Positions 1 to 64,000 of a DNA stretch of 64,000 nt are shown here, piece by piece. Each line of letters begins with the position of its first letter. The stretch's first letter is position 1. Under the pieces are notes generated by a model. The model did no database searches. It had not been told where the DNA came from and worked only from the letters and a program-made list of their open reading frames with translations. A program made the position numbers and the translations under genes. This stretch comes from Candidatus Bathyarchaeia archaeon (GTDB lineage: Archaea > Thermoproteota > Bathyarchaeia > 40CM-2-53-6): positions 160,001 to 224,000 of the forward strand of contig JBEKVV010000001.1 in NCBI GenBank assembly GCA_049513715.1, read 5' to 3'.

Positions 1-283
1 GCGGATATGGCACTTGTAGACGCTGAATCTTCCCACCGTCATTAGAGACCTTATTGCCAGCAGGAAATCAAGGACTTCTAGATCGACCAATTCCTTTCAG
101 AGGTCTCAAGCACTCATTGGATATTCAGGTTTTCGAATTGACCTATGAGCCGAAGTGTCAAGATTAGAATTGGATGAGCTAGCTGTTTCGGAGAATAACA
201 GATGGCCGGAAAGACAAAGCTGCAATAGGCTGAACAGCAGCCGCTCGTCGGCTCTGTATCTGCGGTTCCCAAAAATGGGAGGT

Positions 284-436
284 TTAGAGAACGGCTGGTG
301 GAGGATTAGAGTATAATACTGGCACCGGGAACCTGTATGTGACGTAGTTCAGAGGGAAGTAGACTATAGGTAGCTGGTTGGGTGGCTGAAGTTCTACGGG
401 CGTGTAGACTGGTCTAGCGAAATACACGTATGACAT
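284..436 (-). CDS. Small Pro/Tyr/Val-rich protein, 50 aa (MSYVYFARPVYTPVELQPPNQLPIVYFPLNYVTYRFPVPVLYSNPPPAVL)
   Basis: Translated by hand (below the ORF-track cutoff). TATA-like CTTAAAT lies just upstream and a TCCCA/TGGGA hairpin follows the stop. Start context and composition match 13365..13592. Confidence 0.5.
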   Translation of the reverse strand: MSYVYFARPVYTPVELQPPNQLPIVYFPLNYVTYRFPVPVLYSNPPPAVL

Positions 437-676
437 TTCTAACACTATTCGCATTTAAGCCCAGTTTACTCGTGATAAAGGTTGTGCGAGCCGCACCATC
501 CTTCGTGCCTTTTTCATCTTGAGCTTGCAGCTATAAATCAACACGTGGCTGTCAACGGGTTTTGACTTGCGGATGCATGTTTAATGTTGGTTGTCAAAGG
601 CAAACCATCGCGTATAGGCGGATTTTTGCTTACCCCGAATGCGGCAACCGTTATGTGATTCGTAGACGGACCCTTA

Positions 677-1645
677 ATGTTCACTGAGGATTCAAGAATG
701 GAAACCGTACCAGGCCTAATGCCGGCTCCAATGGTTGTAAGTGACAGATCTAAGCCAGTCGTGATTAGGCCGCCAGAAGTGAGCTCAGCTCATGATTTCG
801 CCATGATCGCCTACATCCTGACGTTAATTCTCACTGTTCCGTGGCTCCTCATACTTGGAGTAATTGGGTACTATGGTGCCTTGAACGCCCTCTACCTGTA
901 TGGTTATGGGGCTCCATACTTCCTGCCCCCGACTGTGCCATCATCAATCATAGGGATACCGCTCATCGGGCCATTCATCGCATTTCTCGTCTTCGTCCTC
1001 ACTCCCTCGTACATTACATACTTGGGCCTAGGAATCGGTGGCCTACTAATCCTCCTAATCTTCTTGCTCATCGTCTACTTCACCACCGTACGCAACATAA
1101 ACCGGGGCCGCTACGAGAGGGCCCGCAATGCCTCACTCTTCTGGGGCGTACTGTTCCTGCTACCCGCCTTCTTCGTCATATTCTCGCCAGTACTCACCGG
1201 AAGCATCGTAGGAATACTTCCAGCGTTCTTCTTCCTGCTAGCGTGGGGAAAACTCAGTGAAGTCATCGCGAAGTACGGGCCGGTCGCGGTTCTAGGTGAA
1301 GCTGTTCCAGGAGCCCCATTCGCGGGCCCACCAGGGCCACCGCCTCCACCAATGGGACTTCCAATGCCTCCACCGATGGGTGGACCGATGGGTGGACCCA
1401 TGGGTGGACCCATGGGTGGACCGATGGGAGCGCCAATGACTGCACCAATGGGAGGACCGATGCCCGCAGGTTCGATGCCACTCGGCGGACCAATGTCAGG
1501 AGGTCCCGCACCTATGCAACCCTCTCAACCGGCGGGTGCACCTTCAAGGATTCCACTGTGCCCGACCTGCGGCAAAGACCTCTACTACGCCGCTAACCAT
1601 AGACGCTGGTATTGCCAGACCTGCGATAACCCAGGCAACCGCTAA
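677..1645 (+). CDS. Multi-pass membrane protein with Pro/Gly/Met-rich linker and C-terminal zinc ribbon
   Basis: About 5 hydrophobic segments, (MGGP)n tract, CPTC...WYCQTC. Start may be ATG 698. Confidence 0.75.
   Translation: MFTEDSRMETVPGLMPAPMVVSDRSKPVVIRPPEVSSAHDFAMIAYILTLILTVPWLLILGVIGYYGALNALYLYGYGAPYFLPPTVPSSIIGIPLIGPFIAFLVFVLTPSYITYLGLGIGGLLILLIFLLIVYFTTVRNINRGRYERARNASLFWGVLFLLPAFFVIFSPVLTGSIVGILPAFFFLLAWGKLSEVIAKYGPVAVLGEAVPGAPFAGPPGPPPPPMGLPMPPPMGGPMGGPMGGPMGGPMGAPMTAPMGGPMPAGSMPLGGPMSGGPAPMQPSQPAGAPSRIPLCPTCGKDLYYAANHRRWYCQTCDNPGNR
1376..1429 (+). repeat. 12-nt coding tandem repeat ATGGGTGGACC(G/C) x4.5 encoding MGGP
   Basis: Directly visible in the sequence. Confidence 0.9.
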
Positions 1646-1655
1646 ACCAGAACGT

Positions 1656-2507
1656 CTATCCAAACTCCCTCAATTGCTTGACACGGCCCAAGTAGGTTCC
1701 ATCGAGCAAGTGAACCTCAGCGTTATCCATGTCCACAGCCCCGGACCGAATCAAGGGTCCCAAACCTTCACTGGCATGAGCCTCTTCCATTCTTTTCGAG
1801 TTAACCGGCCGGCCTCCCAAGAAATCGTTGAAGGGCGGAACAAAGACACACCGCGAAACCTTGAGTTTCACATGAAAGTTCTCCTCTAACTGCTTTTCCA
1901 GGTCTCCCTTCGTCCTAATGCCCGCAGCTTTCAAAGTTCCCCGAAGTAGCTTTTTCGCGTCACAAGGTGCCATTACCCATGCAGGTTTCGTTAACCTGTA
2001 ACCCAAAGCATCACGCAATGTCACGGCAGGATGAAGATGGCCGAGAATTGCGGTTTCACACCCAAGTATTTCAGGCGATGGCCAAGCGTGGCCATGCAAC
2101 AACCCAAACCTACCCCAAAGTGCGATCCCCGTTGGCGAAAGTAACTCGACTTTCGACGGAGTTAACGGTTCTAGATTGCCGTCATGATTTCCAACGAGGA
2201 TCTGAACAGAGGGAACGAGTTTCACCAGGACTTCAAAGAACTCTGGAACATCTCGCCACTCCTCGAGCTCAGCCCCCGTGACGCTGTGTTTGACATCTCC
2301 TAGCATTATGAGGCGTGTGGGATGTTCTTTCTCGATTATTGCCTTGAGCCTCTGGAGCATCTTGGAGGTTTGCGAGGGAACATGAATCCCCTGCTGAGCC
2401 AATGAAACCTCCCAACCAATGTGAAGATCACCGACAACAACGACTCTCTCAGACCCTTTCCGCAGAAGCAGTGCGGGCTCAGAGCCAATTGGCTTGAGAG
2501 AACTCAA
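1656..2507 (-). CDS. Calcineurin-like metallophosphoesterase (ICC-like)
   Basis: GDLHIG, LGDVKH, GNHD, LHGH and GHLHP motifs. The ORF is open to 2561, but TTG 2507 leaves room for the tRNA promoter. Confidence 0.85.
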   Translation of the reverse strand: MSSLKPIGSEPALLLRKGSERVVVVGDLHIGWEVSLAQQGIHVPSQTSKMLQRLKAIIEKEHPTRLIMLGDVKHSVTGAELEEWRDVPEFFEVLVKLVPSVQILVGNHDGNLEPLTPSKVELLSPTGIALWGRFGLLHGHAWPSPEILGCETAILGHLHPAVTLRDALGYRLTKPAWVMAPCDAKKLLRGTLKAAGIRTKGDLEKQLEENFHVKLKVSRCVFVPPFNDFLGGRPVNSKRMEEAHASEGLGPLIRSGAVDMDNAEVHLLDGTYLGRVKQLREFG

Positions 2508-2586
2508 TTGAATTATCCTGCGAACATATGATCCGGTCTCAGACAAAAGGTTAGATAGCACTCGCGGTTTTCCACAATGACGTTGT

Positions 2587-2700
2587 AGCCCGGTGGTGTA
2601 GTGGACAGTTCAAACCCGCAGAAGCATAGAGGGCTTTGGACCCTCCGACGGGAGTTCGAATGGCATTGAAGAATGCCCGAAGGTCTCCCCCGGGCTACCA
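2587..2700 (+). tRNA. tRNA-Gln(UUG) with two non-canonical introns (D-loop 2607-2621; T-loop 59/60, 2661-2683) and encoded CCA
   Basis: Acceptor AGCCCGG/CCGGGCT, anticodon arm GAGGG-CTTTGGA-CCCTC, T arm GGGAG/CTCCC. Removing the BHB-flanked inserts gives a 76-nt cloverleaf. Confidence 0.92.
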
Positions 2701-2702
2701 AC

Positions 2703-3020
2703 CTACTTCATCTTCAATTCTATGCCAACAGTTCGCTTGATGAGTTGCGCTAGAACATCGGCTTGCGCTTTCGCCCCACCCTTTGCAGGGATGGAGACTA
2801 CAAGCGGGAACTCTTTCTTGGTCCGTTCCAAGACTGGCTGAATCCACTCGAACACTGGCTCAGTGACCATGACAAGCGAGATCGTCTCATCCGAATGCAC
2901 TCTCCTAAACACTCTCTCCGCATCCTCCCGGTCTTTAACTGCGTAGCTATTCTTTATCCCGGTCACCTTGAAATATGCCGACGTAGCCCGATCGGAAATC
3001 AGCGCGATCCTTCCCGAAAT
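2703..3020 (-). CDS. atpF: A/V-type ATP synthase subunit F
   Basis: GRIALISDRATSAYFKVTGI N-terminus, PLVVSIP and IKRTVGI C-terminus. Homology extends upstream of the GTG 2966 called in the track, so the start is probably ATT 3020. Confidence 0.85.
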   Translation of the reverse strand: MSGRIALISDRATSAYFKVTGIKNSYAVKDREDAERVFRRVHSDETISLVMVTEPVFEWIQPVLERTKKEFPLVVSIPAKGGAKAQADVLAQLIKRTVGIELKMK

Positions 3021-3053
3021 TCCTCACACTCCACTATAGCGTCCATGGGCAGA

Positions 3054-3521
3054 TTAGAATTGTCGCAGCACATCCTCACGTTCCATGATGTGCCCACAAT
3101 AGTGGCACCGTAAACGTATCGGTTCCTTCTGGTCCACGCCGAACTGTGGTTCAACAGGTTCTCTGGAATTTGATATACATGCAATGTTATCGCACTTCAA
3201 AATTCCTCTGATGTCGGGCGGAAGTTGCACAACCTTTTTCGAGACCACGCCGTAGTTTCTGATTATGTTGATTGTCGCATTTGGAGCAATCAAGGCGATT
3301 TTGTCGACCTCACCGGGCTTGAGCTCCCGATTCTGAATCTTCACAATATCCTTGTGCTGTTGCCGTTTGCTTTCCACATTCATAGCCACGCTCACAACCT
3401 CGCCGTCCTTGCCGTCGATGCCAAGGATCTTCAATACATCTAACGCGAACCCAGAGGTAATATGGTCGATGACGGAACCGTCTTCAATTTTCTTCACGTA
3501 CAGTTCTTGGCGCGCCTGCAA
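3054..3521 (-). CDS. pyrI: Aspartate carbamoyltransferase regulatory subunit
   Basis: IEDGSVIDHI, KDIVKI, CDNIACIS and RCHYC zinc ligands. Confidence 0.97.
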   Translation of the reverse strand: MQARQELYVKKIEDGSVIDHITSGFALDVLKILGIDGKDGEVVSVAMNVESKRQQHKDIVKIQNRELKPGEVDKIALIAPNATINIIRNYGVVSKKVVQLPPDIRGILKCDNIACISNSREPVEPQFGVDQKEPIRLRCHYCGHIMEREDVLRQF

Positions 3522-3592
3522 CGCTAGTCAGTTGATTAAGCCTCCCAAGAGTTATTTAACCATGAAAACCAACAAGAGGCTGGCGCTGACAC

Positions 3593-4513
3593 GTGGATTT
3601 CGCTGGGCGTGACATCGTTTCAATAAAGGATTTTTCACGTGAGGAAATTGACTTCGTTCTTCAGATGACAGATGTGGTTGAGCCTATGGCCAAGAACGGA
3701 TCGCACGGGCTCGACGGCAAGATTATGGCCACGCTATTCTTTGAGCCAAGCACCCGCACTAGGTTGAGCTTCGAATCCGCGATGTACCGCTACGGTGGCA
3801 AATGCTTGGGATTCGCGGAACCGAAGGTCGCCTCAGTTCAGAAGGGCGAAAACCTAGCGGACACGGTTCGAGTCGTGGAGAGCTATGCGGACGTTCTTGT
3901 TATTCGGCATCAGCTGGAAGGAGCCGCGCGTCTTGCGGCCGAATTCGCTTCCATACCCGTGATTAATGCAGGCACGGGTGCTGAGGAGCATCCGACACAG
4001 GCCATGCTCGACCTCTACACGATGCGTAAGGAATTTGGCAAGATTGATGGGTTGAACGTGGTTTTGGCCGGCGATCTGAGATACGGTCGCACGGTTCACT
4101 CGCTTGCATATGCACTCTCATTGTACGACATCAACCTGTACTTGGTTTCGCCTTCTATTCTTCGTATGAGGAAGGAGGTCCTTGAAGAAGTACAAGGTCG
4201 AATCAAGATTGAGGAGTTAGAGGACCTTTCGAAAGTCATGTCAAAGGCCGATGTCATCTATATGACCCGGATTCAGAAGGAACGGTTCGGGTCGCTGGAA
4301 GACTATGAGAAAGTCCGTGGGTCTTACCGGCTGACGGCTGAGGATTTGACGGTCGCGAAGCCAAACATGATCGTGATGCACCCGCTGCCTAGGGTTGACG
4401 AAATCGCGGATAGCGTGGACGGAACGCCCCATGCAAAATACTTCAAGCAAGTCTGGTATGGGTTGCTTGTCAGAATGAGCCTCATTGGATTAGTGTTGGG
4501 CGCCCTGAGCTAA
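3593..4513 (+). CDS. pyrB: Aspartate carbamoyltransferase catalytic subunit
   Basis: FFEPSTRTRLSF, HPTQ, GDLRYGRTVHS, HPLPR. Confidence 0.98.
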   Translation: MDFAGRDIVSIKDFSREEIDFVLQMTDVVEPMAKNGSHGLDGKIMATLFFEPSTRTRLSFESAMYRYGGKCLGFAEPKVASVQKGENLADTVRVVESYADVLVIRHQLEGAARLAAEFASIPVINAGTGAEEHPTQAMLDLYTMRKEFGKIDGLNVVLAGDLRYGRTVHSLAYALSLYDINLYLVSPSILRMRKEVLEEVQGRIKIEELEDLSKVMSKADVIYMTRIQKERFGSLEDYEKVRGSYRLTAEDLTVAKPNMIVMHPLPRVDEIADSVDGTPHAKYFKQVWYGLLVRMSLIGLVLGALS

Positions 4514-4577
4514 GCGGATGTGTTACCTAAGGTAACGCTTATATGACGATCTCCGCCACCATGTTCCAGGATTAGGG

Positions 4578-5336
4578 ATGCGACTCGAAATTCAACCTGC
4601 ATCGCGAAAACGTCGAGTCCTGCCCATGCACGTCGTCAACTACACTGCTTTTCGCGTAGACTTCAAAACCAAGAATGAAGAGAGCGAACTACATCTATTG
4701 GAAAAGTTCCACGCCGCGAGAGTTCTATCTCGAGGCGGCGATGTAGATACTTATGTGGAACCCATACTCTACGACCCTGAAGAGCATTCGAGAAGACTGC
4801 TGACTGCGGACCTAGTAGGTATTCAGGAGGACAACCTCACCGCTGTCTTCTGCGAAACATCACCGCCGGACGAGGCATTGATGAAGGATTTGGAGGTTGT
4901 CGACGGTGCTGAGAATTCCAAAGCGGTCGTGGTTTATCCATTCAGAGTTGATGCTGAACCTATCGATTCAAAGTTCCCTGGCGCCATTGAAAGCGGCAAG
5001 GTAGTGATTGAGCACCTGAATTGGCGCGACCGCGGATTGGAGAAGGCGTTCCGCCAAGCATTGGAACTAATGGACCTTCTGTGCAACGAAACTCGCGTGA
5101 AGATGCTGCTCTCCCTCTTGGAGCACCCACAGGGGAAGAAGCATTTCAGGGAAGACATCAATCCTAAGCTGATCTACGAGAACGTCCCACTCCTGAGAAC
5201 ACACAACATGATAGATGAGCTGTCCGACGACCTGTACGGACTAACGCCGATCGGCACGACGATTCTAGGAGAGTACCTAGCTTTCGTCGAGAAAGTGCGA
5301 GACCTTCTGGAGAAGGGAGACAAGGAAGAAGAGTAA
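4578..5336 (+). CDS. Hypothetical protein with C-terminal winged-helix (ArsR-like) domain
   Basis: 252-aa ORF. The C-terminal LCNETRVKMLLSL...YGLTPIG segment fits a wHTH pattern. Confidence 0.65.
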   Translation: MRLEIQPASRKRRVLPMHVVNYTAFRVDFKTKNEESELHLLEKFHAARVLSRGGDVDTYVEPILYDPEEHSRRLLTADLVGIQEDNLTAVFCETSPPDEALMKDLEVVDGAENSKAVVVYPFRVDAEPIDSKFPGAIESGKVVIEHLNWRDRGLEKAFRQALELMDLLCNETRVKMLLSLLEHPQGKKHFREDINPKLIYENVPLLRTHNMIDELSDDLYGLTPIGTTILGEYLAFVEKVRDLLEKGDKEEE

Positions 5337-5342
5337 ACGTAG

Positions 5343-5840
5343 GTGGTTCGTTTGAATACGATAGCTGAAGGCCTAGACAAATGTGAGAACTTTGTAGACG
5401 TATTCGAACTCGTCAAGAAGACTGCTGAGAGATCATTGGGTCAACGCCGGGCAGGTCTCATGCTCTACTTGGCCAGACTGCCGAGACACATTGGAGCGTT
5501 CCATACGATGGGGACGAATGGGATTGTGATGAACAGAAACACGTTGGACATAGTCACTCACGGCGCGCGTTCGCTGAGGGAAATCAACTCCTATGTCTAC
5601 TCGATCTTGCTTCACGAGTACCTGCACTCACTTGGGTACGTGGAAGAAAGTGATGTTCGAAAGCTAGTATACGATGTCTCACTCGACGCCTTCGGCCCAG
5701 AGCATCCAGCTACACAAATCGCCTCGAAAGGCCCAAGCGCGGTGTTCCCGGACATTGTTCTAAATGAGTCGCCGACGCAGGACCCTGAAATCGAAGTGAT
5801 CCCTGACTTAGAGGGAAGTAGCCACAGATACATCAGCTAG
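5343..5840 (+). CDS. Zincin-like metallopeptidase-family hypothetical protein
   Basis: LLHEYLHSLG (HExxH). Starts 6 nt after the upstream gene. Confidence 0.7.
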   Translation: MVRLNTIAEGLDKCENFVDVFELVKKTAERSLGQRRAGLMLYLARLPRHIGAFHTMGTNGIVMNRNTLDIVTHGARSLREINSYVYSILLHEYLHSLGYVEESDVRKLVYDVSLDAFGPEHPATQIASKGPSAVFPDIVLNESPTQDPEIEVIPDLEGSSHRYIS

Positions 5841-5846
5841 CAGAAA

Positions 5847-8120
5847 CTAGCTGGCGAGCGTGTACTCTATTCTCTTGTCCGCGCTCCGCCTCTTTGACTC
5901 GGGCCAAAGATTGAAGGGGAGGAGCCCGTAGGACGCACGGCCAATGTAGGTCAGTTTGTCAGACCCGCATTTGCCGCATTTCGGACCTGTACCCCGGTCG
6001 GTGTTGCCGCAGGCAGTACAAGCGGAGTAGTTCGACGTGTAAGTCAGGAACTTGCAGCCTGCTTGAAAGGCCGCCTCAGTAGTCTTCAGTAAACCCGAGC
6101 CCGAAGAATCTGGCGCCGTACAAATTACGCTCAAATGTCCACCTGGTGTCGCTGATTGGAATTTCGATTCAATTCTTAGCCTAATCTCAATGGGCACCTT
6201 AGCTGTGAGTGGAACGGTGGGCATATCCGTATAGTGAAACAAACCCCGTGACCCATCAGCTACAATTACTGCTCTACCATACTCTTCGATGTCCAATTCA
6301 GCAAGCCGTCCCACAGCTTCATCTCCTGGCCGCTGCGAAACGCGAATTCTCATGTCCGCTTCTTCCGAAGCATCTTTGACGAGCTTCGATGATTCCTCCA
6401 GAATCCTCAAACCGAAATCCACTGCAATCTTGTCCCGATCTATCCTCTGCCCTGTGTGAGCCTCCACCGCCTCGCTAATACCGATCAGAGACAGATTGTA
6501 GGAAGCATTCTTCTCGTAAAAGTAAGGAGCCGAGGAGCTTCCACCTGCCAGCAGAGGCAGCAGTGGCTGCTTGAGCCGTTCGCCGACAAACCTCTTCTTT
6601 GCTTTGAAGCCCTCCACACTTAATGAGATCGATTCCTTGAGTAATGCAAGGAACTTCTCATCGCTCTTTTTTGAGTTGTAAGCAATCCGTGGAAGGTTGA
6701 GGAAGATCGTATCCATGCTCCCCGTTCTAATGCAGTCCGCGTCCCAGTGGCCAGTCCAGTCGTCAGAAATCCTTAGCCCTGTCGCGGAGTAGCTGCTCTT
6801 CTCCCCGTCGCCGATTAGCTCAAAGTAGGGAACACTCCTTGAAGCTGCGAGCTCATGTGCTTTTTCCAAAATCTTCCTAGTTTTCGGGTCGTCTAGCTCC
6901 TTGTGTCTGATTCTTATGATCAGGTGGGGCTGGATTGGCGGCCTAGCCTCAGACACTGTTCGGAAGGCTTCAACGGTTGCCTCGGCCAGCCTGAAGCTCT
7001 CATCTTGGAAATCTGCGTAATGGCCGCTAACTTTTCCTCCGGGCCCAATCGCTTCCTCTTGTGAGAGGAATTCTGGCATTTCTAGGTCAATGGTGAACGA
7101 GGTACCTGATTGTGGGCTGCCTGAGGTAATGTCTCTTCTAATTGATGTGAGAAAATAGGTTAGTGCCTTCGTCGTATCATCCAATTTCCTTCCTCGAACG
7201 TACGGGGCAAGGAATGTGTTGAGATATTCGAGCGTTTGTTCACCGGAGACTTCTCCCGAACCCATGTCGAGCACTTGTCTCACCAGAGTCAAAGCTCCCT
7301 CGAATGTTTCTGGAGGCTCTGTTCCTGGAAGGCTATTGCGTAAGAAATAGCGAAGGTCATGGACGATTTCGTTTGGTTTGAGTATCCAATTCTCTAGGTT
7401 TGCGATGTGTATCGATCCTGATAGGTGTGCGTCAGCCAGCTTATGGGGTAAGCAATTCAGCAAGACATACTCGGAGAGCACGGATTTAGCGGAAGAACGA
7501 TGAACGAAGTCCGCACTTAACTGGCTATCGCCCGCATTTCGAATAAGCTGAGCGACATCATAGACGGGCATGCCGAGCCTCGTGAGTTTGTGGCGATACT
7601 CCTCCAGCCTCTTCTCGATGAGGATGGCGTTTACGAATTCGCGAATCAAAGGCGCTGTCAAGTACACAGTCCTCAACCTAATGAGGCGGTCCTCTGCTTC
7701 CGCGGCAATTTCATCAGCAATTTCCTGCGGGACACCTGCCTCCACCACAAGGGATTTGGCGATCTTGTTGCGGTGAAATTCCTCTATCGCGAGTCTGGAT
7801 GTACGAACGTAGAGTTTACCGCGCTTCACGTTCACATATTCGTCCATGTCTCTTGCGAATGAGACGATCATTCGGCCGAGTTCAGTCAGCTCGTACTTCT
7901 TTGTCTTCTTATCCAGCGTGACCAAGCCAGTGCTTGTTAGACTTCGAAGATGGTAGACGAATTTGCCAGCGTCGCGGACAGGGTCGAGCTTCAGTTGAAA
8001 CATTATTTCTGTATACTGGAGTGAGCCCTTGATCGAAAGCAGTCGCAATATTTGTAGTCGAACGGGCGCCGACGCGGCGTCAAAGATGCTGGCACCGACT
8101 CTCTCCGATGAACGTTGCAA
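5847..8120 (-). CDS. ArsR-type HTH + ATP-cone + anaerobic (class III) ribonucleotide reductase-like protein with degenerate catalytic motifs
   Basis: N-terminal VRLQILRLL...YHLRSL...YELTELG; ATP-cone ending LTAPLIREFVN; AHLSGSIHI, HDLR, RTG...LNLPRIAY, GGH; C-terminal CxxC/CxxC. Likely start TTG 8120 (ORF open to 8162). Confidence 0.9.
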   Translation of the reverse strand: MQRSSERVGASIFDAASAPVRLQILRLLSIKGSLQYTEIMFQLKLDPVRDAGKFVYHLRSLTSTGLVTLDKKTKKYELTELGRMIVSFARDMDEYVNVKRGKLYVRTSRLAIEEFHRNKIAKSLVVEAGVPQEIADEIAAEAEDRLIRLRTVYLTAPLIREFVNAILIEKRLEEYRHKLTRLGMPVYDVAQLIRNAGDSQLSADFVHRSSAKSVLSEYVLLNCLPHKLADAHLSGSIHIANLENWILKPNEIVHDLRYFLRNSLPGTEPPETFEGALTLVRQVLDMGSGEVSGEQTLEYLNTFLAPYVRGRKLDDTTKALTYFLTSIRRDITSGSPQSGTSFTIDLEMPEFLSQEEAIGPGGKVSGHYADFQDESFRLAEATVEAFRTVSEARPPIQPHLIIRIRHKELDDPKTRKILEKAHELAASRSVPYFELIGDGEKSSYSATGLRISDDWTGHWDADCIRTGSMDTIFLNLPRIAYNSKKSDEKFLALLKESISLSVEGFKAKKRFVGERLKQPLLPLLAGGSSSAPYFYEKNASYNLSLIGISEAVEAHTGQRIDRDKIAVDFGLRILEESSKLVKDASEEADMRIRVSQRPGDEAVGRLAELDIEEYGRAVIVADGSRGLFHYTDMPTVPLTAKVPIEIRLRIESKFQSATPGGHLSVICTAPDSSGSGLLKTTEAAFQAGCKFLTYTSNYSACTACGNTDRGTGPKCGKCGSDKLTYIGRASYGLLPFNLWPESKRRSADKRIEYTLAS

Positions 8121-8265
8121 CTCAATACCGCCTAGAAGGTGAATTACAAGTACTATAGGCATGGGGTTATGTTTAAAAAATTGTAGTTGCGTGCATCTCG
8201 ACAGATTACGTACAGTTTATTTGAGATTAATCAAGCCGTGGCGCCGTCGACAGCCGAGAGTGGAG

Positions 8266-8792
8266 ATGAAGAACTTGGGCGAATTGCGCATGAACGAAGC
8301 CGATTACGCGAAACTCGCAGAGCTAGAAGACGCCTTCGAAAGGAAGGACCTTGAATACTTCAAGACTTTCCTAGGAAAATCGAGTGGTCTTCCCTTGCTG
8401 TTGCGTGTTCACTCTGTCTGCATGTTAGAGCACATGGGAAACGAAGACATTGTGAAGGCACTTGGTCAGGTCTTGAGAGATGACCCTAGCCCACTAACAA
8501 GGCATGAAGCAGCCTTCACCCCGGCCAGCTAGGTTTCCGCTCAGCCGTACCAGCACTTGTTGAAGCAATGCTCGAGGACGAGAGCCCCATTGTACGGCAT
8601 GAGTCGGCGGTAGCCCTAAGCTCGATTGGGGCAGAAGATGCGCTCCCTGAACTGGAACGAGCAATCAACGATAAGAACGAGGATGTCAGCAACTCTGCTC
8701 TTATTGCCTCCGAATATTTGACCTATCTGAGTCGAAAACGTGATAGTGTCAGCAAAGTCGGAGCGACCTTGAAACCTAAGATTCGCCTATAG
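8266..8792 (+). pseudogene. HEAT-repeat (PBS-lyase/DOHH-like) protein split by an apparent 1-nt deletion near 8521
   Basis: RHEAAFT ends in one frame and GQLGFRSAVPALVEAMLEDESPIVRHESAVAL continues in the next frame. Confidence 0.75.
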
Positions 8793-8801
8793 TAAGGAAT
8801 C

Positions 8802-8984
8802 TGCTGCGCGTCGGTATGAGGCACTGGCCGCGATCGCGGAAGGATTTAAGGAAGTGGATGTTTCCTTGGGGATTAGGGGCGGTGGTCCAGACCGCGAGTC
8901 AACCCGCGTGGGGACAACTTGGTCTAAGATAGCGCGAGACGCCTTAAAACCGGTCTCGGGGCCAGTTGCCTGAAACGGCGAGCA
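8802..8984 (+). ncRNA. Candidate structured non-coding RNA, family not recognised
   Basis: A long closing helix plus three internal hairpins in an intergenic gap. G-U pairs favour the + strand. Confidence 0.55.
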
Positions 8985-9103
8985 CACCGGTGATCGAGGG
9001 TTCAAAATGATCGCAAACGATCATGACAATCCCTCCCGCCCCACCAATATGATGAGAACAAAGCCAAGATGGACGGCCTCCTTAATGGTGAACCTCAAGC
9101 TGA

Positions 9104-10093
9104 ATGGGCTCTGAGGGAAATGCGGGGATGCAAATGAGGCTTCGAACGGTCACTGCTCTATTTGGATTGATTTTCATCGTCACGCAAGCAACAGCGCAAC
9201 CTCACATTTACGCTCAAATCGTTGATCCGCAACTGCAAAGCCGTCTCTCAAGACTTGAAGATTTCCTAGTGAATCAATTCAATGCCACAGTCGGATTAGT
9301 CAGGGAATCACCTGACCATTCAATCAGTCGAGACTACTGGCTCCTGTCAGATAATTTAATCGCCATGCATGTCTTAGCGAAAGATCACCCAGAGATCGCG
9401 GTAAGAATCAATCAGACTATGCAGAAATTCGGAATATTCACCGACGGCCTACACGAAGCACTATTCGGAGCTGCCATACCGCTGCTCCCATACACGCCAA
9501 TAGTCAAGGTGGCCGAAAATGATTCATACCTTGTGAAAGTTGAGGTCAGAAGCAATGAGACGGGGAAGCTGCAACCGGACTGGACCGAATACGCTGACCT
9601 CTCAATCTACGCTGCGCTGAGCGCTCACAATACGGGCAACGATCAGCTCGCAATCTACTATTTCAACCGAGCCTTACAGATGTGGAATGGCGCGGGACTA
9701 TGGGACCGCCCAACACAGGAAGACGGATTCTATACGACGAGTAAACTCGCGTTGCTCATGTACGCGGCTGACATGCTGAATCAAACAATTCCCTACAGGA
9801 CCACGCTTGAAGACCATATTTGGCTATTCCAAAGGGAGGATGGCGGCATACGGTCGCACTACTTGGGTAATTTGACTTCGAACAGGGAAGCGAACAGTGA
9901 AACCGCTGGCCTAGGCCTCTTAGCCTATCAATACAAAATCCAGAAGGACATTCTCCAAGCAAACAGACAGGCGCAGATAATCGCAGAACAGCAAGCAGCA
10001 GCCAGAACGCAACTCATAGAGACCATAATCATAGCCGCAGTCGCTGCACTCGTTTTGGGGCTGATGCTTCTCAGGAAGATGAAAGCTCGATGA
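9104..10093 (+). CDS. Secreted, C-terminally membrane-anchored hypothetical protein (possible alpha/alpha-barrel fold)
   Basis: N-terminal signal peptide, C-terminal TM helix and basic tail (RKMKAR). Confidence 0.7.
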   Translation: MGSEGNAGMQMRLRTVTALFGLIFIVTQATAQPHIYAQIVDPQLQSRLSRLEDFLVNQFNATVGLVRESPDHSISRDYWLLSDNLIAMHVLAKDHPEIAVRINQTMQKFGIFTDGLHEALFGAAIPLLPYTPIVKVAENDSYLVKVEVRSNETGKLQPDWTEYADLSIYAALSAHNTGNDQLAIYYFNRALQMWNGAGLWDRPTQEDGFYTTSKLALLMYAADMLNQTIPYRTTLEDHIWLFQREDGGIRSHYLGNLTSNREANSETAGLGLLAYQYKIQKDILQANRQAQIIAEQQAAARTQLIETIIIAAVAALVLGLMLLRKMKAR

Positions 10094-10329
10094 GATGGAA
10101 ACTTTCCATTCTGAGTCTTGCGGCTGCTGGAATAGGAAAACGACAGTAATGAAATCGCTCAGAAACGAGCCGATTTGCGAGCAACTCACCGCACCTATGC
10201 GGTGGGGTTCTCCCGCCCCATCAAAATAAGACGTATCTGCTTTGAAAGTCACCAATAGTCTTGAGTCGGAATAAACCTCATTCTAGTTTGAGCAACCCAA
10301 TTCACCTCGAACACCCAACCGGAGAATGG

Positions 10330-11085
10330 TCATTCCTCGTATCCCGCATGCATGAACGCATGCGGTGCACCAAAAGATGGAATGAAAACATCCTCGAATC
10401 TTATATTCGAGAGGAGCTGCCTACTCGCACTATCCACGAGGCTCTTCTCTCGTTGACTGTGAGCAAGCCCAACTGATGACCCAATGTATTGACTGCAGCG
10501 GCCGCTGCATTTTTCCTTGATGTCAGAATATGCTCGTTTCAATGGATTTGAATTGCGCTTAATCCAAAACGGCCGCTCAGTAAGGTCGATGATCGCCGCG
10601 TCGAACTCCTCGTTAACGGAATGAAGGTATTCGAAAGCATCGCCGATCACGATTCTGACTCTGGAGTCTTTGAACGCTCGGTTTACTCCTTTGATGTACT
10701 TCCGGCAACATTCAACAACCATTGGGTCGATCTCAATGACGGTGACGTGCTCAACTGAAGAAGATTCAAGCAATGCCTGCACTGTCTGACCGCTTCCACC
10801 TCCAAGCACGACAACACGGGCAACCTGATTTCTCTTAGCAGTACCACAGAGGGCTTCATTGAAGATACGTGAATCATAGGCGGTATGCTGAACATTACCG
10901 TCGAGGAACAACATCCTACCGTAGGAATCATTGTCGATTATGTCTATTTTCTGATATTTCGAACGTTCCGAGAAACAGAATCTCTTGGCATGATACGCGA
11001 GATGTAATCCAGGATAAGGTTGGTACACAATGTACTCGGATTTGTCAAAGCACACCTTGCGTCCGCTAATTGACATATGCTTCAC
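10330..11085 (-). CDS. speE: Spermidine synthase-like polyamine aminopropyltransferase
   Basis: SKYQKI, GRMLFLDG, VLGGGSG, IEIDP, GDAF, IIDLT. Confidence 0.8.
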   Translation of the reverse strand: MKHMSISGRKVCFDKSEYIVYQPYPGLHLAYHAKRFCFSERSKYQKIDIIDNDSYGRMLFLDGNVQHTAYDSRIFNEALCGTAKRNQVARVVVLGGGSGQTVQALLESSSVEHVTVIEIDPMVVECCRKYIKGVNRAFKDSRVRIVIGDAFEYLHSVNEEFDAAIIDLTERPFWIKRNSNPLKRAYSDIKEKCSGRCSQYIGSSVGLAHSQREKSLVDSASRQLLSNIRFEDVFIPSFGAPHAFMHAGYEE

Positions 11086-11136
11086 TGAATGGGAAGAAAA
11101 TAATCTATATTAGACCTCTGTCGTGCATTTCAGGTA

Positions 11137-11922
11137 ATGAATCGTCCACTCTATAGCCAGCTCGTTGCTTACTATGAACTCGTCGAAGGCCGGGACTGGA
11201 AGAGTGAGGTCAACCTCATTGGTTCTGTTTTGACGAATTACGGGTCAGAATCTGTAGTTGATCTGGGGTGCGGAACTGGATACCATGTGAGAGCCTTAAC
11301 GAAGCTAGGATTCGAGGCAACTGGGATTGATATCTCGAAACAAAACATCCAGTTCGCCAGAAAGAGAGCAAAAGAGGAAAACATTCGCCCGAGCTTTGTT
11401 GACGGTAGCTACTACAAATTTCGCCCCGGTCGTGTTTTTGACGCGGCTCTCTGTTTGAACTGGTCTATCCCCGTAAGGGACGATGAAGTGAAACGGTTTC
11501 TTGATAATACGTACCACTTGCTTCGCCCCGGAGGATTGCTGATTTTCGACTTTGAGAAGGTCTCGGAAATTGTCTGGAGCGACGTTGGAAAGGCAATCAC
11601 GGAGTCATGGGATCAGCCAGGTAAGCTGATTGTAAGAGTTTCAGTTGGACATATAGCCTCAAAAGTACTATGTTCAAAGGACGTTTACCTGATCTACTGG
11701 AAGTCTTCCGAACCGACGCTGCCGGATGAGAGGTCAAGATATGAAGTTGTCAGGCAGAGCAAACGTGTTCAGATATATGTCGACAATTCCTGTGTGCGGT
11801 TCTTTTCGATGCCAGAGATAAGAGACTTCGCACGACTTTCTGGGTTCAAGACGATAGCTAATTTCGTTCTTCCGAGGAATAAGTACAAGCGGACCTATTC
11901 TGTCCTCAAGAAAGTTACCTAG
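11137..11922 (+). CDS. Class I SAM-dependent methyltransferase
   Basis: VDLGCGTG, GIDIS, LRPGG. Confidence 0.9.
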   Translation: MNRPLYSQLVAYYELVEGRDWKSEVNLIGSVLTNYGSESVVDLGCGTGYHVRALTKLGFEATGIDISKQNIQFARKRAKEENIRPSFVDGSYYKFRPGRVFDAALCLNWSIPVRDDEVKRFLDNTYHLLRPGGLLIFDFEKVSEIVWSDVGKAITESWDQPGKLIVRVSVGHIASKVLCSKDVYLIYWKSSEPTLPDERSRYEVVRQSKRVQIYVDNSCVRFFSMPEIRDFARLSGFKTIANFVLPRNKYKRTYSVLKKVT

Positions 11923-11991
11923 GTGACGTTGCACATTCTGGATCCGTGAGTGTCTGGACTGGTTGGGCGTGCAGGCTTGGTCCCGTTTGTT

Positions 11992-12645
11992 CTACCTGAA
12001 TCTCGTTCCGCATCTGTCGCAGAAGCTAGCATAGTACGCTAGTGGTGCTCCGCAGGTTGGGCACGAACCAAAGGCCCCGGGTTGTTGGAAGGGCACTTGC
12101 TGTGGTTGCGGGTAGTAGGGTTGTGGTGCAGGTTGCGGAAAAGCTGTGGGTGGGTAGGCAGCTGGCGGGTATGGGGGCGAGGCAGGAGGATACATTGGTA
12201 CGCCTGGTCGTGCTATTAGGGGAGGTCCAACGGGTCGCCCGAAGAAAGCTCGCACATTGGCCGTGCTGAGGTAGGCGAGAATCAGCCCGTAGAAGATTAT
12301 CGGGATGACGTTGGCAAGGCTACCGAAAATCAACCCCACGATTGCGATTATGAGGCCGATAATTGAGATTATCATTGTAGCTGTCCACGCCCACGGCCGC
12401 CCGGTCCAGAGCCCGTAAGCCAACACGAATGAGATGAATCCGAACGCGAAATAGGCTATGGCTAGAGGAATCAGAAAGAAAGCGAAGGCCGCTGAGAACC
12501 CCATGCCAACAAATGATAGGGCGAACGCGTAAACCGCCAAAAGAATGATACCGATCAATATGTCAATGAAACCAACAAGGATCTGCAGTACTGTCAGAAT
12601 CGTAACGCCAGGCAGCCTTGGAGGCCGGAACATGACTGGGATCAT
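11992..12645 (-). CDS. Membrane protein with Pro-rich linker and C-terminal zinc ribbon
   Basis: 4 TM segments, YGLWTGRPWAW, CPTCG...FCDRCG. Confidence 0.8.
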   Translation of the reverse strand: MIPVMFRPPRLPGVTILTVLQILVGFIDILIGIILLAVYAFALSFVGMGFSAAFAFFLIPLAIAYFAFGFISFVLAYGLWTGRPWAWTATMIISIIGLIIAIVGLIFGSLANVIPIIFYGLILAYLSTANVRAFFGRPVGPPLIARPGVPMYPPASPPYPPAAYPPTAFPQPAPQPYYPQPQQVPFQQPGAFGSCPTCGAPLAYYASFCDRCGTRFR

Positions 12646-12728
12646 CGGGCTACTCCTCGGATTTTCTATCTTGCTTCAGGGTGTTAAGAAACCTTCGAAT
12701 AGATACGTGCTTGGTCGGTATTGGTCGT

Positions 12729-12880
12729 TGGTAGCGGGGGGTGGATGTTCGGGCGTTCTTGTGGCCTTTCGAACCACCGTTTGAGGAGCCTTCGCGGCTC
12801 AATCTCAGGGTTTCTCGCCAGGATATGAGCCCTCCGCACTGAAGGGTTCTGCGGGTTAAACCTGGCTACCCCACCCCGCT
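12729..12880 (-). tRNA. Initiator tRNA-Met(CAU) with four introns (12832-12848, 12812-12823, 12780-12801, 12746-12767) and encoded CCA
   Basis: A1-U72 acceptor AGCGGGG/CCCCGCT, three G-C pairs in the anticodon stem, CAT at 12825-12827. Removing the four BHB-flanked inserts gives a 79-nt cloverleaf. Confidence 0.9.
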
Positions 12881-13364
12881 ACGTTTTGGAACCCGCAGAG
12901 ATTGTTGCCGAGCTACAGGCTTGTTGCCACGCTAGATAAGTTTGTTTCGTAAGCGCACGAGAAAGGAATCGGCAGTTCATCCAAACTGTAAGCTGAACCG
13001 CGACCGAGCCTTGGACCGTTTGTCAATTTTCTCAAAGGCCATCCAGTGGGAGTGTACCACGCGCTTCGCTTCGCGGGACAAAGAGTTCGGCTGCTATGAT
13101 TCTTCGCCTCATGGAACGTTGAGTGAAGACTTTCCTGATTTCCCAAGAATTCTTTCCGTTATCGTTTGTGGAGGCCTCTGCAAACTACCGCAGTTGGAGA
13201 ATTTTCCAGCCGGTCTCTGCCGCGGTCGCTCTGCGGAATCTTTTACACTCTCTTGACAACTTTCCTGGTGTAGATGTATGCCTTTGCTGTAAATAAGTTA
13301 ATACTTGCGCAATGGGTACGGGAAGCCTTATTCATCTTGTTTCATGCGTTTCCCCAGATCAGAA

Positions 13365-13592
13365 ATGTCATACATCGTCGTACCTAGACCACCGGTCCCA
13401 TACACTTGCTACGTACCGCAACAATGCGTTGCACCACAACCACCTGAGGTATACTATCAGCCGCCGCCACAAGCCTACTGTGCTGTTCCGCCTCCCGTTG
13501 CCTACGCATACCAACCACCCCCCGTAGTATACAGTTACCAACCACCCGGACAAATCGTCTACACACACTCACCGCCGGTCAGAGTGCAATAG
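13365..13592 (+). CDS. Small Pro/Tyr/Val/Gln-rich repeat protein, 75 aa (YQPPP repeats)
   Basis: In frame with ORF 13305..13592. (Y/A/S)YQPP occurs 3 times. Start context is shared with 284..436. Confidence 0.6.
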   Translation: MSYIVVPRPPVPYTCYVPQQCVAPQPPEVYYQPPPQAYCAVPPPVAYAYQPPPVVYSYQPPGQIVYTHSPPVRVQ

Positions 13593-13679
13593 CGCGTTTC
13601 CTCCTAAGGTAGGAGGAGCGCGTACCATCCTTTCATTTGGAGATTGGATACTTCGCGTATTCCCGGCGAGGATCCCTGC

Positions 13680-15005
13680 TTACGGCTTATGCCATATCCC
13701 TGAGGGTGGTTTGCCGCTCCAGTTCTTTTCGTGGCCGTACCTGTGCAAAGGTTTAGTCAAATGCCTGTGCGCCTTAGGTGTGGGAATATAAATTCCCGGT
13801 TGTAACGTTCTCCGTTGCCGAATGATTCGCTTCACGGCTTTGGGTTCTTTCAGATGGCATTTTTCACATCTGAACCCTTGCTTTTTCCCTGCCGATTTCA
13901 TGTGCTTGCCGCACCGTGAGCAGACGGGGTTTTCGATTTTGAGTTGTTCCGTTAGGCGGTCGACTCTAATCTTCTCCAGATTGACATTCAATGGCTGGTC
14001 GCTTTCGTTATTTCTCACTCCACCAAAAACTGTCACCTCGTCCCCTGCAATCAATTGTGCAATGATATTGCAGAGTCTGCCCGTCGGTTCGAATGCGGCA
14101 CACTGTATCGTCCCTTCATCGTAGTCTAGTGAAAAGAACACGTGCCCCCCACGAATCCTGTGAGGGTGTTTAGCTAAGACACCGTGCAGAATGATAGGAC
14201 GGTTTGGTTTAACTGTTGGGTGAATTGGGGTTTGAAGAAAGTGGTTTTCAGTTCCATGGTTTGTACGAAAGATGACCCACCGTTCCACGGGTTCTCTGAT
14301 TTTCAGTATTCGGAATGCGCGTTTGACGGCCTCTGGGTTTTCACCCCGCAAACCCAACAGAACGGGGTCAGGCCCGTGGGGTGTGATAAGCACTCGCTTG
14401 TTCTCTACGTCATAGTTGTTGAATGTTTCAGGGGATGTGAGGCGGTCCATTTTGCGGACTGATTTTTCGTCAACAAGCCTCCGCGTCCCCCAGTTCTTTC
14501 TGTCACGGTATGCCACAAGTTCGTAAGTGTGGTCGCCTGCAAGGGTTTGTCCAACGGCGGCCAGGGCTCCAATGAGGCCCAAGCTGGTTCCATATGCTGC
14601 AGCCTCCGCTCCGGATGACTTGAGGCAAATCATGGCATCGCGGCCGGTTAGGACATCCCACAACGCTCTCCGAGAAAGTTGCTTTATCGTGGCCGACGGT
14701 TCGCCTTTGACGAAGACTGCCGCAGGGTCCGTGCCTGGGTGGCCGAAATGGCTGTTGCGCTCAATTTCCTCGAGGACGGCTTCCAGGATTGGGTTGTAGA
14801 AGTGGCTCGGGATTTCAAGCCGCAGAGCTACGGCGGCGTTTCCCCGCGTCTTGTAAGGGATGTTGGGATTTAGGCGAATGATGTTGGGATAATCCGTGAA
14901 CTTGATTCCCATGTCCGAGAGCTTTTCGACCAAGCAGGCTGCAATGTAAGTGGTGCAGCCCCCCTTCGTCGAGTCTGTATCATCTATTCCTATGTTTAGT
15001 TGCAC
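13680..15005 (-). CDS. tiaS: tRNA(Ile2) 2-agmatinylcytidine synthetase
   Basis: IGIDDTDS, GGCTT, RLNPNIPYKTRGN, PHGPDPVLLGLRG, OB fold, zinc ribbon, RHLTKP. Confidence 0.97.
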   Translation of the reverse strand: MQLNIGIDDTDSTKGGCTTYIAACLVEKLSDMGIKFTDYPNIIRLNPNIPYKTRGNAAVALRLEIPSHFYNPILEAVLEEIERNSHFGHPGTDPAAVFVKGEPSATIKQLSRRALWDVLTGRDAMICLKSSGAEAAAYGTSLGLIGALAAVGQTLAGDHTYELVAYRDRKNWGTRRLVDEKSVRKMDRLTSPETFNNYDVENKRVLITPHGPDPVLLGLRGENPEAVKRAFRILKIREPVERWVIFRTNHGTENHFLQTPIHPTVKPNRPIILHGVLAKHPHRIRGGHVFFSLDYDEGTIQCAAFEPTGRLCNIIAQLIAGDEVTVFGGVRNNESDQPLNVNLEKIRVDRLTEQLKIENPVCSRCGKHMKSAGKKQGFRCEKCHLKEPKAVKRIIRQRRTLQPGIYIPTPKAHRHLTKPLHRYGHEKNWSGKPPSGIWHKP

Positions 15006-15065
15006 AATTCTAGCCCAGTCGGCATTATCCTCGGCGAACCGACCAGTGCAAGTGGACTAAAGGGG

Positions 15066-15302
15066 TTAAGTTCCTTCCACGACAATCATCGTAAGGGTGG
15101 AGCGAACCTTGTCGAGCCTGCGGATCTTCCATGTCACAATTTCCTTCAGCTTGTCCATCGAGTCAGCTTCAACTTTTGCTACTATGTCGTAGACGCCGTA
15201 AACAACGTATGATTCCTTGACATTGCTGATCTTGCGTAGTTCGCCAGCTACTTCGTCCTCCGAGCCTATCTCTGCGTTTATCAGGACAACGGCTAATGGC
15301 AT
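15066..15302 (-). CDS. Stand-alone Lrp/AsnC ligand-binding (RAM) domain protein
   Basis: AVVLINAE, VYGVYDIVAKV, VRSTLTMIV. Confidence 0.9.
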   Translation of the reverse strand: MPLAVVLINAEIGSEDEVAGELRKISNVKESYVVYGVYDIVAKVEADSMDKLKEIVTWKIRRLDKVRSTLTMIVVEGT

Positions 15303-15588
15303 TGGAAAGCCTCGACGTAAACCCATGTGCTTCGGGTAGTGCTAAAAAGATTTGCCTGCCTAGTTTTTCTGGTTGGGTCTTCGTGGTCTGGGTGAGTGCT
15401 GGTTGCGGTAGCCTGTGTTTTCTATGATTTCCCAGTGGCCTCCGGCCCTGTCTGAAGGAGCTGCCCCAAAAGCAGACCCGGCACGCCACCCGCACCCGAA
15501 AGTTAGAACTTCGAGGTCGTCCTGTGATTAGTTCTTTACTCGATAAAGGGCGTATTTCCACAGTTCTCTGGAACAGGAAGGTAGTGCG

Positions 15589-16290
15589 ATGAGATTGATT
15601 GGGTTAGTAGGTGGCACTGGCTGGGTTTCAACCGTTGAGTATTATCGCATTATGAATGAGGAGGTTAATCGTCGGCTTGGTGGGCTGCAATCTGCCTGGT
15701 GCGTTCTGTACTCATTCAATTATGCTGTAATTCATAAGTTGAATGAATCGTTCGATGCGGAAGGTCAAGGCACGTTGATGGTTGACGTAGCAAAAAAGTT
15801 GACCAGCATTGGTGCAGAGGGTATCATGCTCTGCGCTAACACTCTACATCAGTTCGCTGAGCGGGTAGAGAAGGAGATTTCTGTACCTTTGATTCACATC
15901 GCGACTGCCACAGCCAAGGAAATCAAGAAGCAGAATATCTCAACTGTTGGACTGCTGGGTACCAAATACACGATGGAGATGGATTTCTACAAGAACAGGC
16001 TGAACCGGGAAGGCATTGGAGTCCTTATTCCGAATGCTGACGAGAGAGAGTATATTCACAGTAAGGAAGTTAACGAGCTTCTCAAAGGCGTTTTCACGGA
16101 CGAGAGTAGAGCCGGATTCTTGAAGATCATGAATCGTCTTCATTCGGAAGGCGCTGAAGGCGTTATTTTGGGTTGCACCGAATTTCCACTACTTATCAGA
16201 TCGCAGGATACGACACTGCCTCTGTTCAATACATTGCGTATCCATGCTTTGGCAGGTGTAGATTTCGCTCTAGGGAACAATCATTCTTAG
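15589..16290 (+). CDS. Aspartate/glutamate racemase family (YgeA/RacX-like)
   Basis: IGLVGGTGWVST, LCANT and ILGCTE catalytic Cys motifs. Confidence 0.92.
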   Translation: MRLIGLVGGTGWVSTVEYYRIMNEEVNRRLGGLQSAWCVLYSFNYAVIHKLNESFDAEGQGTLMVDVAKKLTSIGAEGIMLCANTLHQFAERVEKEISVPLIHIATATAKEIKKQNISTVGLLGTKYTMEMDFYKNRLNREGIGVLIPNADEREYIHSKEVNELLKGVFTDESRAGFLKIMNRLHSEGAEGVILGCTEFPLLIRSQDTTLPLFNTLRIHALAGVDFALGNNHS

Positions 16291-16508
16291 ATCCGTCTAA
16301 CAGCATTTCCAATCCAACAGTATGGATCTACAAATCTTTGAAGGGTGTGGTGGGTTCAGTGGTGATTCAGACGGACACTGGCGGATCCCAACTAATCTAG
16401 GCTCAGATATACGTGGCTACCCTAGACACGCCGCGAAAGCTGGACAGAAACGACTCTGCAAAAAGACTTGCCTAACGAGAAGTCGGACATGAAAAATGAT
16501 AGGAGCGG

Positions 16509-16811
16509 TTATTCGCCTTGCAGCAGCGGCTCATCTTCAACGTCGACAGCCTCGTCAATCACGGTGACTTTATCCACGGCCCAAAACCGCGATAATGGGC
16601 TTGATTCGAGGGCGCGTCGGATCTCTGCAGTCAGCTCGCCAGCCGGTAACTCATGCTGATCTGAGTCGACAACCAAAGTCACAAGGGCAACTCGAGGCAA
16701 GTTAGACACCGGCGCAAGTATGGCGTTATTGTCATTTACGGCTTTGCTTCCTCTACTACGAAATTCAGAGCAATTCCTTATGTTATGGTGGCCGGCATAT
16801 CCGGACATCAC
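16509..16811 (-). CDS. Small hypothetical protein (start uncertain)
   Basis: The C-terminal half looks protein-like; the N-terminus is doubtful. Confidence 0.4.
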   Translation of the reverse strand: MMSGYAGHHNIRNCSEFRSRGSKAVNDNNAILAPVSNLPRVALVTLVVDSDQHELPAGELTAEIRRALESSPLSRFWAVDKVTVIDEAVDVEDEPLLQGE

Positions 16812-16937
16812 TGCTCACGAACATTACAGCGTCACCTCGGCTCAGGGTACAGTTTTGCCGCACCAAATTCAACCGTTACTGCTCAAAACCCACAACCTTT
16901 ACCAGCCCCCTAAACTGACACAGCGGGGCAAGCTTCT

Positions 16938-18473
16938 TTGCTACGCCGCAGCGCAACCCTAACCTCTCTTGACATAGCGATACTCGACATGAACTCCGAG
17001 TACCTGGGCGTTTCGACACTTCAACTGATGGAGAACGCTGGGTGCGCGGTGGCGGACGAGATTATATCTCGATTCGGGAGGGGGAGTTCTGTTGTTGTTT
17101 ACGGCGCCACAGGCAAGAACGGCGGCGACGGGATGGTCGCCGCGAGACACCTGGCTGCGCAGGACTTCAAGGTAACCTTCCGACTTGTAGGCAACAGTGC
17201 CCTAATCTCCGACGACATTGTCTCGCGCAACTGGCTAGCTCTCAGGTCCATGTCCTCAACAGTCAAAATTGAGGAATACCATGACTCTTCAAACGTACCC
17301 AAATGTGAATCGGATGTGGTTGTTGATGCACTGCTTGGCACAGGTGCTAAGGGGAGACTTCGCCAACCGATCCTCAAGGGGGTCGAAGCTATCAACAGCA
17401 GCGCGGGCTTCAAGGTCGCAGTCGACGTTCCATCCGGAGTTGATTCCGACACAGGCGAAGTGCTAGGCGAGGCCGTGCGTGCAAACCTCACCGTGACTCT
17501 ACATGCCATGAAGAACGGGTTGTTGAGGGCGAAAGAGTTCTGTGGCGAAATCAAAGTTGCTGATATTGGGATTCCGCCGGAAGCAGCGCTGATAGCTGGG
17601 CCGGGAGATGTCGCAGCTGTTGCCATCCGCCGACTTCCGGAGGCACATAAAGGACAGTTCGGCCGCCTGCTAGTCATTGGAGGAAGCGAAATCTTCACGG
17701 GAGCGCCGTCCCTTGTCGCCCTCGCGGCCTACAGAACGGGCACTGACCTAGTCTTCATTGCAGCTCCAGAGAACACTGCAAACATAATTGCGTCAATTTC
17801 CCCAAATCTAATCACAATCAAACTCCCAGGTCCGAACCTGGCGATTTCACATTTCAGACTTCTGCGCGAACAGTTGGAGAATGCAAGCACCATTGCAATT
17901 GGGCCTGGGCTAGGATTAGCGAAGCCAACGATTTCGGCAGTCAGGAAAATCGTGGGTTACGCGTATCAAGCAAAGAAACCGCTCCTGCTGGACGCTGACG
18001 GTTTGAAAGCTCTCGGCGTCATAAGAAAGCAAATCTTCCTCCCCACAACCGTCGTGACGCCCCATGGAGGCGAATTCCAAGCCATAACCGGCAAAGCCGC
18101 ATCACGAGACCTGAACACTCGCTCAAAAGAAGTGAGGGAGTTCGCGGCAAGAAGTGGGGCTATCGTGCTGCTGAAGGGACACACTGACATAATCTCTGAT
18201 GGTGACCGCTTGAAATTGAACAACACCGGAAACCCAGGCATGACGGTGGGAGGAACCGGAGACGTCCTCTCCGGCATTGTTGCCGGTCTAATGGCGCAAG
18301 GCGTTGACCCGTTCAGGGCGGCTGTCGCAGGCGCCTTTGTAAACGGGGCAGCAGGAGACATCGCTGCCGACGTGCTCGGGTACCATTTGACCCCAACTGA
18401 TCTCCTAGAACACATCCCTAAGGTGTTTAACGACCCGATGAGCTACAAAGTCATTCGTGAGAAACGACTGTGA
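16938..18473 (+). CDS. nnr: Bifunctional NAD(P)H-hydrate epimerase/dehydratase (NnrE-NnrD)
   Basis: LMENAG, GKNGGDG, DVPSG, HKGQFG, GPGLG, TPHGGE, LLKG, GGTGDVLSG. Confidence 0.96.
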   Translation: MLRRSATLTSLDIAILDMNSEYLGVSTLQLMENAGCAVADEIISRFGRGSSVVVYGATGKNGGDGMVAARHLAAQDFKVTFRLVGNSALISDDIVSRNWLALRSMSSTVKIEEYHDSSNVPKCESDVVVDALLGTGAKGRLRQPILKGVEAINSSAGFKVAVDVPSGVDSDTGEVLGEAVRANLTVTLHAMKNGLLRAKEFCGEIKVADIGIPPEAALIAGPGDVAAVAIRRLPEAHKGQFGRLLVIGGSEIFTGAPSLVALAAYRTGTDLVFIAAPENTANIIASISPNLITIKLPGPNLAISHFRLLREQLENASTIAIGPGLGLAKPTISAVRKIVGYAYQAKKPLLLDADGLKALGVIRKQIFLPTTVVTPHGGEFQAITGKAASRDLNTRSKEVREFAARSGAIVLLKGHTDIISDGDRLKLNNTGNPGMTVGGTGDVLSGIVAGLMAQGVDPFRAAVAGAFVNGAAGDIAADVLGYHLTPTDLLEHIPKVFNDPMSYKVIREKRL

Positions 18474-19019
18474 ATGTATTCCGGGTCAACCTTGCAAGAC
18501 GAATCGGGTGTCAACAAGCCGAAAGTGTACGTGCTTCTTCTAAAACAGGATGACCCGCGAAAATGCACAGCCTCTAAACTCGTCAGATTGAAACTAGCAA
18601 CGCCCCTACACCGACTTCGCCAAGTCCCACGTAGGTCATTGGTCCTCGACCCCACAGCTTCAAGGGTTCTCCTTCGGAGCGATACAGCCGCCTGTATGAG
18701 CTACGGGATAGTGGTCGTTGACTGTTCTTGGGAGAAGGCAGACAGAGTCTTCGCGATCCGTCTGCCCGGTCAGGGGAGGCGGCTCCCTACCTTGCTGGCA
18801 GCAAATCCGGTGAATTACGGGAAGCCGCACAAACTCTCGTCCGTCGAGGCCTTGGCGGCCTCACTTTACATAACAGGGTTCAAAGAAATGGCGGCAAAGT
18901 TACTCGCATCGTTCAAGTGGGGAGGAACTTTCCTGACATTGAATCATCAACCCCTCGAAGCTTACTCTTCAGTTGACACGCCTGAGGAAATGTTCCACGC
19001 TGAAGCTCAATTCTTCTAA
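18474..19019 (+). CDS. tsr3: 16S rRNA aminocarboxypropyltransferase (DUF367)
   Basis: DDPRKCTA, DCSW, RRLPTLLAANPVNYG, LSSVEA, FKWG. Confidence 0.95.
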   Translation: MYSGSTLQDESGVNKPKVYVLLLKQDDPRKCTASKLVRLKLATPLHRLRQVPRRSLVLDPTASRVLLRSDTAACMSYGIVVVDCSWEKADRVFAIRLPGQGRRLPTLLAANPVNYGKPHKLSSVEALAASLYITGFKEMAAKLLASFKWGGTFLTLNHQPLEAYSSVDTPEEMFHAEAQFF

Positions 19020-19167
19020 ACTGATTCTCCTTCCGCCGGGGAGCCTATGTGGGAATACACATTGATACTTCGGCTCAATTCTGTCAGTGATTTTGCGTGG
19101 CACATACAGTGACATCCAAATCTGGTCAGATGTCGCAACGGTCAACCCTTGCCTCAAGTGAATATGC

Positions 19168-19485
19168 TCATGGCGGAGAATGCTGTTCGAGTTTTGCACA
19201 CAGCCTCCTCGCTATAGTTCTTTCAATGGTCTTGCCACTTTTGCCGAATGTGCGTTCAAGAACCAGGAGGAAGTCATTCAGGCGCCCGGGTATTTCGGTC
19301 CTTGTCATGTAGTAGTGCGATTCAATGTGATCGTAGAATGCGTCCCTAACCCGCTGCCCCAGGAGGTCAACTAAGACTTCATCTAGTGACTCCAGGAACA
19401 GATAATTGATGCTTTTTCCATCGAAACTCGTAACCTTGATGGAAAAAAGGTCTCGAAGTAAAGGAACCGTTTTCTGTTCGTTCAA
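19168..19485 (-). CDS. Small DUF3227/NitrOD5-like signalling output protein
   Basis: ESLDEVLVDLLG...IP...LERTFGKSGKTIERTI; paralogous to 29616 and 30350. Confidence 0.65.
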   Translation of the reverse strand: MNEQKTVPLLRDLFSIKVTSFDGKSINYLFLESLDEVLVDLLGQRVRDAFYDHIESHYYMTRTEIPGRLNDFLLVLERTFGKSGKTIERTIARRLCAKLEQHSPP

Positions 19486-19551
19486 ACTCAGATTTGTCCT
19501 CCCGTAGGCGTTTTGAGGCCAATTCGCGCATCAGAATCTAAGTTGCAGCTT

Positions 19552-20436
19552 TCACCCAAGTCTGGCAATGCTGACTCCCCTTTTTTCGTAAACCAGTTGA
19601 TTGTTGAATAGGCCTCTTAGGCTGGCAACGTCCTTCGGATCGTGAGCAGACGGATTGAAGAGGAAGAGCGCGGTTATGCGTGGGTCGTTTAGGGTCTGAA
19701 GCGAGTCCTTAGCAAACTTGTACATGCCTTTGTACGCGTTTGTCTCGGATTGTTCCGCTAAAGCAAGGTCGGTGAGGCTATCAAAGACGAGGCTTATTGG
19801 TCCTCGAGAATACTCGTTTAACGTTTTTTGGAAGCCGTTGTCGACGTCGACATTAATGATGTGAATTTCATTGTCGTCCTGAAGGGCTTGACGAACACTG
19901 CTTCCTGTCTGGGTTGTTACGATAACCGTATCTCCGAGGAAGGCGCATTCCAAGGCGAAATCTCTGACTACTCTACCGTAATCCGTCCTGGGATCAATCT
20001 CAAGGAGAATCTTCTTGCCCAAAAGCCTGCTGTGTTCAATCCCCAATTGCCTCGAGAACTTCCAACTCCTAGTTTCGTTTAGGCATCTTCTCGTCTCTGT
20101 CAACAATCCGGAGTTGGTGAATGGTTTAGTGAGGTGCGCCTCCGCTCCCGCTTCCGTGCTCAACTCTCTATCGACGTTTCGGCCAAGGGCGCTTAGTACG
20201 ATGACGGGGACGTTTTTGGTTTTAGACTGAGATTTGAGGATCTTGCAGACCTCTAACCCACTCTTTCCGGGCATGAGAAGATCAAGTAGAACGAGGTCTG
20301 GAATTTCGACTTCGGCGAGATTGAGCGCCTCATCCCCTCCGAATGCTGTGAGGACTTGGAATCCTTCTGTCTCCAAGATCAGCTTCAGCAAATTGACAAT
20401 GTCGGATTCGTCGTCGACAACGAGTATCTTATCCAT
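19552..20436 (-). CDS. Response regulator: REC plus degenerate KaiC/DUF835-like output domain
   Basis: ILVVDD, LLDLLMPG, KP; C-terminal LVFDSL. Confidence 0.9.
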   Translation of the reverse strand: MDKILVVDDESDIVNLLKLILETEGFQVLTAFGGDEALNLAEVEIPDLVLLDLLMPGKSGLEVCKILKSQSKTKNVPVIVLSALGRNVDRELSTEAGAEAHLTKPFTNSGLLTETRRCLNETRSWKFSRQLGIEHSRLLGKKILLEIDPRTDYGRVVRDFALECAFLGDTVIVTTQTGSSVRQALQDDNEIHIINVDVDNGFQKTLNEYSRGPISLVFDSLTDLALAEQSETNAYKGMYKFAKDSLQTLNDPRITALFLFNPSAHDPKDVASLRGLFNNQLVYEKRGVSIARLG

Positions 20437-21694
20437 GGACTTTCATCCACTCCTCTTTTTGCTTTGGCAAGGTAAACGCGAAAGTAGCTCCTCTTCCTCT
20501 ACCCGGTGAAGTGACCCAAATCCTCCCGTTGTGAGCTTCAACGATTTGTTTTGTTAGACTCAGACCCAGACCTGTGCCGCTAAAATAAGTTGACTTCTCG
20601 ATCACCGCGAAGGGCTCAAAAACACGTTCGAAATCCTTCTCATCTAGCCCAATTCCAGTGTCTACGATGTAAACTGTTATTGTGCCATCTTCTCCTTCTT
20701 CAGCGCGAACACTGATTTCTCCTTTTTCTGGTGTGAACTTGGTTGCGTTATTTAGGAGATTGATCAGTGCTCCGATCAACCTCAGTCGATCACCCTTGAT
20801 AGGGAAATCGCTTGGTGGGAATTCAAAGTGAATCACCTGATTTTTCTCTTTGACCAACGGTTGCATTTCTTCAATGCATTGCAGTAGTATTTCTCGCAGA
20901 CTGAAGGTCTCAATCTTTAGCTCAAATCGTCCAGCTTCGATGCGCTGGATGTCCAGAAGGTCTTCTGTTAGCGCGAGTACTCGATCCGTGTTACGGCGTA
21001 CGATCTCAACTTTCGATTTGATACCGTCGGGTAGAATTGGCTCCTTTGTTAAGATGTAATCAACGTAGCCTTTGATGGATACAAGAGGAGTTCTGAGTTC
21101 ATGCGTAAAGGCTGAGATGAATCGGTCCTTCATGGTCTCAAGTCTTTTGTGCTCAGTAATTCCCCGCACAATGGCGTTGATTCCATGAGTTTCTACCATA
21201 ACGCCGTCTATGTGTGCGATGGTCCCGTCTGGATTTAGAACTGCCTTGGGATAATCCCGCACCCAAGCAGTGCCACCGTTTCTTTGGCGTAGTTCGGATT
21301 CAGCAAACACGCTACCGCTACGAAGCTTTTCGAGGTGTTCTTCACGGTCGTTCTTATTTTCGTAGATCTCGTTCAAATTGACATTCTTAAGATTCTGTAC
21401 GTCCTCGTAACCGAGAATTTCTGCGAGTTTTTTGTTTGCCTCAAGAATCTTCCCATCAAAGGTGGCCCGATAGATTCCGACCGGCAAGCCGTCGAGCAAA
21501 GAGACGTAGTTTTCATTGTGTTTTCTCAATCTCTCAATCATTCCTTTCTCAATTGTCGAAGTCTTAGAGAGGATGACACTGCACGCCACGAAGACCGCAA
21601 GGATGGCAAATACTGTGAGATCAACCCTTGCGTATATTGCCCAGATAGTCAGAACACCAATGGCTAAGACTATTAGCGAACGGGGATTCAGCAA
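20429..21694 (-). CDS. Membrane PAS sensor histidine kinase
   Basis: 2 TM, PAS, HELRTP H-box, N box NLLNNA, DTGIG, GTGLGL. Confidence 0.95.
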   Translation of the reverse strand: MLNPRSLIVLAIGVLTIWAIYARVDLTVFAILAVFVACSVILSKTSTIEKGMIERLRKHNENYVSLLDGLPVGIYRATFDGKILEANKKLAEILGYEDVQNLKNVNLNEIYENKNDREEHLEKLRSGSVFAESELRQRNGGTAWVRDYPKAVLNPDGTIAHIDGVMVETHGINAIVRGITEHKRLETMKDRFISAFTHELRTPLVSIKGYVDYILTKEPILPDGIKSKVEIVRRNTDRVLALTEDLLDIQRIEAGRFELKIETFSLREILLQCIEEMQPLVKEKNQVIHFEFPPSDFPIKGDRLRLIGALINLLNNATKFTPEKGEISVRAEEGEDGTITVYIVDTGIGLDEKDFERVFEPFAVIEKSTYFSGTGLGLSLTKQIVEAHNGRIWVTSPGRGRGATFAFTLPKQKEEWMKVHG

Positions 21695-21787
21695 AAGCGT
21701 CTCACACTCCGCTGACCATACACCTGTCTTTTCAAACTGGGTTTGAGAGAGTACATCGAGATTTCTTCCATCACTTGATCTATCTTG

Positions 21788-21943
21788 CTACTTTGCTAGG
21801 TGAGCATCAGTTTGAGATGAGTGTCTGTTGTAGGTGTTGATGAGCTTGCAGATTATGCCATCGTAGGTCTCGCCTTTTTTTCCCAAATCATCAAGTTTTC
21901 GCTTTGTTTCATTTCTAACCTGAATCGTCTTAGTCTCGCTCAA
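21788..21943 (-). CDS. Small ribbon-helix-helix/antitoxin-like DNA-binding protein (51 aa)
   Basis: Hand translation MSETKTIQVRNETKRKLDDLGKKGETYDGIICKLI...; TTG start after a purine-rich RBS. Confidence 0.75.
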   Translation of the reverse strand: MSETKTIQVRNETKRKLDDLGKKGETYDGIICKLINTYNRHSSQTDAHLAK

Positions 21944-22237
21944 ACCTGCTACCTGTGACTATAGCCGCTGCAGTTGCTGTAAATTGTGCTGTTACTACTC
22001 TGAGAAACGTACAGTGACATGTTCGGCATGAGTTCAGTAGACTTGGCTCTATGTGAATGAGGGATTTCGCGTCACCATTAGGGTCACAAATGGGAACACG
22101 ATTTCAGATGATCTCGTATGTGTTGAAGGCATTGGGCGCGAAGTAATTGCTACTGGGTTGTTACTGTTGCTGTTCCTTGGGGGTAACAGCGGGAATTAGA
22201 GGCCACGCGTGGTACCTGTTACGATTGTAGAGGGACA

Positions 22238-22408
22238 TTGGACCAGATCAAGACCATCCAAGTTAAGGACGAGACGAAACGTAAACTCGTCAAGCTTGGA
22301 AGTAAAGGCGATACATACGACGACATAATCCGCAAACTCATTCACAGTCATCTGAGATTGACAAAGCTGATTCAGCGACCAGGGAACACGCTTGATCCTT
22401 GGAAGTAA
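22238..22408 (+). CDS. Small ribbon-helix-helix/antitoxin-like DNA-binding protein (56 aa), paralog of 21788..21943
   Basis: Hand translation MDQIKTIQVKDETKRKLVKLGSKGDTYDDIIRKLI... Confidence 0.75.
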   Translation: MDQIKTIQVKDETKRKLVKLGSKGDTYDDIIRKLIHSHLRLTKLIQRPGNTLDPWK

Positions 22409-22512
22409 GGGATGATTTATGTCAGCACGTTCAGGCCTCGATTCTACGAAGCTTCAAGGTTGAACACCTATTGGTAGTTTCCACAAAACTAGAAAATTCC
22501 AGCCTAGGTAAA

Positions 22513-22785
22513 ATGAACCTTATTAGGGAACCTGGGATAAATTACGTGTGCGCAGAATGTGGTGCCTTGCTCTATCACAGTGGGAATGACGGAGCCTACG
22601 AGGGTGGGGCAGTGAGCTTTCCCTCCAAGCGACCAGCCGAGGTCGCAAACAGACTCTTACAGTGCCCTCAATGCGGCCACAAACTCAATTCTGACCCAGA
22701 TCCGGATTCTATTCGAATTAACAGGAAGATCCCTAGACCATCAGCGTCTTGTGGAACCGGAATGCTAGAAGGACCCCAGGTCTAA
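22513..22785 (+). CDS. Small zinc-ribbon protein
   Basis: YVCAECG...CPQCG. Confidence 0.65.
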   Translation: MNLIREPGINYVCAECGALLYHSGNDGAYEGGAVSFPSKRPAEVANRLLQCPQCGHKLNSDPDPDSIRINRKIPRPSASCGTGMLEGPQV

Positions 22786-24413
22786 ACTCGCATATTTCGA
22801 AGCAGTAACTCCGCTTGGCGTTCTGCGAGCTTCCAGACGAGAGCGAAAACCAAGACTCCTACGACGTAAGTCAGGATCACGTATTGGTACTTTATCGTAC
22901 CAACTAATAGGATCGAAAGGAGGACAGGGGCAGCCGTGAAAATAACCAATACTGTTCCAATCAAGGATCCGAAAACAGATCCCCACACACTCACGTAGCG
23001 GCTCCGAATAGTTTCTCGAAAGTCAGCGAACCTAGCGCCGAAATATAGTCCAAGTGCTGATTCATCGAGAACGGTGATTGTCGCGAGCATGAACAAGACA
23101 ACCCCGTGGCCAGAAATAACCCTGATGAATTCCCCCATGACAGCTAGTAGGGCTAGGCTGAAGACTAGCCCAACGAGAATAGTCAATATCAGTTTTGGCT
23201 TCAATAATCGCCGTGGTTCTATCGGTGCGAGGTAGAGGTTCACTACGGCGGAGCCTTCTTGGCCGATGCTGGTCATCGAAATTAAGCCACAAACGGCCGC
23301 GATAGGTATCAGATAGAGCGGAACCGTAGCCAGCAATTGTGGGCGTTCCGGAAAATAGGTTCCGCTAAGAGGAATCAAAGAGACGCCCATTGATACGATG
23401 AAAAGAATTGGTAGAGCTAAGAATCTAGCCATCTCTTGCCGGCGCACAAGAGAACGTAAGTCCTTCCGTAAGATTGCGGCTTCAACGGAACCCAATCCCG
23501 GCAAACCGATTCCTATACGACTCAGTACGTTTGGTTTGGTGGCAAGCCTGACGGAGAATGGAACGGGAGTCCAATATCGCCCTCGGCAAATTGCGTCGAA
23601 ACTGAAAAGAACCAAGGCGAATGCCAACGAAAGTACACCGAAGATTAGAGCTGCCGAGGTTCTGCCTTCATGAACCTCAATGGCAGTCAAGGAAGGCCAA
23701 ACGACTGGTAGGAACCAGGCAGCCTCCACTGCCTGTGTTATGCTCTGAAATAGGTAAACGATAATCCTGCCGCTGAAAAGTGCCTCAAAGAACACCAGAA
23801 CTGCAATGGTTAAGGCTAGTCGAAGGAAGATTCCGGACTGTCCACTATTCCTGTAAAAACTGCGAGAAATTCGGTTCGCAAATGTTCGCAAAAGGTCAAC
23901 GACCGAAGCCCCAATTGCCAACGAGATCACTGACATAATCGCTGCCGCTAGCCAAGACCCGATTAATCCCAGTTCCACGGCAGGGCCGAAAGTCAACCCG
24001 AGAAAGAAAGCGGGAAGGAACGAGTAAGTGTACGACAAAGACATCGTGGAAGCTGCAGCATACTCTGATGGCGAGACGGGTAACCAGGAGACTAGGTCAG
24101 TGTTGGCTGCCTGAATTGGCTGACTTACCTCAGCGCCAATTCCGAACAGAATCACTGAAGAGGCAGTTGCCAGTGGGATACCAGTAAGAGCTTCAGCCTC
24201 CATGCCTGTCAAAGTCATATGAATGGTGTCAGTTGGAATTCTGGACAACATGAAATAGCTCACAAATGCGAGTAGACTGAACAGTGCAATATCCAAAACT
24301 AAGATTATCTGAGGGTTTCCTGTTACTCGGGCGGGAAGTTTATGGTGTTGATACCCGCGAATTTGAGATTTCGTTAGAACCACTGCAACCTTGTACGTGG
24401 ATGTAAGGTTCAA
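22782..24413 (-). CDS. Putative ABC-2 type exporter permease (duplicated membrane domain)
   Basis: About 12-14 TM segments, WLPVSP, KDLRSLVR, IGQEG..LYLAPI motifs. No ATPase gene adjacent. Confidence 0.7.
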   Translation of the reverse strand: MNLTSTYKVAVVLTKSQIRGYQHHKLPARVTGNPQIILVLDIALFSLLAFVSYFMLSRIPTDTIHMTLTGMEAEALTGIPLATASSVILFGIGAEVSQPIQAANTDLVSWLPVSPSEYAAASTMSLSYTYSFLPAFFLGLTFGPAVELGLIGSWLAAAIMSVISLAIGASVVDLLRTFANRISRSFYRNSGQSGIFLRLALTIAVLVFFEALFSGRIIVYLFQSITQAVEAAWFLPVVWPSLTAIEVHEGRTSAALIFGVLSLAFALVLFSFDAICRGRYWTPVPFSVRLATKPNVLSRIGIGLPGLGSVEAAILRKDLRSLVRRQEMARFLALPILFIVSMGVSLIPLSGTYFPERPQLLATVPLYLIPIAAVCGLISMTSIGQEGSAVVNLYLAPIEPRRLLKPKLILTILVGLVFSLALLAVMGEFIRVISGHGVVLFMLATITVLDESALGLYFGARFADFRETIRSRYVSVWGSVFGSLIGTVLVIFTAAPVLLSILLVGTIKYQYVILTYVVGVLVFALVWKLAERQAELLLRNMRV

Positions 24414-25011
24414 TGCTTATTCCCCATGCAGGATCCTCGCTTCCTACGGCTTTCTCCTTCAACCACCTATGCAATCGGCCCAGGGTCAATAGCTTGGGTT
24501 AATCTCAGATTCTGATAGAGCTAAGCTGTAACTGTTCCTCAACGTTTCGGGTGACAAACCCAAGTAAACAGCGACTAGGTCTTGAGTATTTGCCAGAGGG
24601 AAGGCGTAGTACGGATGCTTAATCGAATTTCTGGAGCCATTCGTGCCTTCACTTCGACACAAGTACGGTTACCCCATTTGCTGCGTCGTCAACTACTCAT
24701 TGGATTCCTTCCTTGGGATTCCTTCCGGCTTGAGTAGAGGAGAAACCCACGCTACCGTTCTCTTCGCTGCCGAGCTGCAAAGGACCGGCTCAGTTACCCT
24801 GAGGAATATTCAGATGGAAGAATACGTTGCACACGGCACAATCATAATGCAATCTGTGCCCGTTGGCAAGAGCCTTGTTCGTTCCATTCAGGTTCAGAAA
24901 ATGCGGGAGAGTGACTCTGACCGCATGTGCAGTGACATGAACAGTGCAATGTGAACGCAAGACTTGAAAAGAGGCCGAGCCAAACATGTACTTCGGAAAT
25001 GTGAGGATCGT

Positions 25012-25623
25012 ATGCACCGGTTCAGCAGGAGAGGCATTGCCCCCGTTGTTGCCGCACTGCTGATCGTAGTTGTATCTGTGGCCGCGATAATTCTGCTCTA
25101 CATTTTCGCCTCCGGACTTCTAGCAAGCGGTTTCTCAGCCAACGCGAGCGGAGTGCAACTAACCATTCTTCCGACATACTTGTATTCGAAGGATGCCGAC
25201 GTTGGAGTGGCATATGACCGAGCCAACTTCACAGTCATTGTGTCGAACAACGCCCCCGAGGCTCAGGTAGTCCTTGTGAATGTCACCACCCCACGAGGCC
25301 AAGTGGCGCAGAGCACACCGTTACCGCTAAGGTCTGGTGAGTCTAGGACGCTGTTCGTCTCCCAGGTCCTCAACGCAACCTCGCCTGTGGGAGTATGGTC
25401 AGTGAAAGTGACTGTTGGTGGGGCAGAGATAGGCAAATATTCGTTTGATGTTAAGCTTAACCGAGACGAGGCTGATTTCGCAACGAGACAATCGTTGGAT
25501 CAGCGTTTCTTCAGATACCTGCTATTCGGGACTCTTGGAGTTGCGGTATTCGCCATAATGCTCTCAATGGCAACCTTACTGCGCCCAAGAGTGGTTTGGA
25601 GCTGGGAGAAGGCCAAGACGTAG
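25012..25623 (+). CDS. Pilin/archaellin-like protein with class III signal peptide and C-terminal TM anchor
   Basis: RRG/IAPVVAALLIVVV, Ig-like middle region, C-terminal hydrophobic helix. Confidence 0.75.
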   Translation: MHRFSRRGIAPVVAALLIVVVSVAAIILLYIFASGLLASGFSANASGVQLTILPTYLYSKDADVGVAYDRANFTVIVSNNAPEAQVVLVNVTTPRGQVAQSTPLPLRSGESRTLFVSQVLNATSPVGVWSVKVTVGGAEIGKYSFDVKLNRDEADFATRQSLDQRFFRYLLFGTLGVAVFAIMLSMATLLRPRVVWSWEKAKT

Positions 25624-25747
25624 CCGCGTATTCTCAGGGAAGAGCTGTCTGAATCACAACACAACTACAGCTTAATCGCCGTAGTGAATGCCATCATCAG
25701 TTGATTCTGTTATCGGGGTCGCTGCGTCTGCGTGACGCCTGCCTTAA

Positions 25748-25769
25748 CTTTACTGCTTTACATCTTTAC
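25748..25769 (+). promoter_or_regulatory. Three direct CTTTAC repeats at 8-nt spacing upstream of the AbrB-family gene (putative operator)
   Basis: CTTTACtgCTTTACatCTTTAC is visible; the function is inferred. Confidence 0.4.
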
Positions 25770-25787
25770 TTTGGCGACTGCCCTCCC

Positions 25788-25952
25788 ATGAAAGTGATAG
25801 GTGATTCACGGCTTTCGAGGAAATATCAGGCCACGGTGCCGAGTTACGTCAGGGACTTGCTGAGGCTTGGTGCTGGCGACCTAATCGTGTTCGTTGAGAG
25901 AGAGAAGGGTGAGGTCGTACTGAAGAAAGGGGAGCTCCGAATCAAGGACTAA
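25788..25952 (+). CDS. AbrB/MazE/SpoVT-family DNA-binding protein
   Basis: SRKYQATVPSYVRDLLRLGAGDLIVF. Confidence 0.88.
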   Translation: MKVIGDSRLSRKYQATVPSYVRDLLRLGAGDLIVFVEREKGEVVLKKGELRIKD

Positions 25953-25983
25953 TGATCCGCCCCCTGAAAAGAAATGATTTGAA

Positions 25984-27396
25984 ATGATTGATGACACTCA
26001 GACCGAAAAGAAGCAACACCATCTCAGCGTAGAGAGCCTGATCGGTTCTGGTGTCAAGGCGGTTTCCATCAAAGGACTCCCCGGAGCTGGAAAAACCACT
26101 CTAGTACTCGAGCTGATCAAGAAAGCTGCTGGCGGATTGTATGTTTCAACGAGAGTCTCCGAACCGATGTTGATAAAGCAGCATACCCAATTTCAGTCTC
26201 TCATCGAAAATGGAGAATTGTACACGTTCCAACCAAAGCCTGAAAACCTAATCTATGGAGGTCAGCAAGTCACTTCAACTTTGGGAAAGGGCGCCTTCCG
26301 AATTGCTGAGAAGGTCATGGAAACCGCGCAAAGTCTAACCAAGCATCTCATAGTTCTGGATTCATGGGATGCGTTTGCAAGGGAGCTAGATGAGAAGGAG
26401 CGGTTGAGAGTTGAGAGGTCCCTAGTCGGAATGGTTGAAACCAACCAATCCAAGATTGTGTTCGTTAGCGAAGGCCCAGAGCTGAATCCCCTCGATTATC
26501 TGGTTGATGCGATCGTTGAGCTACGCGATGAAGAACATGAAGGAAGAAGAATCAGAACCATGGAGTGGAGGAAGCTTCGCGGAACCGAAATTCCCCAGAA
26601 GAAATACCTGTTCACTCTTGCAGACGGAAGGTTCACCATATGTCAAAGAGCAGCGATCGAACTTCCGAAAAGCATTGCACCTCAGATGTTCAAACCAGTT
26701 CCGCATTCGAATGAACATTACTCAACAGGGAGCGAGGAACTGGATCAACTGTTGGGGGGAGGATTGCGAAGAGGATTGATGCTCCTATTCGAAACTGGCA
26801 ACACAGTCGGCCCCAACATCTACGTTCCGTTGGCGGCAGCCATACGATGCAACTTCCTTGCTCAAGGAGGCTGCAGTGTGAGTCTACCGACTGGGGGGAT
26901 AACCCCGGAGATGCTTCGAGACAGTATCGCGCCACACTTGGGCAAGAAAATCCTGGACCGGGGATTGAGGATAGGACGGTTCGAGAAGGGCGCGGAAGAA
27001 CCATGCTTCTTCATTTTGGAAGGGGCGTCTCTGGAGCACGACTTCGAAACTTTCTGGCAAAAGGTTGACGAGGTAAAAGGCGAATCGCATCGGCCTTGCT
27101 ACATCTCAATACCGATGGATATCATGGAATACACCTACGGCCAACATAACATATTGAGGCTCATGATGAAAGCGTTACAGCATGTTCGAGACAATGGAGA
27201 TGTCATGTTCCTCGTCGTAAAATCGGGGAGCCAGCTGAAGAAGCAACTCTCTGACATCTGTGACACACATTTAATGATCGATGAGGTGGATGGGACCTCA
27301 GTACTATACCTAGTGAAACCGCCCACCCAACTAATGTACTTGAATTACGACTACTCTGAAGGATTCCCAAGAGTCGACCTCAAACTCATCGTGTAG
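25984..27396 (+). CDS. GvpD/KaiC-like double-domain P-loop ATPase
   Basis: GLPGAGKT, VLDSWD, KLRG; second domain STGSEELDQLLGGG with a degenerate Walker A. Confidence 0.85.
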   Translation: MIDDTQTEKKQHHLSVESLIGSGVKAVSIKGLPGAGKTTLVLELIKKAAGGLYVSTRVSEPMLIKQHTQFQSLIENGELYTFQPKPENLIYGGQQVTSTLGKGAFRIAEKVMETAQSLTKHLIVLDSWDAFARELDEKERLRVERSLVGMVETNQSKIVFVSEGPELNPLDYLVDAIVELRDEEHEGRRIRTMEWRKLRGTEIPQKKYLFTLADGRFTICQRAAIELPKSIAPQMFKPVPHSNEHYSTGSEELDQLLGGGLRRGLMLLFETGNTVGPNIYVPLAAAIRCNFLAQGGCSVSLPTGGITPEMLRDSIAPHLGKKILDRGLRIGRFEKGAEEPCFFILEGASLEHDFETFWQKVDEVKGESHRPCYISIPMDIMEYTYGQHNILRLMMKALQHVRDNGDVMFLVVKSGSQLKKQLSDICDTHLMIDEVDGTSVLYLVKPPTQLMYLNYDYSEGFPRVDLKLIV

Positions 27397-27644
27397 CCGT
27401 CCGATTCTCTGCCTGAACTCCCCAAGTTTTCGGGGTTTCTCTACCATTTCACCCAGTACGTGTTCAAGTGAATTCGGCTTACATGAATCTTCAAGTAGCA
27501 GAACAAGTTTTCGCGTAATCGGCAATGATGGAAATACTACTGTACTGATCCGCACCTGTAGCAGAATTTGTCGCCACGTGCGAGGTTTGCACCACAGCGA
27601 AGACATTGAATTCCGTTTGCAACTTCAGTCTTGCTCAATTGGTT

Positions 27645-28652
27645 TCATCTTTTTGGAGTATTCCTCTTCATTCTCAAAAACTCAAGTAGAGCCGCAATTA
27701 GACTCAGAATTATGATCGGAACCAAAACTAGGTAACTCTGTTTATCGGTAATCACGAATCCAGCAGTCTCGGTCGTGGTCAAGGTCGATGTCGTTACGAT
27801 TACTAAGGAGCGGGAAGTGGAAGTCGTGCTGAATGAGTTTGAAATTGAGGAAGTGGATGTGGTCGTTGTAGTTGCTGCTGTCAGGGAGGGGATGGACGCA
27901 ATGAGTTCCACATCATCCCAGTACATGGATTGCCTGTCATTTCCTCCGTAGAGGAGAAATTCTAAGGCAATCTTGATCGGTATTGGTTGTGTGCCCTGGA
28001 AGACGTTGGCGAATGCTGCTGAGTCGAAATATGAACGAATATCGGCGCCAACGTCGGCCTCCAACAGACACCAAGGAGTGCAGTTCTTAGGAGGCAACGA
28101 GATGGATTTCATTTTCAGTGTACTAGAAAGAACTGTTTGCGGCGATATGACAGCGTAATAGTTCAACTTGAGATTCCCCGCCTCAATTCGAATTCTCGTC
28201 GCCACCAGGTACGTATTGGTTTGGAGCAAATACCACGCCTGAACCCTCAACCCACGCAGATTAGAGACCGTGGCTGATTGGCTTACGCCTTCGATGGTAG
28301 GCGTTGAAGCGCTTGCTCCAGCTCGCGGAGCGAGGCCAATGATTAGGGCTGCAGACCCCGAGTGCACAGTTGTGCTTGAGCGTGCAATGGAGCCTCCAGT
28401 TCCTCGTATTTCGCTCCAACCAGCTAGACCTGACTCGAAGCCACCGTTCTGCAGCAGTGGCAGGTCAGTCGATAATTGCTGTGACTGCATAGGTTGAACT
28501 GAATAGTTTTCTTGAGATGGGACGGTTATGCCTCGGCTCGCGTACCCGCAGACCACGACTGAAGTAGAAAGACATAGGACTAGTATGAGAATCACTGCAG
28601 GGCGCGCGCGGGAGAGCCCAGACATACTTGCCCCAGCATTTTGCCAAGACAA
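27645..28652 (-). CDS. Surface protein: signal peptide, galactose-binding/CBM-like domain, Thr/Ser linker, C-terminal TM
   Basis: LLQNGGFESGLAGW...YWDDVEL, T/S-rich stalk, TM and basic tail. Confidence 0.75.
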   Translation of the reverse strand: MSWQNAGASMSGLSRARPAVILILVLCLSTSVVVCGYASRGITVPSQENYSVQPMQSQQLSTDLPLLQNGGFESGLAGWSEIRGTGGSIARSSTTVHSGSAALIIGLAPRAGASASTPTIEGVSQSATVSNLRGLRVQAWYLLQTNTYLVATRIRIEAGNLKLNYYAVISPQTVLSSTLKMKSISLPPKNCTPWCLLEADVGADIRSYFDSAAFANVFQGTQPIPIKIALEFLLYGGNDRQSMYWDDVELIASIPSLTAATTTTTSTSSISNSFSTTSTSRSLVIVTTSTLTTTETAGFVITDKQSYLVLVPIIILSLIAALLEFLRMKRNTPKR

Positions 28653-28800
28653 ACTTGCTGGAGGCTTTTAGATGTTCTTTCCCCTAATTTCAAGCGGTCC
28701 CTTCCTTCGACCAGGCTTTTGCGAGGATTTGATTGAGCAATAATCGCGGTCCAAAGTATAATATCTACATAGAGCTGATCCTCTACCCGTAGACTTTGAG

Positions 28801-29520
28801 ATGTGGCCGCAGACGTTGAGGTTAACCGAGCAGCTTCTTGCTGTTCACGATGGAATACGTGAAGTCTTGATCTTGGAGGAGAAAGGCGGCCTTTTCGTTG
28901 TAGCTGAGCAGGCGACTAGAGACAAAGGCGGATTTCTTTCGAGCAGGATCAATGAGACAAACGGCAGACTCAGTCCCGCGCTCATTCTTGGGGCGGCGGC
29001 GCAGATGACTAAGCTCCCAGATTCATTGAGGCTTGTAGGAATCTTGTACGATAACGTGGGCGTCATGCTCGCCTATTTTGACGAGGATAAATTACTGGCG
29101 ATAAGCACAGAACCCTCGATCTTCTTCAACGCGATGCAAACGGTGAACGATGCACTTCCCGGCTTCATTAAAGAACTTCAAATCGGAAGAAGCACCTTTG
29201 GCGCCGTAAGATCGGTTGTGGACGCTGGTGAGATTGCGCGAACTTACGTCGCGAGGACAACTCGGTCCTCACGGGTCTTCATCAATGAAGTCGTGTACCG
29301 CGGAGCAGATCATACGTGGCAAGTTCAAGGCTCATACCGATCTTCGCGAATGACTCCGTCGAAGGGGTTCCAACTCGAAGTGGACGGGGATGCCGGTGCC
29401 ATCGTGGGCTTCGGCTCGTCTTCACGATCCATAATGCTCCTTGCTCTTGAGCTTGCGGCTCTCTTTGGAGCTCTGGGGCTTCTTGCCTGGTGGCTCTTTT
29501 CGAATCTGCTGGCGCGTTAG
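28801..29520 (+). CDS. Hypothetical protein (possible roadblock-like N-domain) with C-terminal TM
   Basis: 239-aa ORF with an upstream TATA-like element. Confidence 0.6.
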   Translation: MWPQTLRLTEQLLAVHDGIREVLILEEKGGLFVVAEQATRDKGGFLSSRINETNGRLSPALILGAAAQMTKLPDSLRLVGILYDNVGVMLAYFDEDKLLAISTEPSIFFNAMQTVNDALPGFIKELQIGRSTFGAVRSVVDAGEIARTYVARTTRSSRVFINEVVYRGADHTWQVQGSYRSSRMTPSKGFQLEVDGDAGAIVGFGSSSRSIMLLALELAALFGALGLLAWWLFSNLLAR

Positions 29521-29615
29521 CCTTCTTACCAGGTGAGCCTCGGCTCCTACGACTGATTACCTTGCACTTCTGTCCGGACCAGTTCTAACTAATATTCAGC
29601 CGACCGTTTTCGTCT

Positions 29616-29987
29616 TCAGATTCGTTCGAGAATTCTGGCCCGCATTAGCTCAACGTAATTCGGGTACGTAAAGTCGGACATCTCTTCGAGTTTCCATCCA
29701 AGCTTGGTGAAGGCCCTTCGCAGAACGGCTTTCGCAATTGTGTTGCCCGCTTTTCCGAACGTGACTTCTAGCGCGGCCAGGAACCTGTCTTGGTGCAATG
29801 GAATATCGTTTCGGGCGAGGGAGAGAGACCTCAACCAAGTTTCGTAGACTGCCCTCACTACTTTGGCTCCTAGAAGCTCAGTTAGGACTTCGTCTAAGCA
29901 TTCAAGAAACATAGCGTCAAACGCTTTCGATCTCATATGAGCGGGTGAATCTTCGGTAACAGCGGAAATAGCGAGAATCTTGTCCAA
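29616..29987 (-). CDS. DUF3227/NitrOD5-like protein
   Basis: ECLDEVLTELLG...DIP...LEVTFGKAGNTI. Confidence 0.65.
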   Translation of the reverse strand: MDKILAISAVTEDSPAHMRSKAFDAMFLECLDEVLTELLGAKVVRAVYETWLRSLSLARNDIPLHQDRFLAALEVTFGKAGNTIAKAVLRRAFTKLGWKLEEMSDFTYPNYVELMRARILERI

Positions 29988-30349
29988 AGGAGGTAGCCCC
30001 CGGATGAGAGCCGACTGCCGAGGGCTAGATATAAGGCCATTAAGGAATTACACAATCTCTCCTTAGAAATGTCTAAACTTTTCAAGTCTCGCAAGAGCGC
30101 GATTGCTGCATTTCTGTGGTTCTACATGTGTTCCACTTACGCAGCCCTAACGCAAGAAAAAGAGAAGGAAGGGAGGGCTGAGAAACGCGCCATAAATTGC
30201 CTGTCCTGAACAGCCACAATCGGTCTCCCCATGCCTTTTCCACAGAACTTGCAAATGCGTATCCCGGATCCCAAGTGTGAACTTCGGGACCTAGATCGAG
30301 TGGATGCTGGGTTAACTGCTCGTTGCCCTGCTGCTGGGCGCCGTTCCAT

Positions 30350-30838
30350 CTAACCGGAAATGTGGAAGCCCTGTTGTTCCCTCTCGCTTAGTTTGATTAA
30401 TGCTAGCTCAACGTATCTTGACAATGCAGTGTTTGGGGTCTCGATGAATTCAAGCGAAAGTTTTAGGTAGAGTTTTCTCGCGATGGCTGTCTCAATCGTT
30501 CCGTGGTCTTTACCGAACATTTTGTTCAGCGTTATGTAGAAAGTGGATAGGCGCTGCGGTAACTTGTCGAATGTGACATCACGTTCCAGCATCCGAAACG
30601 CCGATTCCGCCGAATCCTTACCAAGAGCATCTTCAATCGCCTCTCGCACAGATTCGACCAAGAGTCGGTCGAAGTCTTCCTTCAGAGGTATTCTCTCGCT
30701 TTTAGGCTGAAAACTTGGGGCCGCGGATTTCAGCTTGTTTCTGGCGTTCTGTACGTAGTCTGTGAGTTGGTAATCGTCGTTCCTTTGATATTCGAGGCCG
30801 CACCTACAGTCGTTATGCGAGTCTAGAGAAATCGTCAT
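30350..30838 (-). CDS. DUF3227/NitrOD5-like protein (start uncertain)
   Basis: ESVREAIEDALG...LP...LNKMFGKDHGTIETAIARKLY. Confidence 0.6.
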   Translation of the reverse strand: MTISLDSHNDCRCGLEYQRNDDYQLTDYVQNARNKLKSAAPSFQPKSERIPLKEDFDRLLVESVREAIEDALGKDSAESAFRMLERDVTFDKLPQRLSTFYITLNKMFGKDHGTIETAIARKLYLKLSLEFIETPNTALSRYVELALIKLSEREQQGFHISG

Positions 30839-30955
30839 ATGCATTCTGTGGCCGGTGTACAACACTGTGATTTTCCTTTGAGCTCTGTCAATTTCATATA
30901 TTGCCCTGTAGTCCTCACCTCTCAAGCGCTGTCATCCTACGAATTTCCCTTTCAA
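30839..30955 (-). pseudogene. RelE/ParE toxin C-terminal remnant
   Basis: LKGKFVG*QRLRGEDYRAIYEID...VLYTGHR with an in-frame TGA at 30932-30934. Confidence 0.6.
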
Positions 30956-31011
30956 ATATCACAAAGGCGGCAGCGTACAACTGCTGTTTCTGCTGGATGG
31001 CTCAGAACTCG

Positions 31012-31371
31012 CTAGTAGACGGCAGCCAACTTGTATTTCTTGCAGGTGCAAATCTTGCAGGATCCGTTATTGTCGTGGAGGTGTTTCGGATGTTGGCATG
31101 CGCAATGTTCGACAGGGCCTCTGATTTGCTCCGTTTCATCCTCGAGTTCTTCTTCTATCTCCAAATCTGGTGATATGGGGTTGTTTGCTTCATATGTTAT
31201 GATGTACACTGCCGTAATGCCGGCCTCGAGGGCGACTTTTACATCGAGTATCTTAGCTCCCTTCGCCTGAAGTTCTTTCATGACATCGTTGATTCGTTTG
31301 GTGTCCTCTGATTCATCGAATCGCCTCACAGCCCTAAAAGTGAGCACCTGAACGAAGACCGGCATGACCAC
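31012..31371 (-). CDS. Hypothetical protein with C-terminal Cys/His metal-binding motif
   Basis: CACQHPKHLH...CKICTC; GGAGA RBS. Confidence 0.6.
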   Translation of the reverse strand: MVMPVFVQVLTFRAVRRFDESEDTKRINDVMKELQAKGAKILDVKVALEAGITAVYIITYEANNPISPDLEIEEELEDETEQIRGPVEHCACQHPKHLHDNNGSCKICTCKKYKLAAVY

Positions 31372-32033
31372 TAATCTCCTGTCTTCGTCAACTCCGTTCC
31401 GATGGTAGCGTAAAGCAAATCGTTAGAGTCATTCTTTCCTTTCCTTTTCAAGGTTGACCTTCACCTTTTCGTAGTTTGATGTTCGCCTCTTCAGCATATT
31501 CAAGAAGCGTTCGGCCGGGGTCATCAAGATGCGTTAAGTCAAGTTTGGTATAGAACTTTTTCGCAATTGCTCTACCGTTAGCCTTGGAGCTAGGAGGACC
31601 AAACGTGCTCTCCAATGTTGAGAATGCCGTTCGTCATGAGTGTTGGTGGGGTTGGCTTGTCTTTCTGTTATCGCATAGCGTGGCTCGTGTTGCGGCCGTA
31701 GCTCTGGACGCTGCCTATCCTGTCCTGGACGGTTTCTTGATTATGTTGTCGGTTATGATACTCGTGTTCTTTCGAAGCAGATTCTACTTGTGGGGATATG
31801 TCAGCTTCGGCCTCGGTTTCAGTATGCTAACCAAACCTGAGGCATTCTGGCGGGATTAGGACAAAACCAGGCACATTGCAAAAATCTTAGTACATACCCA
31901 TAGAAGACCATGAGGAAGCAGTTCGTCACTTCCTTGAAGGATGAATTAAACCCGATCCAAGTGGAAAACTGCCTCGAGAATATCATATCAAGCCTAGGTC
32001 AGAAACTAAGGGACAGACAGGATGGTAGAATAA

Positions 32034-32918
32034 ATGAATGAAATTTTGGTTGTAGATGATGACCCCGACGTCGTTAAGTCGGTTAGACTAATCTTGGAGA
32101 AAACGGGATATCCCATCTTGTCCGCCCTCAACGGGGACGATGCACTGAAGGTTGTCGAAGCAGAAAGACCGGTTCTTATCATGCTCGATCTGGTTATGCC
32201 TGGTAAGAGCGGGCTGGAGGTCTGCAGGATCTTGAAGTCTCAGCCGAGGTCAAAGAATATTCCCGTTATCATGTTCACCAGATCCGATCGAGATGTCGAT
32301 GAGAAACTGACAAACTGGGCTGGAGCAGACGCCCACTTCAATAAGCCTGTCACGTCAGGCGACCTATTGGCAGAAGTGAACTCTTGGGTTGAAAAGGGAA
32401 AGTCATGGAGATTCTCTAAACGCTTTGGAATGGAACATGACGATCTAACCGGCAAGAAAATCCTACTTGAGGTCGACCCTCGAACGGACTTCGACAAGGC
32501 AATCGAGGATTTCGTATTTGAATGCAACTTTCACGGTGAAGTAACGGTTATCGTCACGACCAAGGGAAGCGCACTTCGACAAGCTCTCGAAGGCAACAAT
32601 GCGGTCAAGTTCATTGACATGAATCTGGCGAATCTGACGATATTCCCGCCTATCTTGAATGAATATCCGAGGGGGCGCTTAAACATCGTCTTCGACAGTT
32701 TGACGACTTTATCCATTCTCAGCGAATCGGCTTACAAGACGACTTTCAAGTTTGCCCAAAACGCACTTCAGGTGCTGGCTGACCGTAGGGTAACCGCGGT
32801 CTTTCTGCTAAACCCTTCTGCCCACGAACCTCGAGATGTCGCAAGCCTAAGAGAGCTCTTCTCGAACCAACTAGTCTACGACGAACGAGGGCTAACCGCC
32901 CAAAGATTCAGCAATTGA
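32034..32918 (+). CDS. Response regulator: REC plus degenerate KaiC/DUF835-like domain (paralog of 19552)
   Basis: ILVVDDD, MLDLVMPG, KP; shared GKKILLE.DPRTD and PSAH.P.DVASLR. Confidence 0.9.
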   Translation: MNEILVVDDDPDVVKSVRLILEKTGYPILSALNGDDALKVVEAERPVLIMLDLVMPGKSGLEVCRILKSQPRSKNIPVIMFTRSDRDVDEKLTNWAGADAHFNKPVTSGDLLAEVNSWVEKGKSWRFSKRFGMEHDDLTGKKILLEVDPRTDFDKAIEDFVFECNFHGEVTVIVTTKGSALRQALEGNNAVKFIDMNLANLTIFPPILNEYPRGRLNIVFDSLTTLSILSESAYKTTFKFAQNALQVLADRRVTAVFLLNPSAHEPRDVASLRELFSNQLVYDERGLTAQRFSN

Positions 32919-33342
32919 ACTGCAAGACCAAAGATGAACGTAAACGCCGTTATCGAAGACAACTCTATGACCGTTGACATCTAGGTGGCTACTCGCAGGG
33001 AAGGTACCAGCTGTAGCGGACCTATCAACCCCGCGGAGTAAGCATAGAAGAGGGGTGCCATAGTCACAGTGATGGCTATCAGAAACAGTGTGGCAACGAG
33101 ATACGCCTTTTCGGTTCCGCATAGGGTCAAGTCCAGCTTCGGCTGGGAGCTTACTGAATTGAAGTGAGGGTGGTCATCATAAAAGAAAACCGGTACAAAG
33201 GTGCCTAGCCAACGGAACGAATCCTGTGTGTGGGTCTAATGGGGTGTGGACACAGAAAATGATTAGATTCGTTGAGGTACAGGTGTCCTTGAGCTCCATA
33301 GCTGCTGCTAAGGGTGGAGGCTCTTGAAGCGTTTGGATAAAT

Positions 33343-33485
33343 CTAGGCTGCTCCGCCGGAACCCAAACTTCCCAGCAACCCAATCGAGAACACGTGGAGT
33401 AGAATGGCTGCGGCGGTCGCTATTGCAATCAGGAGTAGGGCTGCGATGATTTGTGAGACCGCCGGTTGTTGAGACGCCTCTTCAT
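33343..33485 (-). pseudogene. Degenerate, internally deleted copy of the major pilin
   Basis: MKRRLNN(R, -1 frameshift)AVSQIIAALLLIAIATAAAILLHVFSIGLLGSLGSGGAA*, compared with the pilins at 48290 and 49269. Confidence 0.8.
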
Positions 33486-33589
33486 GCCTCTCATCAGTAT
33501 GCGTTTGATTTGCATTTCCGGATAATTGGCCAGCGTAACCCGTGCTTCGCCAGTGAGGTGGCGATGGAATGTCCATGGGTCTCACATAT

Positions 33590-33886
33590 TTACGGTCCAT
33601 AAATCCTCTTGATCCCAGTTAAAATGACACATCCCATCACCGCGGAGAAGGTGGAGCTGAAAAGAATCCATACCCAGGGGTCAAGAAGCCAGAAGAGAAG
33701 TAGCAGGAGACCCCCAGCGGTGATTCGCGTTATCACGAACCCCTTCGATCCGAACCTGTTCAGGAGATAGCGCAGGACCGGGTTGACCTCACGAAACCCC
33801 TCACTCCGCCCTCGCCAAGTGACCATGGCATCGAGCAGGACCAAACTCATCGACAAGAGAAGAAGCGCTGCCGACACGATCATCAT
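33590..33886 (-). CDS. Small membrane protein, DUF5658-like
   Basis: LDAMVT...GFREVNPVL motif, 3 TM. Confidence 0.65.
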   Translation of the reverse strand: MMIVSAALLLLSMSLVLLDAMVTWRGRSEGFREVNPVLRYLLNRFGSKGFVITRITAGGLLLLLFWLLDPWVWILFSSTFSAVMGCVILTGIKRIYGP

Positions 33887-34543
33887 GTCATTTCATCGCG
33901 CCAGGTCTGTTCGAAACGTTTGGTTAGCGGGCTCAGAGTACTTTTGATCTGCAGAAAACGAACCCGGGAGCTTAATAGAGTGGGGACGGCTCCTCGTGAA
34001 ATGTCAAAAGTGTGGAACGCTTTACCCATCCGGGATTATGATTGACTTTGAAGCCCTGAGGCAGCACCTCAATAGCTTTGGGGACGAGAGAACAGCACAC
34101 CCATCCTGTATCAAAACGTGACCAACCCCAGAAACATGACCTACACTCTCACCGCATGACCAGGTACGAGTTCTTTGAGGTTTCTATTCCAGAACAAACC
34201 CCCGCCCATTAGGATGAGCATTTCCTCCACGACCTGAAGCAATGGGGTTGGACATACGACTACCGCAGCCAAACTTGGCTGAACTACGCCATTGCAACGC
34301 CCATTTTGTGAAGACTATCTTTTCTGTTCTGCAGAGATCTGATGCTGTATTTTCGATAGAAGAGGCGAACTATTCGGTTTACTGTTTGCCAAACTGATTG
34401 TTTATTGTCGCGAATTGACGGGTTCAGAAACTGTAGTGTTGTAATAGTCTAGGCAATGCGGATTGTGCCCACTTTTGGCTTTGTACACTGATTCGAGGGA
34501 AGGTGTTAACACATAATGGTGCTGTGTCTCTCAGAGGATTCTC

Positions 34544-35524
34544 ATGGCGTTCTGGGCGTTCCTTCCGCTAATTGCCTTGTCGGTTGTCGCTTTCCTATTG
34601 ACCTATCTACTCATGCCTTGGCTCATCGCTGCTCTGACGCGTGCTGGAATCGTGGGAGAGGACCTTCACAAGCAGGGCACTCCGAAGGTTCCGACGATGG
34701 GAGGAATCGGGATTTTTGTTGGGTTCGCTGCTGCGATGACTTTGTCGGCGGTCCTGCAATTGGATTACAGGTTGATGTTCGCAATCTTCCTGTCCGGCAC
34801 GTTGGCGCTACTGGCTGGATTAGTGGATGACCTCTTCAAGCTAGGGAAGATGACGCTTGTTGTCCTCACTTTCCTGATTAGTATGCCTGTCGTTGCGTTT
34901 CGGGCAGGGTCTACGTTGGTGTATTTGACTCCGTTTGGGCCGGCGGATTTTGGTTGGTTCTTCTGGCTTCTGGTACCCTTCGCTTTTGCGTTCTTGATGA
35001 ATGGCGTTAACATCTATGCCGGGTTCAATGGGTTGGAGGCAGGACTAGGCATCGTTTCATGTGTCTCGCTGGGAATCTGCGCTCTGATCTACGGGTCTCT
35101 GGAATCCGCGGCTGCACTGCTTGCGCTGAGCGGTTCGCTGCTTTCTTTTCTGAAGTGGAACTGGGTTCCGGCTAGGATTTTCATCGGAGGCTCAGGAACC
35201 TACCTGCTCGGAGCGGTTCTGGCGAGTAGCATAGTCGCGGGCACAATCAAAGTGGTAGGGGTCATAGCCCTCATGCCTTACATTATCAACTTCATATTGC
35301 GAGCACTCGACCGGTTCACATGGTCCGTCGGCGAAACCCTACCAGGAGATAAGGTTCGCAGCACAAAACGCAACGCTTTGTGGGCCCTGTTCATGCACAA
35401 CCATCCAACGAAGGAGCAGAACGTCGTCAGGAATTGTCTCATGGTTCAGATTTTGTTCGCATTAGGCGCCATAGCGTACGCTTACTACCATGTGAACTTC
35501 GTCATTCCACGCTTTTCGCAATAG
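34544..35524 (+). CDS. UDP-GlcNAc:dolichyl-phosphate GlcNAc-1-phosphotransferase (AglH/GPT, MraY-like family)
   Basis: GEDLHK, PTMGG, GLVDD, NGVNIYAGFNGLEAG, PARIFIG. Confidence 0.9.
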   Translation: MAFWAFLPLIALSVVAFLLTYLLMPWLIAALTRAGIVGEDLHKQGTPKVPTMGGIGIFVGFAAAMTLSAVLQLDYRLMFAIFLSGTLALLAGLVDDLFKLGKMTLVVLTFLISMPVVAFRAGSTLVYLTPFGPADFGWFFWLLVPFAFAFLMNGVNIYAGFNGLEAGLGIVSCVSLGICALIYGSLESAAALLALSGSLLSFLKWNWVPARIFIGGSGTYLLGAVLASSIVAGTIKVVGVIALMPYIINFILRALDRFTWSVGETLPGDKVRSTKRNALWALFMHNHPTKEQNVVRNCLMVQILFALGAIAYAYYHVNFVIPRFSQ

Positions 35525-35602
35525 GCATTTTCGCCCACTTAGGGCAAGGTTCATCGGTAGGAGATCGCGTCCCATGTTTCAGGGATGGAGGTTGGATAGG
35601 GA

Positions 35603-35992
35603 TTGAGCGATGATAATTGGAGGCCCCGAAGGCATGTGTTCGGGTGGATTCTCGTCGCTGTTGCAATGTTGATTATTATTCCCATCTTGGTGTCTGCGGT
35701 ATTCTTCGTTCTCAAACCCGTGACCCGTGGTTTCTTTCCTTTCTTAGGGTACTACCCGTTCTTCTTCCCGTTCGGCTGGATCTTCGGATTCCTGATACTT
35801 TTCTTCCTGTTGCGATGGATTTTCTGGCCCTGGGGATGGGGTTCGCGTAGGAGGTATCGAGGTTACCGGGACGAGTACCACATACTACGCGTCAGATACG
35901 CTAGAGGAGAAATCACGAAAGACCAGTTCGATCAAATGACCCGCGACCTACAAGAATCAAACCAGAAAACACAGAAACCCACTTTATTATGA
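35603..35992 (+). CDS. Membrane protein with SHOCT domain
   Basis: ILRVRYARGEITKDQFDQM. Confidence 0.88.
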   Translation: MSDDNWRPRRHVFGWILVAVAMLIIIPILVSAVFFVLKPVTRGFFPFLGYYPFFFPFGWIFGFLILFFLLRWIFWPWGWGSRRRYRGYRDEYHILRVRYARGEITKDQFDQMTRDLQESNQKTQKPTLL

Positions 35993-36455
35993 ATCCAGGC
36001 TGTGAATTGAAGTCACGTCTTCTGAAGGAACACGCCTGTCTGTTTTTGAGTAGACTGGAACATAGGTGAGTATCGTTTTCTTGGTCGAGAGCAATTCAAG
36101 CTTGAAGCTACCTCAGACCAAGGACTGGTCTGCGAGTTGCAGTATTGCAGCGCTAATCCGAGTTGCGGTCCTCCGTCTCCTTCCGGTATCTCTGTAGATA
36201 TATACCGAACCTGCACAATCTAGCTTGCAGCCTCGGCCATGACGCTTTGTCGGCTGTCGAGTTGGACAAACACCGCAATTCCAACTGGTCCGAGCTTGTA
36301 TATGATATTCCGGAAAACATGAATTGACTATACAGGAACTGAACCGGTCGATTGAAGATTATGAAGGTATGGCCGGCAGATACAGCACTAGTTACGTTTT
36401 CAGAATGTTTGCGCGGTAACCGATAAATCGTGACCACTGCTAGTAAGCTTGATAC

Positions 36456-37421
36456 TTGATGGAATGGCATCAATACAAGCGAAACCCGATTATGGCCTTG
36501 GGTCCACAAGGAACATGGGACGCCGCCTATGCCACATGGGCTTCCGTCGTGCAAGTCGATGGGAGCAACTGGCGAATGTATTACAGTGGTAAGAACAGAG
36601 GAAGCTGGTTGCGGGTCCCGCGACTAAGAATAGGTTTGGCGTTCAGCCGTGATGGAATGCGATGGGAGAAATACAATGGGAATCCAGTTCTCGATACTGG
36701 CAAAAGGGCCGAATGGGATTCTCTCGGTGTGTACTGTCCCGTTGTGTGGCAAGGTAGTGGCAAGTGGAATATGATTTTCACTGGACATAATCGCGGAGGA
36801 CACTATCAGATAGGATACGCTGAGAGCGACGACGGCATCTCATGGACAAAGTCGAACGACAATCCATGCTTCTGCGACCCCACGCTCGGCAAAAACCGAG
36901 CTGGGTTACCTGAAACTGAAGGTTGGGGGTTGTTACGATCCGACTCCAAGTATTCTCTTCTCTACAACACGGTGACGATTAAGCCGAGGCAGATTTTTGT
37001 GGCTGAATCTACGAATTTGATCGACTGGACGCCTCTTTCTTCTGATCCGCTGATCCCTAGTGAAGGTATGCCATCGGAGCTTGGTTACATGAAGTACTGC
37101 GCATGGCCTGCACGCGTGAAAGGGCAGTTGCTCGTCTTTGTCGCAACAAGCAATGAAGACTACTCCAAGAGTGCGCTCGGTGTATGGAAAATGAAGAGCT
37201 CTCTTGAGAACACAGAAAACGAATTTCTGGGATACTTGACCAATCCATACGAGGATTGGTGCGCCGCGGAACTCGATACGCCGTTTATCGTCGATGATAT
37301 GCTGGAATCAGATCGAGGAATCCGCATGTTCTACGGCGGCAGAGGGAGGAACAACAAGTGGTATGAAGGAACCGCTACTGCAATCCTGCGTGATCCATCA
37401 AATGCCCCATTTATCTTGTAG
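36456..37421 (+). CDS. Five-bladed beta-propeller glycoside hydrolase-like protein (GH32/43/130-like)
   Basis: Repeated WD...RMYYSG...IG(L/Y)A.S.DG..W.K...NP blades. Confidence 0.8.
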   Translation: MMEWHQYKRNPIMALGPQGTWDAAYATWASVVQVDGSNWRMYYSGKNRGSWLRVPRLRIGLAFSRDGMRWEKYNGNPVLDTGKRAEWDSLGVYCPVVWQGSGKWNMIFTGHNRGGHYQIGYAESDDGISWTKSNDNPCFCDPTLGKNRAGLPETEGWGLLRSDSKYSLLYNTVTIKPRQIFVAESTNLIDWTPLSSDPLIPSEGMPSELGYMKYCAWPARVKGQLLVFVATSNEDYSKSALGVWKMKSSLENTENEFLGYLTNPYEDWCAAELDTPFIVDDMLESDRGIRMFYGGRGRNNKWYEGTATAILRDPSNAPFIL

Positions 37422-37527
37422 ACGACATGAGTTATAGCACACAGAACACAAGAAGCCCCGGAATCAAATTGCTTCATTTAGGGTGTAAATCTCAGCGGCG
37501 GAAGGACCTGTTCATTATTGAACTGCG

Positions 37528-38097
37528 GTGACTGCACAGATGAATCTCCGCAAGAAGGCATACCATCTCTTCTTGTTCCTCGACATGTCGATCCGCGCTT
37601 GGGGCCTTAGTGCCCGCAATACTCACATCGGTAAGGGAACAACCATCGGCAGAGGAACCGTGATACGTGACGGGGTGGAGATAGGAAAGAACTGCTATAT
37701 CGGGGATTTGTGCGTTTTCGAGGGCCAGACGACTGTTGGATACGAGACCTGCATAAACGCACAGTGCCACATCACGCGTTTCAGCAAAATAGGCAATAAT
37801 GTCTTCATTGCACCCTTCTTTCTGTCGACGAACGACAGCAGGATGAGTTACCATCGTAAAGGTCATGGGGAAAATCTCACCGGTGTAGTCATAGAGGACA
37901 ATGTCAGAATAGCAGGACATGTGATGACGCTGCCGCGTGTTAGAATTGGAGAAGGAGCAATCGTCGGCGCATACTCGCTTGTTACCAGGGACGTAGAGCC
38001 TCACACACTTGTGTACGGTATCCCTGCTGAAAGACATGATGATAAGAATGGCCTCTTAGGAGAGCATGTCGACCCGCATTTCACGAAGAGAGTGTGA
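37528..38097 (+). CDS. Hexapeptide-repeat sugar N-acyltransferase (WbpD-like)
   Basis: IG repeats, TND, VTRDV, VYGIPA. Confidence 0.9.
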   Translation: MTAQMNLRKKAYHLFLFLDMSIRAWGLSARNTHIGKGTTIGRGTVIRDGVEIGKNCYIGDLCVFEGQTTVGYETCINAQCHITRFSKIGNNVFIAPFFLSTNDSRMSYHRKGHGENLTGVVIEDNVRIAGHVMTLPRVRIGEGAIVGAYSLVTRDVEPHTLVYGIPAERHDDKNGLLGEHVDPHFTKRV

Positions 38098-38228
38098 GAT
38101 CTGTCAGCGGTTTCAGGGTCAGCAGTACCTGTAACCGTTTCAATTCATGCAAGCTCAGTTGAAGTCGGTAGTCAGGACCTGAAGGAGGTCTGCATTGATG
38201 GAAAATGTTTTCTTAACGCTCGATTTAC

Positions 38229-39197
38229 GTGGTACAGGAGACAGCTGAGGTTCTGCTTGTTGATGTAATGATGTGGAACACTCAACCGAAAGTCACTATC
38301 GCAGTGGCAACGTATGACAGGAGCCGTCTACTTGCTGAGGCCTTGCGCAGTGTTCAAAACCAGAAGTTGGCTTCTTGGGAATGCATAGTAGTCAATGACG
38401 GCGGCGATGATGTTTCTTCTGTTGTAGCATCTCTTGGAGACGACCGCTTCAGCTACGTCAACAGCTCACACGTAGGAATGCCCAATGCTGTGAACATTGC
38501 TTTGAAAAGAAGGCGTGGCAAGTACATTGCCTATCTGGGTGATGACGATCTGTGGTACGCAAACCATCTGGAGTTGTGTGCACGTTATCTTGACGAAGAA
38601 TCTTCGATTGGGGTTGTTTACACCAAGACCGTGAAGCGGAGTTGTGTGTTGACGACCGACGGAGCACGGCAAGTTGTCGCCGATTTTGTCGATCCACTGG
38701 AAGAATTCTATCTGGACGCGCTTTCTTCTGGGGCTCCGATGCCGATAATATCTGTGGTTCATCGAAGTGATCTACTTGAGCGGGTGGGGCTGTTCAAAGA
38801 TCTGCCAATTGCAGAAGACTTGGAGTTCCTTCTGCGTCTTGCTTCAATCACTGAATTCGCGCATATACCAATAATCACCAGCGAGTACTTCGTCGACATT
38901 GGTGGAGAGAGCCGCAGTCACAAGTTGAAACGCACCAACCCGCAGTTCTACGGACATATAATGCGTTCAATTCTCAATGAGAAACCGGTTCTATACCGAC
39001 ATCGGAGGCTTAGAAGCGGTAGAGAGCTTGGATATCTTCCGGAAGGCCCAATCCTAGACAAGCTCTTCGGATCTGGAGTCTTCGCTTCTGCCCTGAAGGC
39101 ACTTTCGTACTACTACATCTATTCGCGCCGTTGGGGTTCACGAGCGGCACTCAGAAGGATGGCGCGTCGGATGCCTTCGGCGAGAAAAGATACATGA
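38229..39197 (+). CDS. Glycosyltransferase family 2
   Basis: ATYDR, VNDGG, YLGDDD, AEDLEF. Start may be ATG near 38268. Confidence 0.92.
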   Translation: MVQETAEVLLVDVMMWNTQPKVTIAVATYDRSRLLAEALRSVQNQKLASWECIVVNDGGDDVSSVVASLGDDRFSYVNSSHVGMPNAVNIALKRRRGKYIAYLGDDDLWYANHLELCARYLDEESSIGVVYTKTVKRSCVLTTDGARQVVADFVDPLEEFYLDALSSGAPMPIISVVHRSDLLERVGLFKDLPIAEDLEFLLRLASITEFAHIPIITSEYFVDIGGESRSHKLKRTNPQFYGHIMRSILNEKPVLYRHRRLRSGRELGYLPEGPILDKLFGSGVFASALKALSYYYIYSRRWGSRAALRRMARRMPSARKDT

Positions 39198-39198
39198 A

Positions 39199-40362
39199 AT
39201 GGTCGCCTTGCCCGTATCGAAACTTAGGGTTGCCTTCTTTCCGGAATACTTCTACCCACATGTCGGCGGCGCTGAAACATGGACTGCGAATGTGGCAAGT
39301 TGCCTAACCACGCTTGGTCATCATGTCGAGATCTTCACTTACCGGATGCCGGCTGCAACTTATGATCAGTCGGTGTTTGGTGTTCAGGTTCATCGGATCG
39401 GGAGGCCATTCGTGATAGCGGGGTCCAGACCTTATTTCAAACGTTTTCTCATACATGCAACGGGTAGTTTTCTTGCTCTGATGAAGGGCAAGCGGTTTGA
39501 TGTTGTCATCGCCCAGTACACTCCACTTCTGCCGCTCAAGTTTGTGTCCCGAATCCGCGGGCTGCCGATTGTCGCGATCTTCCACGATGTATACGGTCTT
39601 GAGTCCAGCATTGAGCAGAAGGGCCTGTTCCGTGGGTTGATCAGATATGTTTTCGGTGACCTTCTCATCACAAGGCTCCGGTACGACGGAATCGTGGCCG
39701 TCAGTGACGCAACCGAGAGAAAGCTCAGACGTTTTCGATGCAAGACAACCCAAATCAAAGTGGTACGTAATGCCGTTGACGTCGACTTAATCGACTCAAC
39801 TGCAGCCCGGAAAATCCCGAAGCAGATCTGCTTCGTGGGCAGACTCCTGAAACACAAGCACGTGGATGATCTTCTACGGTCATTTGCTCGGGTACTGAAA
39901 CGAGAGCCAAATGCGAAGCTGATAGTGATTGGTGATGGAGACGAGAAGGGCAGACTTGTCTCTCTCGCTCAGGAACTCGGTATTGGTAGTTCAGTGAACT
40001 TCACTGGGTTTGTTGAGGATAAAGAGAAAATACGTTTGATGAAATCTTCAGAGCTTCTGGTTCTTCCATCAACTGACGAGGGTTGGGGTAATGTCATAAC
40101 CGAGGCAATTGCCTGCGGCCTAAACACAATCAGCTACGATATTCCCGCTCTCAGGGAGCAAACCCGATTTTTCCACAGCATAGTTCTCGTGCCGCCCCAC
40201 AATCTTGATGCCCTCGCCCGAGCCATAGAACACTCACTGAGCAAAGGCGATCACCATAGTGTTCTAGCGGACTCTGCCAAGGTCCGATCAGACTTTACTT
40301 GGATGAGAAGGGCCGAAGAACTGGAACAATTCCTGTATCAAGTCACAAAGGGACGCGACTAA
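39199..40362 (+). CDS. Glycosyltransferase family 4 (GT-B)
   Basis: YPHVGGAE, FVGRL..HK, IGDG, EGWGNVITEA. Confidence 0.95.
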   Translation: MVALPVSKLRVAFFPEYFYPHVGGAETWTANVASCLTTLGHHVEIFTYRMPAATYDQSVFGVQVHRIGRPFVIAGSRPYFKRFLIHATGSFLALMKGKRFDVVIAQYTPLLPLKFVSRIRGLPIVAIFHDVYGLESSIEQKGLFRGLIRYVFGDLLITRLRYDGIVAVSDATERKLRRFRCKTTQIKVVRNAVDVDLIDSTAARKIPKQICFVGRLLKHKHVDDLLRSFARVLKREPNAKLIVIGDGDEKGRLVSLAQELGIGSSVNFTGFVEDKEKIRLMKSSELLVLPSTDEGWGNVITEAIACGLNTISYDIPALREQTRFFHSIVLVPPHNLDALARAIEHSLSKGDHHSVLADSAKVRSDFTWMRRAEELEQFLYQVTKGRD

Positions 40363-40391
40363 ATGATGCACAGGGCACGTAAACGACTTCT

Positions 40392-42119
40392 TTGGGCGGA
40401 TTTGCTCGAATGCTGACCGCTCTCTCCGTCATATGGGCTGTCTTGGATTTCACCGCGCCGGGATTTGCTTGGATTCTAATCACAGGTATCGGCAAACGAC
40501 TCAGCCTATTCGGGCAGGCTGCTTTCTCCTTTCTGTTCAGCATATGTTTCCTAAGTTTCTTGACGGCGGGGTTTTCCGTTTTGACAGCCGATTACCTACT
40601 GTACGCTGGCCTTCTGCCTCTAACCTCGCTTGTGATAATCGTGGTCCATATTCTCAGAGCGGGCTTGCGCTCCTTTGAAGCGAAAATAGGAGATGGGAGT
40701 CTGCCACTCGCGGTTATCTTAGTGGTTTACTTTTTCGTAATTCTTCTGAGCTTCTGGTCTGCGCCATTCTACCCGGACACGGTAACCGTTGATCCTGCGA
40801 ATCACGCTCAATTCGTAACCGGAATACTTCAAGGGAAAGGAGCAAGCATACTGCTGAGGAGCTACTATCCCACTGGCCTCCACTTTACGGCAGCGCTCCT
40901 CGCATCCTTGATGCCGATAACAGCATTGCAGGCATTGCGTACCCTACTTTCCGTCGTGGCTTTGGCGGGTTTCATAATAGCGTACGAAACGGCTCAGGTG
41001 ATGTCTGGAAGCAAACGCTTGGCTGTTTTCGTGGCGCTTGTTGCAGCTTTCGCTATCCCAGTCGATCCAAGCCTTCTGATTTCGGTGGGTTTATATCCGA
41101 ACCTCTTGGCTGACTCGATTATTCTCATGTTGCTTTGGGCGATTCTCAGCTACTTAGCCCAACAATCTCCAAAACTGGGCGTTACGCTTGCGTTTCTGGC
41201 CCTTGCGGGTGTGTTCGATCACAGTAGTGTACTTCTCTTTCTGGGCGCCGTCTGGGTCTTCGCTCCGATCGTATACTTCCTCTTCAGGCCAAGATTCCGT
41301 GCCTACTTGGAGTCGGCTTTGTACTCGATTTCAATGCTGACTTTGTTCGCTATAATCCTCTTACCAATCTATGGAGGAAATTTAGCCCGCCTCCAAATCT
41401 ACTCTGAAATAGGGAGGCCATTGACTCTTCGCGCCTTCTCCTCCGTGTACCTCACCTTGTGGATAATCTTCCAACTGTACGCGGGCACAGTGGCCGTTGC
41501 TGCCATCGGAATCTCGATCATAGTGTTCGCGATTCGCTATCGGGGCCACCTAGGCCAATTGCTCTTGACCGCATGGACGGCTCTCCTAATGTTAGGCGCG
41601 TTCTTCACGAGCCAAGCTTGGAGGTTCGCTCTGTTCGCGCTGGTCCCAGGGTACTTGCTCGTTGGCAGCCTTATCTCCTCCTCGTCGAAACTGCCGGAGC
41701 TAACGAAAATTCCAGCAAAGAAAATCGCGCACCTAATTCCGGCAGCAGTTCTCCTCTTCCTAATTGCCGCCGGACCTTTTCCAACCCTAGTTGCAAGATC
41801 CTATAGCCCTGCGACGCGGGAGCGGCAAACCGCCATCGCTGACTCCATGCAATGGCTCAGCCAAAACGGATGCACAGACGGCGTGGTGAGCGTGGGATTG
41901 GGATCCGATTATCCATACCTACCGGCCCTGACTGGCCTTCGTTATTTCGGTGACTATGAAGAGTCAGCTGCCGCAGCATTGAATCAGTCCTCTGGACTTG
42001 GATTCCGCTGTGTTGCCGTTTCAGCCCAAGACCATTTCCTCCTAACCTACGGTTCAACTGCGGCGTTTGAACAGAAATACAGGAACAGTTTTGTCGTAAT
42101 TTTCACAATCAAACATTAG
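40392..42119 (+). CDS. Multi-pass membrane protein, GT-C-like (paralog 1)
   Basis: PG(F/Y)AW, FYP..D..HAQ, YPTGLH, GLYPN; soluble C-terminal domain. Confidence 0.7.
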   Translation: MGGFARMLTALSVIWAVLDFTAPGFAWILITGIGKRLSLFGQAAFSFLFSICFLSFLTAGFSVLTADYLLYAGLLPLTSLVIIVVHILRAGLRSFEAKIGDGSLPLAVILVVYFFVILLSFWSAPFYPDTVTVDPANHAQFVTGILQGKGASILLRSYYPTGLHFTAALLASLMPITALQALRTLLSVVALAGFIIAYETAQVMSGSKRLAVFVALVAAFAIPVDPSLLISVGLYPNLLADSIILMLLWAILSYLAQQSPKLGVTLAFLALAGVFDHSSVLLFLGAVWVFAPIVYFLFRPRFRAYLESALYSISMLTLFAIILLPIYGGNLARLQIYSEIGRPLTLRAFSSVYLTLWIIFQLYAGTVAVAAIGISIIVFAIRYRGHLGQLLLTAWTALLMLGAFFTSQAWRFALFALVPGYLLVGSLISSSSKLPELTKIPAKKIAHLIPAAVLLFLIAAGPFPTLVARSYSPATRERQTAIADSMQWLSQNGCTDGVVSVGLGSDYPYLPALTGLRYFGDYEESAAAALNQSSGLGFRCVAVSAQDHFLLTYGSTAAFEQKYRNSFVVIFTIKH

Positions 42120-42133
42120 TTGAACCTCTAACT

Positions 42134-43852
42134 CTAAGCAATCGCAAAGACGGTAATCAGTTCGTTCTGGTACTTCTCTTGGAACGCGGTGTTGTTTTCG
42201 TATTGAGGGAAGTAATGGTTGTTTCTTGACGCGACGAGACAATGAAAGCCCAAGGTTGTGGATTTCTGAAGGACGTAGTCCGGTGAGCGAATATAGTCAC
42301 CCATGTACTGTACTCCCGTTAGGGCTGGAAGGTACTCGTAATCGGGCCAGAGACCTAGGCTGGCAACTCCAGTGCTACAGCTGCTGTGCTGCACCCAAAC
42401 CATTGAGTCGTAGACAGCGGACTGAAAGTTTCTGCCGGAAGGATTGAACGCTTGCGCTGCGATGCTCGGGAAGGTTCCTGAAACAATCAGAAGAAGAAAA
42501 ATCAACCCCGCAACCGTCCTTGCCACTTTCTGCAACCTCACGTCTTTCGAGGGGCCTAGTAGTCCGTGAGTATTTGCGAGCATGTATCCCACTAAGTACG
42601 ATGCGGGAAGCATCGCGAATAGGATGAACCTGTATTCTTGACCTGAGACAAACGCGCCGGGAACCATTAGAAGCAGCCAGAGGAAACCAAAAACCAACCC
42701 TAAGGTTGTTCGGAACTTCAACGCGAAGACGGCCGCGCAAATTAGTGCCACCACGTTAACTGGCCCGAGGAACGTGAATACGCTTCGAGCGAACTCGTTC
42801 AATGCTATTCCGGAAACCGAGGTTTCACCAAGAACGACGTACGAGCCAGCTAATCTCTGTAGGTTAGCGTGGAAACTGAAGAACGCCAAGAGGGCGAAGG
42901 CAGCGACGCCTACAGTAGAAAAAGCAGCAGCTTTGACATACACACGTGCTTCTCTCCGGTACAACTTGAAGACGAATGGGGCAGCAACCCAAAACACGGC
43001 CAAGAGGATCAGGAAACTTGAATGCATGAACGCTCCGCCAACGCCTAGGAACGTCAGCGTCAAACCTAGGGCCAAACTCGGTTGTTTCATGTAGCGAAAT
43101 GCGAGCCAGACAACGGTCAGCATAATCATATCCGACATTAGGTTAGGAAATGTTCCAATGCGGAATAGGTGAAGTGCGTCAGCAGGCATCGCGAATCCCG
43201 CGACCAATAGCGCGACGCCTGCAGCTTTGGCATCCCCCAGCACTTCGCGAGCTGATAGGAACAGAAGCGGCACGATTGAAAGCAGTCCCGCGGAAGCGAC
43301 AATTCTCAGGGCTTGAAGGGCGCCGATATTCCCGAGGCTCGCGATTGTTGCTGCAGCAAAGTGCAATCCAATCGGGAAATCCGATCTGAGGAGTACACTC
43401 CTACCGCCACCGGAGACGATAGCACTAGTGAACTGTGCATGGGTTAAGAGATCAGGCGCCTGCGCGGTTGGATAGTATGGCGCAGACCAGAATAGGCCAA
43501 AAATGAGGATTGCATAGACCAGAAAGGAAAAACCAAGAGCCCAAGACTGTATACTTACTGAAATTCGTGTGTTCTTCGAAAGTGTTGGGTGTCTCTTGAA
43601 TAGACACACTCCAATGACGGCTACTGCGCCTATGAGAGAAATCGCTGCTGAACTGAACAGATAGTGGACAGTCACAAAGGTCATGGCCGCAGTTACGAGA
43701 CTCAAGAAACAAATGCTCAGAACAAACGAAAGCACCACTTTTTCCAAGGAAGAGATTCGCTTGTGTAAACCGGAAGCGAGGATCCATGCGTAGCCAGGCA
43801 GAAGGAAATCGAAAGCTGCGAGGATTACTGTTGCGACTGTCGTACGATTCAC
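42134..43852 (-). CDS. Multi-pass membrane protein, GT-C-like (paralog 2)
   Basis: Same motifs (YYPT..D..HAQ, FPIGLH, GTFPN). GTG 43852 avoids overlap with the upstream gene. Confidence 0.7.
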   Translation of the reverse strand: MNRTTVATVILAAFDFLLPGYAWILASGLHKRISSLEKVVLSFVLSICFLSLVTAAMTFVTVHYLFSSAAISLIGAVAVIGVCLFKRHPTLSKNTRISVSIQSWALGFSFLVYAILIFGLFWSAPYYPTAQAPDLLTHAQFTSAIVSGGGRSVLLRSDFPIGLHFAAATIASLGNIGALQALRIVASAGLLSIVPLLFLSAREVLGDAKAAGVALLVAGFAMPADALHLFRIGTFPNLMSDMIMLTVVWLAFRYMKQPSLALGLTLTFLGVGGAFMHSSFLILLAVFWVAAPFVFKLYRREARVYVKAAAFSTVGVAAFALLAFFSFHANLQRLAGSYVVLGETSVSGIALNEFARSVFTFLGPVNVVALICAAVFALKFRTTLGLVFGFLWLLLMVPGAFVSGQEYRFILFAMLPASYLVGYMLANTHGLLGPSKDVRLQKVARTVAGLIFLLLIVSGTFPSIAAQAFNPSGRNFQSAVYDSMVWVQHSSCSTGVASLGLWPDYEYLPALTGVQYMGDYIRSPDYVLQKSTTLGFHCLVASRNNHYFPQYENNTAFQEKYQNELITVFAIA

Positions 43853-43880
43853 CCAAGAGTCAGTTGAATCCCATGCTAGC

Positions 43881-45632
43881 TCAATTCCCAATGCCTTGCG
43901 CTTTGCCAATGATGAAGAATATTGCAACTTCTGTGTTTTGATAGCGCTCCTGAAAGGCTTGGTCGACTGCGAATGATGGAAAATTCGGGTTGCCTGTTTC
44001 CATGGCCAAACAGCCAAATCCCATCGATGCCGATTTCTGCAAAGCTTCTTTAGGTGTTGTATTTGCAGGCAGAGTGCCTGAATATTGAAGGCCGGTCAGG
44101 ACTTCGATATATCGGAAGTCGAGATCCAGGCCTAGGCTTGCAACGGATGAAGAACAGCGATTCTGTTCCAGCCACGTCATCGATGCGAAGACGTCTTGCT
44201 GATGGAGTCGGGTTGTTGGGTTGAAAGCGGCGGGAATCAGGGGCAGGAATCCCCCAAAAATCACCAGAATGATCAAAACTGCAGTTACCACGGCCTTTCG
44301 CCGAACGGGGTTCAAGTTGACTTTGGCCGGAAGCGGGATGTTTCCCACGAGGTTTCCCACAATAAATATCGCGGGAATCATAGAGAACAAAACGAACCGG
44401 TCAGTTTCTCCAGAGAAGAGACTCAGAATGGCGATAACGGCCAACCAGGAGGCTGCAAAAACAGGCCCAAGCGCTCGCCGTCTTCTCAAGAGGACTAGGA
44501 TGAAGCCAAGAACAACTGCGACTATGTTCAGCGGTTTGACGAAAAACACGATGTTGTAAGCGAGAGTCGCATAAACGACCGATATGCTCTGGAACAGTTG
44601 CGCTGTCGTGTTCCCGCCAATAAAGTTGGAAATCTGGTACGCATCGCGGATGCGTGCCATGTTTCCTCTTAGGAAGGGCAAGGCAACTATGGCTGCAGCA
44701 AGAATCCCGATCGTTGAATAGATGCACGCTCTGAGGTAGAGGTGTGACTCATGTTTTCTTCGTGACAGCAAGAATATGGGGAGTATAAGCCACAATGCGG
44801 CAAGGAATAACAGAAAACTAGAATGCATGAACACCCCTGCAAGCCCCATGAGCCCCAACGTTGCGGCGAGCGGCAGATTTGGTTCTTTCAAGTACAGGAA
44901 CAGCAGACAGACCGTTGCAAAGACGATGGCGTCTCCGACGATGTTAGGATAAGTCCCGATGAGAACGAAATGCATCGCGTCTACCGGGAGGACCAGAGCT
45001 CCGACAATAGTAGTCAGAGCGGCCAGATTCTTGTTTTCGAACAATGCATGCGCGGAAGAGGAAATGAAAACAAGAATACTGATCAACACAAGTGAAGCCA
45101 AGAGCCGAACCGATTGAAGCGCGTTTAATCCAAGAAGAGCCATCACGATGGCAGCGACAAAGTGAAAGCCAACCGGATAGTTGGCGTGAAGGAGTTCACT
45201 TCTCCCTTCTCCGTTAAGGATGCTCTGTGCAATCTGAGCATGAGCTAGGGAGTCTATTGCGGGCGTCGTTGGATAGTATGGGGTTGACCAAAATAGTCCC
45301 GAAAGAAATGCCACATAGATGCCTAGGCAGAGCAGAAGTGAAACTGAGAGATCGGCTCCATGGACGAACCTACCGAACCCTTGCCGTTGGAAGTAGACAA
45401 TAACCAAGATAATTGGCAGAATGGTGGCTCCCGCAATTGTGTAGAACAAGTAATTTCGCGTTAGCAGCGACAGAACAGCAGAGCTTAGGCTTAGCAGACA
45501 GATGCTGAAGATGAACGAAAACGCAATCGAGCCTAGGCCGCCAATGCGCTTGATCAACCCTGAGAGAAGCAACCACGCATAGCCTGGTAGAAGCAGTAGC
45601 AGAATTGCAATAGGTAAAGTAGCGAGAATCAT
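43881..45632 (-). CDS. Multi-pass membrane protein, GT-C-like (paralog 3)
   Basis: Same motifs (YYPT..D..HAQ, YPVGFH, GTYPN). Confidence 0.7.
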   Translation of the reverse strand: MILATLPIAILLLLLPGYAWLLLSGLIKRIGGLGSIAFSFIFSICLLSLSSAVLSLLTRNYLFYTIAGATILPIILVIVYFQRQGFGRFVHGADLSVSLLLCLGIYVAFLSGLFWSTPYYPTTPAIDSLAHAQIAQSILNGEGRSELLHANYPVGFHFVAAIVMALLGLNALQSVRLLASLVLISILVFISSSAHALFENKNLAALTTIVGALVLPVDAMHFVLIGTYPNIVGDAIVFATVCLLFLYLKEPNLPLAATLGLMGLAGVFMHSSFLLFLAALWLILPIFLLSRRKHESHLYLRACIYSTIGILAAAIVALPFLRGNMARIRDAYQISNFIGGNTTAQLFQSISVVYATLAYNIVFFVKPLNIVAVVLGFILVLLRRRRALGPVFAASWLAVIAILSLFSGETDRFVLFSMIPAIFIVGNLVGNIPLPAKVNLNPVRRKAVVTAVLIILVIFGGFLPLIPAAFNPTTRLHQQDVFASMTWLEQNRCSSSVASLGLDLDFRYIEVLTGLQYSGTLPANTTPKEALQKSASMGFGCLAMETGNPNFPSFAVDQAFQERYQNTEVAIFFIIGKAQGIGN

Positions 45633-45679
45633 TTTCAGGCCTCTTCAGCTCAATTCATTGGAATTGAGCCTCTCCGCGA

Positions 45680-46375
45680 TTAGTGCGCAATTGCTGTGAG
45701 ACCGAGTCTCCTGAGAATCGCAGTGTTATCGTTTTTCTTGATGGCCAAATGCGTGACTGCAAGCAACACGAACAGTCCGACAATTCGACCTTCAAATGCC
45801 AACAGGAGCCCTACATCACCAAACTGCTCCGCTTGGAGAAGAAAGCCAAGTTGTTCAACAAGTAAGAGCGCGTATCCAACGGTTACGAATCCTCCACTTG
45901 CCTTCTGTGTAAAAGCCCAATTCCGCGCCGTCTCGTAGACCAAGTAGACGACCGCTACTGCCATCACTCCACGAAGCGAAAGATTCATGCTTAATGGGAC
46001 CGCATTGAGTGCCCCCAAATTCTCAAAGCTCAAGGCGTAACCAAGCACCAGGATTGTCACGATGCTCGGGATAGCCAGTTCGATCGGATAAGATTCGCCC
46101 ACGAATTTCAATCGAGTTCGGCGCGCGTAGGTTAAAGCTATGAAGAGTAGCCCGTATGTCTGCAGGAGGAGGAACATAGCGTCGATAACGAGCCCGCCGC
46201 CGATGAACTGGAGCGTGTTTACTGCGAAGGCGATTGTCATGAGACTGAAGCCGGCTGGGATTCCAAGCAAATAGGAGACATGTGACTCTTTGCAGGGTTT
46301 CACTGTCGACTGAAGCAGACTGGCCGCAACTAACGCTGAGATCAATTGAACAGCTAGGATAAGCGCAGAGGCCAT
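45680..46375 (-). CDS. Approximately 7-TM membrane protein (paralog of 47190)
   Basis: YLLGIPAGFSL motif shared with 47190. Confidence 0.7.
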   Translation of the reverse strand: MASALILAVQLISALVAASLLQSTVKPCKESHVSYLLGIPAGFSLMTIAFAVNTLQFIGGGLVIDAMFLLLQTYGLLFIALTYARRTRLKFVGESYPIELAIPSIVTILVLGYALSFENLGALNAVPLSMNLSLRGVMAVAVVYLVYETARNWAFTQKASGGFVTVGYALLLVEQLGFLLQAEQFGDVGLLLAFEGRIVGLFVLLAVTHLAIKKNDNTAILRRLGLTAIAH

Positions 46376-46426
46376 GTTAACAGCACGGTACCGAGGTTTG
46401 AGTGCAGGTATCTTATCTTAATATCT

Positions 46427-47035
46427 GTGGTTTTCCGGATGAGGTTCATCGACCATGCATTTGCCATCACGGTGATGGTCTTCCTTTTGGGTGCCTTTGT
46501 AGGAGCAACATTGATTGTTTTCTCGTCGACTTTCAGAGAGTTCAGCCTTACGGTACTGCGGACTAGAATGTTGTCTCCAATGCAAACTGTGGCCCATCTC
46601 GGAGACGTTGCAGTATTCGTGGCGGTCTTCGTAAACAACTTGATTCCGACGGTCCTCTCATTCGCATACCCACTTGCGATTGCCGAGATTAATTGGACGC
46701 CCCCGCTGAGTAGGCATAGACTTCTTTTCTTCCTAAGTGCTTACACGTTTATCGCTGCTTTCCTAATTGGGTTCTTTTCCCTTGGAGCTCCACTGGCTAC
46801 TGGATGGGTTCTTGGCGGAACGAACCTCTTTCTCTCCTTGATTTCCGGAGCTCGCATTCACGGGCCGCTTGAATTCGGGTTCGTGCTACTGTGTATTGCG
46901 GAACCGCTGAGGATCTCTTGGGACCCAACGGATCGGGGAACTCTTGTGAAGCTGGTTGATGATCGTACGCTATTGTTTGTTTCGATTGCGGGGCTTTTTG
47001 TAGCTGCTGCAATTGAGGTTTTTCTTGGAATATGA
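46427..47035 (+). CDS. SpoIIM-like membrane protein
   Basis: VFVNNL, HGPLEF, VAAAIEVF. Confidence 0.75.
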   Translation: MVFRMRFIDHAFAITVMVFLLGAFVGATLIVFSSTFREFSLTVLRTRMLSPMQTVAHLGDVAVFVAVFVNNLIPTVLSFAYPLAIAEINWTPPLSRHRLLFFLSAYTFIAAFLIGFFSLGAPLATGWVLGGTNLFLSLISGARIHGPLEFGFVLLCIAEPLRISWDPTDRGTLVKLVDDRTLLFVSIAGLFVAAAIEVFLGI

Positions 47036-47189
47036 TCTGCGAATTTCATGCTCTGCGGTGTACGGTATCAGCGAGACAAGCAGCAGCGGGGTCCGAACTT
47101 CTGAAATATCCGCACCCTACGAATAGGTTCGGTTGTAGCCAGTATTTGATACTCTTGCGGACAAATTTAATTGATGATGAGCGTGGAGA

Positions 47190-47870
47190 GTGAGCTCCAT
47201 GGCCTATTCCCTACCGTTGCTTTTCTTCTTCGCTTGCGGGCTCCTTTCTGCATCGCTATCGTTCAGTATTGCGTACCTGATGTTCAAATCCTGGCAACTG
47301 GTTCGACTGGACTACTTGTTAGGGTTTCCAGCCGGTTTCAGCCTTCTGGCCTTGGCCTTTGTAATAGGTGACATGGCCTATGCTTTTCCTTTGGCAAGCA
47401 TTTGGAATTGGGCTAGTCTGCTTCTCGGCAGTTGGGGATTCGCATTTTTGGTGGTGACGTACTTTCGCAGGTACGGTCCAGCGGAGACGGACGAGTCACG
47501 TTCAACTGAGTTAGCATTCGGGGTAGTCGGAGTTTCCACGTTCGCTTCTCTCGGGTTCATCCTCCTTTTGTCCTCCGCGCTTCCGGATTATCTGGGCGCA
47601 GAATTGGTTTTCCGGGTAATCAACCTCGTTCTTTTGGGGTACATCATACTCAGCCTTAACCGGGCGTTGAAGGCTGAAGTTGAACTCAGCGCTGTGGTTT
47701 TAGGTTTCACATTCCTCGCAATCGAACAATCGAGTCTGTTCCTCCACACCTTGGACCGCGCGTTCGTCTGGTCGGTTATTTTCGCGCAACTGGTGAGAAT
47801 TGCGGGACTTTTCATATTGACGGTTTTCCTTGTGAGAGGATTTCAAAGTCCCGAGAGGAAGGGGACCTAG
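47190..47870 (+). CDS. Approximately 7-TM membrane protein (paralog of 45680)
   Basis: YLLGFPAGFSL; directly adjacent to the downstream wHTH gene. Confidence 0.7.
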   Translation: MSSMAYSLPLLFFFACGLLSASLSFSIAYLMFKSWQLVRLDYLLGFPAGFSLLALAFVIGDMAYAFPLASIWNWASLLLGSWGFAFLVVTYFRRYGPAETDESRSTELAFGVVGVSTFASLGFILLLSSALPDYLGAELVFRVINLVLLGYIILSLNRALKAEVELSAVVLGFTFLAIEQSSLFLHTLDRAFVWSVIFAQLVRIAGLFILTVFLVRGFQSPERKGT

Positions 47871-47871
47871 C

Positions 47872-48153
47872 TTGCAGGAAGAGTTCAGGAAACTCCGCCG
47901 GCGTGAGCGCTCCCAAATCTTCTATGACATCTTAAACTCGATAATTGAGCAGGAATCGGAATCTCACCCGAAGATTACGAGGGTTCAAAATGACGTTCGC
48001 CTTCCGTCAGATCGGCTACGCGCGCACCTGCGTGAGATGAATGCCCTTGAGCTCGTGAAGTACGGGAAGACTTTGGCTAGCACGGAGAAGGGTAGGGCGT
48101 TTGTGGTTGAGTTTGGGAAGGTGGTTGAGGTTCTGCGTCAATTTGGGCTTTAG
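47872..48153 (+). CDS. Winged-helix transcription regulator (HTH_45-like)
   Basis: RRERSQIFYDIL...ITRV...LREM...TEKGRAF. Confidence 0.85.
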   Translation: MQEEFRKLRRRERSQIFYDILNSIIEQESESHPKITRVQNDVRLPSDRLRAHLREMNALELVKYGKTLASTEKGRAFVVEFGKVVEVLRQFGL

Positions 48154-48289
48154 TATGCCGTATGGTATTGGCGTGTTAATGTTTATGTCCCCTCACTAAA
48201 GGTACGTTAGTTACGTGTTCCCTTTTATTTCGACTTAACTAGCTCTTCTCGTCAAATCCAGCTAATGTCTAAGCATATGGAGGTGAATT

Positions 48290-48760
48290 TTGATAATGTA
48301 TGTTATGAATAGGCACTTTAACAATCGTGCGGTTTCACAGGTCATCGCAGCGCTGCTCCTGATAGCAATAGCAGTCGCCGCAGCCATCTTGCTGTACGTG
48401 TTCGCCATTGGATTACTCGGTAGCCTCGGGTCTAGTGGTGGTCAACAAACGAAGGAGCAATTGATCATGGAAGCGTATAGCTTCCCCTCAACTGCCGGTG
48501 TCCTTACAATGCAAGTGAGAAACGTTGGTTCGGCGACAGTCAACGTTGGAGGGTCTGACTTCTTCATCAACGGCGTCAAAGGTACTTTAGGTGGAGTATG
48601 TGCTTCGATGACTGCGATGACAGTGGGTGGGTCATGTCAAGCCACCGTAACGTTGGCCAGTTATGCCAGTCTTTCGTCTGGTGCAGCGTATCCGTTGAAG
48701 ATTGTCACGCCTGACGGTGGAGTCTTCTCGTACTCAGTAACCTACGGAGGCAGTAGCTAA
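48290..48760 (+). CDS. Archaeal type IV pilin, copy 1 (probable major pilin)
   Basis: NNRA/VSQVIAALLLIA class III signal, VRNVG, GGAGGTGA RBS. Confidence 0.92.
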   Translation: MIMYVMNRHFNNRAVSQVIAALLLIAIAVAAAILLYVFAIGLLGSLGSSGGQQTKEQLIMEAYSFPSTAGVLTMQVRNVGSATVNVGGSDFFINGVKGTLGGVCASMTAMTVGGSCQATVTLASYASLSSGAAYPLKIVTPDGGVFSYSVTYGGSS

Positions 48761-48770
48761 GAACTTCAAC

Positions 48771-48802
48771 GCGGGCAACACTTGCCCGCCCTACCCGTTT
48801 TT
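48771..48802 (+). terminator. Hairpin GCGGGCAA-CAC-TTGCCCGC followed by a T-tract after pilin copy 1
   Basis: 8-bp perfect stem. Confidence 0.55.
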
Positions 48803-48824
48803 CCGGTACAACCTTCCCAAGTTT

Positions 48825-49050
48825 CCTCAGTGACCCATCACATTACTGTAGAGAAAGTTGTGTTCAAGAAAATCCATGCTAAAGGCTAGGAAAGTTGAAG
48901 AGTGGCTGAAAACTCAGATGCAGGTGTCCGCGTCATTGTTGGGTTCTCTTGATACGAATTTTTTTGAGAACATATCCTGTAACCGGGTTGACCTCACGAA
49001 AGCTCGTCTCGATCCTTTACTCGCAATCATTGTATCGACTTGATTAGGCT
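48825..49050 (-). pseudogene. Decayed paralog of the DUF5658-like gene 33590..33886
   Basis: 20-nt identity ACCGGGTTGACCTCACGAAA; FREVNPV and AWIFLNTTFSTVM* fragments. Confidence 0.65.
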
Positions 49051-49268
49051 CGCTGGAGGTGGAAAGAAGGGTAGGGCGTTTGTGGTTGAGTTTGGGAAGG
49101 TGGTTGAGGTTCTGCGTCAATTTGGGCTTTAGTATGCCGTATGGTATTGGCGTGTTAATGTTTATGTCCCCTCACTAAAGGTACGTTAGTTACGTGTTCC
49201 CTTTTATTTCGACTTAACTAGCTCTTCTCGTCAAATCCAGCTAATGTCTAAGCATATGGAGGTGAATT

Positions 49269-49739
49269 TTGATAATGTATGTTATGAATAGGCACTTTAA
49301 CAATCGTGCGGTTTCACAGGTCATCGCAGCGCTGCTCCTGATAGCAATAGCAGTCGCCGCAGCCATCTTGCTGTACGTGTTCGCCATTGGATTACTCGGT
49401 AGCCTCGGGTCTAGTGGTGGTCAACAAACGAAGGAGCAATTGATCATGGAAGCGTATAGCTTCCCCTCAACTGCCGGTGTCCTTACAATGCAAGTGAGAA
49501 ACGTTGGTTCGGCGACAGTCAACGTTGGAGGGTCTGACTTCTTCATCAACGGCGTCAAAGGTACTTTAGGTGGAGTATGTGCTTCGATGACTGCGATGAC
49601 AGTGGGTGGGTCATGTCAAGCCACCGTAACGTTGGCCAGTTATGCCAGTCTTTCGTCTGGTGCAGCGTATCCGTTGAAGATTGTCACGCCTGACGGTGGA
49701 GTCTTCTCGTACTCAGTAATATACGGAGGAGCCGCCTAG
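49269..49739 (+). CDS. Archaeal type IV pilin, copy 2
   Basis: Identical to copy 1 except the C-terminus (IYGGAA versus TYGGSS). Confidence 0.92.
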   Translation: MIMYVMNRHFNNRAVSQVIAALLLIAIAVAAAILLYVFAIGLLGSLGSSGGQQTKEQLIMEAYSFPSTAGVLTMQVRNVGSATVNVGGSDFFINGVKGTLGGVCASMTAMTVGGSCQATVTLASYASLSSGAAYPLKIVTPDGGVFSYSVIYGGAA

Positions 49740-49963
49740 AACAGCACACCTCCTCCCTCCGCTTTTTTCTCTTCATCTATTTGCCAGGCAATCCTGCACC
49801 GTTTTCATACTCCTGAGGTAAAATGATTGGGTTTTGGAATTATCCCATCCACATTTCGGCCGCAAATGCGAACCTCATCATCAAGCTGCCAACTGGCATG
49901 AAGATTCACCCGCCTAACACGCGCAGGTTCAACTTTCTGTGTGTGAATCATGGCCGTTCCGGA

Positions 49964-50467
49964 TCAGGAACATGAGGTTCCGGGGAGGGTTTCGTTTTCA
50001 AAAACGTAGAGGTCACCGTTGAAGTGCATGGTTGGGTTGAATTGATTGGTAGGCCATTTTGATGGTTGAAGTAGCGTTCCTTTCACTTGCAGGCAAGTTC
50101 CGTTGCTAAAAGGCAGTTGTGACGGGCTGTCGCAGTAGTCTAGGGAAAATGCGCCACAATAGAAGACTAGTCGGATGGTTCCATTTTTGGAGGTTAGGTA
50201 GAAAACCGCTTCGTCGGGTGCCATGCATGGCGGGAATGCGTTCCGGCATAGCGGTGTAGCCTCAACGTACTGGTAGAGGCCATGGTAAGTGGCTCCGAGG
50301 TATCCTTGGTAAGTGGCCGTGGGGGAGTGCGTGGATGCCTCCCCGACACCCGGCACACCGGGCACGATGCCTCCTGACATCGCAGCTGAAATCAGGCCTG
50401 TGGATGCAGCTGCAACGAGCAGGATGGAGATTATCGTTAGGTAGGTTCTTCTTTTGTTGGGGCGCAT
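49964..50467 (-). CDS. Secreted or membrane-anchored Cys-containing hypothetical protein
   Basis: Basic N-terminus, hydrophobic helix, 6 Cys. Confidence 0.65.
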   Translation of the reverse strand: MRPNKRRTYLTIISILLVAAASTGLISAAMSGGIVPGVPGVGEASTHSPTATYQGYLGATYHGLYQYVEATPLCRNAFPPCMAPDEAVFYLTSKNGTIRLVFYCGAFSLDYCDSPSQLPFSNGTCLQVKGTLLQPSKWPTNQFNPTMHFNGDLYVFENETLPGTSCS

Positions 50468-50780
50468 GAAGCGACACTTTGATTTGCACTGCAGTTCTCA
50501 GGCTTGGTGCTAGTTTAGCACGGGGATGTTTCTTATCCAGTTCCCAATTTGGCTGGGAATGCTTTTGTGGTTTTCTCTCAAAACGTTTTCACCCACAACA
50601 AGTTTCTTTTAGGCAGGTGCAAATGGGAAACAATAAAGGTGGACAACGCGCCTTCCAATCCGTCAACTACGTGTGTCACTTCCCCAGTCTTGCCGGAGTG
50701 ACAACATGTTAATGTCAAGTGTAGTATCCCCAATGGGGTTATGTGGTCAGTCCACACGAGAGCCCACGAGTCGGCCTAAT

Positions 50781-51011
50781 ATGGCAGATCGAAATTCAAA
50801 CCAACAGAAGATCATGCAAGTTCTAGCGGGAACCAAAATCCCGATGGATGTTGAGAACGTCAGGGAACAAACGGGGCTCAAGAACTGGGAATCCACAAAA
50901 TCGATCCTCCTTGAGATGGTCCTGCAAGGAACGATTCTCGGCCAGAGGACGACGAGGGGTTGGATTTTCTGGGTTAACCCAACAGCCATGCGAAACAAGC
51001 GGAGGATTTGA
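50781..51011 (+). CDS. Small wHTH-like protein heading the pilus operon
   Basis: KIMQVL...VENVREQTGLKNWESTKSILLEM...GWIFW; overlaps the ATPase start. Confidence 0.65.
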   Translation: MADRNSNQQKIMQVLAGTKIPMDVENVREQTGLKNWESTKSILLEMVLQGTILGQRTTRGWIFWVNPTAMRNKRRI

Positions 51012-52657
51012 CAACGGCAAAGATGGATACGATCCGTGACAAGCTAACATCAGTTGCCAGCATACCCGGTAAACTCTCGAAAAGTGCACACGGGAAATCA
51101 AGCAAGAGTAATGGCTCAGGAGAGTCACAGGCCGTCGTGGTTTTGGAGAAGCCCGGAGTGGGAACCACTCAGGTTCCCTCGAGCTTCAAAGAGGTTTCAC
51201 CGCTCATCGAGCCCTACGCGTACGCTGCGATCACTCATGACCCAAACACTGGCGGCATGCTCTACTACCTCATAGAACCAACCCTCCTAGACGAGGACAG
51301 GGCGCTGTACAAGAAGATCAGTATTTTCCTGGTCGAGGAGCTTGATGTCGACGTTCGCAAGATTCCAACGAAACAGGACGCAGAGAAAATTCTCAGGTTG
51401 AAAGTCAACGAAATCGTGAAGACCTACAAGATCAAGGTCGAGGAGGAGGTACTCGACAAACTAATGTACTTCTTGGCGCGGGACTTCATCTACCTCGGCA
51501 AGATTGAACCACTGATGAAAGATCACATGATCGAGGACATCAGCTGCGATGGACCGAACGTGCCAATTTACATCTGGCACCGCCAATACGAATCAATGCC
51601 GACAAACATCATCTTTGACGACCCGAAGGAATTGGACAACTTCATAGTCAAGCTTGCATACCTCAGTGGCAAACACGTCTCGATAGCTTCACCCATGGTG
51701 GATGGAGGACTGGCGGACGGTAGCAGAATCCAACTCACCTACGCAAAGGAAGTGACTAGGCACGGAAGCACCTTCTCAATTAGGCGTTTCAGGGCCGACC
51801 CGATGACGATCACTGACTTAATAACCTTCAACACGATAAACTCGGAGATGGGCGCCTACTTCTGGTACACCGTCGAGAAAAAGGCGTGTACCCTGATCAC
51901 TGGGGGAACGGCTTCCGGCAAAACAACCCTACTCAACTGCATATCCATGTACATACTACCAGACGATAAGATCGTGACGATTGAAGATACCCCCGAGTTG
52001 AACATACCGCACAAGAACTGGATTTCCGCAATCGCAAGAGTCGGTTTCGGCGCCGCCGGCAGCACTGCTGAGATAACACTCTTCGACTTGTTGAAGGCTG
52101 CTATGCGGCAGAGGCCGGACTACATAATCGTTGGCGAGGTCAGGGGGGAAGAAGCATTCACACTCTTCCAAGCTATGGCCACGGGCCACGGCGGCCTATC
52201 CAGCCTGCACGGAGACTCTGTATTGGCTGCTATTCGAAGACTCGAGTCAGCTCCACTGAACATACCACGGACACTGTTGCCGACACTCAACCTCATCGGA
52301 ATCCAACAACGAATGAAAGTTGGGGGCAAGCCAGTTCGAAGACTCATTCATCTCGCTGAAGTCCTCGGTATCGATCCGAGCTCAGGTGAACTTGACCTGA
52401 ACGACGTTTACCGCTGGGACCCAAGAACGGATTCGTTCACTTTCTCAGGACGGAGCCACATGATTGAAAGGTTGGCCGAACGTTCGGGAACGGCATTAAG
52501 TGCTGTTCAAGAGGAGCTTCGCCACAGAAAAACAGTGCTCGATTACATGGTCAAGAACAAGATTCGCAGGTACACCGACGTCGGGGGCCTGATCAGAGAC
52601 TACTACGCTGACCCACACAAAGTGTATGAGAAAGCTAGGTTGGGTTTGTTGAGCTAA
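51008..52657 (+). CDS. Type IV pilus/archaellum-type assembly ATPase (VirB11/ArlI family)
   Basis: EDISCDG, GGTASGKT, IEDTPE, RQRPDYIIVGEVRG, ATGH. Confidence 0.96.
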   Translation: MTTAKMDTIRDKLTSVASIPGKLSKSAHGKSSKSNGSGESQAVVVLEKPGVGTTQVPSSFKEVSPLIEPYAYAAITHDPNTGGMLYYLIEPTLLDEDRALYKKISIFLVEELDVDVRKIPTKQDAEKILRLKVNEIVKTYKIKVEEEVLDKLMYFLARDFIYLGKIEPLMKDHMIEDISCDGPNVPIYIWHRQYESMPTNIIFDDPKELDNFIVKLAYLSGKHVSIASPMVDGGLADGSRIQLTYAKEVTRHGSTFSIRRFRADPMTITDLITFNTINSEMGAYFWYTVEKKACTLITGGTASGKTTLLNCISMYILPDDKIVTIEDTPELNIPHKNWISAIARVGFGAAGSTAEITLFDLLKAAMRQRPDYIIVGEVRGEEAFTLFQAMATGHGGLSSLHGDSVLAAIRRLESAPLNIPRTLLPTLNLIGIQQRMKVGGKPVRRLIHLAEVLGIDPSSGELDLNDVYRWDPRTDSFTFSGRSHMIERLAERSGTALSAVQEELRHRKTVLDYMVKNKIRRYTDVGGLIRDYYADPHKVYEKARLGLLS

Positions 52658-52658
52658 T

Positions 52659-53573
52659 TTGAAGACACCTAAACAGGCCGTTGAGAAGCAGTCGTCTGTG
52701 CTGAGGGCCCCATGGCTTCTCGCATACCGGTACTTGGGGGTTCGACTCCAGAGATTTCTGCCTTATTTCGAGGATCTCAGTGTCTCGATGCAAAAGGGAG
52801 CTTTCAAAATCAGCATACAATCCTACCTCAGTTTGATGGTACTAATCTCAGGCGTGTCACTTATCGTAAGTTCTATCATCGTTGGGGGCTTGGCATTATA
52901 CGCCGGCGCTCAGATTCTGTTGGCGATTCTGTTCGGTTTCGGCGCCGGGCTGCTATTCGGTGTCGCGGTCTTTGCAATCCTGTACGGCCTACCTTCCCTG
53001 CTCGCGATAAGTCGCAGAAGAAGGATGAACAACGAACTCCCCTACGTAGCCACTCACATGTCAATCCTGGCCTCAGCAGGAATTCCACCAACGCGAATGT
53101 TCAAACTGCTCGAAGATTCTCGTACGACGCCTGAGGTCGCCTCAGACTCAAACGAGATTGTCCGCGATGTGGAGGTTCTGGGAAACGACATCATGACAGC
53201 GCTGGAACTCGAAAGGGCGCGTTCGCCTTCAACGGTTTTCGGGGACATGCTCGAAGGATTGGTTGCGACAATCAGGTCCGGAGGGAACATGAAGAGTTAC
53301 CTGCAAGATGCCACACACACCATTATGGATTTGAAGAGAATCGCGTCGAAGCAGTTAATTGAATCTCTTGCAACCTTCGCCGAGATTTACATATCTATTC
53401 TGATAGTTTTCCCATTGCTCATGATCGTCATGTTCTCAGTAATGTCTTTGATTGGAGGCGGAATAGGCGGCTTGTCTGTCACGGTGATGATGTCCTTCAT
53501 CACCTACGCAATCATCCCAGTCTGCGCTGTGGCGGTCATCGTGATGCTTGACTCGTTAGTCGGTGAGGATTGA
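52659..53573 (+). CDS. Type II secretion F/TadC-like membrane platform protein
   Basis: ELPY..HM.ILASAG, G.D...AL, RSPS, IRSGG. Confidence 0.92.
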   Translation: MKTPKQAVEKQSSVLRAPWLLAYRYLGVRLQRFLPYFEDLSVSMQKGAFKISIQSYLSLMVLISGVSLIVSSIIVGGLALYAGAQILLAILFGFGAGLLFGVAVFAILYGLPSLLAISRRRRMNNELPYVATHMSILASAGIPPTRMFKLLEDSRTTPEVASDSNEIVRDVEVLGNDIMTALELERARSPSTVFGDMLEGLVATIRSGGNMKSYLQDATHTIMDLKRIASKQLIESLATFAEIYISILIVFPLLMIVMFSVMSLIGGGIGGLSVTVMMSFITYAIIPVCAVAVIVMLDSLVGED

Positions 53574-54457
53574 AGATGCCGAAAATTGACCCCAAGGAGA
53601 AGGTGCTCGTCGCGATCGTTTCGATCGCTTTGGGCGTAACCGTGACAGTCTCAGGCCTTGTAGCCGCATTCATACTTAGGTTCCAGAATCTGCCACTCGA
53701 ATGGGATCAATTAGTGGTTCTGGGGCTGATTATTGGGATCTTCCCGCCTGCGGTCGTCGAGTACTTGGACTTAAGATGGCAACGCGGCATCGACAAGAAT
53801 ATTCCAAGGCTCGTTCGCGAGATTGCCGAAGCAGGAAAGACTGGTTTGACGCTCACCAGGGCGATCGAAGTCTCCGCTGACAGAGATTATGGGCCTCTGA
53901 CACCTGAACTGAGACAATTGATCATCCAGCTATCGTGGGGCAGCAGCCTTGAGGAAGCGTTGCGCTCCTTCGCCAAAAGAGCTCGAACGAGACTGGCGAA
54001 CAGAACCGCGGATTTGATAGCGGAAGTTGCACGGTCAGGCGGCGACACCAAAGAAATAATGGAACAGCTGAACAGGCACATAGGGGAGCTCCAAAGCATC
54101 GACGGGGAAAGATATGCCCAGATGAGGCCATACGCCGCGGTCGTCTACATTGCGTTCGGTGTATTCCTTTTCACCGACATAATGCTGATACGCTCATTCT
54201 TCACACAGATCGTCTATTTGCAAAAGTCCATCCTCAGCACTCCTGGGGGAGGTGGAAGCGTTTTCGGCGGAGTATCTGGAGTTGATATCAATTTGCTTCA
54301 GAAGATCTTCTTCCATGCCGCCGTGATTCAAGCACTCTTCGGGGGCCTGATCGCAGGGAAGATGAGTGAAGGCAAACTTGGAGCAGGCCTCAAACACGCA
54401 CTAATACTCCTTGTAATCGGGTTCCTGGGCTTCTTCATATTCGTTTGGAAGGCGTGA
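53570..54457 (+). CDS. Type II secretion F/TadC-like membrane platform protein
   Basis: DYGPLTPEL, SWG, RSGG, GLIAGKMSEG...GLKH. Confidence 0.92.
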   Translation: MKMPKIDPKEKVLVAIVSIALGVTVTVSGLVAAFILRFQNLPLEWDQLVVLGLIIGIFPPAVVEYLDLRWQRGIDKNIPRLVREIAEAGKTGLTLTRAIEVSADRDYGPLTPELRQLIIQLSWGSSLEEALRSFAKRARTRLANRTADLIAEVARSGGDTKEIMEQLNRHIGELQSIDGERYAQMRPYAAVVYIAFGVFLFTDIMLIRSFFTQIVYLQKSILSTPGGGGSVFGGVSGVDINLLQKIFFHAAVIQALFGGLIAGKMSEGKLGAGLKHALILLVIGFLGFFIFVWKA

Positions 54458-54473
54458 AGTTGGAGGAAAAGAA

Positions 54474-54962
54474 ATGAGATTTCGTAGATTGAAACGGACT
54501 CTTGGTGTCAGCACCGTTATAGCGAACATGATGATGATCGTGATCGTACTATCGCTAGCCGCAATCCTAGTAGCATGGACTGGCACGACGTATGGCGCAT
54601 TCAGTTCAGGCACTCAGCTCTACTACAACCAAAGACAGCAAGCGCTCCAAGAAAGATTCGTAATAGAACTCGTTGCCTTCAACAATACAAGCGGCAACCA
54701 GATCATCATTTTCGTTCGAAACGTTGGATCGATTGACATCCAATTGGCTGCCATCTACATCAACGGTAATCTACAATCCTCGTTCAAAACCCCCTCGGTC
54801 GCCACTGGTTACTGCACGGTGCTACCAGTCCGCTTGGGAGTGCAACAAATGTGTATATTCAACATGACATATAGCACCACATGGACCTCCGGCACAATCT
54901 TCACCATCGTCGTAGCAACCGCAAGAGGCAACCAAGCAACGGCTAACGCTCGAGGACCATGA
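54474..54962 (+). CDS. Type IV pilin (minor)
   Basis: LG/VSTVIA class III signal, VRNVG, IYING, TARGN. Confidence 0.88.
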   Translation: MRFRRLKRTLGVSTVIANMMMIVIVLSLAAILVAWTGTTYGAFSSGTQLYYNQRQQALQERFVIELVAFNNTSGNQIIIFVRNVGSIDIQLAAIYINGNLQSSFKTPSVATGYCTVLPVRLGVQQMCIFNMTYSTTWTSGTIFTIVVATARGNQATANARGP

Positions 54963-55035
54963 AGAGGTTATGGGCGTGGGAACAGAATCCTTACGTGTTT
55001 ACGACGCACTCTATTGTCGGGGGAGTGTGTCCTAG

Positions 55036-56340
55036 TTGCGGAAACTTTGGTTTCGACGAAAAGCTGTAAGCACAATCATTGGCGGAATCATAGTCCTCGG
55101 TTTGTTCCTGACAGCTCTCCTCTCCATGGTTCTTGTGAGTCAACAATACGACCAGTATCAAACTCAGGTAAACAAGATGTCCCAGTTTGGCATTAACCGG
55201 CTTTCTGAATATCTAGTAGCCAACTCCCCTGGCCTAACAAGTATAACGTCTAATGCTCTTATCCCTGGTTGGGCGGTCGCGGGCAGTTGCGGGGTCGGCG
55301 GGCAATACAACTGCTACAATATGACCGTGAGCAACTTGGGGGGCGTTGGTGTTCAGATCGTAAGGATCTACATAAATTCAACAGGGTCAGGTTGCACATC
55401 CCTCTGCGTACTCAACCCAACGGCTTCAATCACCTCCTACGCATTCAACCAAGCAAACCAGTTCGTTAACCGAGGTGAAACCAGCCATGCAGTAATCCTG
55501 GCGTTGCCTAGCGCCGTTGCCCTGCCAAATCCGACGCAACCTGCGTTTCCCATGAACGCTATCTTCATTGCTACAAGCATGGGGAATGTCTTCTCATTTC
55601 AATGGCCATTTCAAGTTCAGGTTTTCGGTCAAAGCCAATCAGCATACTCCCAAGGAATAATGAAAGTCGCATACCAGGGAACTTTCGATAGCAAAAACGA
55701 GGCGGGGCCAGTGGCCGCTGGCAGCGGGGGCAGTGGCACTGTGGCACAAGGATATTGCCACCAAGAATCCGTGCAATCGTATCCGGCCCCGACCGGCTAT
55801 GCGGAGAAACTCACAGTGAGTGGACTTAGCGATAACAATTTGTGGTTTGTCAACCCATGGATCACAGCCGGAAGCGGTAGTAGCAAGTCAATTCTGGACT
55901 CCGCCTACCACGGCGGAACAACCCTCTACTTTTATGTCATTGTGATAAACACTGGGGACGCGGCCTACAGTCCCAACGCTGGCACGATAGATCTAACCTG
56001 GTTCGCTTCCAATCACATTGACGGTAGCCTCTTTGGTGTCTACTACAATGGCAAATTCTATTCTGGTTCTACATCGCCGAGTATCAATAGTATCAGTATC
56101 GCAGCAGGCGCGTTCTACTACGCAATATTCAAGATCGACTATTCGTCGTCCACCAACCCCTCAATATTTATGCTGAATAACCCGCCGACCCGTTCGGTCA
56201 TGTTCTGGGGTGCTGCGTCAATCACAAACGTAGGAACGTCGGGAACTAGTGCTGAAGATGAGAGTTTCTTTTCCGGCACAATCCTTTCCTCCGGATTATG
56301 GATCCGATACGAGGCACCGTCCGGGAGTCCGTGTGCGTAA
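55036..56340 (+). CDS. Large pilin/adhesin A
   Basis: RRKA/VSTIIG class III signal, pilin domain plus variable Cys-containing C-domain. Confidence 0.85.
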   Translation: MRKLWFRRKAVSTIIGGIIVLGLFLTALLSMVLVSQQYDQYQTQVNKMSQFGINRLSEYLVANSPGLTSITSNALIPGWAVAGSCGVGGQYNCYNMTVSNLGGVGVQIVRIYINSTGSGCTSLCVLNPTASITSYAFNQANQFVNRGETSHAVILALPSAVALPNPTQPAFPMNAIFIATSMGNVFSFQWPFQVQVFGQSQSAYSQGIMKVAYQGTFDSKNEAGPVAAGSGGSGTVAQGYCHQESVQSYPAPTGYAEKLTVSGLSDNNLWFVNPWITAGSGSSKSILDSAYHGGTTLYFYVIVINTGDAAYSPNAGTIDLTWFASNHIDGSLFGVYYNGKFYSGSTSPSINSISIAAGAFYYAIFKIDYSSSTNPSIFMLNNPPTRSVMFWGAASITNVGTSGTSAEDESFFSGTILSSGLWIRYEAPSGSPCA

Positions 56341-56379
56341 CTTGGATATAGCGTTCGGGACTTACGCTAGGAGGTTACT

Positions 56380-57630
56380 GTGATGCTTAGACTCCTAATC
56401 TTCCGATTTCGCCGACGCCGCGCGGTTAGTACTATGATTGGCGGGGTGATAATACTGTCGCTCCTACTAACCGCGCTTGGGACGATGGTCTTTGTTTCAC
56501 AGCAATACGACCAGTACCAACAATCGGCCAACAAGATGGGTCAATACGATAGTCAACAGTTGTCAGAGAATCTCGTTTTCAACTCTCCTGGCCTGACGTC
56601 TCTGACATCTAATGCTGCTGTCCCCGGTTGGGGGATTTGCACGAGCACCACCTACATCTGCTACAATATGACCGTGAGCAACTTGGGGGGCGTTGGTGTT
56701 CAGATCGTAAGGATCTACATAAATTCAACAGGGTCAGGTTGCACATCCCTCTGCGTACTCAACCCAACGTCTTCAATCACCTCCTACGCATTCAACCAAG
56801 CGAACAGCTACCTCAACCAGGGAGAAGTAAATCACTGGTTGGTCCTAGCGTTGCCCCGCGCCGTTGCTTTACCGAACCCGAACCCCGCGTTTCCACAGAA
56901 CACGATCCTCGTCGCTACGACTAGAGGAAACGTGTTTTCATTTCAATGGCCATATCAAATTCAAATTTTCGGTCAGAGTGGCTCAGCATTCTCGTCTGGA
57001 TTATTGAAAGTCGCATATCAACCAATAGGAACCTCTGGAGGTTACGATAGCATCCATGATTACAAAAACGCGTCTGGCCATACCCCTACCACCACATATT
57101 GTCATAATGAGCCATTGCAAAGCTACCCGGCAGCGTCTAATTACGCGGAAAAACTCACAGGAATAACTGGAGTCAAAGACAGTAATACATTGTATTTCGT
57201 GAATCCTTGGGTCACAAAAGCAATTCTGATGTCCACATGCACCGAGAGTTGTAGCGGTAGCGCTACAACGCAGATGTATATCTATGCAGTTGTGATGAAC
57301 ACGTTCAAAACAGCGTATACCGTTAATAATGGAACAATAGATCTAATGTGGTATAGTACGAATCACCTCGACGGGATTCTTTATGGTTTGTACTACCAAG
57401 GACATTTCTACCCAACCGGTAGCCTGCCAAGCATTGCACCCGGTACGAGTTACTACGCGATATACCAAATGAATGAAATGCAACTAGCCTACCCACCACC
57501 ACGTTCCCCGATAGCAGACAATTCGGTAATGTTCTGGGGTGGTGCGTCACTCTCAACTACTTCTAAGAACGAGACCTACTTTTCGGGCACAATCCTTGCT
57601 TCCGGATTTTGGATGCGAGCTTCATGCTGA
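56380..57630 (+). CDS. Large pilin/adhesin B
   Basis: RRRA/VSTMIG; paralog of A and C. Confidence 0.85.
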   Translation: MMLRLLIFRFRRRRAVSTMIGGVIILSLLLTALGTMVFVSQQYDQYQQSANKMGQYDSQQLSENLVFNSPGLTSLTSNAAVPGWGICTSTTYICYNMTVSNLGGVGVQIVRIYINSTGSGCTSLCVLNPTSSITSYAFNQANSYLNQGEVNHWLVLALPRAVALPNPNPAFPQNTILVATTRGNVFSFQWPYQIQIFGQSGSAFSSGLLKVAYQPIGTSGGYDSIHDYKNASGHTPTTTYCHNEPLQSYPAASNYAEKLTGITGVKDSNTLYFVNPWVTKAILMSTCTESCSGSATTQMYIYAVVMNTFKTAYTVNNGTIDLMWYSTNHLDGILYGLYYQGHFYPTGSLPSIAPGTSYYAIYQMNEMQLAYPPPRSPIADNSVMFWGGASLSTTSKNETYFSGTILASGFWMRASC

Positions 57631-57658
57631 GGAGTTGTGCACAGCTTGGATGTAGCTA

Positions 57659-59029
57659 TTGGTATTCAAAAACGAGGTCACCGTGATGTTTAGGTTTCTA
57701 ATTTTCAGATTTAGCGGTCGGCGTGCAGTTAGTACTATGATTGGCGGGGTGATAATACTGTCGCTCCTACTAACCGCGCTTGGGACGATGGTCTTTGTTT
57801 CACAGCAATACGACCAGTACCAACAATCGGTCAACAAGATGGTTCAGTATGGAGATAAGCAGCAGTTAGAGAATTTAGTAGCTAACTCTCCTGGGCTAAC
57901 GCCTGTAGCGTCTAATGCTGCTGTCCCCGGTTGGGGGATTTGCACGAGCACCACCTACATCTGCTACAATATGACCGTGAGCAACTTGGGGGGCGTTGGT
58001 GTTCAGATCGTAAGGATCTACATAAATTCAACAGGGTCAGGTTGCACATCCCTCTGCGTACTCAACCCAACGGCTTCAATCACCTCCTACGCATTCAACC
58101 AAGCGAACAGCTACCTCAACCAGGGAGAAGTAAATCACTGGTTGGTCCTAGCGTTGCCTAAGGCCAAGCTGTTGCCAAGCTATACATTTTCTACGCCCCC
58201 AAACACGATCCTTATCGTTACGAGTCGTGGAAACGTGTTCGCTTTCCAATGGCCATTTCAAATTCTAATGGGCGGTCAGAGTCAATCAGCATTTTCCGCT
58301 GGAATAATGAAGATCGCATATCAGTATATACAGGGATCTGCGTATCCAACTTGTACTACTACAAATCCTCCTCTATGTTACGATAGCAAAAACGAGCCGG
58401 GACCAGTGGCCGCTGGCAGTGGGGGTTCTGTCACTAGTGCATACTGCCACCAGGAGCCCGCGCAAGCATATCAGGCTGGGCCAACTTACGCGGAAAAACT
58501 TACAGTGAGTGGACTTACCGATAACAATTTGTGGTTTGTCAGCCCATGGGTCACTCAGTCAATTTTCACTAGCGCACAAACTAATGGCAATGCTCCTTCT
58601 GGTCATCTAACTTGGCCATCCAACTTAACAACGCTCTATATCTACGTGAATATTACAAACGTAGGGAACACACCCTTTGCCATCAACGGAGGTTCGATAG
58701 ATCTAACTTGGTACAGTTTCAATTGGCTCACAGCAAATCTTATTGGCTATTACCAAGGTGCACCTCCGGGAACGTTCTACCCGACAGGTACAACGCACAC
58801 CGTTGCTGCGGGTCAGAGTTTCTACGGAATATTCAAAGTCATTTCCTTATGTCTAGGAAAGTCGGACTGTTCACCATCCTCCTCCTCCACGGGCACTTGG
58901 CCCCCACCAACCGGTCAGTCAGTCATGTTTCTTGGTTCCGCGTCATTAACAAGCAGTACCACGAACTCGACTTTCATTGCGGGTGTGGCTCTTACGTCTG
59001 GATTATGGATACGATATTCCTGCTCCTAG
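57659..59029 (+). CDS. Large pilin/adhesin C
   Basis: RRA/VSTMIG; true start probably GTG/ATG near 57683-57686. Confidence 0.85.
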   Translation: MVFKNEVTVMFRFLIFRFSGRRAVSTMIGGVIILSLLLTALGTMVFVSQQYDQYQQSVNKMVQYGDKQQLENLVANSPGLTPVASNAAVPGWGICTSTTYICYNMTVSNLGGVGVQIVRIYINSTGSGCTSLCVLNPTASITSYAFNQANSYLNQGEVNHWLVLALPKAKLLPSYTFSTPPNTILIVTSRGNVFAFQWPFQILMGGQSQSAFSAGIMKIAYQYIQGSAYPTCTTTNPPLCYDSKNEPGPVAAGSGGSVTSAYCHQEPAQAYQAGPTYAEKLTVSGLTDNNLWFVSPWVTQSIFTSAQTNGNAPSGHLTWPSNLTTLYIYVNITNVGNTPFAINGGSIDLTWYSFNWLTANLIGYYQGAPPGTFYPTGTTHTVAAGQSFYGIFKVISLCLGKSDCSPSSSSTGTWPPPTGQSVMFLGSASLTSSTTNSTFIAGVALTSGLWIRYSCS

Positions 59030-59354
59030 AGCCTCGCAAGATCTTCAGAGAGAGCAGGCTGGCACCCACACGAACGTGTCATGGCCACGTTGGATTTAGG
59101 ATCCGAAGCAGTTTAGGATTCGTTAGAGTATATTGGGCAAGAGCAAGGGGCGGTGAAAGGCTATTCCTGCTGGGAGGAAGGTTATTGAGGACACCTATTC
59201 TTTAGGGGACTTCAACCGGCTTTTCCACAAGTACTACGCTTGTCTCTACTACTGCTCCACGGCTAGAACGAGGCGGTTCAGCTTTTGGGAAGGGCTAGAT
59301 GTGAAAAGTCTCTGAGGGGGTTCCTGATGAAACTGCGGGTCGAACTGGACGAAA

Positions 59355-59951
59355 TCAATACGTGCCTGTACTTAGGCCGGCTACGAGGGAATAGGAGAAG
59401 ACCGAGCCGTCAGCCGTGACCACCTTCACGGAGTATGCGACACCACTAATGATGGTTTGAGTAACTCCCGTGTTGGGTATGGTAAGGATTGCTGTGCATG
59501 AGGATGGGCCTAGGGGGAGGAGGCCGCTCGCGGTGGTGTAGGTAGGTATGCCTGTCACCGTTGAATAAGCAAAGGTGGTTTGGCTTATTGTGTAGGCGGC
59601 GCAGGTGCCAGTGATGGGTTGTGTGATCTTCACGCCTGCGACGAAGAATTCGGATAGGACGGCGACTCCTGACCCCACGTTTCGCAGATTAAGACAAAGC
59701 GTGTGCAGTGTCTTATCGTAGCACTGTGAGTTCGTAGCAACCCCAGCAGCAGTCGTAGAGCTCCAGTCGTAGTACTCCACCGAGATCATTTGCGAGTATG
59801 GTTTCTGCGGCTGGGCGCCTTGAAGGGACCCCAGTAAACCTGAGGAGTAGACGTACAAGATGGTGGCTCCAGCGACGGTTATCAGGATCAAGAGCAGAAC
59901 GGCGACGATTTCTGCTATGCCTTTCTTCGCACGCCTAAACTTAACGATCAA
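59355..59951 (-). CDS. Type IV pilin
   Basis: KKG/IAEIVAVLLL class III signal, LRNVG, KVVTADG. Confidence 0.9.
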   Translation of the reverse strand: MIVKFRRAKKGIAEIVAVLLLILITVAGATILYVYSSGLLGSLQGAQPQKPYSQMISVEYYDWSSTTAAGVATNSQCYDKTLHTLCLNLRNVGSGVAVLSEFFVAGVKITQPITGTCAAYTISQTTFAYSTVTGIPTYTTASGLLPLGPSSCTAILTIPNTGVTQTIISGVAYSVKVVTADGSVFSYSLVAGLSTGTY

Positions 59952-59966
59952 TCATGTTACCTCATT

Positions 59967-60980
59967 CTATTGTGCGATGTCTTTGAAAGCCCCTAGGCTT
60001 AGAAGTGTTGTTGTGGCCTCTTTCAAGGAAGCGGCCTCAACCAAAACCAATCTCAGATTCCGGGCCAGCGCTTTGGCATCACTGTCAACACCTGGAATCG
60101 CGAGTAGATAACTCTCGGAAGGTTTTGCGTCCTTCACCTTCGCCGCGAAGATGCGTACTGCGTCCGAGCTGATCGCCGATTCGGAAGTGACTACGTCGAT
60201 TGCAATGGTTTTGCTTCCTCCCCAACGACCGCTTCGGGCTGTCGTGACTACGTCGAAGCTTTGAGCTTGGCCTGATTTGCCTGGTAAGCTCCCTGGTGCT
60301 TGAGCCGTCAGTCCCATGTCCTCAAGCGTTGTCAAGACTTCGGAGTATAGGAGTACCTCTCGCCTTATCTCACCTAACAAGTCCGGGTTCAATCTGTATT
60401 GGTAGACGGGTACGAGGCGCGTTCTGTCTGTTGCGAATTGATGTCGCTTAGCCCTACAGAAGTGTGCGCTGGATGGCATGTTGAATGATTCGGTGCAGTT
60501 GGCGCATTTGTACCATGCTCCCACCGCTCTGTATTCGACGCCGAAGTTGTGAAGGACAGTCTGGCATTTGGGGCAGATCAATTGGTCCCCTTTCCTGAAG
60601 GTCTCATCATCGGCCACTTTGCCGCATTTGAGATGCTCGAAGAGGTAGCTGCGGGCAATGTTATAGCTGTAACATTTTGGGCAGACGTACCGCGTGCTCA
60701 CTTGGGCTGATCCACACTCGGGGCAAGCTGGCATCTTGTCCACCATGTCGGCGACGAGCACTTTGGCTTCGAGCATTGTGGAGAGGAGGGCTAGTGTTGC
60801 ATCGGGGCCTAACGCTTCGAGTTGTGGGTATCGTAGTTCGTCGGTTGGGGTTATCTCAGGGGTGATTGGGGTTCGGGGGCTTCGAATCAGGAATTGGAGT
60901 ATCTTCCTCGCTTTCGGGTCAGAGTAGATTTCCTTGTTTACGACGCTTGGCCTGGAGTCTAGGCGAGTCGTCAAAGTCAT
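59967..60980 (-). CDS. TackOD1-like multi-zinc-finger protein with C-terminal restriction-endonuclease-like fold
   Basis: CPECGS, CPKC, EHLKCG, CPKC, CANC, HFC; GKSG..SFDV...IAIDV. Confidence 0.75.
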   Translation of the reverse strand: MTLTTRLDSRPSVVNKEIYSDPKARKILQFLIRSPRTPITPEITPTDELRYPQLEALGPDATLALLSTMLEAKVLVADMVDKMPACPECGSAQVSTRYVCPKCYSYNIARSYLFEHLKCGKVADDETFRKGDQLICPKCQTVLHNFGVEYRAVGAWYKCANCTESFNMPSSAHFCRAKRHQFATDRTRLVPVYQYRLNPDLLGEIRREVLLYSEVLTTLEDMGLTAQAPGSLPGKSGQAQSFDVVTTARSGRWGGSKTIAIDVVTSESAISSDAVRIFAAKVKDAKPSESYLLAIPGVDSDAKALARNLRLVLVEAASLKEATTTLLSLGAFKDIAQ

Positions 60981-61735
60981 TACTGCTGTTCCCTGAAGAT
61001 GGGTTCCTGTGGTTTAACCTCGAAGCCTTCCGGTGAGATCCGGTACGCCACGATCTTCTTGTTGACTCTTACTCCACGCATCTTCTGGATCTCCAATGCG
61101 GGGTAGGTCTTGTCCTTCTCGCGGAAGGTGTGAAGAAGGAGGCTTCCCTGTGCGAGGATCGTTTCTGGGCCGAACGTGTCAACGAACGAGCTGTCGTGCT
61201 CGGTTAACACGAGTGTTGTGAGTTCAAGTTCTGAGAGGGCTCTGTAGAATTGAAGCAGCTTGAACCTGAATTCGGATTCGGACCTGTAGGCTCCTGCGAT
61301 CGAGACCAACGAATCTATGACACATCTTTTTGCAGCAACCCTCTTCCTGGCATTTGCTATGACTCCGATTAATCCGTCCAAGTCGAATTTCTCCGTTCCC
61401 ATGATGCCTCCTCGGATTTTCAGTTCTCCGCCTGGTTCCTCCTGCTGGGGGGAAGCGTCAACCAAGACAAGTTTCCCTTGACTTTCCAGGTCGAACATGT
61501 TCCAGTTGAATCTGATCATGTTGTTCGCGAAAGAGTAGGTCGGTTCTTCAAGCGAAACGTATACCCCATTCTCCGCGTACTGTGTGGCTCCGCGGTAGAG
61601 GAACTGGCCTCCCATTATTGTCTTGCCAGCGCCCGGGGCTCCAATCACCGCGTGCACATAGTTACGGGGTAACCCGCCTTCAAGAGCCTCATCTAGGCCA
61701 GTGATTCCAGTCTTAGCTTTTGAAATCTCACTCAA
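60980..61735 (-). CDS. Single-domain KaiC/RAD55 (ArlH-like) ATPase
   Basis: TGITGLD..GGLP, GAPGAGKT, SLEE, VIDS, KMRG. Confidence 0.92.
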   Translation of the reverse strand: MSEISKAKTGITGLDEALEGGLPRNYVHAVIGAPGAGKTIMGGQFLYRGATQYAENGVYVSLEEPTYSFANNMIRFNWNMFDLESQGKLVLVDASPQQEEPGGELKIRGGIMGTEKFDLDGLIGVIANARKRVAAKRCVIDSLVSIAGAYRSESEFRFKLLQFYRALSELELTTLVLTEHDSSFVDTFGPETILAQGSLLLHTFREKDKTYPALEIQKMRGVRVNKKIVAYRISPEGFEVKPQEPIFREQQ

Positions 61736-61787
61736 GAATCATCGCACCGTATTGAAGTTGCACCATGCTCATTAGAATTCCGATGAT

Positions 61788-63317
61788 TCAGTTGTACTCC
61801 ACTCTCAGCCGCTTCGAGGTGTTTGGTCGGATTTGAGCAACGATTGCGTGGTAGAATTTTGGAGAGGAGATTAAGGCTTCTCCGTTCCCAAGCGAAGGCA
61901 GCAGGGACCAGAGCGAATCGGGAACATTACCTGTCGAGGTCCTTAACACTCGAATGTTTGGTTCGGAGCTGATTCTGTGCATGAATCTGGTGTTACATAA
62001 CTCGACAAGTTCGGAGGGAACGAGGGCTGGTTGTTGCGAGACGAACCCTAAACCTATGCCCCTCTTCCTGCCTTGCCGCGCCATTTCAGTCAGCATCGTG
62101 CAGGTAGCGGTCATGGTCTTCATCTTGGCTTTGCTCAAGAAAGTGTGAACTTCCTCCATGAAGATCAGAATTGGTGCAGATTCAATGTATCGGGTCTTGT
62201 AGGTGAAGATCTCTTTCAGGAGGTGCGCCATGCAAATGTTGCGAACGATGTCTGATGATTCACTCAAATCAACGACAGATATCCTGCCGGGCACCAAGAA
62301 GTTTTCGGGAGGAATCTTATCGAAGATTTCGCCGGCCTGGTGGGCGTCCAGTATTCCGGCGCGGTGGGCGAGTGAGAGTTTCGTGTACAGTCCCATATGG
62401 GCTTCTGCCACAACCTCGGGAAGAGAGGCTTTGTCGATTTGTGCGTCAATTCTTTTCTTCAAGACGTTCAGGACGGCGCCAATCTCGTAGGGTTGGAAAC
62501 TTCCACTGATCTCTTTCGCCTTTCTGGCAATGTCAAACATGTAGACCCGTTCGAACGGCGACAGTCCTAAGACTTCGCAGAAAATCTCCAAATCAATGTC
62601 AGCGAATGGCACTCCAAACTTCTTCGCTTCCAAGTTGCGGCTTCTGTTAGGTGCGGGCACGTAAACTTGGAAGTTCTTTACGCCCTGGGGTTCCTTTTTG
62701 AATTCTCGCAGAATTGGTAGGAGGGCGTCAGTTGGTTCGTTCATGCCCACATATTCGCCTTCGATGTCGAAGATGAGAACGGCACGATTTGATTTGGTGG
62801 CTTCCTCAGCGATCACTTGAAGGGTGTTTGATTTTCCACCGCCGGTCGTTCCGAAAATTCCAATATGCCTAGTCAGGCTGCTTGGTTCTATAGCGACTTC
62901 CACCTCTTTCTGGCCGAGAAGGCGTCCGAGTTTGAATTCGCCGACTGCGCCAACGTAAGCCTGTACTTGCGATGGGTCCAACGTGGTGACTGGGGTTCCG
63001 GGGTTTGGTCTCGTCTGGACCGCGGTCTTGTGGTCACCGACGAGAAGCGAGGTTAGCTCGATCAAGTAGTACGCTCCGGGGTTCTTCGTGAAGAACGGTC
63101 CGTCGAGAATGCGACCTACGAAGGTCGTATCGGAGGCCGCCTCTCCAATTCGAACGTACACACCGCGATGCGGATCAGAATTTTGTGACATCATGAAACA
63201 AGTGATGCCTTGATGGGGCACGGTTCTTGCGTTTGCTATTTCTACGTCATCGTACGTGACATATCCAATGTGACCCTGAGATTTTTTCCGCTCTTCCACT
63301 ACACTGACCAATCTCAT
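61788..63317 (-). CDS. HerA/FtsK-superfamily ATPase (DUF87)
   Basis: RHIGIFGTTGGGKS, DIEGEY, MEEVH, GRKRG, SQQP, GEA. Confidence 0.9.
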   Translation of the reverse strand: MRLVSVVEERKKSQGHIGYVTYDDVEIANARTVPHQGITCFMMSQNSDPHRGVYVRIGEAASDTTFVGRILDGPFFTKNPGAYYLIELTSLLVGDHKTAVQTRPNPGTPVTTLDPSQVQAYVGAVGEFKLGRLLGQKEVEVAIEPSSLTRHIGIFGTTGGGKSNTLQVIAEEATKSNRAVLIFDIEGEYVGMNEPTDALLPILREFKKEPQGVKNFQVYVPAPNRSRNLEAKKFGVPFADIDLEIFCEVLGLSPFERVYMFDIARKAKEISGSFQPYEIGAVLNVLKKRIDAQIDKASLPEVVAEAHMGLYTKLSLAHRAGILDAHQAGEIFDKIPPENFLVPGRISVVDLSESSDIVRNICMAHLLKEIFTYKTRYIESAPILIFMEEVHTFLSKAKMKTMTATCTMLTEMARQGRKRGIGLGFVSQQPALVPSELVELCNTRFMHRISSEPNIRVLRTSTGNVPDSLWSLLPSLGNGEALISSPKFYHAIVAQIRPNTSKRLRVEYN

Positions 63318-63343
63318 GCTTCCCTCTATTCAGAGCCGTTCAT

Positions 63344-64000
63344 CTAGGCGCGCACCGCAATCTCCAAAACCTTTCCTGCAACTTCAACAGGGGTCACGCC
63401 CTCTGCCACTTGAATATTGTGTAACGCAGCTATCTCACTGGCTCGTTTCGAGAGGCGCGGAATCGCCGCTAGAACCACAACTGTAGGGTTAGTTTCGAGT
63501 TTCTTAACATAGAGTTCTAAGACTGGTTCTACGTCCACCTCTGACTCGCTCTGAGAGATATCGATTGCAATGGTTTTCATGTCCTTGTGGACCAGCACCG
63601 CGAAGGACACCTCTTCAGAGGTGCCGGCCATGGCACCGGGGCTCCTGACGTCGAAGCCCTTCTCACCGAGGACTCGCCTCAACGCATCAACTCCGAGGAA
63701 GCGGCGTGCATCTCCCAATGCTTCCTTTGTCATGCTGTACGCAAACACGTCTACGATCATCGCTTTCGGAAGATCAAAATCAAGACTGCATTTGCGACAG
63801 TAGTAGCTTTGAGATGGGTCTTCGAAATGTGCATGGCAAATGTTACAGGAGCACACTACGCCGATCAGGCGATACTCCTTCTCGTTCTCGAGCAGTTTCT
63901 TGCAGGTAGGACAAATTAGGCTTTTTCCTACGCGAAATGCGGTTTCTTGATGGATTGTGCCGCACGCAAGATGTTCAATCATTCGGCTTATTGAGATCTC
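63344..64000 (-). CDS. TackOD1-like zinc-finger/REase-fold protein, paralog of 59967 (5' part beyond the window)
   Basis: EHLACG, CPTC, CNIC, YYCRKC, TIAIDI. Confidence 0.75.
   Translation of the reverse strand, partial: EISISRMIEHLACGTIHQETAFRVGKSLICPTCKKLLENEKEYRLIGVVCSCNICHAHFEDPSQSYYCRKCSLDFDLPKAMIVDVFAYSMTKEALGDARRFLGVDALRRVLGEKGFDVRSPGAMAGTSEEVSFAVLVHKDMKTIAIDISQSESEVDVEPVLELYVKKLETNPTVVVLAAIPRLSKRASEIAALHNIQVAEGVTPVEVAGKVLEIAVRA

Follow-up and report, generated by a model that had tools for sequence, protein, structure and literature searches.

A Conserved Winged-Helix Family Built on an Inactivated Class III Ribonucleotide Reductase Is a Likely Regulator of Ribonucleotide Reductase Genes in Thermoproteota

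Results

A Winged Helix and a Class III Reductase Fold in One Open Reading Frame

The DNA analyzed here (the window) is a stretch of 64,000 nucleotides from a Candidatus Bathyarchaeia archaeon. Translation of the window revealed no internal stop codon in a reading frame of 757 codons on the reverse strand (5847-8120; features are listed in Table 1). An in-frame ATG at 8162, which would yield a protein of 771 residues, probably lies too close to a TATA-like box to serve as the start, and the TTG is therefore preferred as the likely initiation codon.

Pfam searches of the query protein identified a DUF7347/ArsR-type winged helix-turn-helix (wHTH) at residues 11-87 (E = 3e-8), an ATP-cone at residues 104-175 (E = 3e-4), and an NRDD domain, i.e., the class III ribonucleotide reductase (RNR) fold, at residues 202-753 (E = 3e-62). 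The ATP-cone, which is of the VRTS rather than the KRDG type, scored weakly, i.e., under the Pfam cut-off alone and above it together with its neighbors. Against the NrdD equivalog model TIGR02487 the query scored 236.9 bits, below the cut-off of 326.35. The likeness to ArsR/SmtB proteins was at the level of the fold, with scores under the cut-offs of both models used (NF033788, 22.1 bits against 55; PF01022, 18 against 22). In the family alignment described below, G52, F54, Y56, H57, Y76, and G82 of the winged helix were almost invariant, as were the residues of the recognition helix.

An AlphaFold2 model built from an alignment of 73 sequences had a mean pLDDT of 90.6 and a pTM of 0.81, and its top Foldseek matches were class III RNRs. 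The ten-stranded RNR barrel and its C-terminal zinc domain were recognized by Pfam, the model, Foldseek, and the alignment alike. A preliminary description, made from the sequence, had proposed an intact open reading frame with wHTH, ATP-cone, NrdD barrel, and zinc ribbon; translation and Pfam confirmed this architecture, and the structure prediction that it had suggested gave a fold matching class III RNRs best.

Relatives were numerous (2346 hits among 8000 scored candidates, the best 120 having 53-100% identity), and the nearest of those with names were mostly Bathyarchaeia. In the databases, members are named either anaerobic ribonucleoside-triphosphate reductase or ArsR/HTH regulator.

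Several other features of the window were observed. The pyrimidine genes pyrI and pyrB lie close to the query gene (3054-4513), pyrB being tail to tail with it and separated from it by two genes, and this neighborhood recurs in distant loci (L205, L208, and L210-L212). A divergent HEAT-repeat-like gene (8289-8745, + strand) has a change of frame near 8520, which may be an assembly error since its relatives in L016, L021, and L023 are read in a single frame of 170-200 residues. Two pilin-like open reading frames of 156 residues each (48290-48760 and 49269-49739, + strand), 979 bases apart and with identical N-termini, both sit in a cluster of pilin-like genes; they represent either a tandem duplication or an assembly repeat.

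Table 1. Coordinates of the query gene, its domains and altered motifs, and associated RNR features
Feature	Position	Strand	Basis or remark
Gene with wHTH, ATP-cone, and inactive NrdD	5847..8120	-	Intact ORF, 757 aa, TTG start
ArsR-type winged helix (DUF7347), residues 11-97	7830..8090	-	Pfam and family alignment
ATP-cone and the linker after it, residues 103-190	7551..7814	-	Most conserved region of the family
Barrel and C-terminal domain of class III RNR type, with loss of catalytic and substrate motifs	5862..7517	-	Pfam, alignments, Foldseek
Zinc ribbon, four Cys (701, 704, 715, 718)	5967..6020	-	Kept in 149/166 members
Glu251 at first active-site Cys column (T4 Cys79)	7368..7370	-	Alignments
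Finger loop SYSATGLRI, without Cys	6768..6794	-	Alignments
Degenerate PAE motif, reads PGD	6318..6332	-	Alignments
Former glycyl-radical loop RASYGL, no G-Y pair at radical position	5922..5939	-	Alignments
Candidate operator box of 14 bp (two T-x-x-A flanking six AT-rich bases)	8172..8185	-	On the gene's own TATA-like box
Class II RNR gene nrdJ	G000 C6 99384-102785		Insertion looks like an intein that has a homing-endonuclease-like segment
Candidate element in nrdJ promoter	G000 C6 about 102838-102877		Predicted, motif models

Catalytic Residues Are Lost Throughout the Family

The family was analyzed within a pool of 296 sequences (150 representatives plus proteins from fetched loci), of which the 271 with at least 520 residues were retained. 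The sole criterion for membership was a profile built on the first 97 residues, which gave 165 members plus the query, and 57 active NrdDs under 900 residues served for comparison. The first active-site cysteines of solved NrdDs aligned pairwise to E251-I252 of the query; this cysteine was present in 57/57 active NrdDs and in 0/166 family members, and the glutamate motif PAE in 56/57 and 0/166, respectively. RIVGY of the solved NrdDs aligned to RASYG, and a canonical glycyl-radical loop occurred in the last 90 residues of 0/165 members, a count slightly inflated because a few are cut by contig ends or frameshifts; a loose R-x-x-G-Y close to the C-terminus was found in three of the 166. The register of the finger loop was uncertain by two residues, the cysteine column being T447 in the archaeal NrdD alignment or L449 in pairwise alignments with solved NrdDs, and either way residues 443-451 contain no cysteine. 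Some cysteine was present within columns 445-450 in 14/166 members, two of them reading TGCR.

Substrate-binding elements were altered as well. In P. copri NrdD the substrate is held by the NxN flap and the HxHD (triphosphate) motif, according to an excerpt of PMC11226230. These two were invariant or nearly so in active NrdDs but scrambled in the family, and the Lys-His pair of the specificity-site hairpin (mapped by position) was degraded. No invariant substitute residues were found in the active-site columns of the family.

These alignments located the three substitutions that had first been noted from the sequence (SATG in the finger loop, E before HDLR, and RASYG) and extended the losses at the first cysteine and the radical loop to the orthologs, leaving the 14 stray finger-loop cysteines; neither Cys nor Gly aligned at the catalytic positions of the query. 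The earlier caveat that some class III enzymes lack the finger-loop cysteine does not rescue activity. T. maritima NrdD has no pre-positioned finger cysteine yet keeps SCCR, Cys125, and Gly621 (PMC4493059, in the part available); all of these are absent here, so that it provides no precedent for activity. Judged by these sequence comparisons, the family is catalytically dead, and the loss is real and conserved.

Conservation was unevenly spread, the mean share of the modal residue being 0.72 in the cone, 0.55 in the wHTH, 0.34-0.49 in the barrel, and 0.22 at the C-terminus. The cone and linker of the query family were closest to those of archaeal NrdDs with VRTS-type cones. A FastTree tree of the barrel alone (99 rows) separated 28/28 active NrdDs from 46/46 winged-helix rows by a branch with 99% local support; because it was unrooted and carried long-branch warnings, it was used for this split alone.

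Some sequences departed from the general pattern. L059 (G120:C9) and L060 (G071:C16) keep TGCR in the finger loop while the first cysteine and radical loop are gone, and are possible intermediates in decay. The members in L206-L207 and L215 are short (about 530-580 residues), and that in L206 retains the winged helix and cone while no longer scoring against NRDD. Ten NrdD homologs lacked both the wHTH and a canonical radical loop (P0179, P0190, P0202, P0213, P0217, P0218, P0229, P0235, P0236, and P0244); the two that were scanned, P0179 and P0213, have tandem ATP-cones. Their place on the tree was among active NrdDs and away from the winged-helix family, pointing to separate inactivation events.

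The Working Reductase of the Genome Is Class II

The genome assembly (2.79 Mb, 99.4% complete, 8.8% contamination) contained no NRDD match other than the query gene, and thus no other nrdD. The earlier observation that nrdG, the activase gene, is missing from the window held genome-wide, where neither of two activase models (TIGR02495 and TIGR02491) gave a match over its cut-off, although weaker radical-SAM matches exist. The NrdR model TIGR00244 had no match in the genome. The separate active RNR for which a search had been advised was found on contig C6; it is a class II enzyme (nrdJ) with an ATP-cone, and its gene is interrupted by what looks like an intein.

The Gene Accompanies Reductase Genes of Two Classes

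The N-terminal 200 residues matched in 104/151 genomes of the class and 135/201 of the phylum, a few of these matches being to the cone only, and in none of the genomes of families f20 (0/33) and f17 (0/4). By profile search, the fusion was not found in G012, G020, G053, G131, G140, G006, and G046. No phage copies were found using one f33 member as query.

In some lineages the gene lies directly upstream of an active nrdD, and in ammonia oxidizers directly upstream of nrdJ. An active nrdD was inside 9 of 40 fetched regions (L119-L158), and inside 11/11 regions that had been picked for adjacency. All 30 genomes of family f33, with clusters named Nitrosotenuis and Nitrosotalea, had the gene, and in 22/24 f33 regions a cone-bearing nrdJ started directly after it (one representative was confirmed as class II). 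Active NrdD was absent from 5/5 f33 genomes tested, in which the inactive gene was the sole NRDD match. Ammonia oxidizers are aerobes. Class III RNRs are oxygen-sensitive (PMC8365446, cited from an excerpt).

In family f15 the gene was present in 20/20 genomes and NrdR in 19/20. In loci of this family such as L033 and L038-L040, nrdD is directly preceded by an nrdR of the bacterial type, and the inactive NrdD homolog is also kept.

A Promoter Element Shared by nrdJ and nrdD Genes

A de novo motif (the nrdJ model) was derived from 29 of 40 nrdJ upstream regions of the order, 11 near-copies having been dropped, with the query's own genome left out and three congeners included. In the 2.79 Mb of that genome it ranked the nrdJ promoter first, with 32.7 bits against 15.3 for the next site. 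Because a model trained on nrdJ is circular here, a second was trained on nrdD alone, i.e., on 40 class III nrdD regions, none from the query's own family. By this nrdD model, too, the nrdJ promoter came out on top (26.6 bits, the next locus having 10.2), and at a shuffle p ≤ 0.01 the model recovered 24/40 nrdJ upstream regions (17/20 in the query's own family and 7/20 elsewhere). Those recovered in the own family included a non-orthologous type of nrdJ without a cone; outside it, several genomes had two nrdJ copies, with a site at one copy only.

In the reverse direction, at p ≤ 0.01, the nrdJ model recovered 14/63 nrdD regions from genomes bearing the gene as against 0/26 from genomes in which the gene was not found, counts that are not independent because the genomes are related; 49 of the 63 regions from gene-bearing genomes thus failed at this threshold. 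One negative region, G069, gave p = 0.035 in one shuffle run and p = 0.01 in another. G114, with a strong site and a cone-only match, was considered as a counter-example and set aside; directly upstream of its nrdD lies another frame resembling NrdD, truncated where the contig begins, and G114 was therefore kept in the gene-bearing set.

The 42 distinct aligned sites contained T-x-x-A four times, with spacings of 10, 12, and 10, and had symmetry centers at columns 12.5, 23.5, and about 35. An earlier reading as 12-bp tandem units was dropped after this symmetry test; the element is read instead as a pair of palindromic boxes, each of 14 bp, placed 22 bp apart with the second box on the BRE/TATA region. 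The predicted operator spans 36 bp. The element is AT-rich and the downstream box coincides with BRE/TATA, so that this box may be core promoter alone.

The 28-bp two-box nrdJ model did not score the family's own promoters, as is expected if these carry one box. A single-box model was therefore used for them; derived from RNR promoters of other genomes, it placed the box in the query's own promoter as tied third-best of 2597 upstream windows of the genome, with nrdJ first. The box pattern lay on the TATA in 31/74 family promoters versus 4/114 TATA-like sites of this genome, the pattern having been picked after the family promoters had been viewed and many of these being close kin.

The correspondence between gene and element was incomplete. 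G020 and G053 (genus g35) had sites at 30.5 and 28.9 bits, and the gene was not found in them; their congener G093 has the gene. In f15 the element was detected at p ≤ 0.01 in none of the nrdD regions tested and in 0/3 nrdJ regions. Models trained on Bathyarchaeia found no clear site before nrdJ at 20 phylum-level loci, f33 included. De novo search in f33 yielded an element resembling TCAA...TTGA ahead of nrdJ, with a counterpart on the gene's own TATA; neither was separable from core promoter sequence. The f33 element is similar to the one described above, without demonstrable identity. The nrdD promoters of f17 (L034 and L174-L176), where the gene is absent, have in common a palindrome-like element of another kind, at which some other regulator perhaps acts.

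Discussion

The family is likely to act as a sequence-specific transcription regulator of RNR genes in Thermoproteota, in which a winged helix has been fused to a duplicated and inactivated class III RNR. The regulatory link proposed in the preliminary description is upheld by synteny with both classes of RNR and by a common promoter element. The protein would be NrdR-like in its working yet is not NrdR, and would probably sense nucleotides through its cone. The original suggestion that RNR allosteric sites serve as the sensor survives in part, i.e., for the ATP-cone; the specificity hairpin, NxN flap, and HxHD motif are degenerate, leaving the cone as the sole plausible nucleotide site. On balance, although with less assurance, we lean toward a fuller account in which this is the missing RNR regulator of Bathyarchaeia, ammonia oxidizers, and related Thermoproteota, whose inherited cone reads the balance of ATP and dATP, whose binding sites are pairs of 14-bp boxes separated by two helical turns, and which stayed with its target when lineages exchanged class III for class II RNR.

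In mechanistic terms, a dimer would place its two winged helices on one 14-bp palindrome, and two dimers or one tetramer would most likely span the pair of boxes. RNR promoters would have a pair of boxes 22 bp apart, with BRE/TATA under the downstream one, and the gene's own promoter a single box on its TATA; the predicted regulon in this genome is nrdJ on contig C6 and the gene itself. By analogy with NrdR (PMC9110341) and the cones of NrdDs (PMC11226230), ATP or dATP at the cone may alter the oligomer or its geometry and so change DNA binding, with the barrel retained as a scaffold rather than a ligand site. Repression by blocking TBP/TFB is somewhat favored over activation from the upstream box, because the box overlaps the TATA in both promoters; in an excerpt of PMC5937170, BRE/TATA sites usually repress and upstream sites usually activate.

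A homodimer model of residues 1-310 scored 0.40 (best control 0.00), with contact agreement of at least 67% and pLDDT of at least 67, a mark reached by 21/30 solved homodimers and 0/23 single chains. The modeled interface (residues 154-168, 177-193, and 203-222) is the most conserved stretch of the family. This counts as weak support, because the modeled piece ends within the barrel and no alignment went into its folding, and faces exposed by the cut may have taken part. Conservation of the cone could, on this model, reflect a dimer interface instead of, or besides, nucleotide binding.

Known systems offer partial parallels. NrdR, the bacterial RNR-specific repressor, likewise combines an ATP-cone with a DNA-binding domain, acts on RNR genes of several classes through pairs of palindromic boxes lying upstream of them, and often controls its own gene (PMC9110341, from the part available). 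NrdR has an N-terminal zinc ribbon and a family model of 147 positions, whereas the query has an ArsR-type winged helix and a whole RNR barrel; the boxes of NrdR are about three helical turns apart (same excerpt), whereas those of the query family are of 14 bp with centers 22 bp apart. The solved NrdDs (T4, 1h78; T. maritima, 4coi/4u3e; P. copri, 8p23; S. thermophilus, 9d3x) share the barrel, ATP-cone, and zinc ribbon with the query, which in contrast to them lacks the first cysteine, finger-loop cysteine, radical glycine, PAE glutamate, NxN flap, and HxHD motif, has a degenerate specificity hairpin and an extra winged helix, and has no activase over cut-off. NrtR, whose effector domain is Nudix-like and which also has a DNA-binding domain, is similarly an enzyme fold put to new use in regulating its own pathway, is mislabeled as the enzyme, and differs in fold, pathway, and domain of life (PMC2330246, in excerpt). 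The archaeal winged-helix regulator TFB-RF1 also has a semi-palindromic site beside BRE/TATA, the position of which suggests the sign of control (PMC5937170, in the same excerpt as above); unlike the query it has no RNR-derived domain, and the comparison covered the position of the site.

Several alternatives were weighed. The protein might be a DNA-binding regulator of a wider or different regulon (e.g., pyrimidine or replication genes), the element being read by another factor or accounting for only part of the protein's role. Retention of the gene in f15 despite an NrdR before nrdD and no detectable element, its proximity to pyrB/pyrI in the window and at several distant loci, and the persistence of sites in a pair of genomes in which no copy of the gene was found all speak for this. 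We nevertheless consider it unlikely, given that both promoter models pick nrdJ as the sole strong site in the genome, that the gene and pyrB are tail to tail with two genes between, and that the gene is found directly upstream of two unrelated classes of RNR.

Less probable still is a non-catalytic partner of RNR, i.e., a subunit with an inhibitory or allosteric role that enters mixed oligomers with NrdD or NrdJ and whose wHTH would not be for promoters. Such a role would fit the retention of fold and cone, the adjacency to nrdD in many genomes, and the coincidence of the conserved cone surface with the predicted oligomer interface. It sits poorly with the lack of an NrdD in this genome and in 5/5 f33 genomes and with the almost invariant recognition helix, and it leaves unexplained a promoter element common to RNR genes and the gene's own promoter.

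That the family comprises active enzymes with an altered chemistry, as database names imply, is very improbable. The barrel and zinc site are intact, the 14/166 members with a finger-loop cysteine include two with TGCR, and 3/166 keep a loose R-x-x-G-Y; yet no member has the first active-site cysteine, no invariant replacements occupy the active-site columns, no activase exceeds its cut-off, and the gene is kept in aerobic ammonia oxidizers despite the oxygen sensitivity of class III RNRs. Finally, a decaying pseudogene or assembly artifact, a notion prompted by relatives from other assemblies that are split by frameshifts (L015, L021, and L025), is refuted by widespread intact orthologs, the open reading frame being intact here, the hits being as numerous and similar as described above, and conservation across the phylum being strong.

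The regulator of RNR genes proposed here appears to belong to an undescribed family, in that no description was found in the literature searched, where a mention in supplements or subscription papers is possible. In the main text of an RNR phylogeny preprint (10.1101/2022.04.23.489257), as far as available, the terms "Bathyarchae", "helix-turn-helix", and "winged" are absent, and in the available part of a preprint on archaeal Tn7, nrdD appears solely as an insertion site. The reuse of an enzyme fold in a regulator has a precedent in NrtR (PMC2330246, in excerpt).

NrdR is rare in archaea (PMC9110341, in the part available), which raises the question of how most archaea adjust RNR expression to the supply of dNTPs. 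For this problem the family supplies a named protein together with a predicted 36-bp operator and a target gene. If the interpretation is true, RNR itself has been recycled into a transcription factor. The label "anaerobic ribonucleoside-triphosphate reductase" wrongly credits anaerobic dNTP synthesis to genomes with class II as their sole working RNR.

Follow-up and report, generated by a model that had tools for sequence, protein, structure and literature searches.

A predicted single-copy initiator tRNA gene with four BHB introns in an intron-rich genome of the Bathyarchaeia

The initiator tRNA locus

The window, meaning the whole 64-kb stretch of DNA analysed, carries on its minus strand a 152-nt initiator tRNA (iMet) gene, read from 12880 to 12729, whose exons of 32, 8, 10, 12 and 17 nt are separated by introns of 17, 12, 22 and 22 nt at tRNA positions 29/30, 37/38, 47/48 and 59/60 (Table 1). 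The exon/intron parse bears out the original prediction, which had placed inserts of these lengths at 29/30, 37/38, in the variable loop (47/48) and at 59/60. Removal of the four introns leaves the 79-nt RNA that had been foreseen as a clean initiator tRNA, and ARAGORN reads this spliced product as tRNA-Met(cat) with a complete cloverleaf. An A1-U72 pair together with three consecutive G-C pairs at 29-31/39-41 marks archaeal initiator tRNAs; the spliced product has the A1-U72 pair, three G-C pairs in the anticodon stem (29-31 with 39-41) and an encoded CCA.

The gene is flanked on one side by a membrane-protein-like ORF and on the other by short ORFs followed by a TiaS-like gene, which matches NF040849 at 416 bits, below the cut-off of 600. 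The 7-mer of the putative TATA-like box is also present within the 45 nt upstream shown at 4 of 19 other loci, and a sigma-70 promoter scan, a type unsuited to archaea, found no promoter. A split or permuted tRNA was ruled out, the five exons being collinear inside 152 nt. Group I/II self-splicing introns, which carry a ribozyme core of hundreds of nucleotides, were likewise ruled out; the inserts measure only 12-22 nt and the window has no Rfam match.

Table 1. Coordinates of the features described in the text. Positions without a prefix are those of the window; prefixed positions refer to contigs of the genome.
Feature	Position	Strand	Description
Exon 1	12849..12880	-	tRNA positions 1-29, with A1; same in all 40 distinct genes of this layout
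Intron 1, 29/30, 17 nt	12832..12848	-	central helix takes C24-C27 (D-stem and anticodon-stem bases); outer helix 1 bp, inner helix 2 bp
Exon 2, 8 nt	12824..12831	-	positions 30-37, anticodon CAU
Intron 2, 37/38, 12 nt	12812..12823	-	relaxed motif: central pairs 3/4, inner helix 1 bp
Intron 2 interior CCUGGC, near-invariant	12817..12822	-	complementary to D-loop positions 15-19
D-loop hexamer G15-G19	12861..12866	-	predicted pairing partner of intron 2 interior
Exon 3, 10 nt	12802..12811	-	positions 38-47
Intron 3, 47/48, 22 nt	12780..12801	-	central helix 4 bp, inner helix 5 bp, outer helix 2 bp
Exon 4, 12 nt	12768..12779	-	positions 48-59
Intron 4, 59/60, 22 nt	12746..12767	-	strict BHB; outer helix is the T-stem
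Exon 5	12729..12745	-	positions 60-76, U72, encoded CCA
Putative TATA-like box TTATCTA	12933..12939	-	about 55 nt upstream of iMet gene; possible promoter element
Membrane-protein-like ORF	11992-12645	-	flanks iMet gene
TiaS-like gene	13680-15005	-	0.8 kb upstream of iMet gene
tRNA-Pro(CGG)	8876-9046	+	introns 15/16 (8891-8917), 25/26 (8931-8948), 37/38 (8961-8984), 59/60 (9007-9029)
CAU gene, iMet	C1:172732-172880		as parsed in the genome
CAU gene, second	C1:289579-289685		
CAU gene, third	C2:233766-233870		
tRNA-Trp(CCA)	G000:C1:372221-372443	-	five introns
tRNA-Asp(GUC)	C4:144551-144653	+	acceptor-stem intron at 68/69
tRNA-Gly(CCC)	C1:573337-573481	-	acceptor-stem intron at 3/4; C at position 55
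tRNA-Gly(UCC)	C2:419820-419913		C at position 55
tRNA-Ala(UGC)	C1:159272-159385		C at position 55
tRNA-Thr(CGU)	C9:19552-19663		C at position 55
Probable tRNA-Ser(GGA)	C1:416362-416479	+	unsolved by the parser
tRNA-Lys(UUU) partial duplicate	C4:150473-150589	+	3' part, 2 kb downstream of the gene
tRNA-Pro(GGG) 3'-end copies, examples	C1:892312, C3:166053, C3:181344, C4:149704, C5:206494, C9:3868		

Copy number and detection of the gene

The gene is the sole iMet copy found in the 2.79-Mb assembly, where exon 1 (with up to 4 mismatches) and exon 5 (with up to 2) each match one place; a genome search with the 8-nt exon 2 pattern returned a background level of 54 matches against 77 control matches. 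Three genes with a CAU anticodon were parsed in the genome, the other two of which we take, by their sequence traits, to encode elongator Met and Ile2. The suspicion that standard scanners would miss the gene proved right for ARAGORN and the Rfam tRNA model, neither of which finds anything in the unspliced window, and the gene is absent from the 37 RF00005 matches of the genome at E up to 10. Our own parser, which fits a tRNA profile and permits BHB-bounded inserts, scored the gene at 72.4, whereas its best value on the reversed genome was 39.2.

It is scarcely credible that the locus is a pseudogene, an assembly artefact or a chance parse, with the working initiator tRNA encoded elsewhere: although the genome is a bin of 11 contigs, 8.8% contaminated, it holds no second exon 1 or exon 5, and 40 distinct genes from independent assemblies keep the exons invariant while drift is confined to the intron loops. 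Judged from sequence, the gene is almost certainly a genuine initiator tRNA gene whose transcript is spliced. One RNA run yielded 4 contigs, of which none covers the iMet gene, and no joints, and so speaks neither for nor against expression.

BHB motifs and intron boundaries

The central helices proposed for introns 1 to 4, namely CCGC/GCGG, CTCA/CGAG (regarded as relaxed), TGAG/CTCA and TTCG/CGAA, were confirmed, with 4/4 pairs in introns 1, 3 and 4, each flanked by two 3-nt bulges, and 3/4 pairs in intron 2. Among 20,000 letter shuffles per intron, 4/4 pairs arose in 0.7%, 1.5% and 3.7% for introns 1, 3 and 4 respectively, and at least 3/4 pairs in 10.8% for intron 2. Flanking helices of at least 2 bp are found in all four motifs (intron 1 inner, 2; intron 2 outer, 4-5; intron 3 inner, 5; intron 4 outer, 5), and the inner helix of intron 1 is just 0-1 bp long in 30 of 43 related introns. 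Since 31 BHB-like motifs can be drawn in the G+C-rich precursor, such a motif by itself is weak evidence. Intron 2 matches only the relaxed class (3/4 pairs, 1-bp inner helix), which often arises by chance according to a preprint (bioRxiv 10.64898/2026.10.13.758758), and its position is fixed by relatives.

The four positions can be pinned without recourse to the motif, because relatives have intact junctions and many inserts allow no slippage. The 16-nt exon-exon junctions 1 to 4 are uninterrupted in 69, 44, 31 and 4 of 167 distinct iMet parses, a total in which five genes read differently by two parser versions are counted twice, and inserts without slippage amount to 41/63, 11/92, 84/90 and 31/107 at the respective positions. 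Exact junctions are seen where intron 1 is missing (L019-L022), where intron 2 is missing (L018, L021), where intron 3 is missing (L016 and L017, of the same genus) and where intron 4 is missing (L022). Complete 4/4 central helices occur in 43/43 distinct introns at 29/30, 73/73 at 47/48 and 101/105 at 59/60, against 1-5% in shuffles; these tallies come from a parser that uses the motif, and the junction check is independent of it.

Intron load of the genome and splicing enzymes

In the genome as a whole the parser yielded 44 tRNA genes with 106 introns (2.4 per gene), a tally from an earlier parse that contains a few doubtful boundaries, leaves Gln(UUG) and Ser(GGA) unsolved and included mis-calls, among them a Thr(UGU) gene taken for Ser and a false early intron assigned to elongator Met. 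One gene is uninterrupted, while 7, 18, 10, 7 and 1 genes carry one, two, three, four and five introns, the four-intron genes being iMet, Pro(CGG), Pro(GGG), Gln(CUG), Glu(CUC), Leu(CAG) and Lys(UUU). The Pro(CGG) gene lies in the same window (Table 1) and likewise has four introns in L011, L012, L015 and L017. Five introns interrupt Trp(CCA), as they do 20 of 24 other parsed Trp loci; of the 30 Trp loci examined (L139-L168), 5 were unparsed, and together with the gene of the genome under study the survey gives five introns in 21 of 25 parsed loci and three in 4. The 59-nt 37/38 intron of Trp(CCA) presumably resembles a box C/D guide, as in euryarchaeal Trp introns. On the strength of the genome-wide tally and the Trp loci, the iMet gene exemplifies a condition found throughout the lineage.

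Some further features of these tRNA genes were noted. Asp(GUC) and Gly(CCC) bear introns within the acceptor stem, and four genes (Gly UCC, Gly CCC, Ala UGC, Thr CGU) have C at position 55, usually U, which may reflect a tolerated variant or editing. A probable Ser(GGA) gene was located, and a Gln(UUG) gene was not found in the genome by the parser.

Two genes of the EndA family are encoded in the genome. The first, EndA alpha (186 aa), finds its best match among two-subunit archaeal enzymes (3p1z_B, E 2.5e-41, which we take to come from A. pernix) and keeps Tyr123, His131 and Lys162, and its Lys39 aligns with the loop lysine K44. That lysine has been linked to broad specificity and cleavage of relaxed motifs (PMC6379350). 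In the second (192 aa) the alignment shows no catalytic His, and its matches to beta-subunit models are weak; RtcB is also encoded. By its gene sequences the host is equipped with a predicted broad-specificity EndA (an alpha subunit with the triad and the CSL lysine, plus beta) and a ligase. Taken together, the locus is very probably a single-copy initiator tRNA-Met gene with four BHB introns, likely excised singly by the two-subunit endonuclease and joined by RtcB, with the 37/38 intron predicted to leave last.

Distribution among relatives

A DNA search of 40 relatives recovered the iMet gene in many of them. Of 100 loci, 96 gave an iMet parse and 4 remained unparsed. Within the genus, 8 of 23 genomes yielded no iMet gene, and all four introns are present in 13 of the 15 genomes with a recovered gene; the remaining two, G002 and G006, are without the 47/48 intron. 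Other groups of the order carry subsets (47/48 + 59/60; 37/38 + 59/60 + 71/72; 29/30 + 47/48 + 59/60; 37/38 + 47/48 + 59/60), and outside the order 41 of 42 sampled loci were parsed, with 0 to 2 introns each. Among metagenome loci, 110 of 120 were parsed, 37 of them with the four-intron layout of the iMet gene, and in the same analysis 10 of 125 loci were unparsed. In total 157 distinct iMet genes were obtained, of which 40 share the layout and all splice to one identical mature sequence, 5 have a different four-intron layout and none has five introns. Genes with early introns are under-sampled in these counts, because the search patterns demanded an unbroken start of exon 1, and mis-calls of the parser with shifted boundaries (L016, L022, L070, L226, L256) were set aside.

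In an RpoB tree of 30 genomes, built from one gene by a quick search with SH-aLRT only, from bins up to 10% contaminated and with two RpoB copies in G002, both G002 and G006 are nested within the four-intron genus (SH-aLRT 97-100), and a four-intron genome is the sister of G002. Because of this nesting, the sequences suggest that the 47/48 intron was precisely lost after the four-intron state had arisen. The introns look like tolerated insertions that have been repeatedly gained and precisely lost within the order.

Other unusual iMet arrangements were encountered in the survey. The second four-intron layout, in L084-L088 (genomes G030, G038, G028, G033 and G036), has introns at 4/5, 22/23 and 37/38 and at either 47/48 or 59/60; the central helix of its 4/5 intron includes two leader bases ahead of position 1, for which reason that intron would need cutting before RNase P removes the leader. 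In genus g14 (L059-L065) a 30-nt iMet intron sits at 71/72, one base short of the end of the acceptor stem.

Folding of the precursor and predicted order of splicing

Folding prediction puts the cost of forcing the central helix in the full precursor at 1.2, 5.4, 0.3 and 0.1 kcal/mol for introns 1 to 4; the cost for intron 2 falls to about 4.0 kcal/mol after removal of intron 1, and intron 1 costs 4.75 kcal/mol if its bulges are forced open too. In the predicted precursor fold, positions 9-11 pair with 39-41 and the helices of introns 3 and 4 are formed with probabilities of 0.84 and 0.87. The folding model performs poorly here, assigning the mature D-stem a probability of 0.25, and it underrates the central helices of canonical introns (below 0.25 in 24 of 26 in the genome), so the high cost of intron 2 is partly a general bias.

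On this modelling, the precursor would begin in a fold other than the cloverleaf. Pairing of 9-11 with 39-41 would leave C24-C27 and U42-G45 available to the motifs of introns 1 and 3, and the intron 4 motif would be completed by the T-stem. Cleavage would come easily at introns 3 and 4, whichever is first, and less quickly at intron 1. Intron 2 has the weakest motif, one that depends on the anticodon stem; as this stem is dismantled by the folding of introns 1 and 3, most cleavage of intron 2 would follow theirs. As the model still disfavours the intron 2 motif once the other three introns are gone, this last step would need tertiary contacts or the enzyme. We therefore lean towards a preferred order, with introns 3 and 4 leaving before intron 1 and intron 2 last, understood as a preference and not as a strict sequence. 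A comparable case is tRNA-Ile(UAU) of C. merolae, in which the 37/38 intron was shown by experiment to be removed after the D- and T-arm introns (PMC3728597), as is predicted here; the system differs in having a eukaryotic enzyme, three introns and an elongator tRNA.

The original prediction had argued that neighbouring motifs share exon bases and that this implies ordered splicing. The sharing is real, in that the outer helix of intron 2 (the anticodon stem) shares G30-G31 with intron 1 and C40-U42 with intron 3, and the outer helix of intron 3 shares G49-G50 with the T-stem. The forced order does not follow; the overlap only makes folds compete, because the modelling leaves introns 3 and 4 open to cleavage in all splicing states, and nearly all subsets of the introns occur in relatives.

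It could also be that there is no real order, a broad-specificity endonuclease cutting motifs as they form and all routes reaching the mature tRNA. This agrees with the fact that all four true motifs can be drawn in the full precursor before any splicing, with the many subsets of the four introns found in natural genes and with C. merolae, where two of the three introns leave in either order (PMC3728597). It seems rather unlikely, however, given that the outer helix of intron 2 overlaps both the bulge and outer pair of intron 1 (G30-G31) and the helices of intron 3 (C40-U42), and that the predicted cost of intron 2 lies 4-5 kcal/mol above that of introns 3 and 4.

Conserved interior of intron 2

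The motif CUGGC is present in intron 2 of 49/49 distinct genes having both the 29/30 and 37/38 introns, with 37 identical introns and five variants in all, as against 37 versions of intron 1. Distinct interiors of the short 37/38 introns in the genus number 15/16 for Glu(CUC), 13/14 for Ile(GAU), 11/13 for Ile2 and 13/17 for Arg(UCG), and 2/16 for iMet. From these comparisons, the conservation of the intron 2 interior is evidently real and specific to the iMet 37/38 intron.

One tentative explanation for this conservation is that splicing order is loose and the intron is kept either for a modification enzyme or guide RNA that reads the anticodon arm or as the result of a recent allele sweep in the genus. 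The peculiarity of the conservation to iMet intron 2 is in keeping with it, and intron-dependent modification is known for other tRNAs (PMC12168002). Against the guide RNA stands a genome search for stretches of 10-12 nt complementary to the region of exon 2 and intron 2 and followed by a box D-like word, which gave two short, unconvincing sites, and against the sweep stand the five intron variants, which would be unexpected had it been very recent.

Another possible explanation starts from base pairing, since CCUGGC is the exact complement of D-loop G15-G19. By pairing with the D-loop, the interior of intron 2 would keep the splice motif of that intron hidden as long as any of introns 1, 3 and 4 is still in place. 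This grip would lock the precursor into a non-cloverleaf fold in which the other three introns are exposed, and release would come when the tRNA elbow claims G15, G18 and G19, so that order is enforced and the anticodon finished last. The near-invariance of the interior, set against the variable intron 1 and the variable 37/38 introns elsewhere, speaks for such a device, as does the pairing itself: the invariant C that spoils the central helix would pair with G15, the helix between intron 2 and the D-loop has a predicted probability of 0.95-1.0 in all 8 tested states that keep intron 2, and the predicted fold switches when the central helix is made perfect in silico. With a null aimed at the D-loop, 1-4 of 300 random interiors match the observed pairing.

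We nevertheless regard this device as doubtful. Under a fair null that allows pairing with any exon part outside the anticodon loop, 67/1000 random interiors reach the observed value and 108/1000 come near it, and 12/26 canonical introns of the genome show a similar predicted alternative pairing. Covariation is absent because the D-loop does not vary in these genes. The intron 1 motif is helped by just about 0.8 kcal/mol (median, 49 related genes); intron 1 occurs without intron 2 in 14 genes, and L181 has this type of intron 2 and no intron 1. If the device were nonetheless true, one intron would order the splicing of the others and provide a quality checkpoint for an essential initiator tRNA.

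Two further roles were considered and not retained. A clamp for intron 1 was dropped as a main claim in view of the same small energetic effect and the counter-example genes. A guard against an off-target motif (A14-C17 with G30-U33) was not significant, the natural interior giving 7.4 kcal/mol against a random median of 5.9 kcal/mol, with 33/200 random interiors as good or better; removal of intron 2 first lets the cost of the off-target motif fall to 1.7 kcal/mol.

Relation to known systems

Archaeal tRNA genes are described with up to three introns, one of which may need removal before a second motif forms (PMC8450103), and the same maximum per gene is given in PMC4033280 and PMC6379350. 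Pyrobaculum calidifontis, of the Thermoproteales, has 71 introns in 46 tRNA genes, or 1.54 per gene, and the maximum given there is three in one gene (PMC8450103, PMC4033280), as compared to four in the iMet gene and 2.4 per gene in its genome. Among three Asgard genomes, 92-95% of tRNA genes contain introns, over half of them several (PMC11291895), and Asgard archaea have been reported to average 2.20 inserts per gene, with up to five in one (bioRxiv 10.64898/2026.10.13.758758). Asgard archaea are a different lineage from the Bathyarchaeia host, and share with it the interruption of nearly all tRNA genes, repeated gains and escape from standard software. The usual maximum of three given in the original prediction is upheld by PMC8450103 and PMC4033280 and exceeded by the five of the preprint; as for four introns being unusual, they are routine here, in 7 of 44 parsed genes (plus one with five) and in the iMet gene of 13 of 15 genus genomes.

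A term search of the main text of that preprint gave no 'Bathy', 'initiator' or 'iMet'. Searches of a mostly open-access literature turned up no publication that describes tRNA introns in Bathyarchaeia or an initiator tRNA with four introns; five-intron tRNAs are on record for Asgard archaea. The nearest initiator case is that of Thermofilum pendens, where an essential initiator tRNA also occurs in BHB-disrupted form, with a T-arm junction; there the gene is circularly permuted, whereas the present gene is collinear with four cis introns (PMC4090602). Sequential removal of several tRNA introns is already known (PMC3728597, PMC8450103).

The iMet gene is a multi-intron BHB tRNA gene above the textbook maximum, below the highest reported count and common in its genus. 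With higher counts on record and ordered removal already documented, the gene is moderately surprising, and more so only if the pairing of intron 2 with the D-loop does control splicing. What stands out is that an essential single-copy initiator tRNA tolerates four splicing events with inner exons of 8, 10 and 12 nt, and that a large group of Bathyarchaeia is as rich in tRNA introns as Asgard lineages, a fact hidden by standard finders. The gene also offers a test case, its exons being invariant and the number of introns in its relatives ranging from 0 to 4 across a dozen or more layouts, the second four-intron layout among them; with layouts so varied, natural variants exist for the study of splicing order, gains and precise losses.

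tRNA-derived fragments

Partial copies of tRNA genes were also observed. In G011 (L066, on C438) a second copy of the iMet upstream region and the first 23 nt of the gene, divergent afterwards, may be an attachment-site remnant or an assembly artefact. The 3' part of tRNA-Lys(UUU) is duplicated downstream of the gene with 86% identity over 121 nt; two introns are found in the duplicate in diverged form. It looks like what is left of an attachment site and agrees with the intron-exchange route proposed in PMC3293823. Outside tRNA genes lie some twelve short copies (23-50 nt) of the tRNA-Pro(GGG) 3' end, together with several from Ser tRNAs, all likely remnants of integrating elements.
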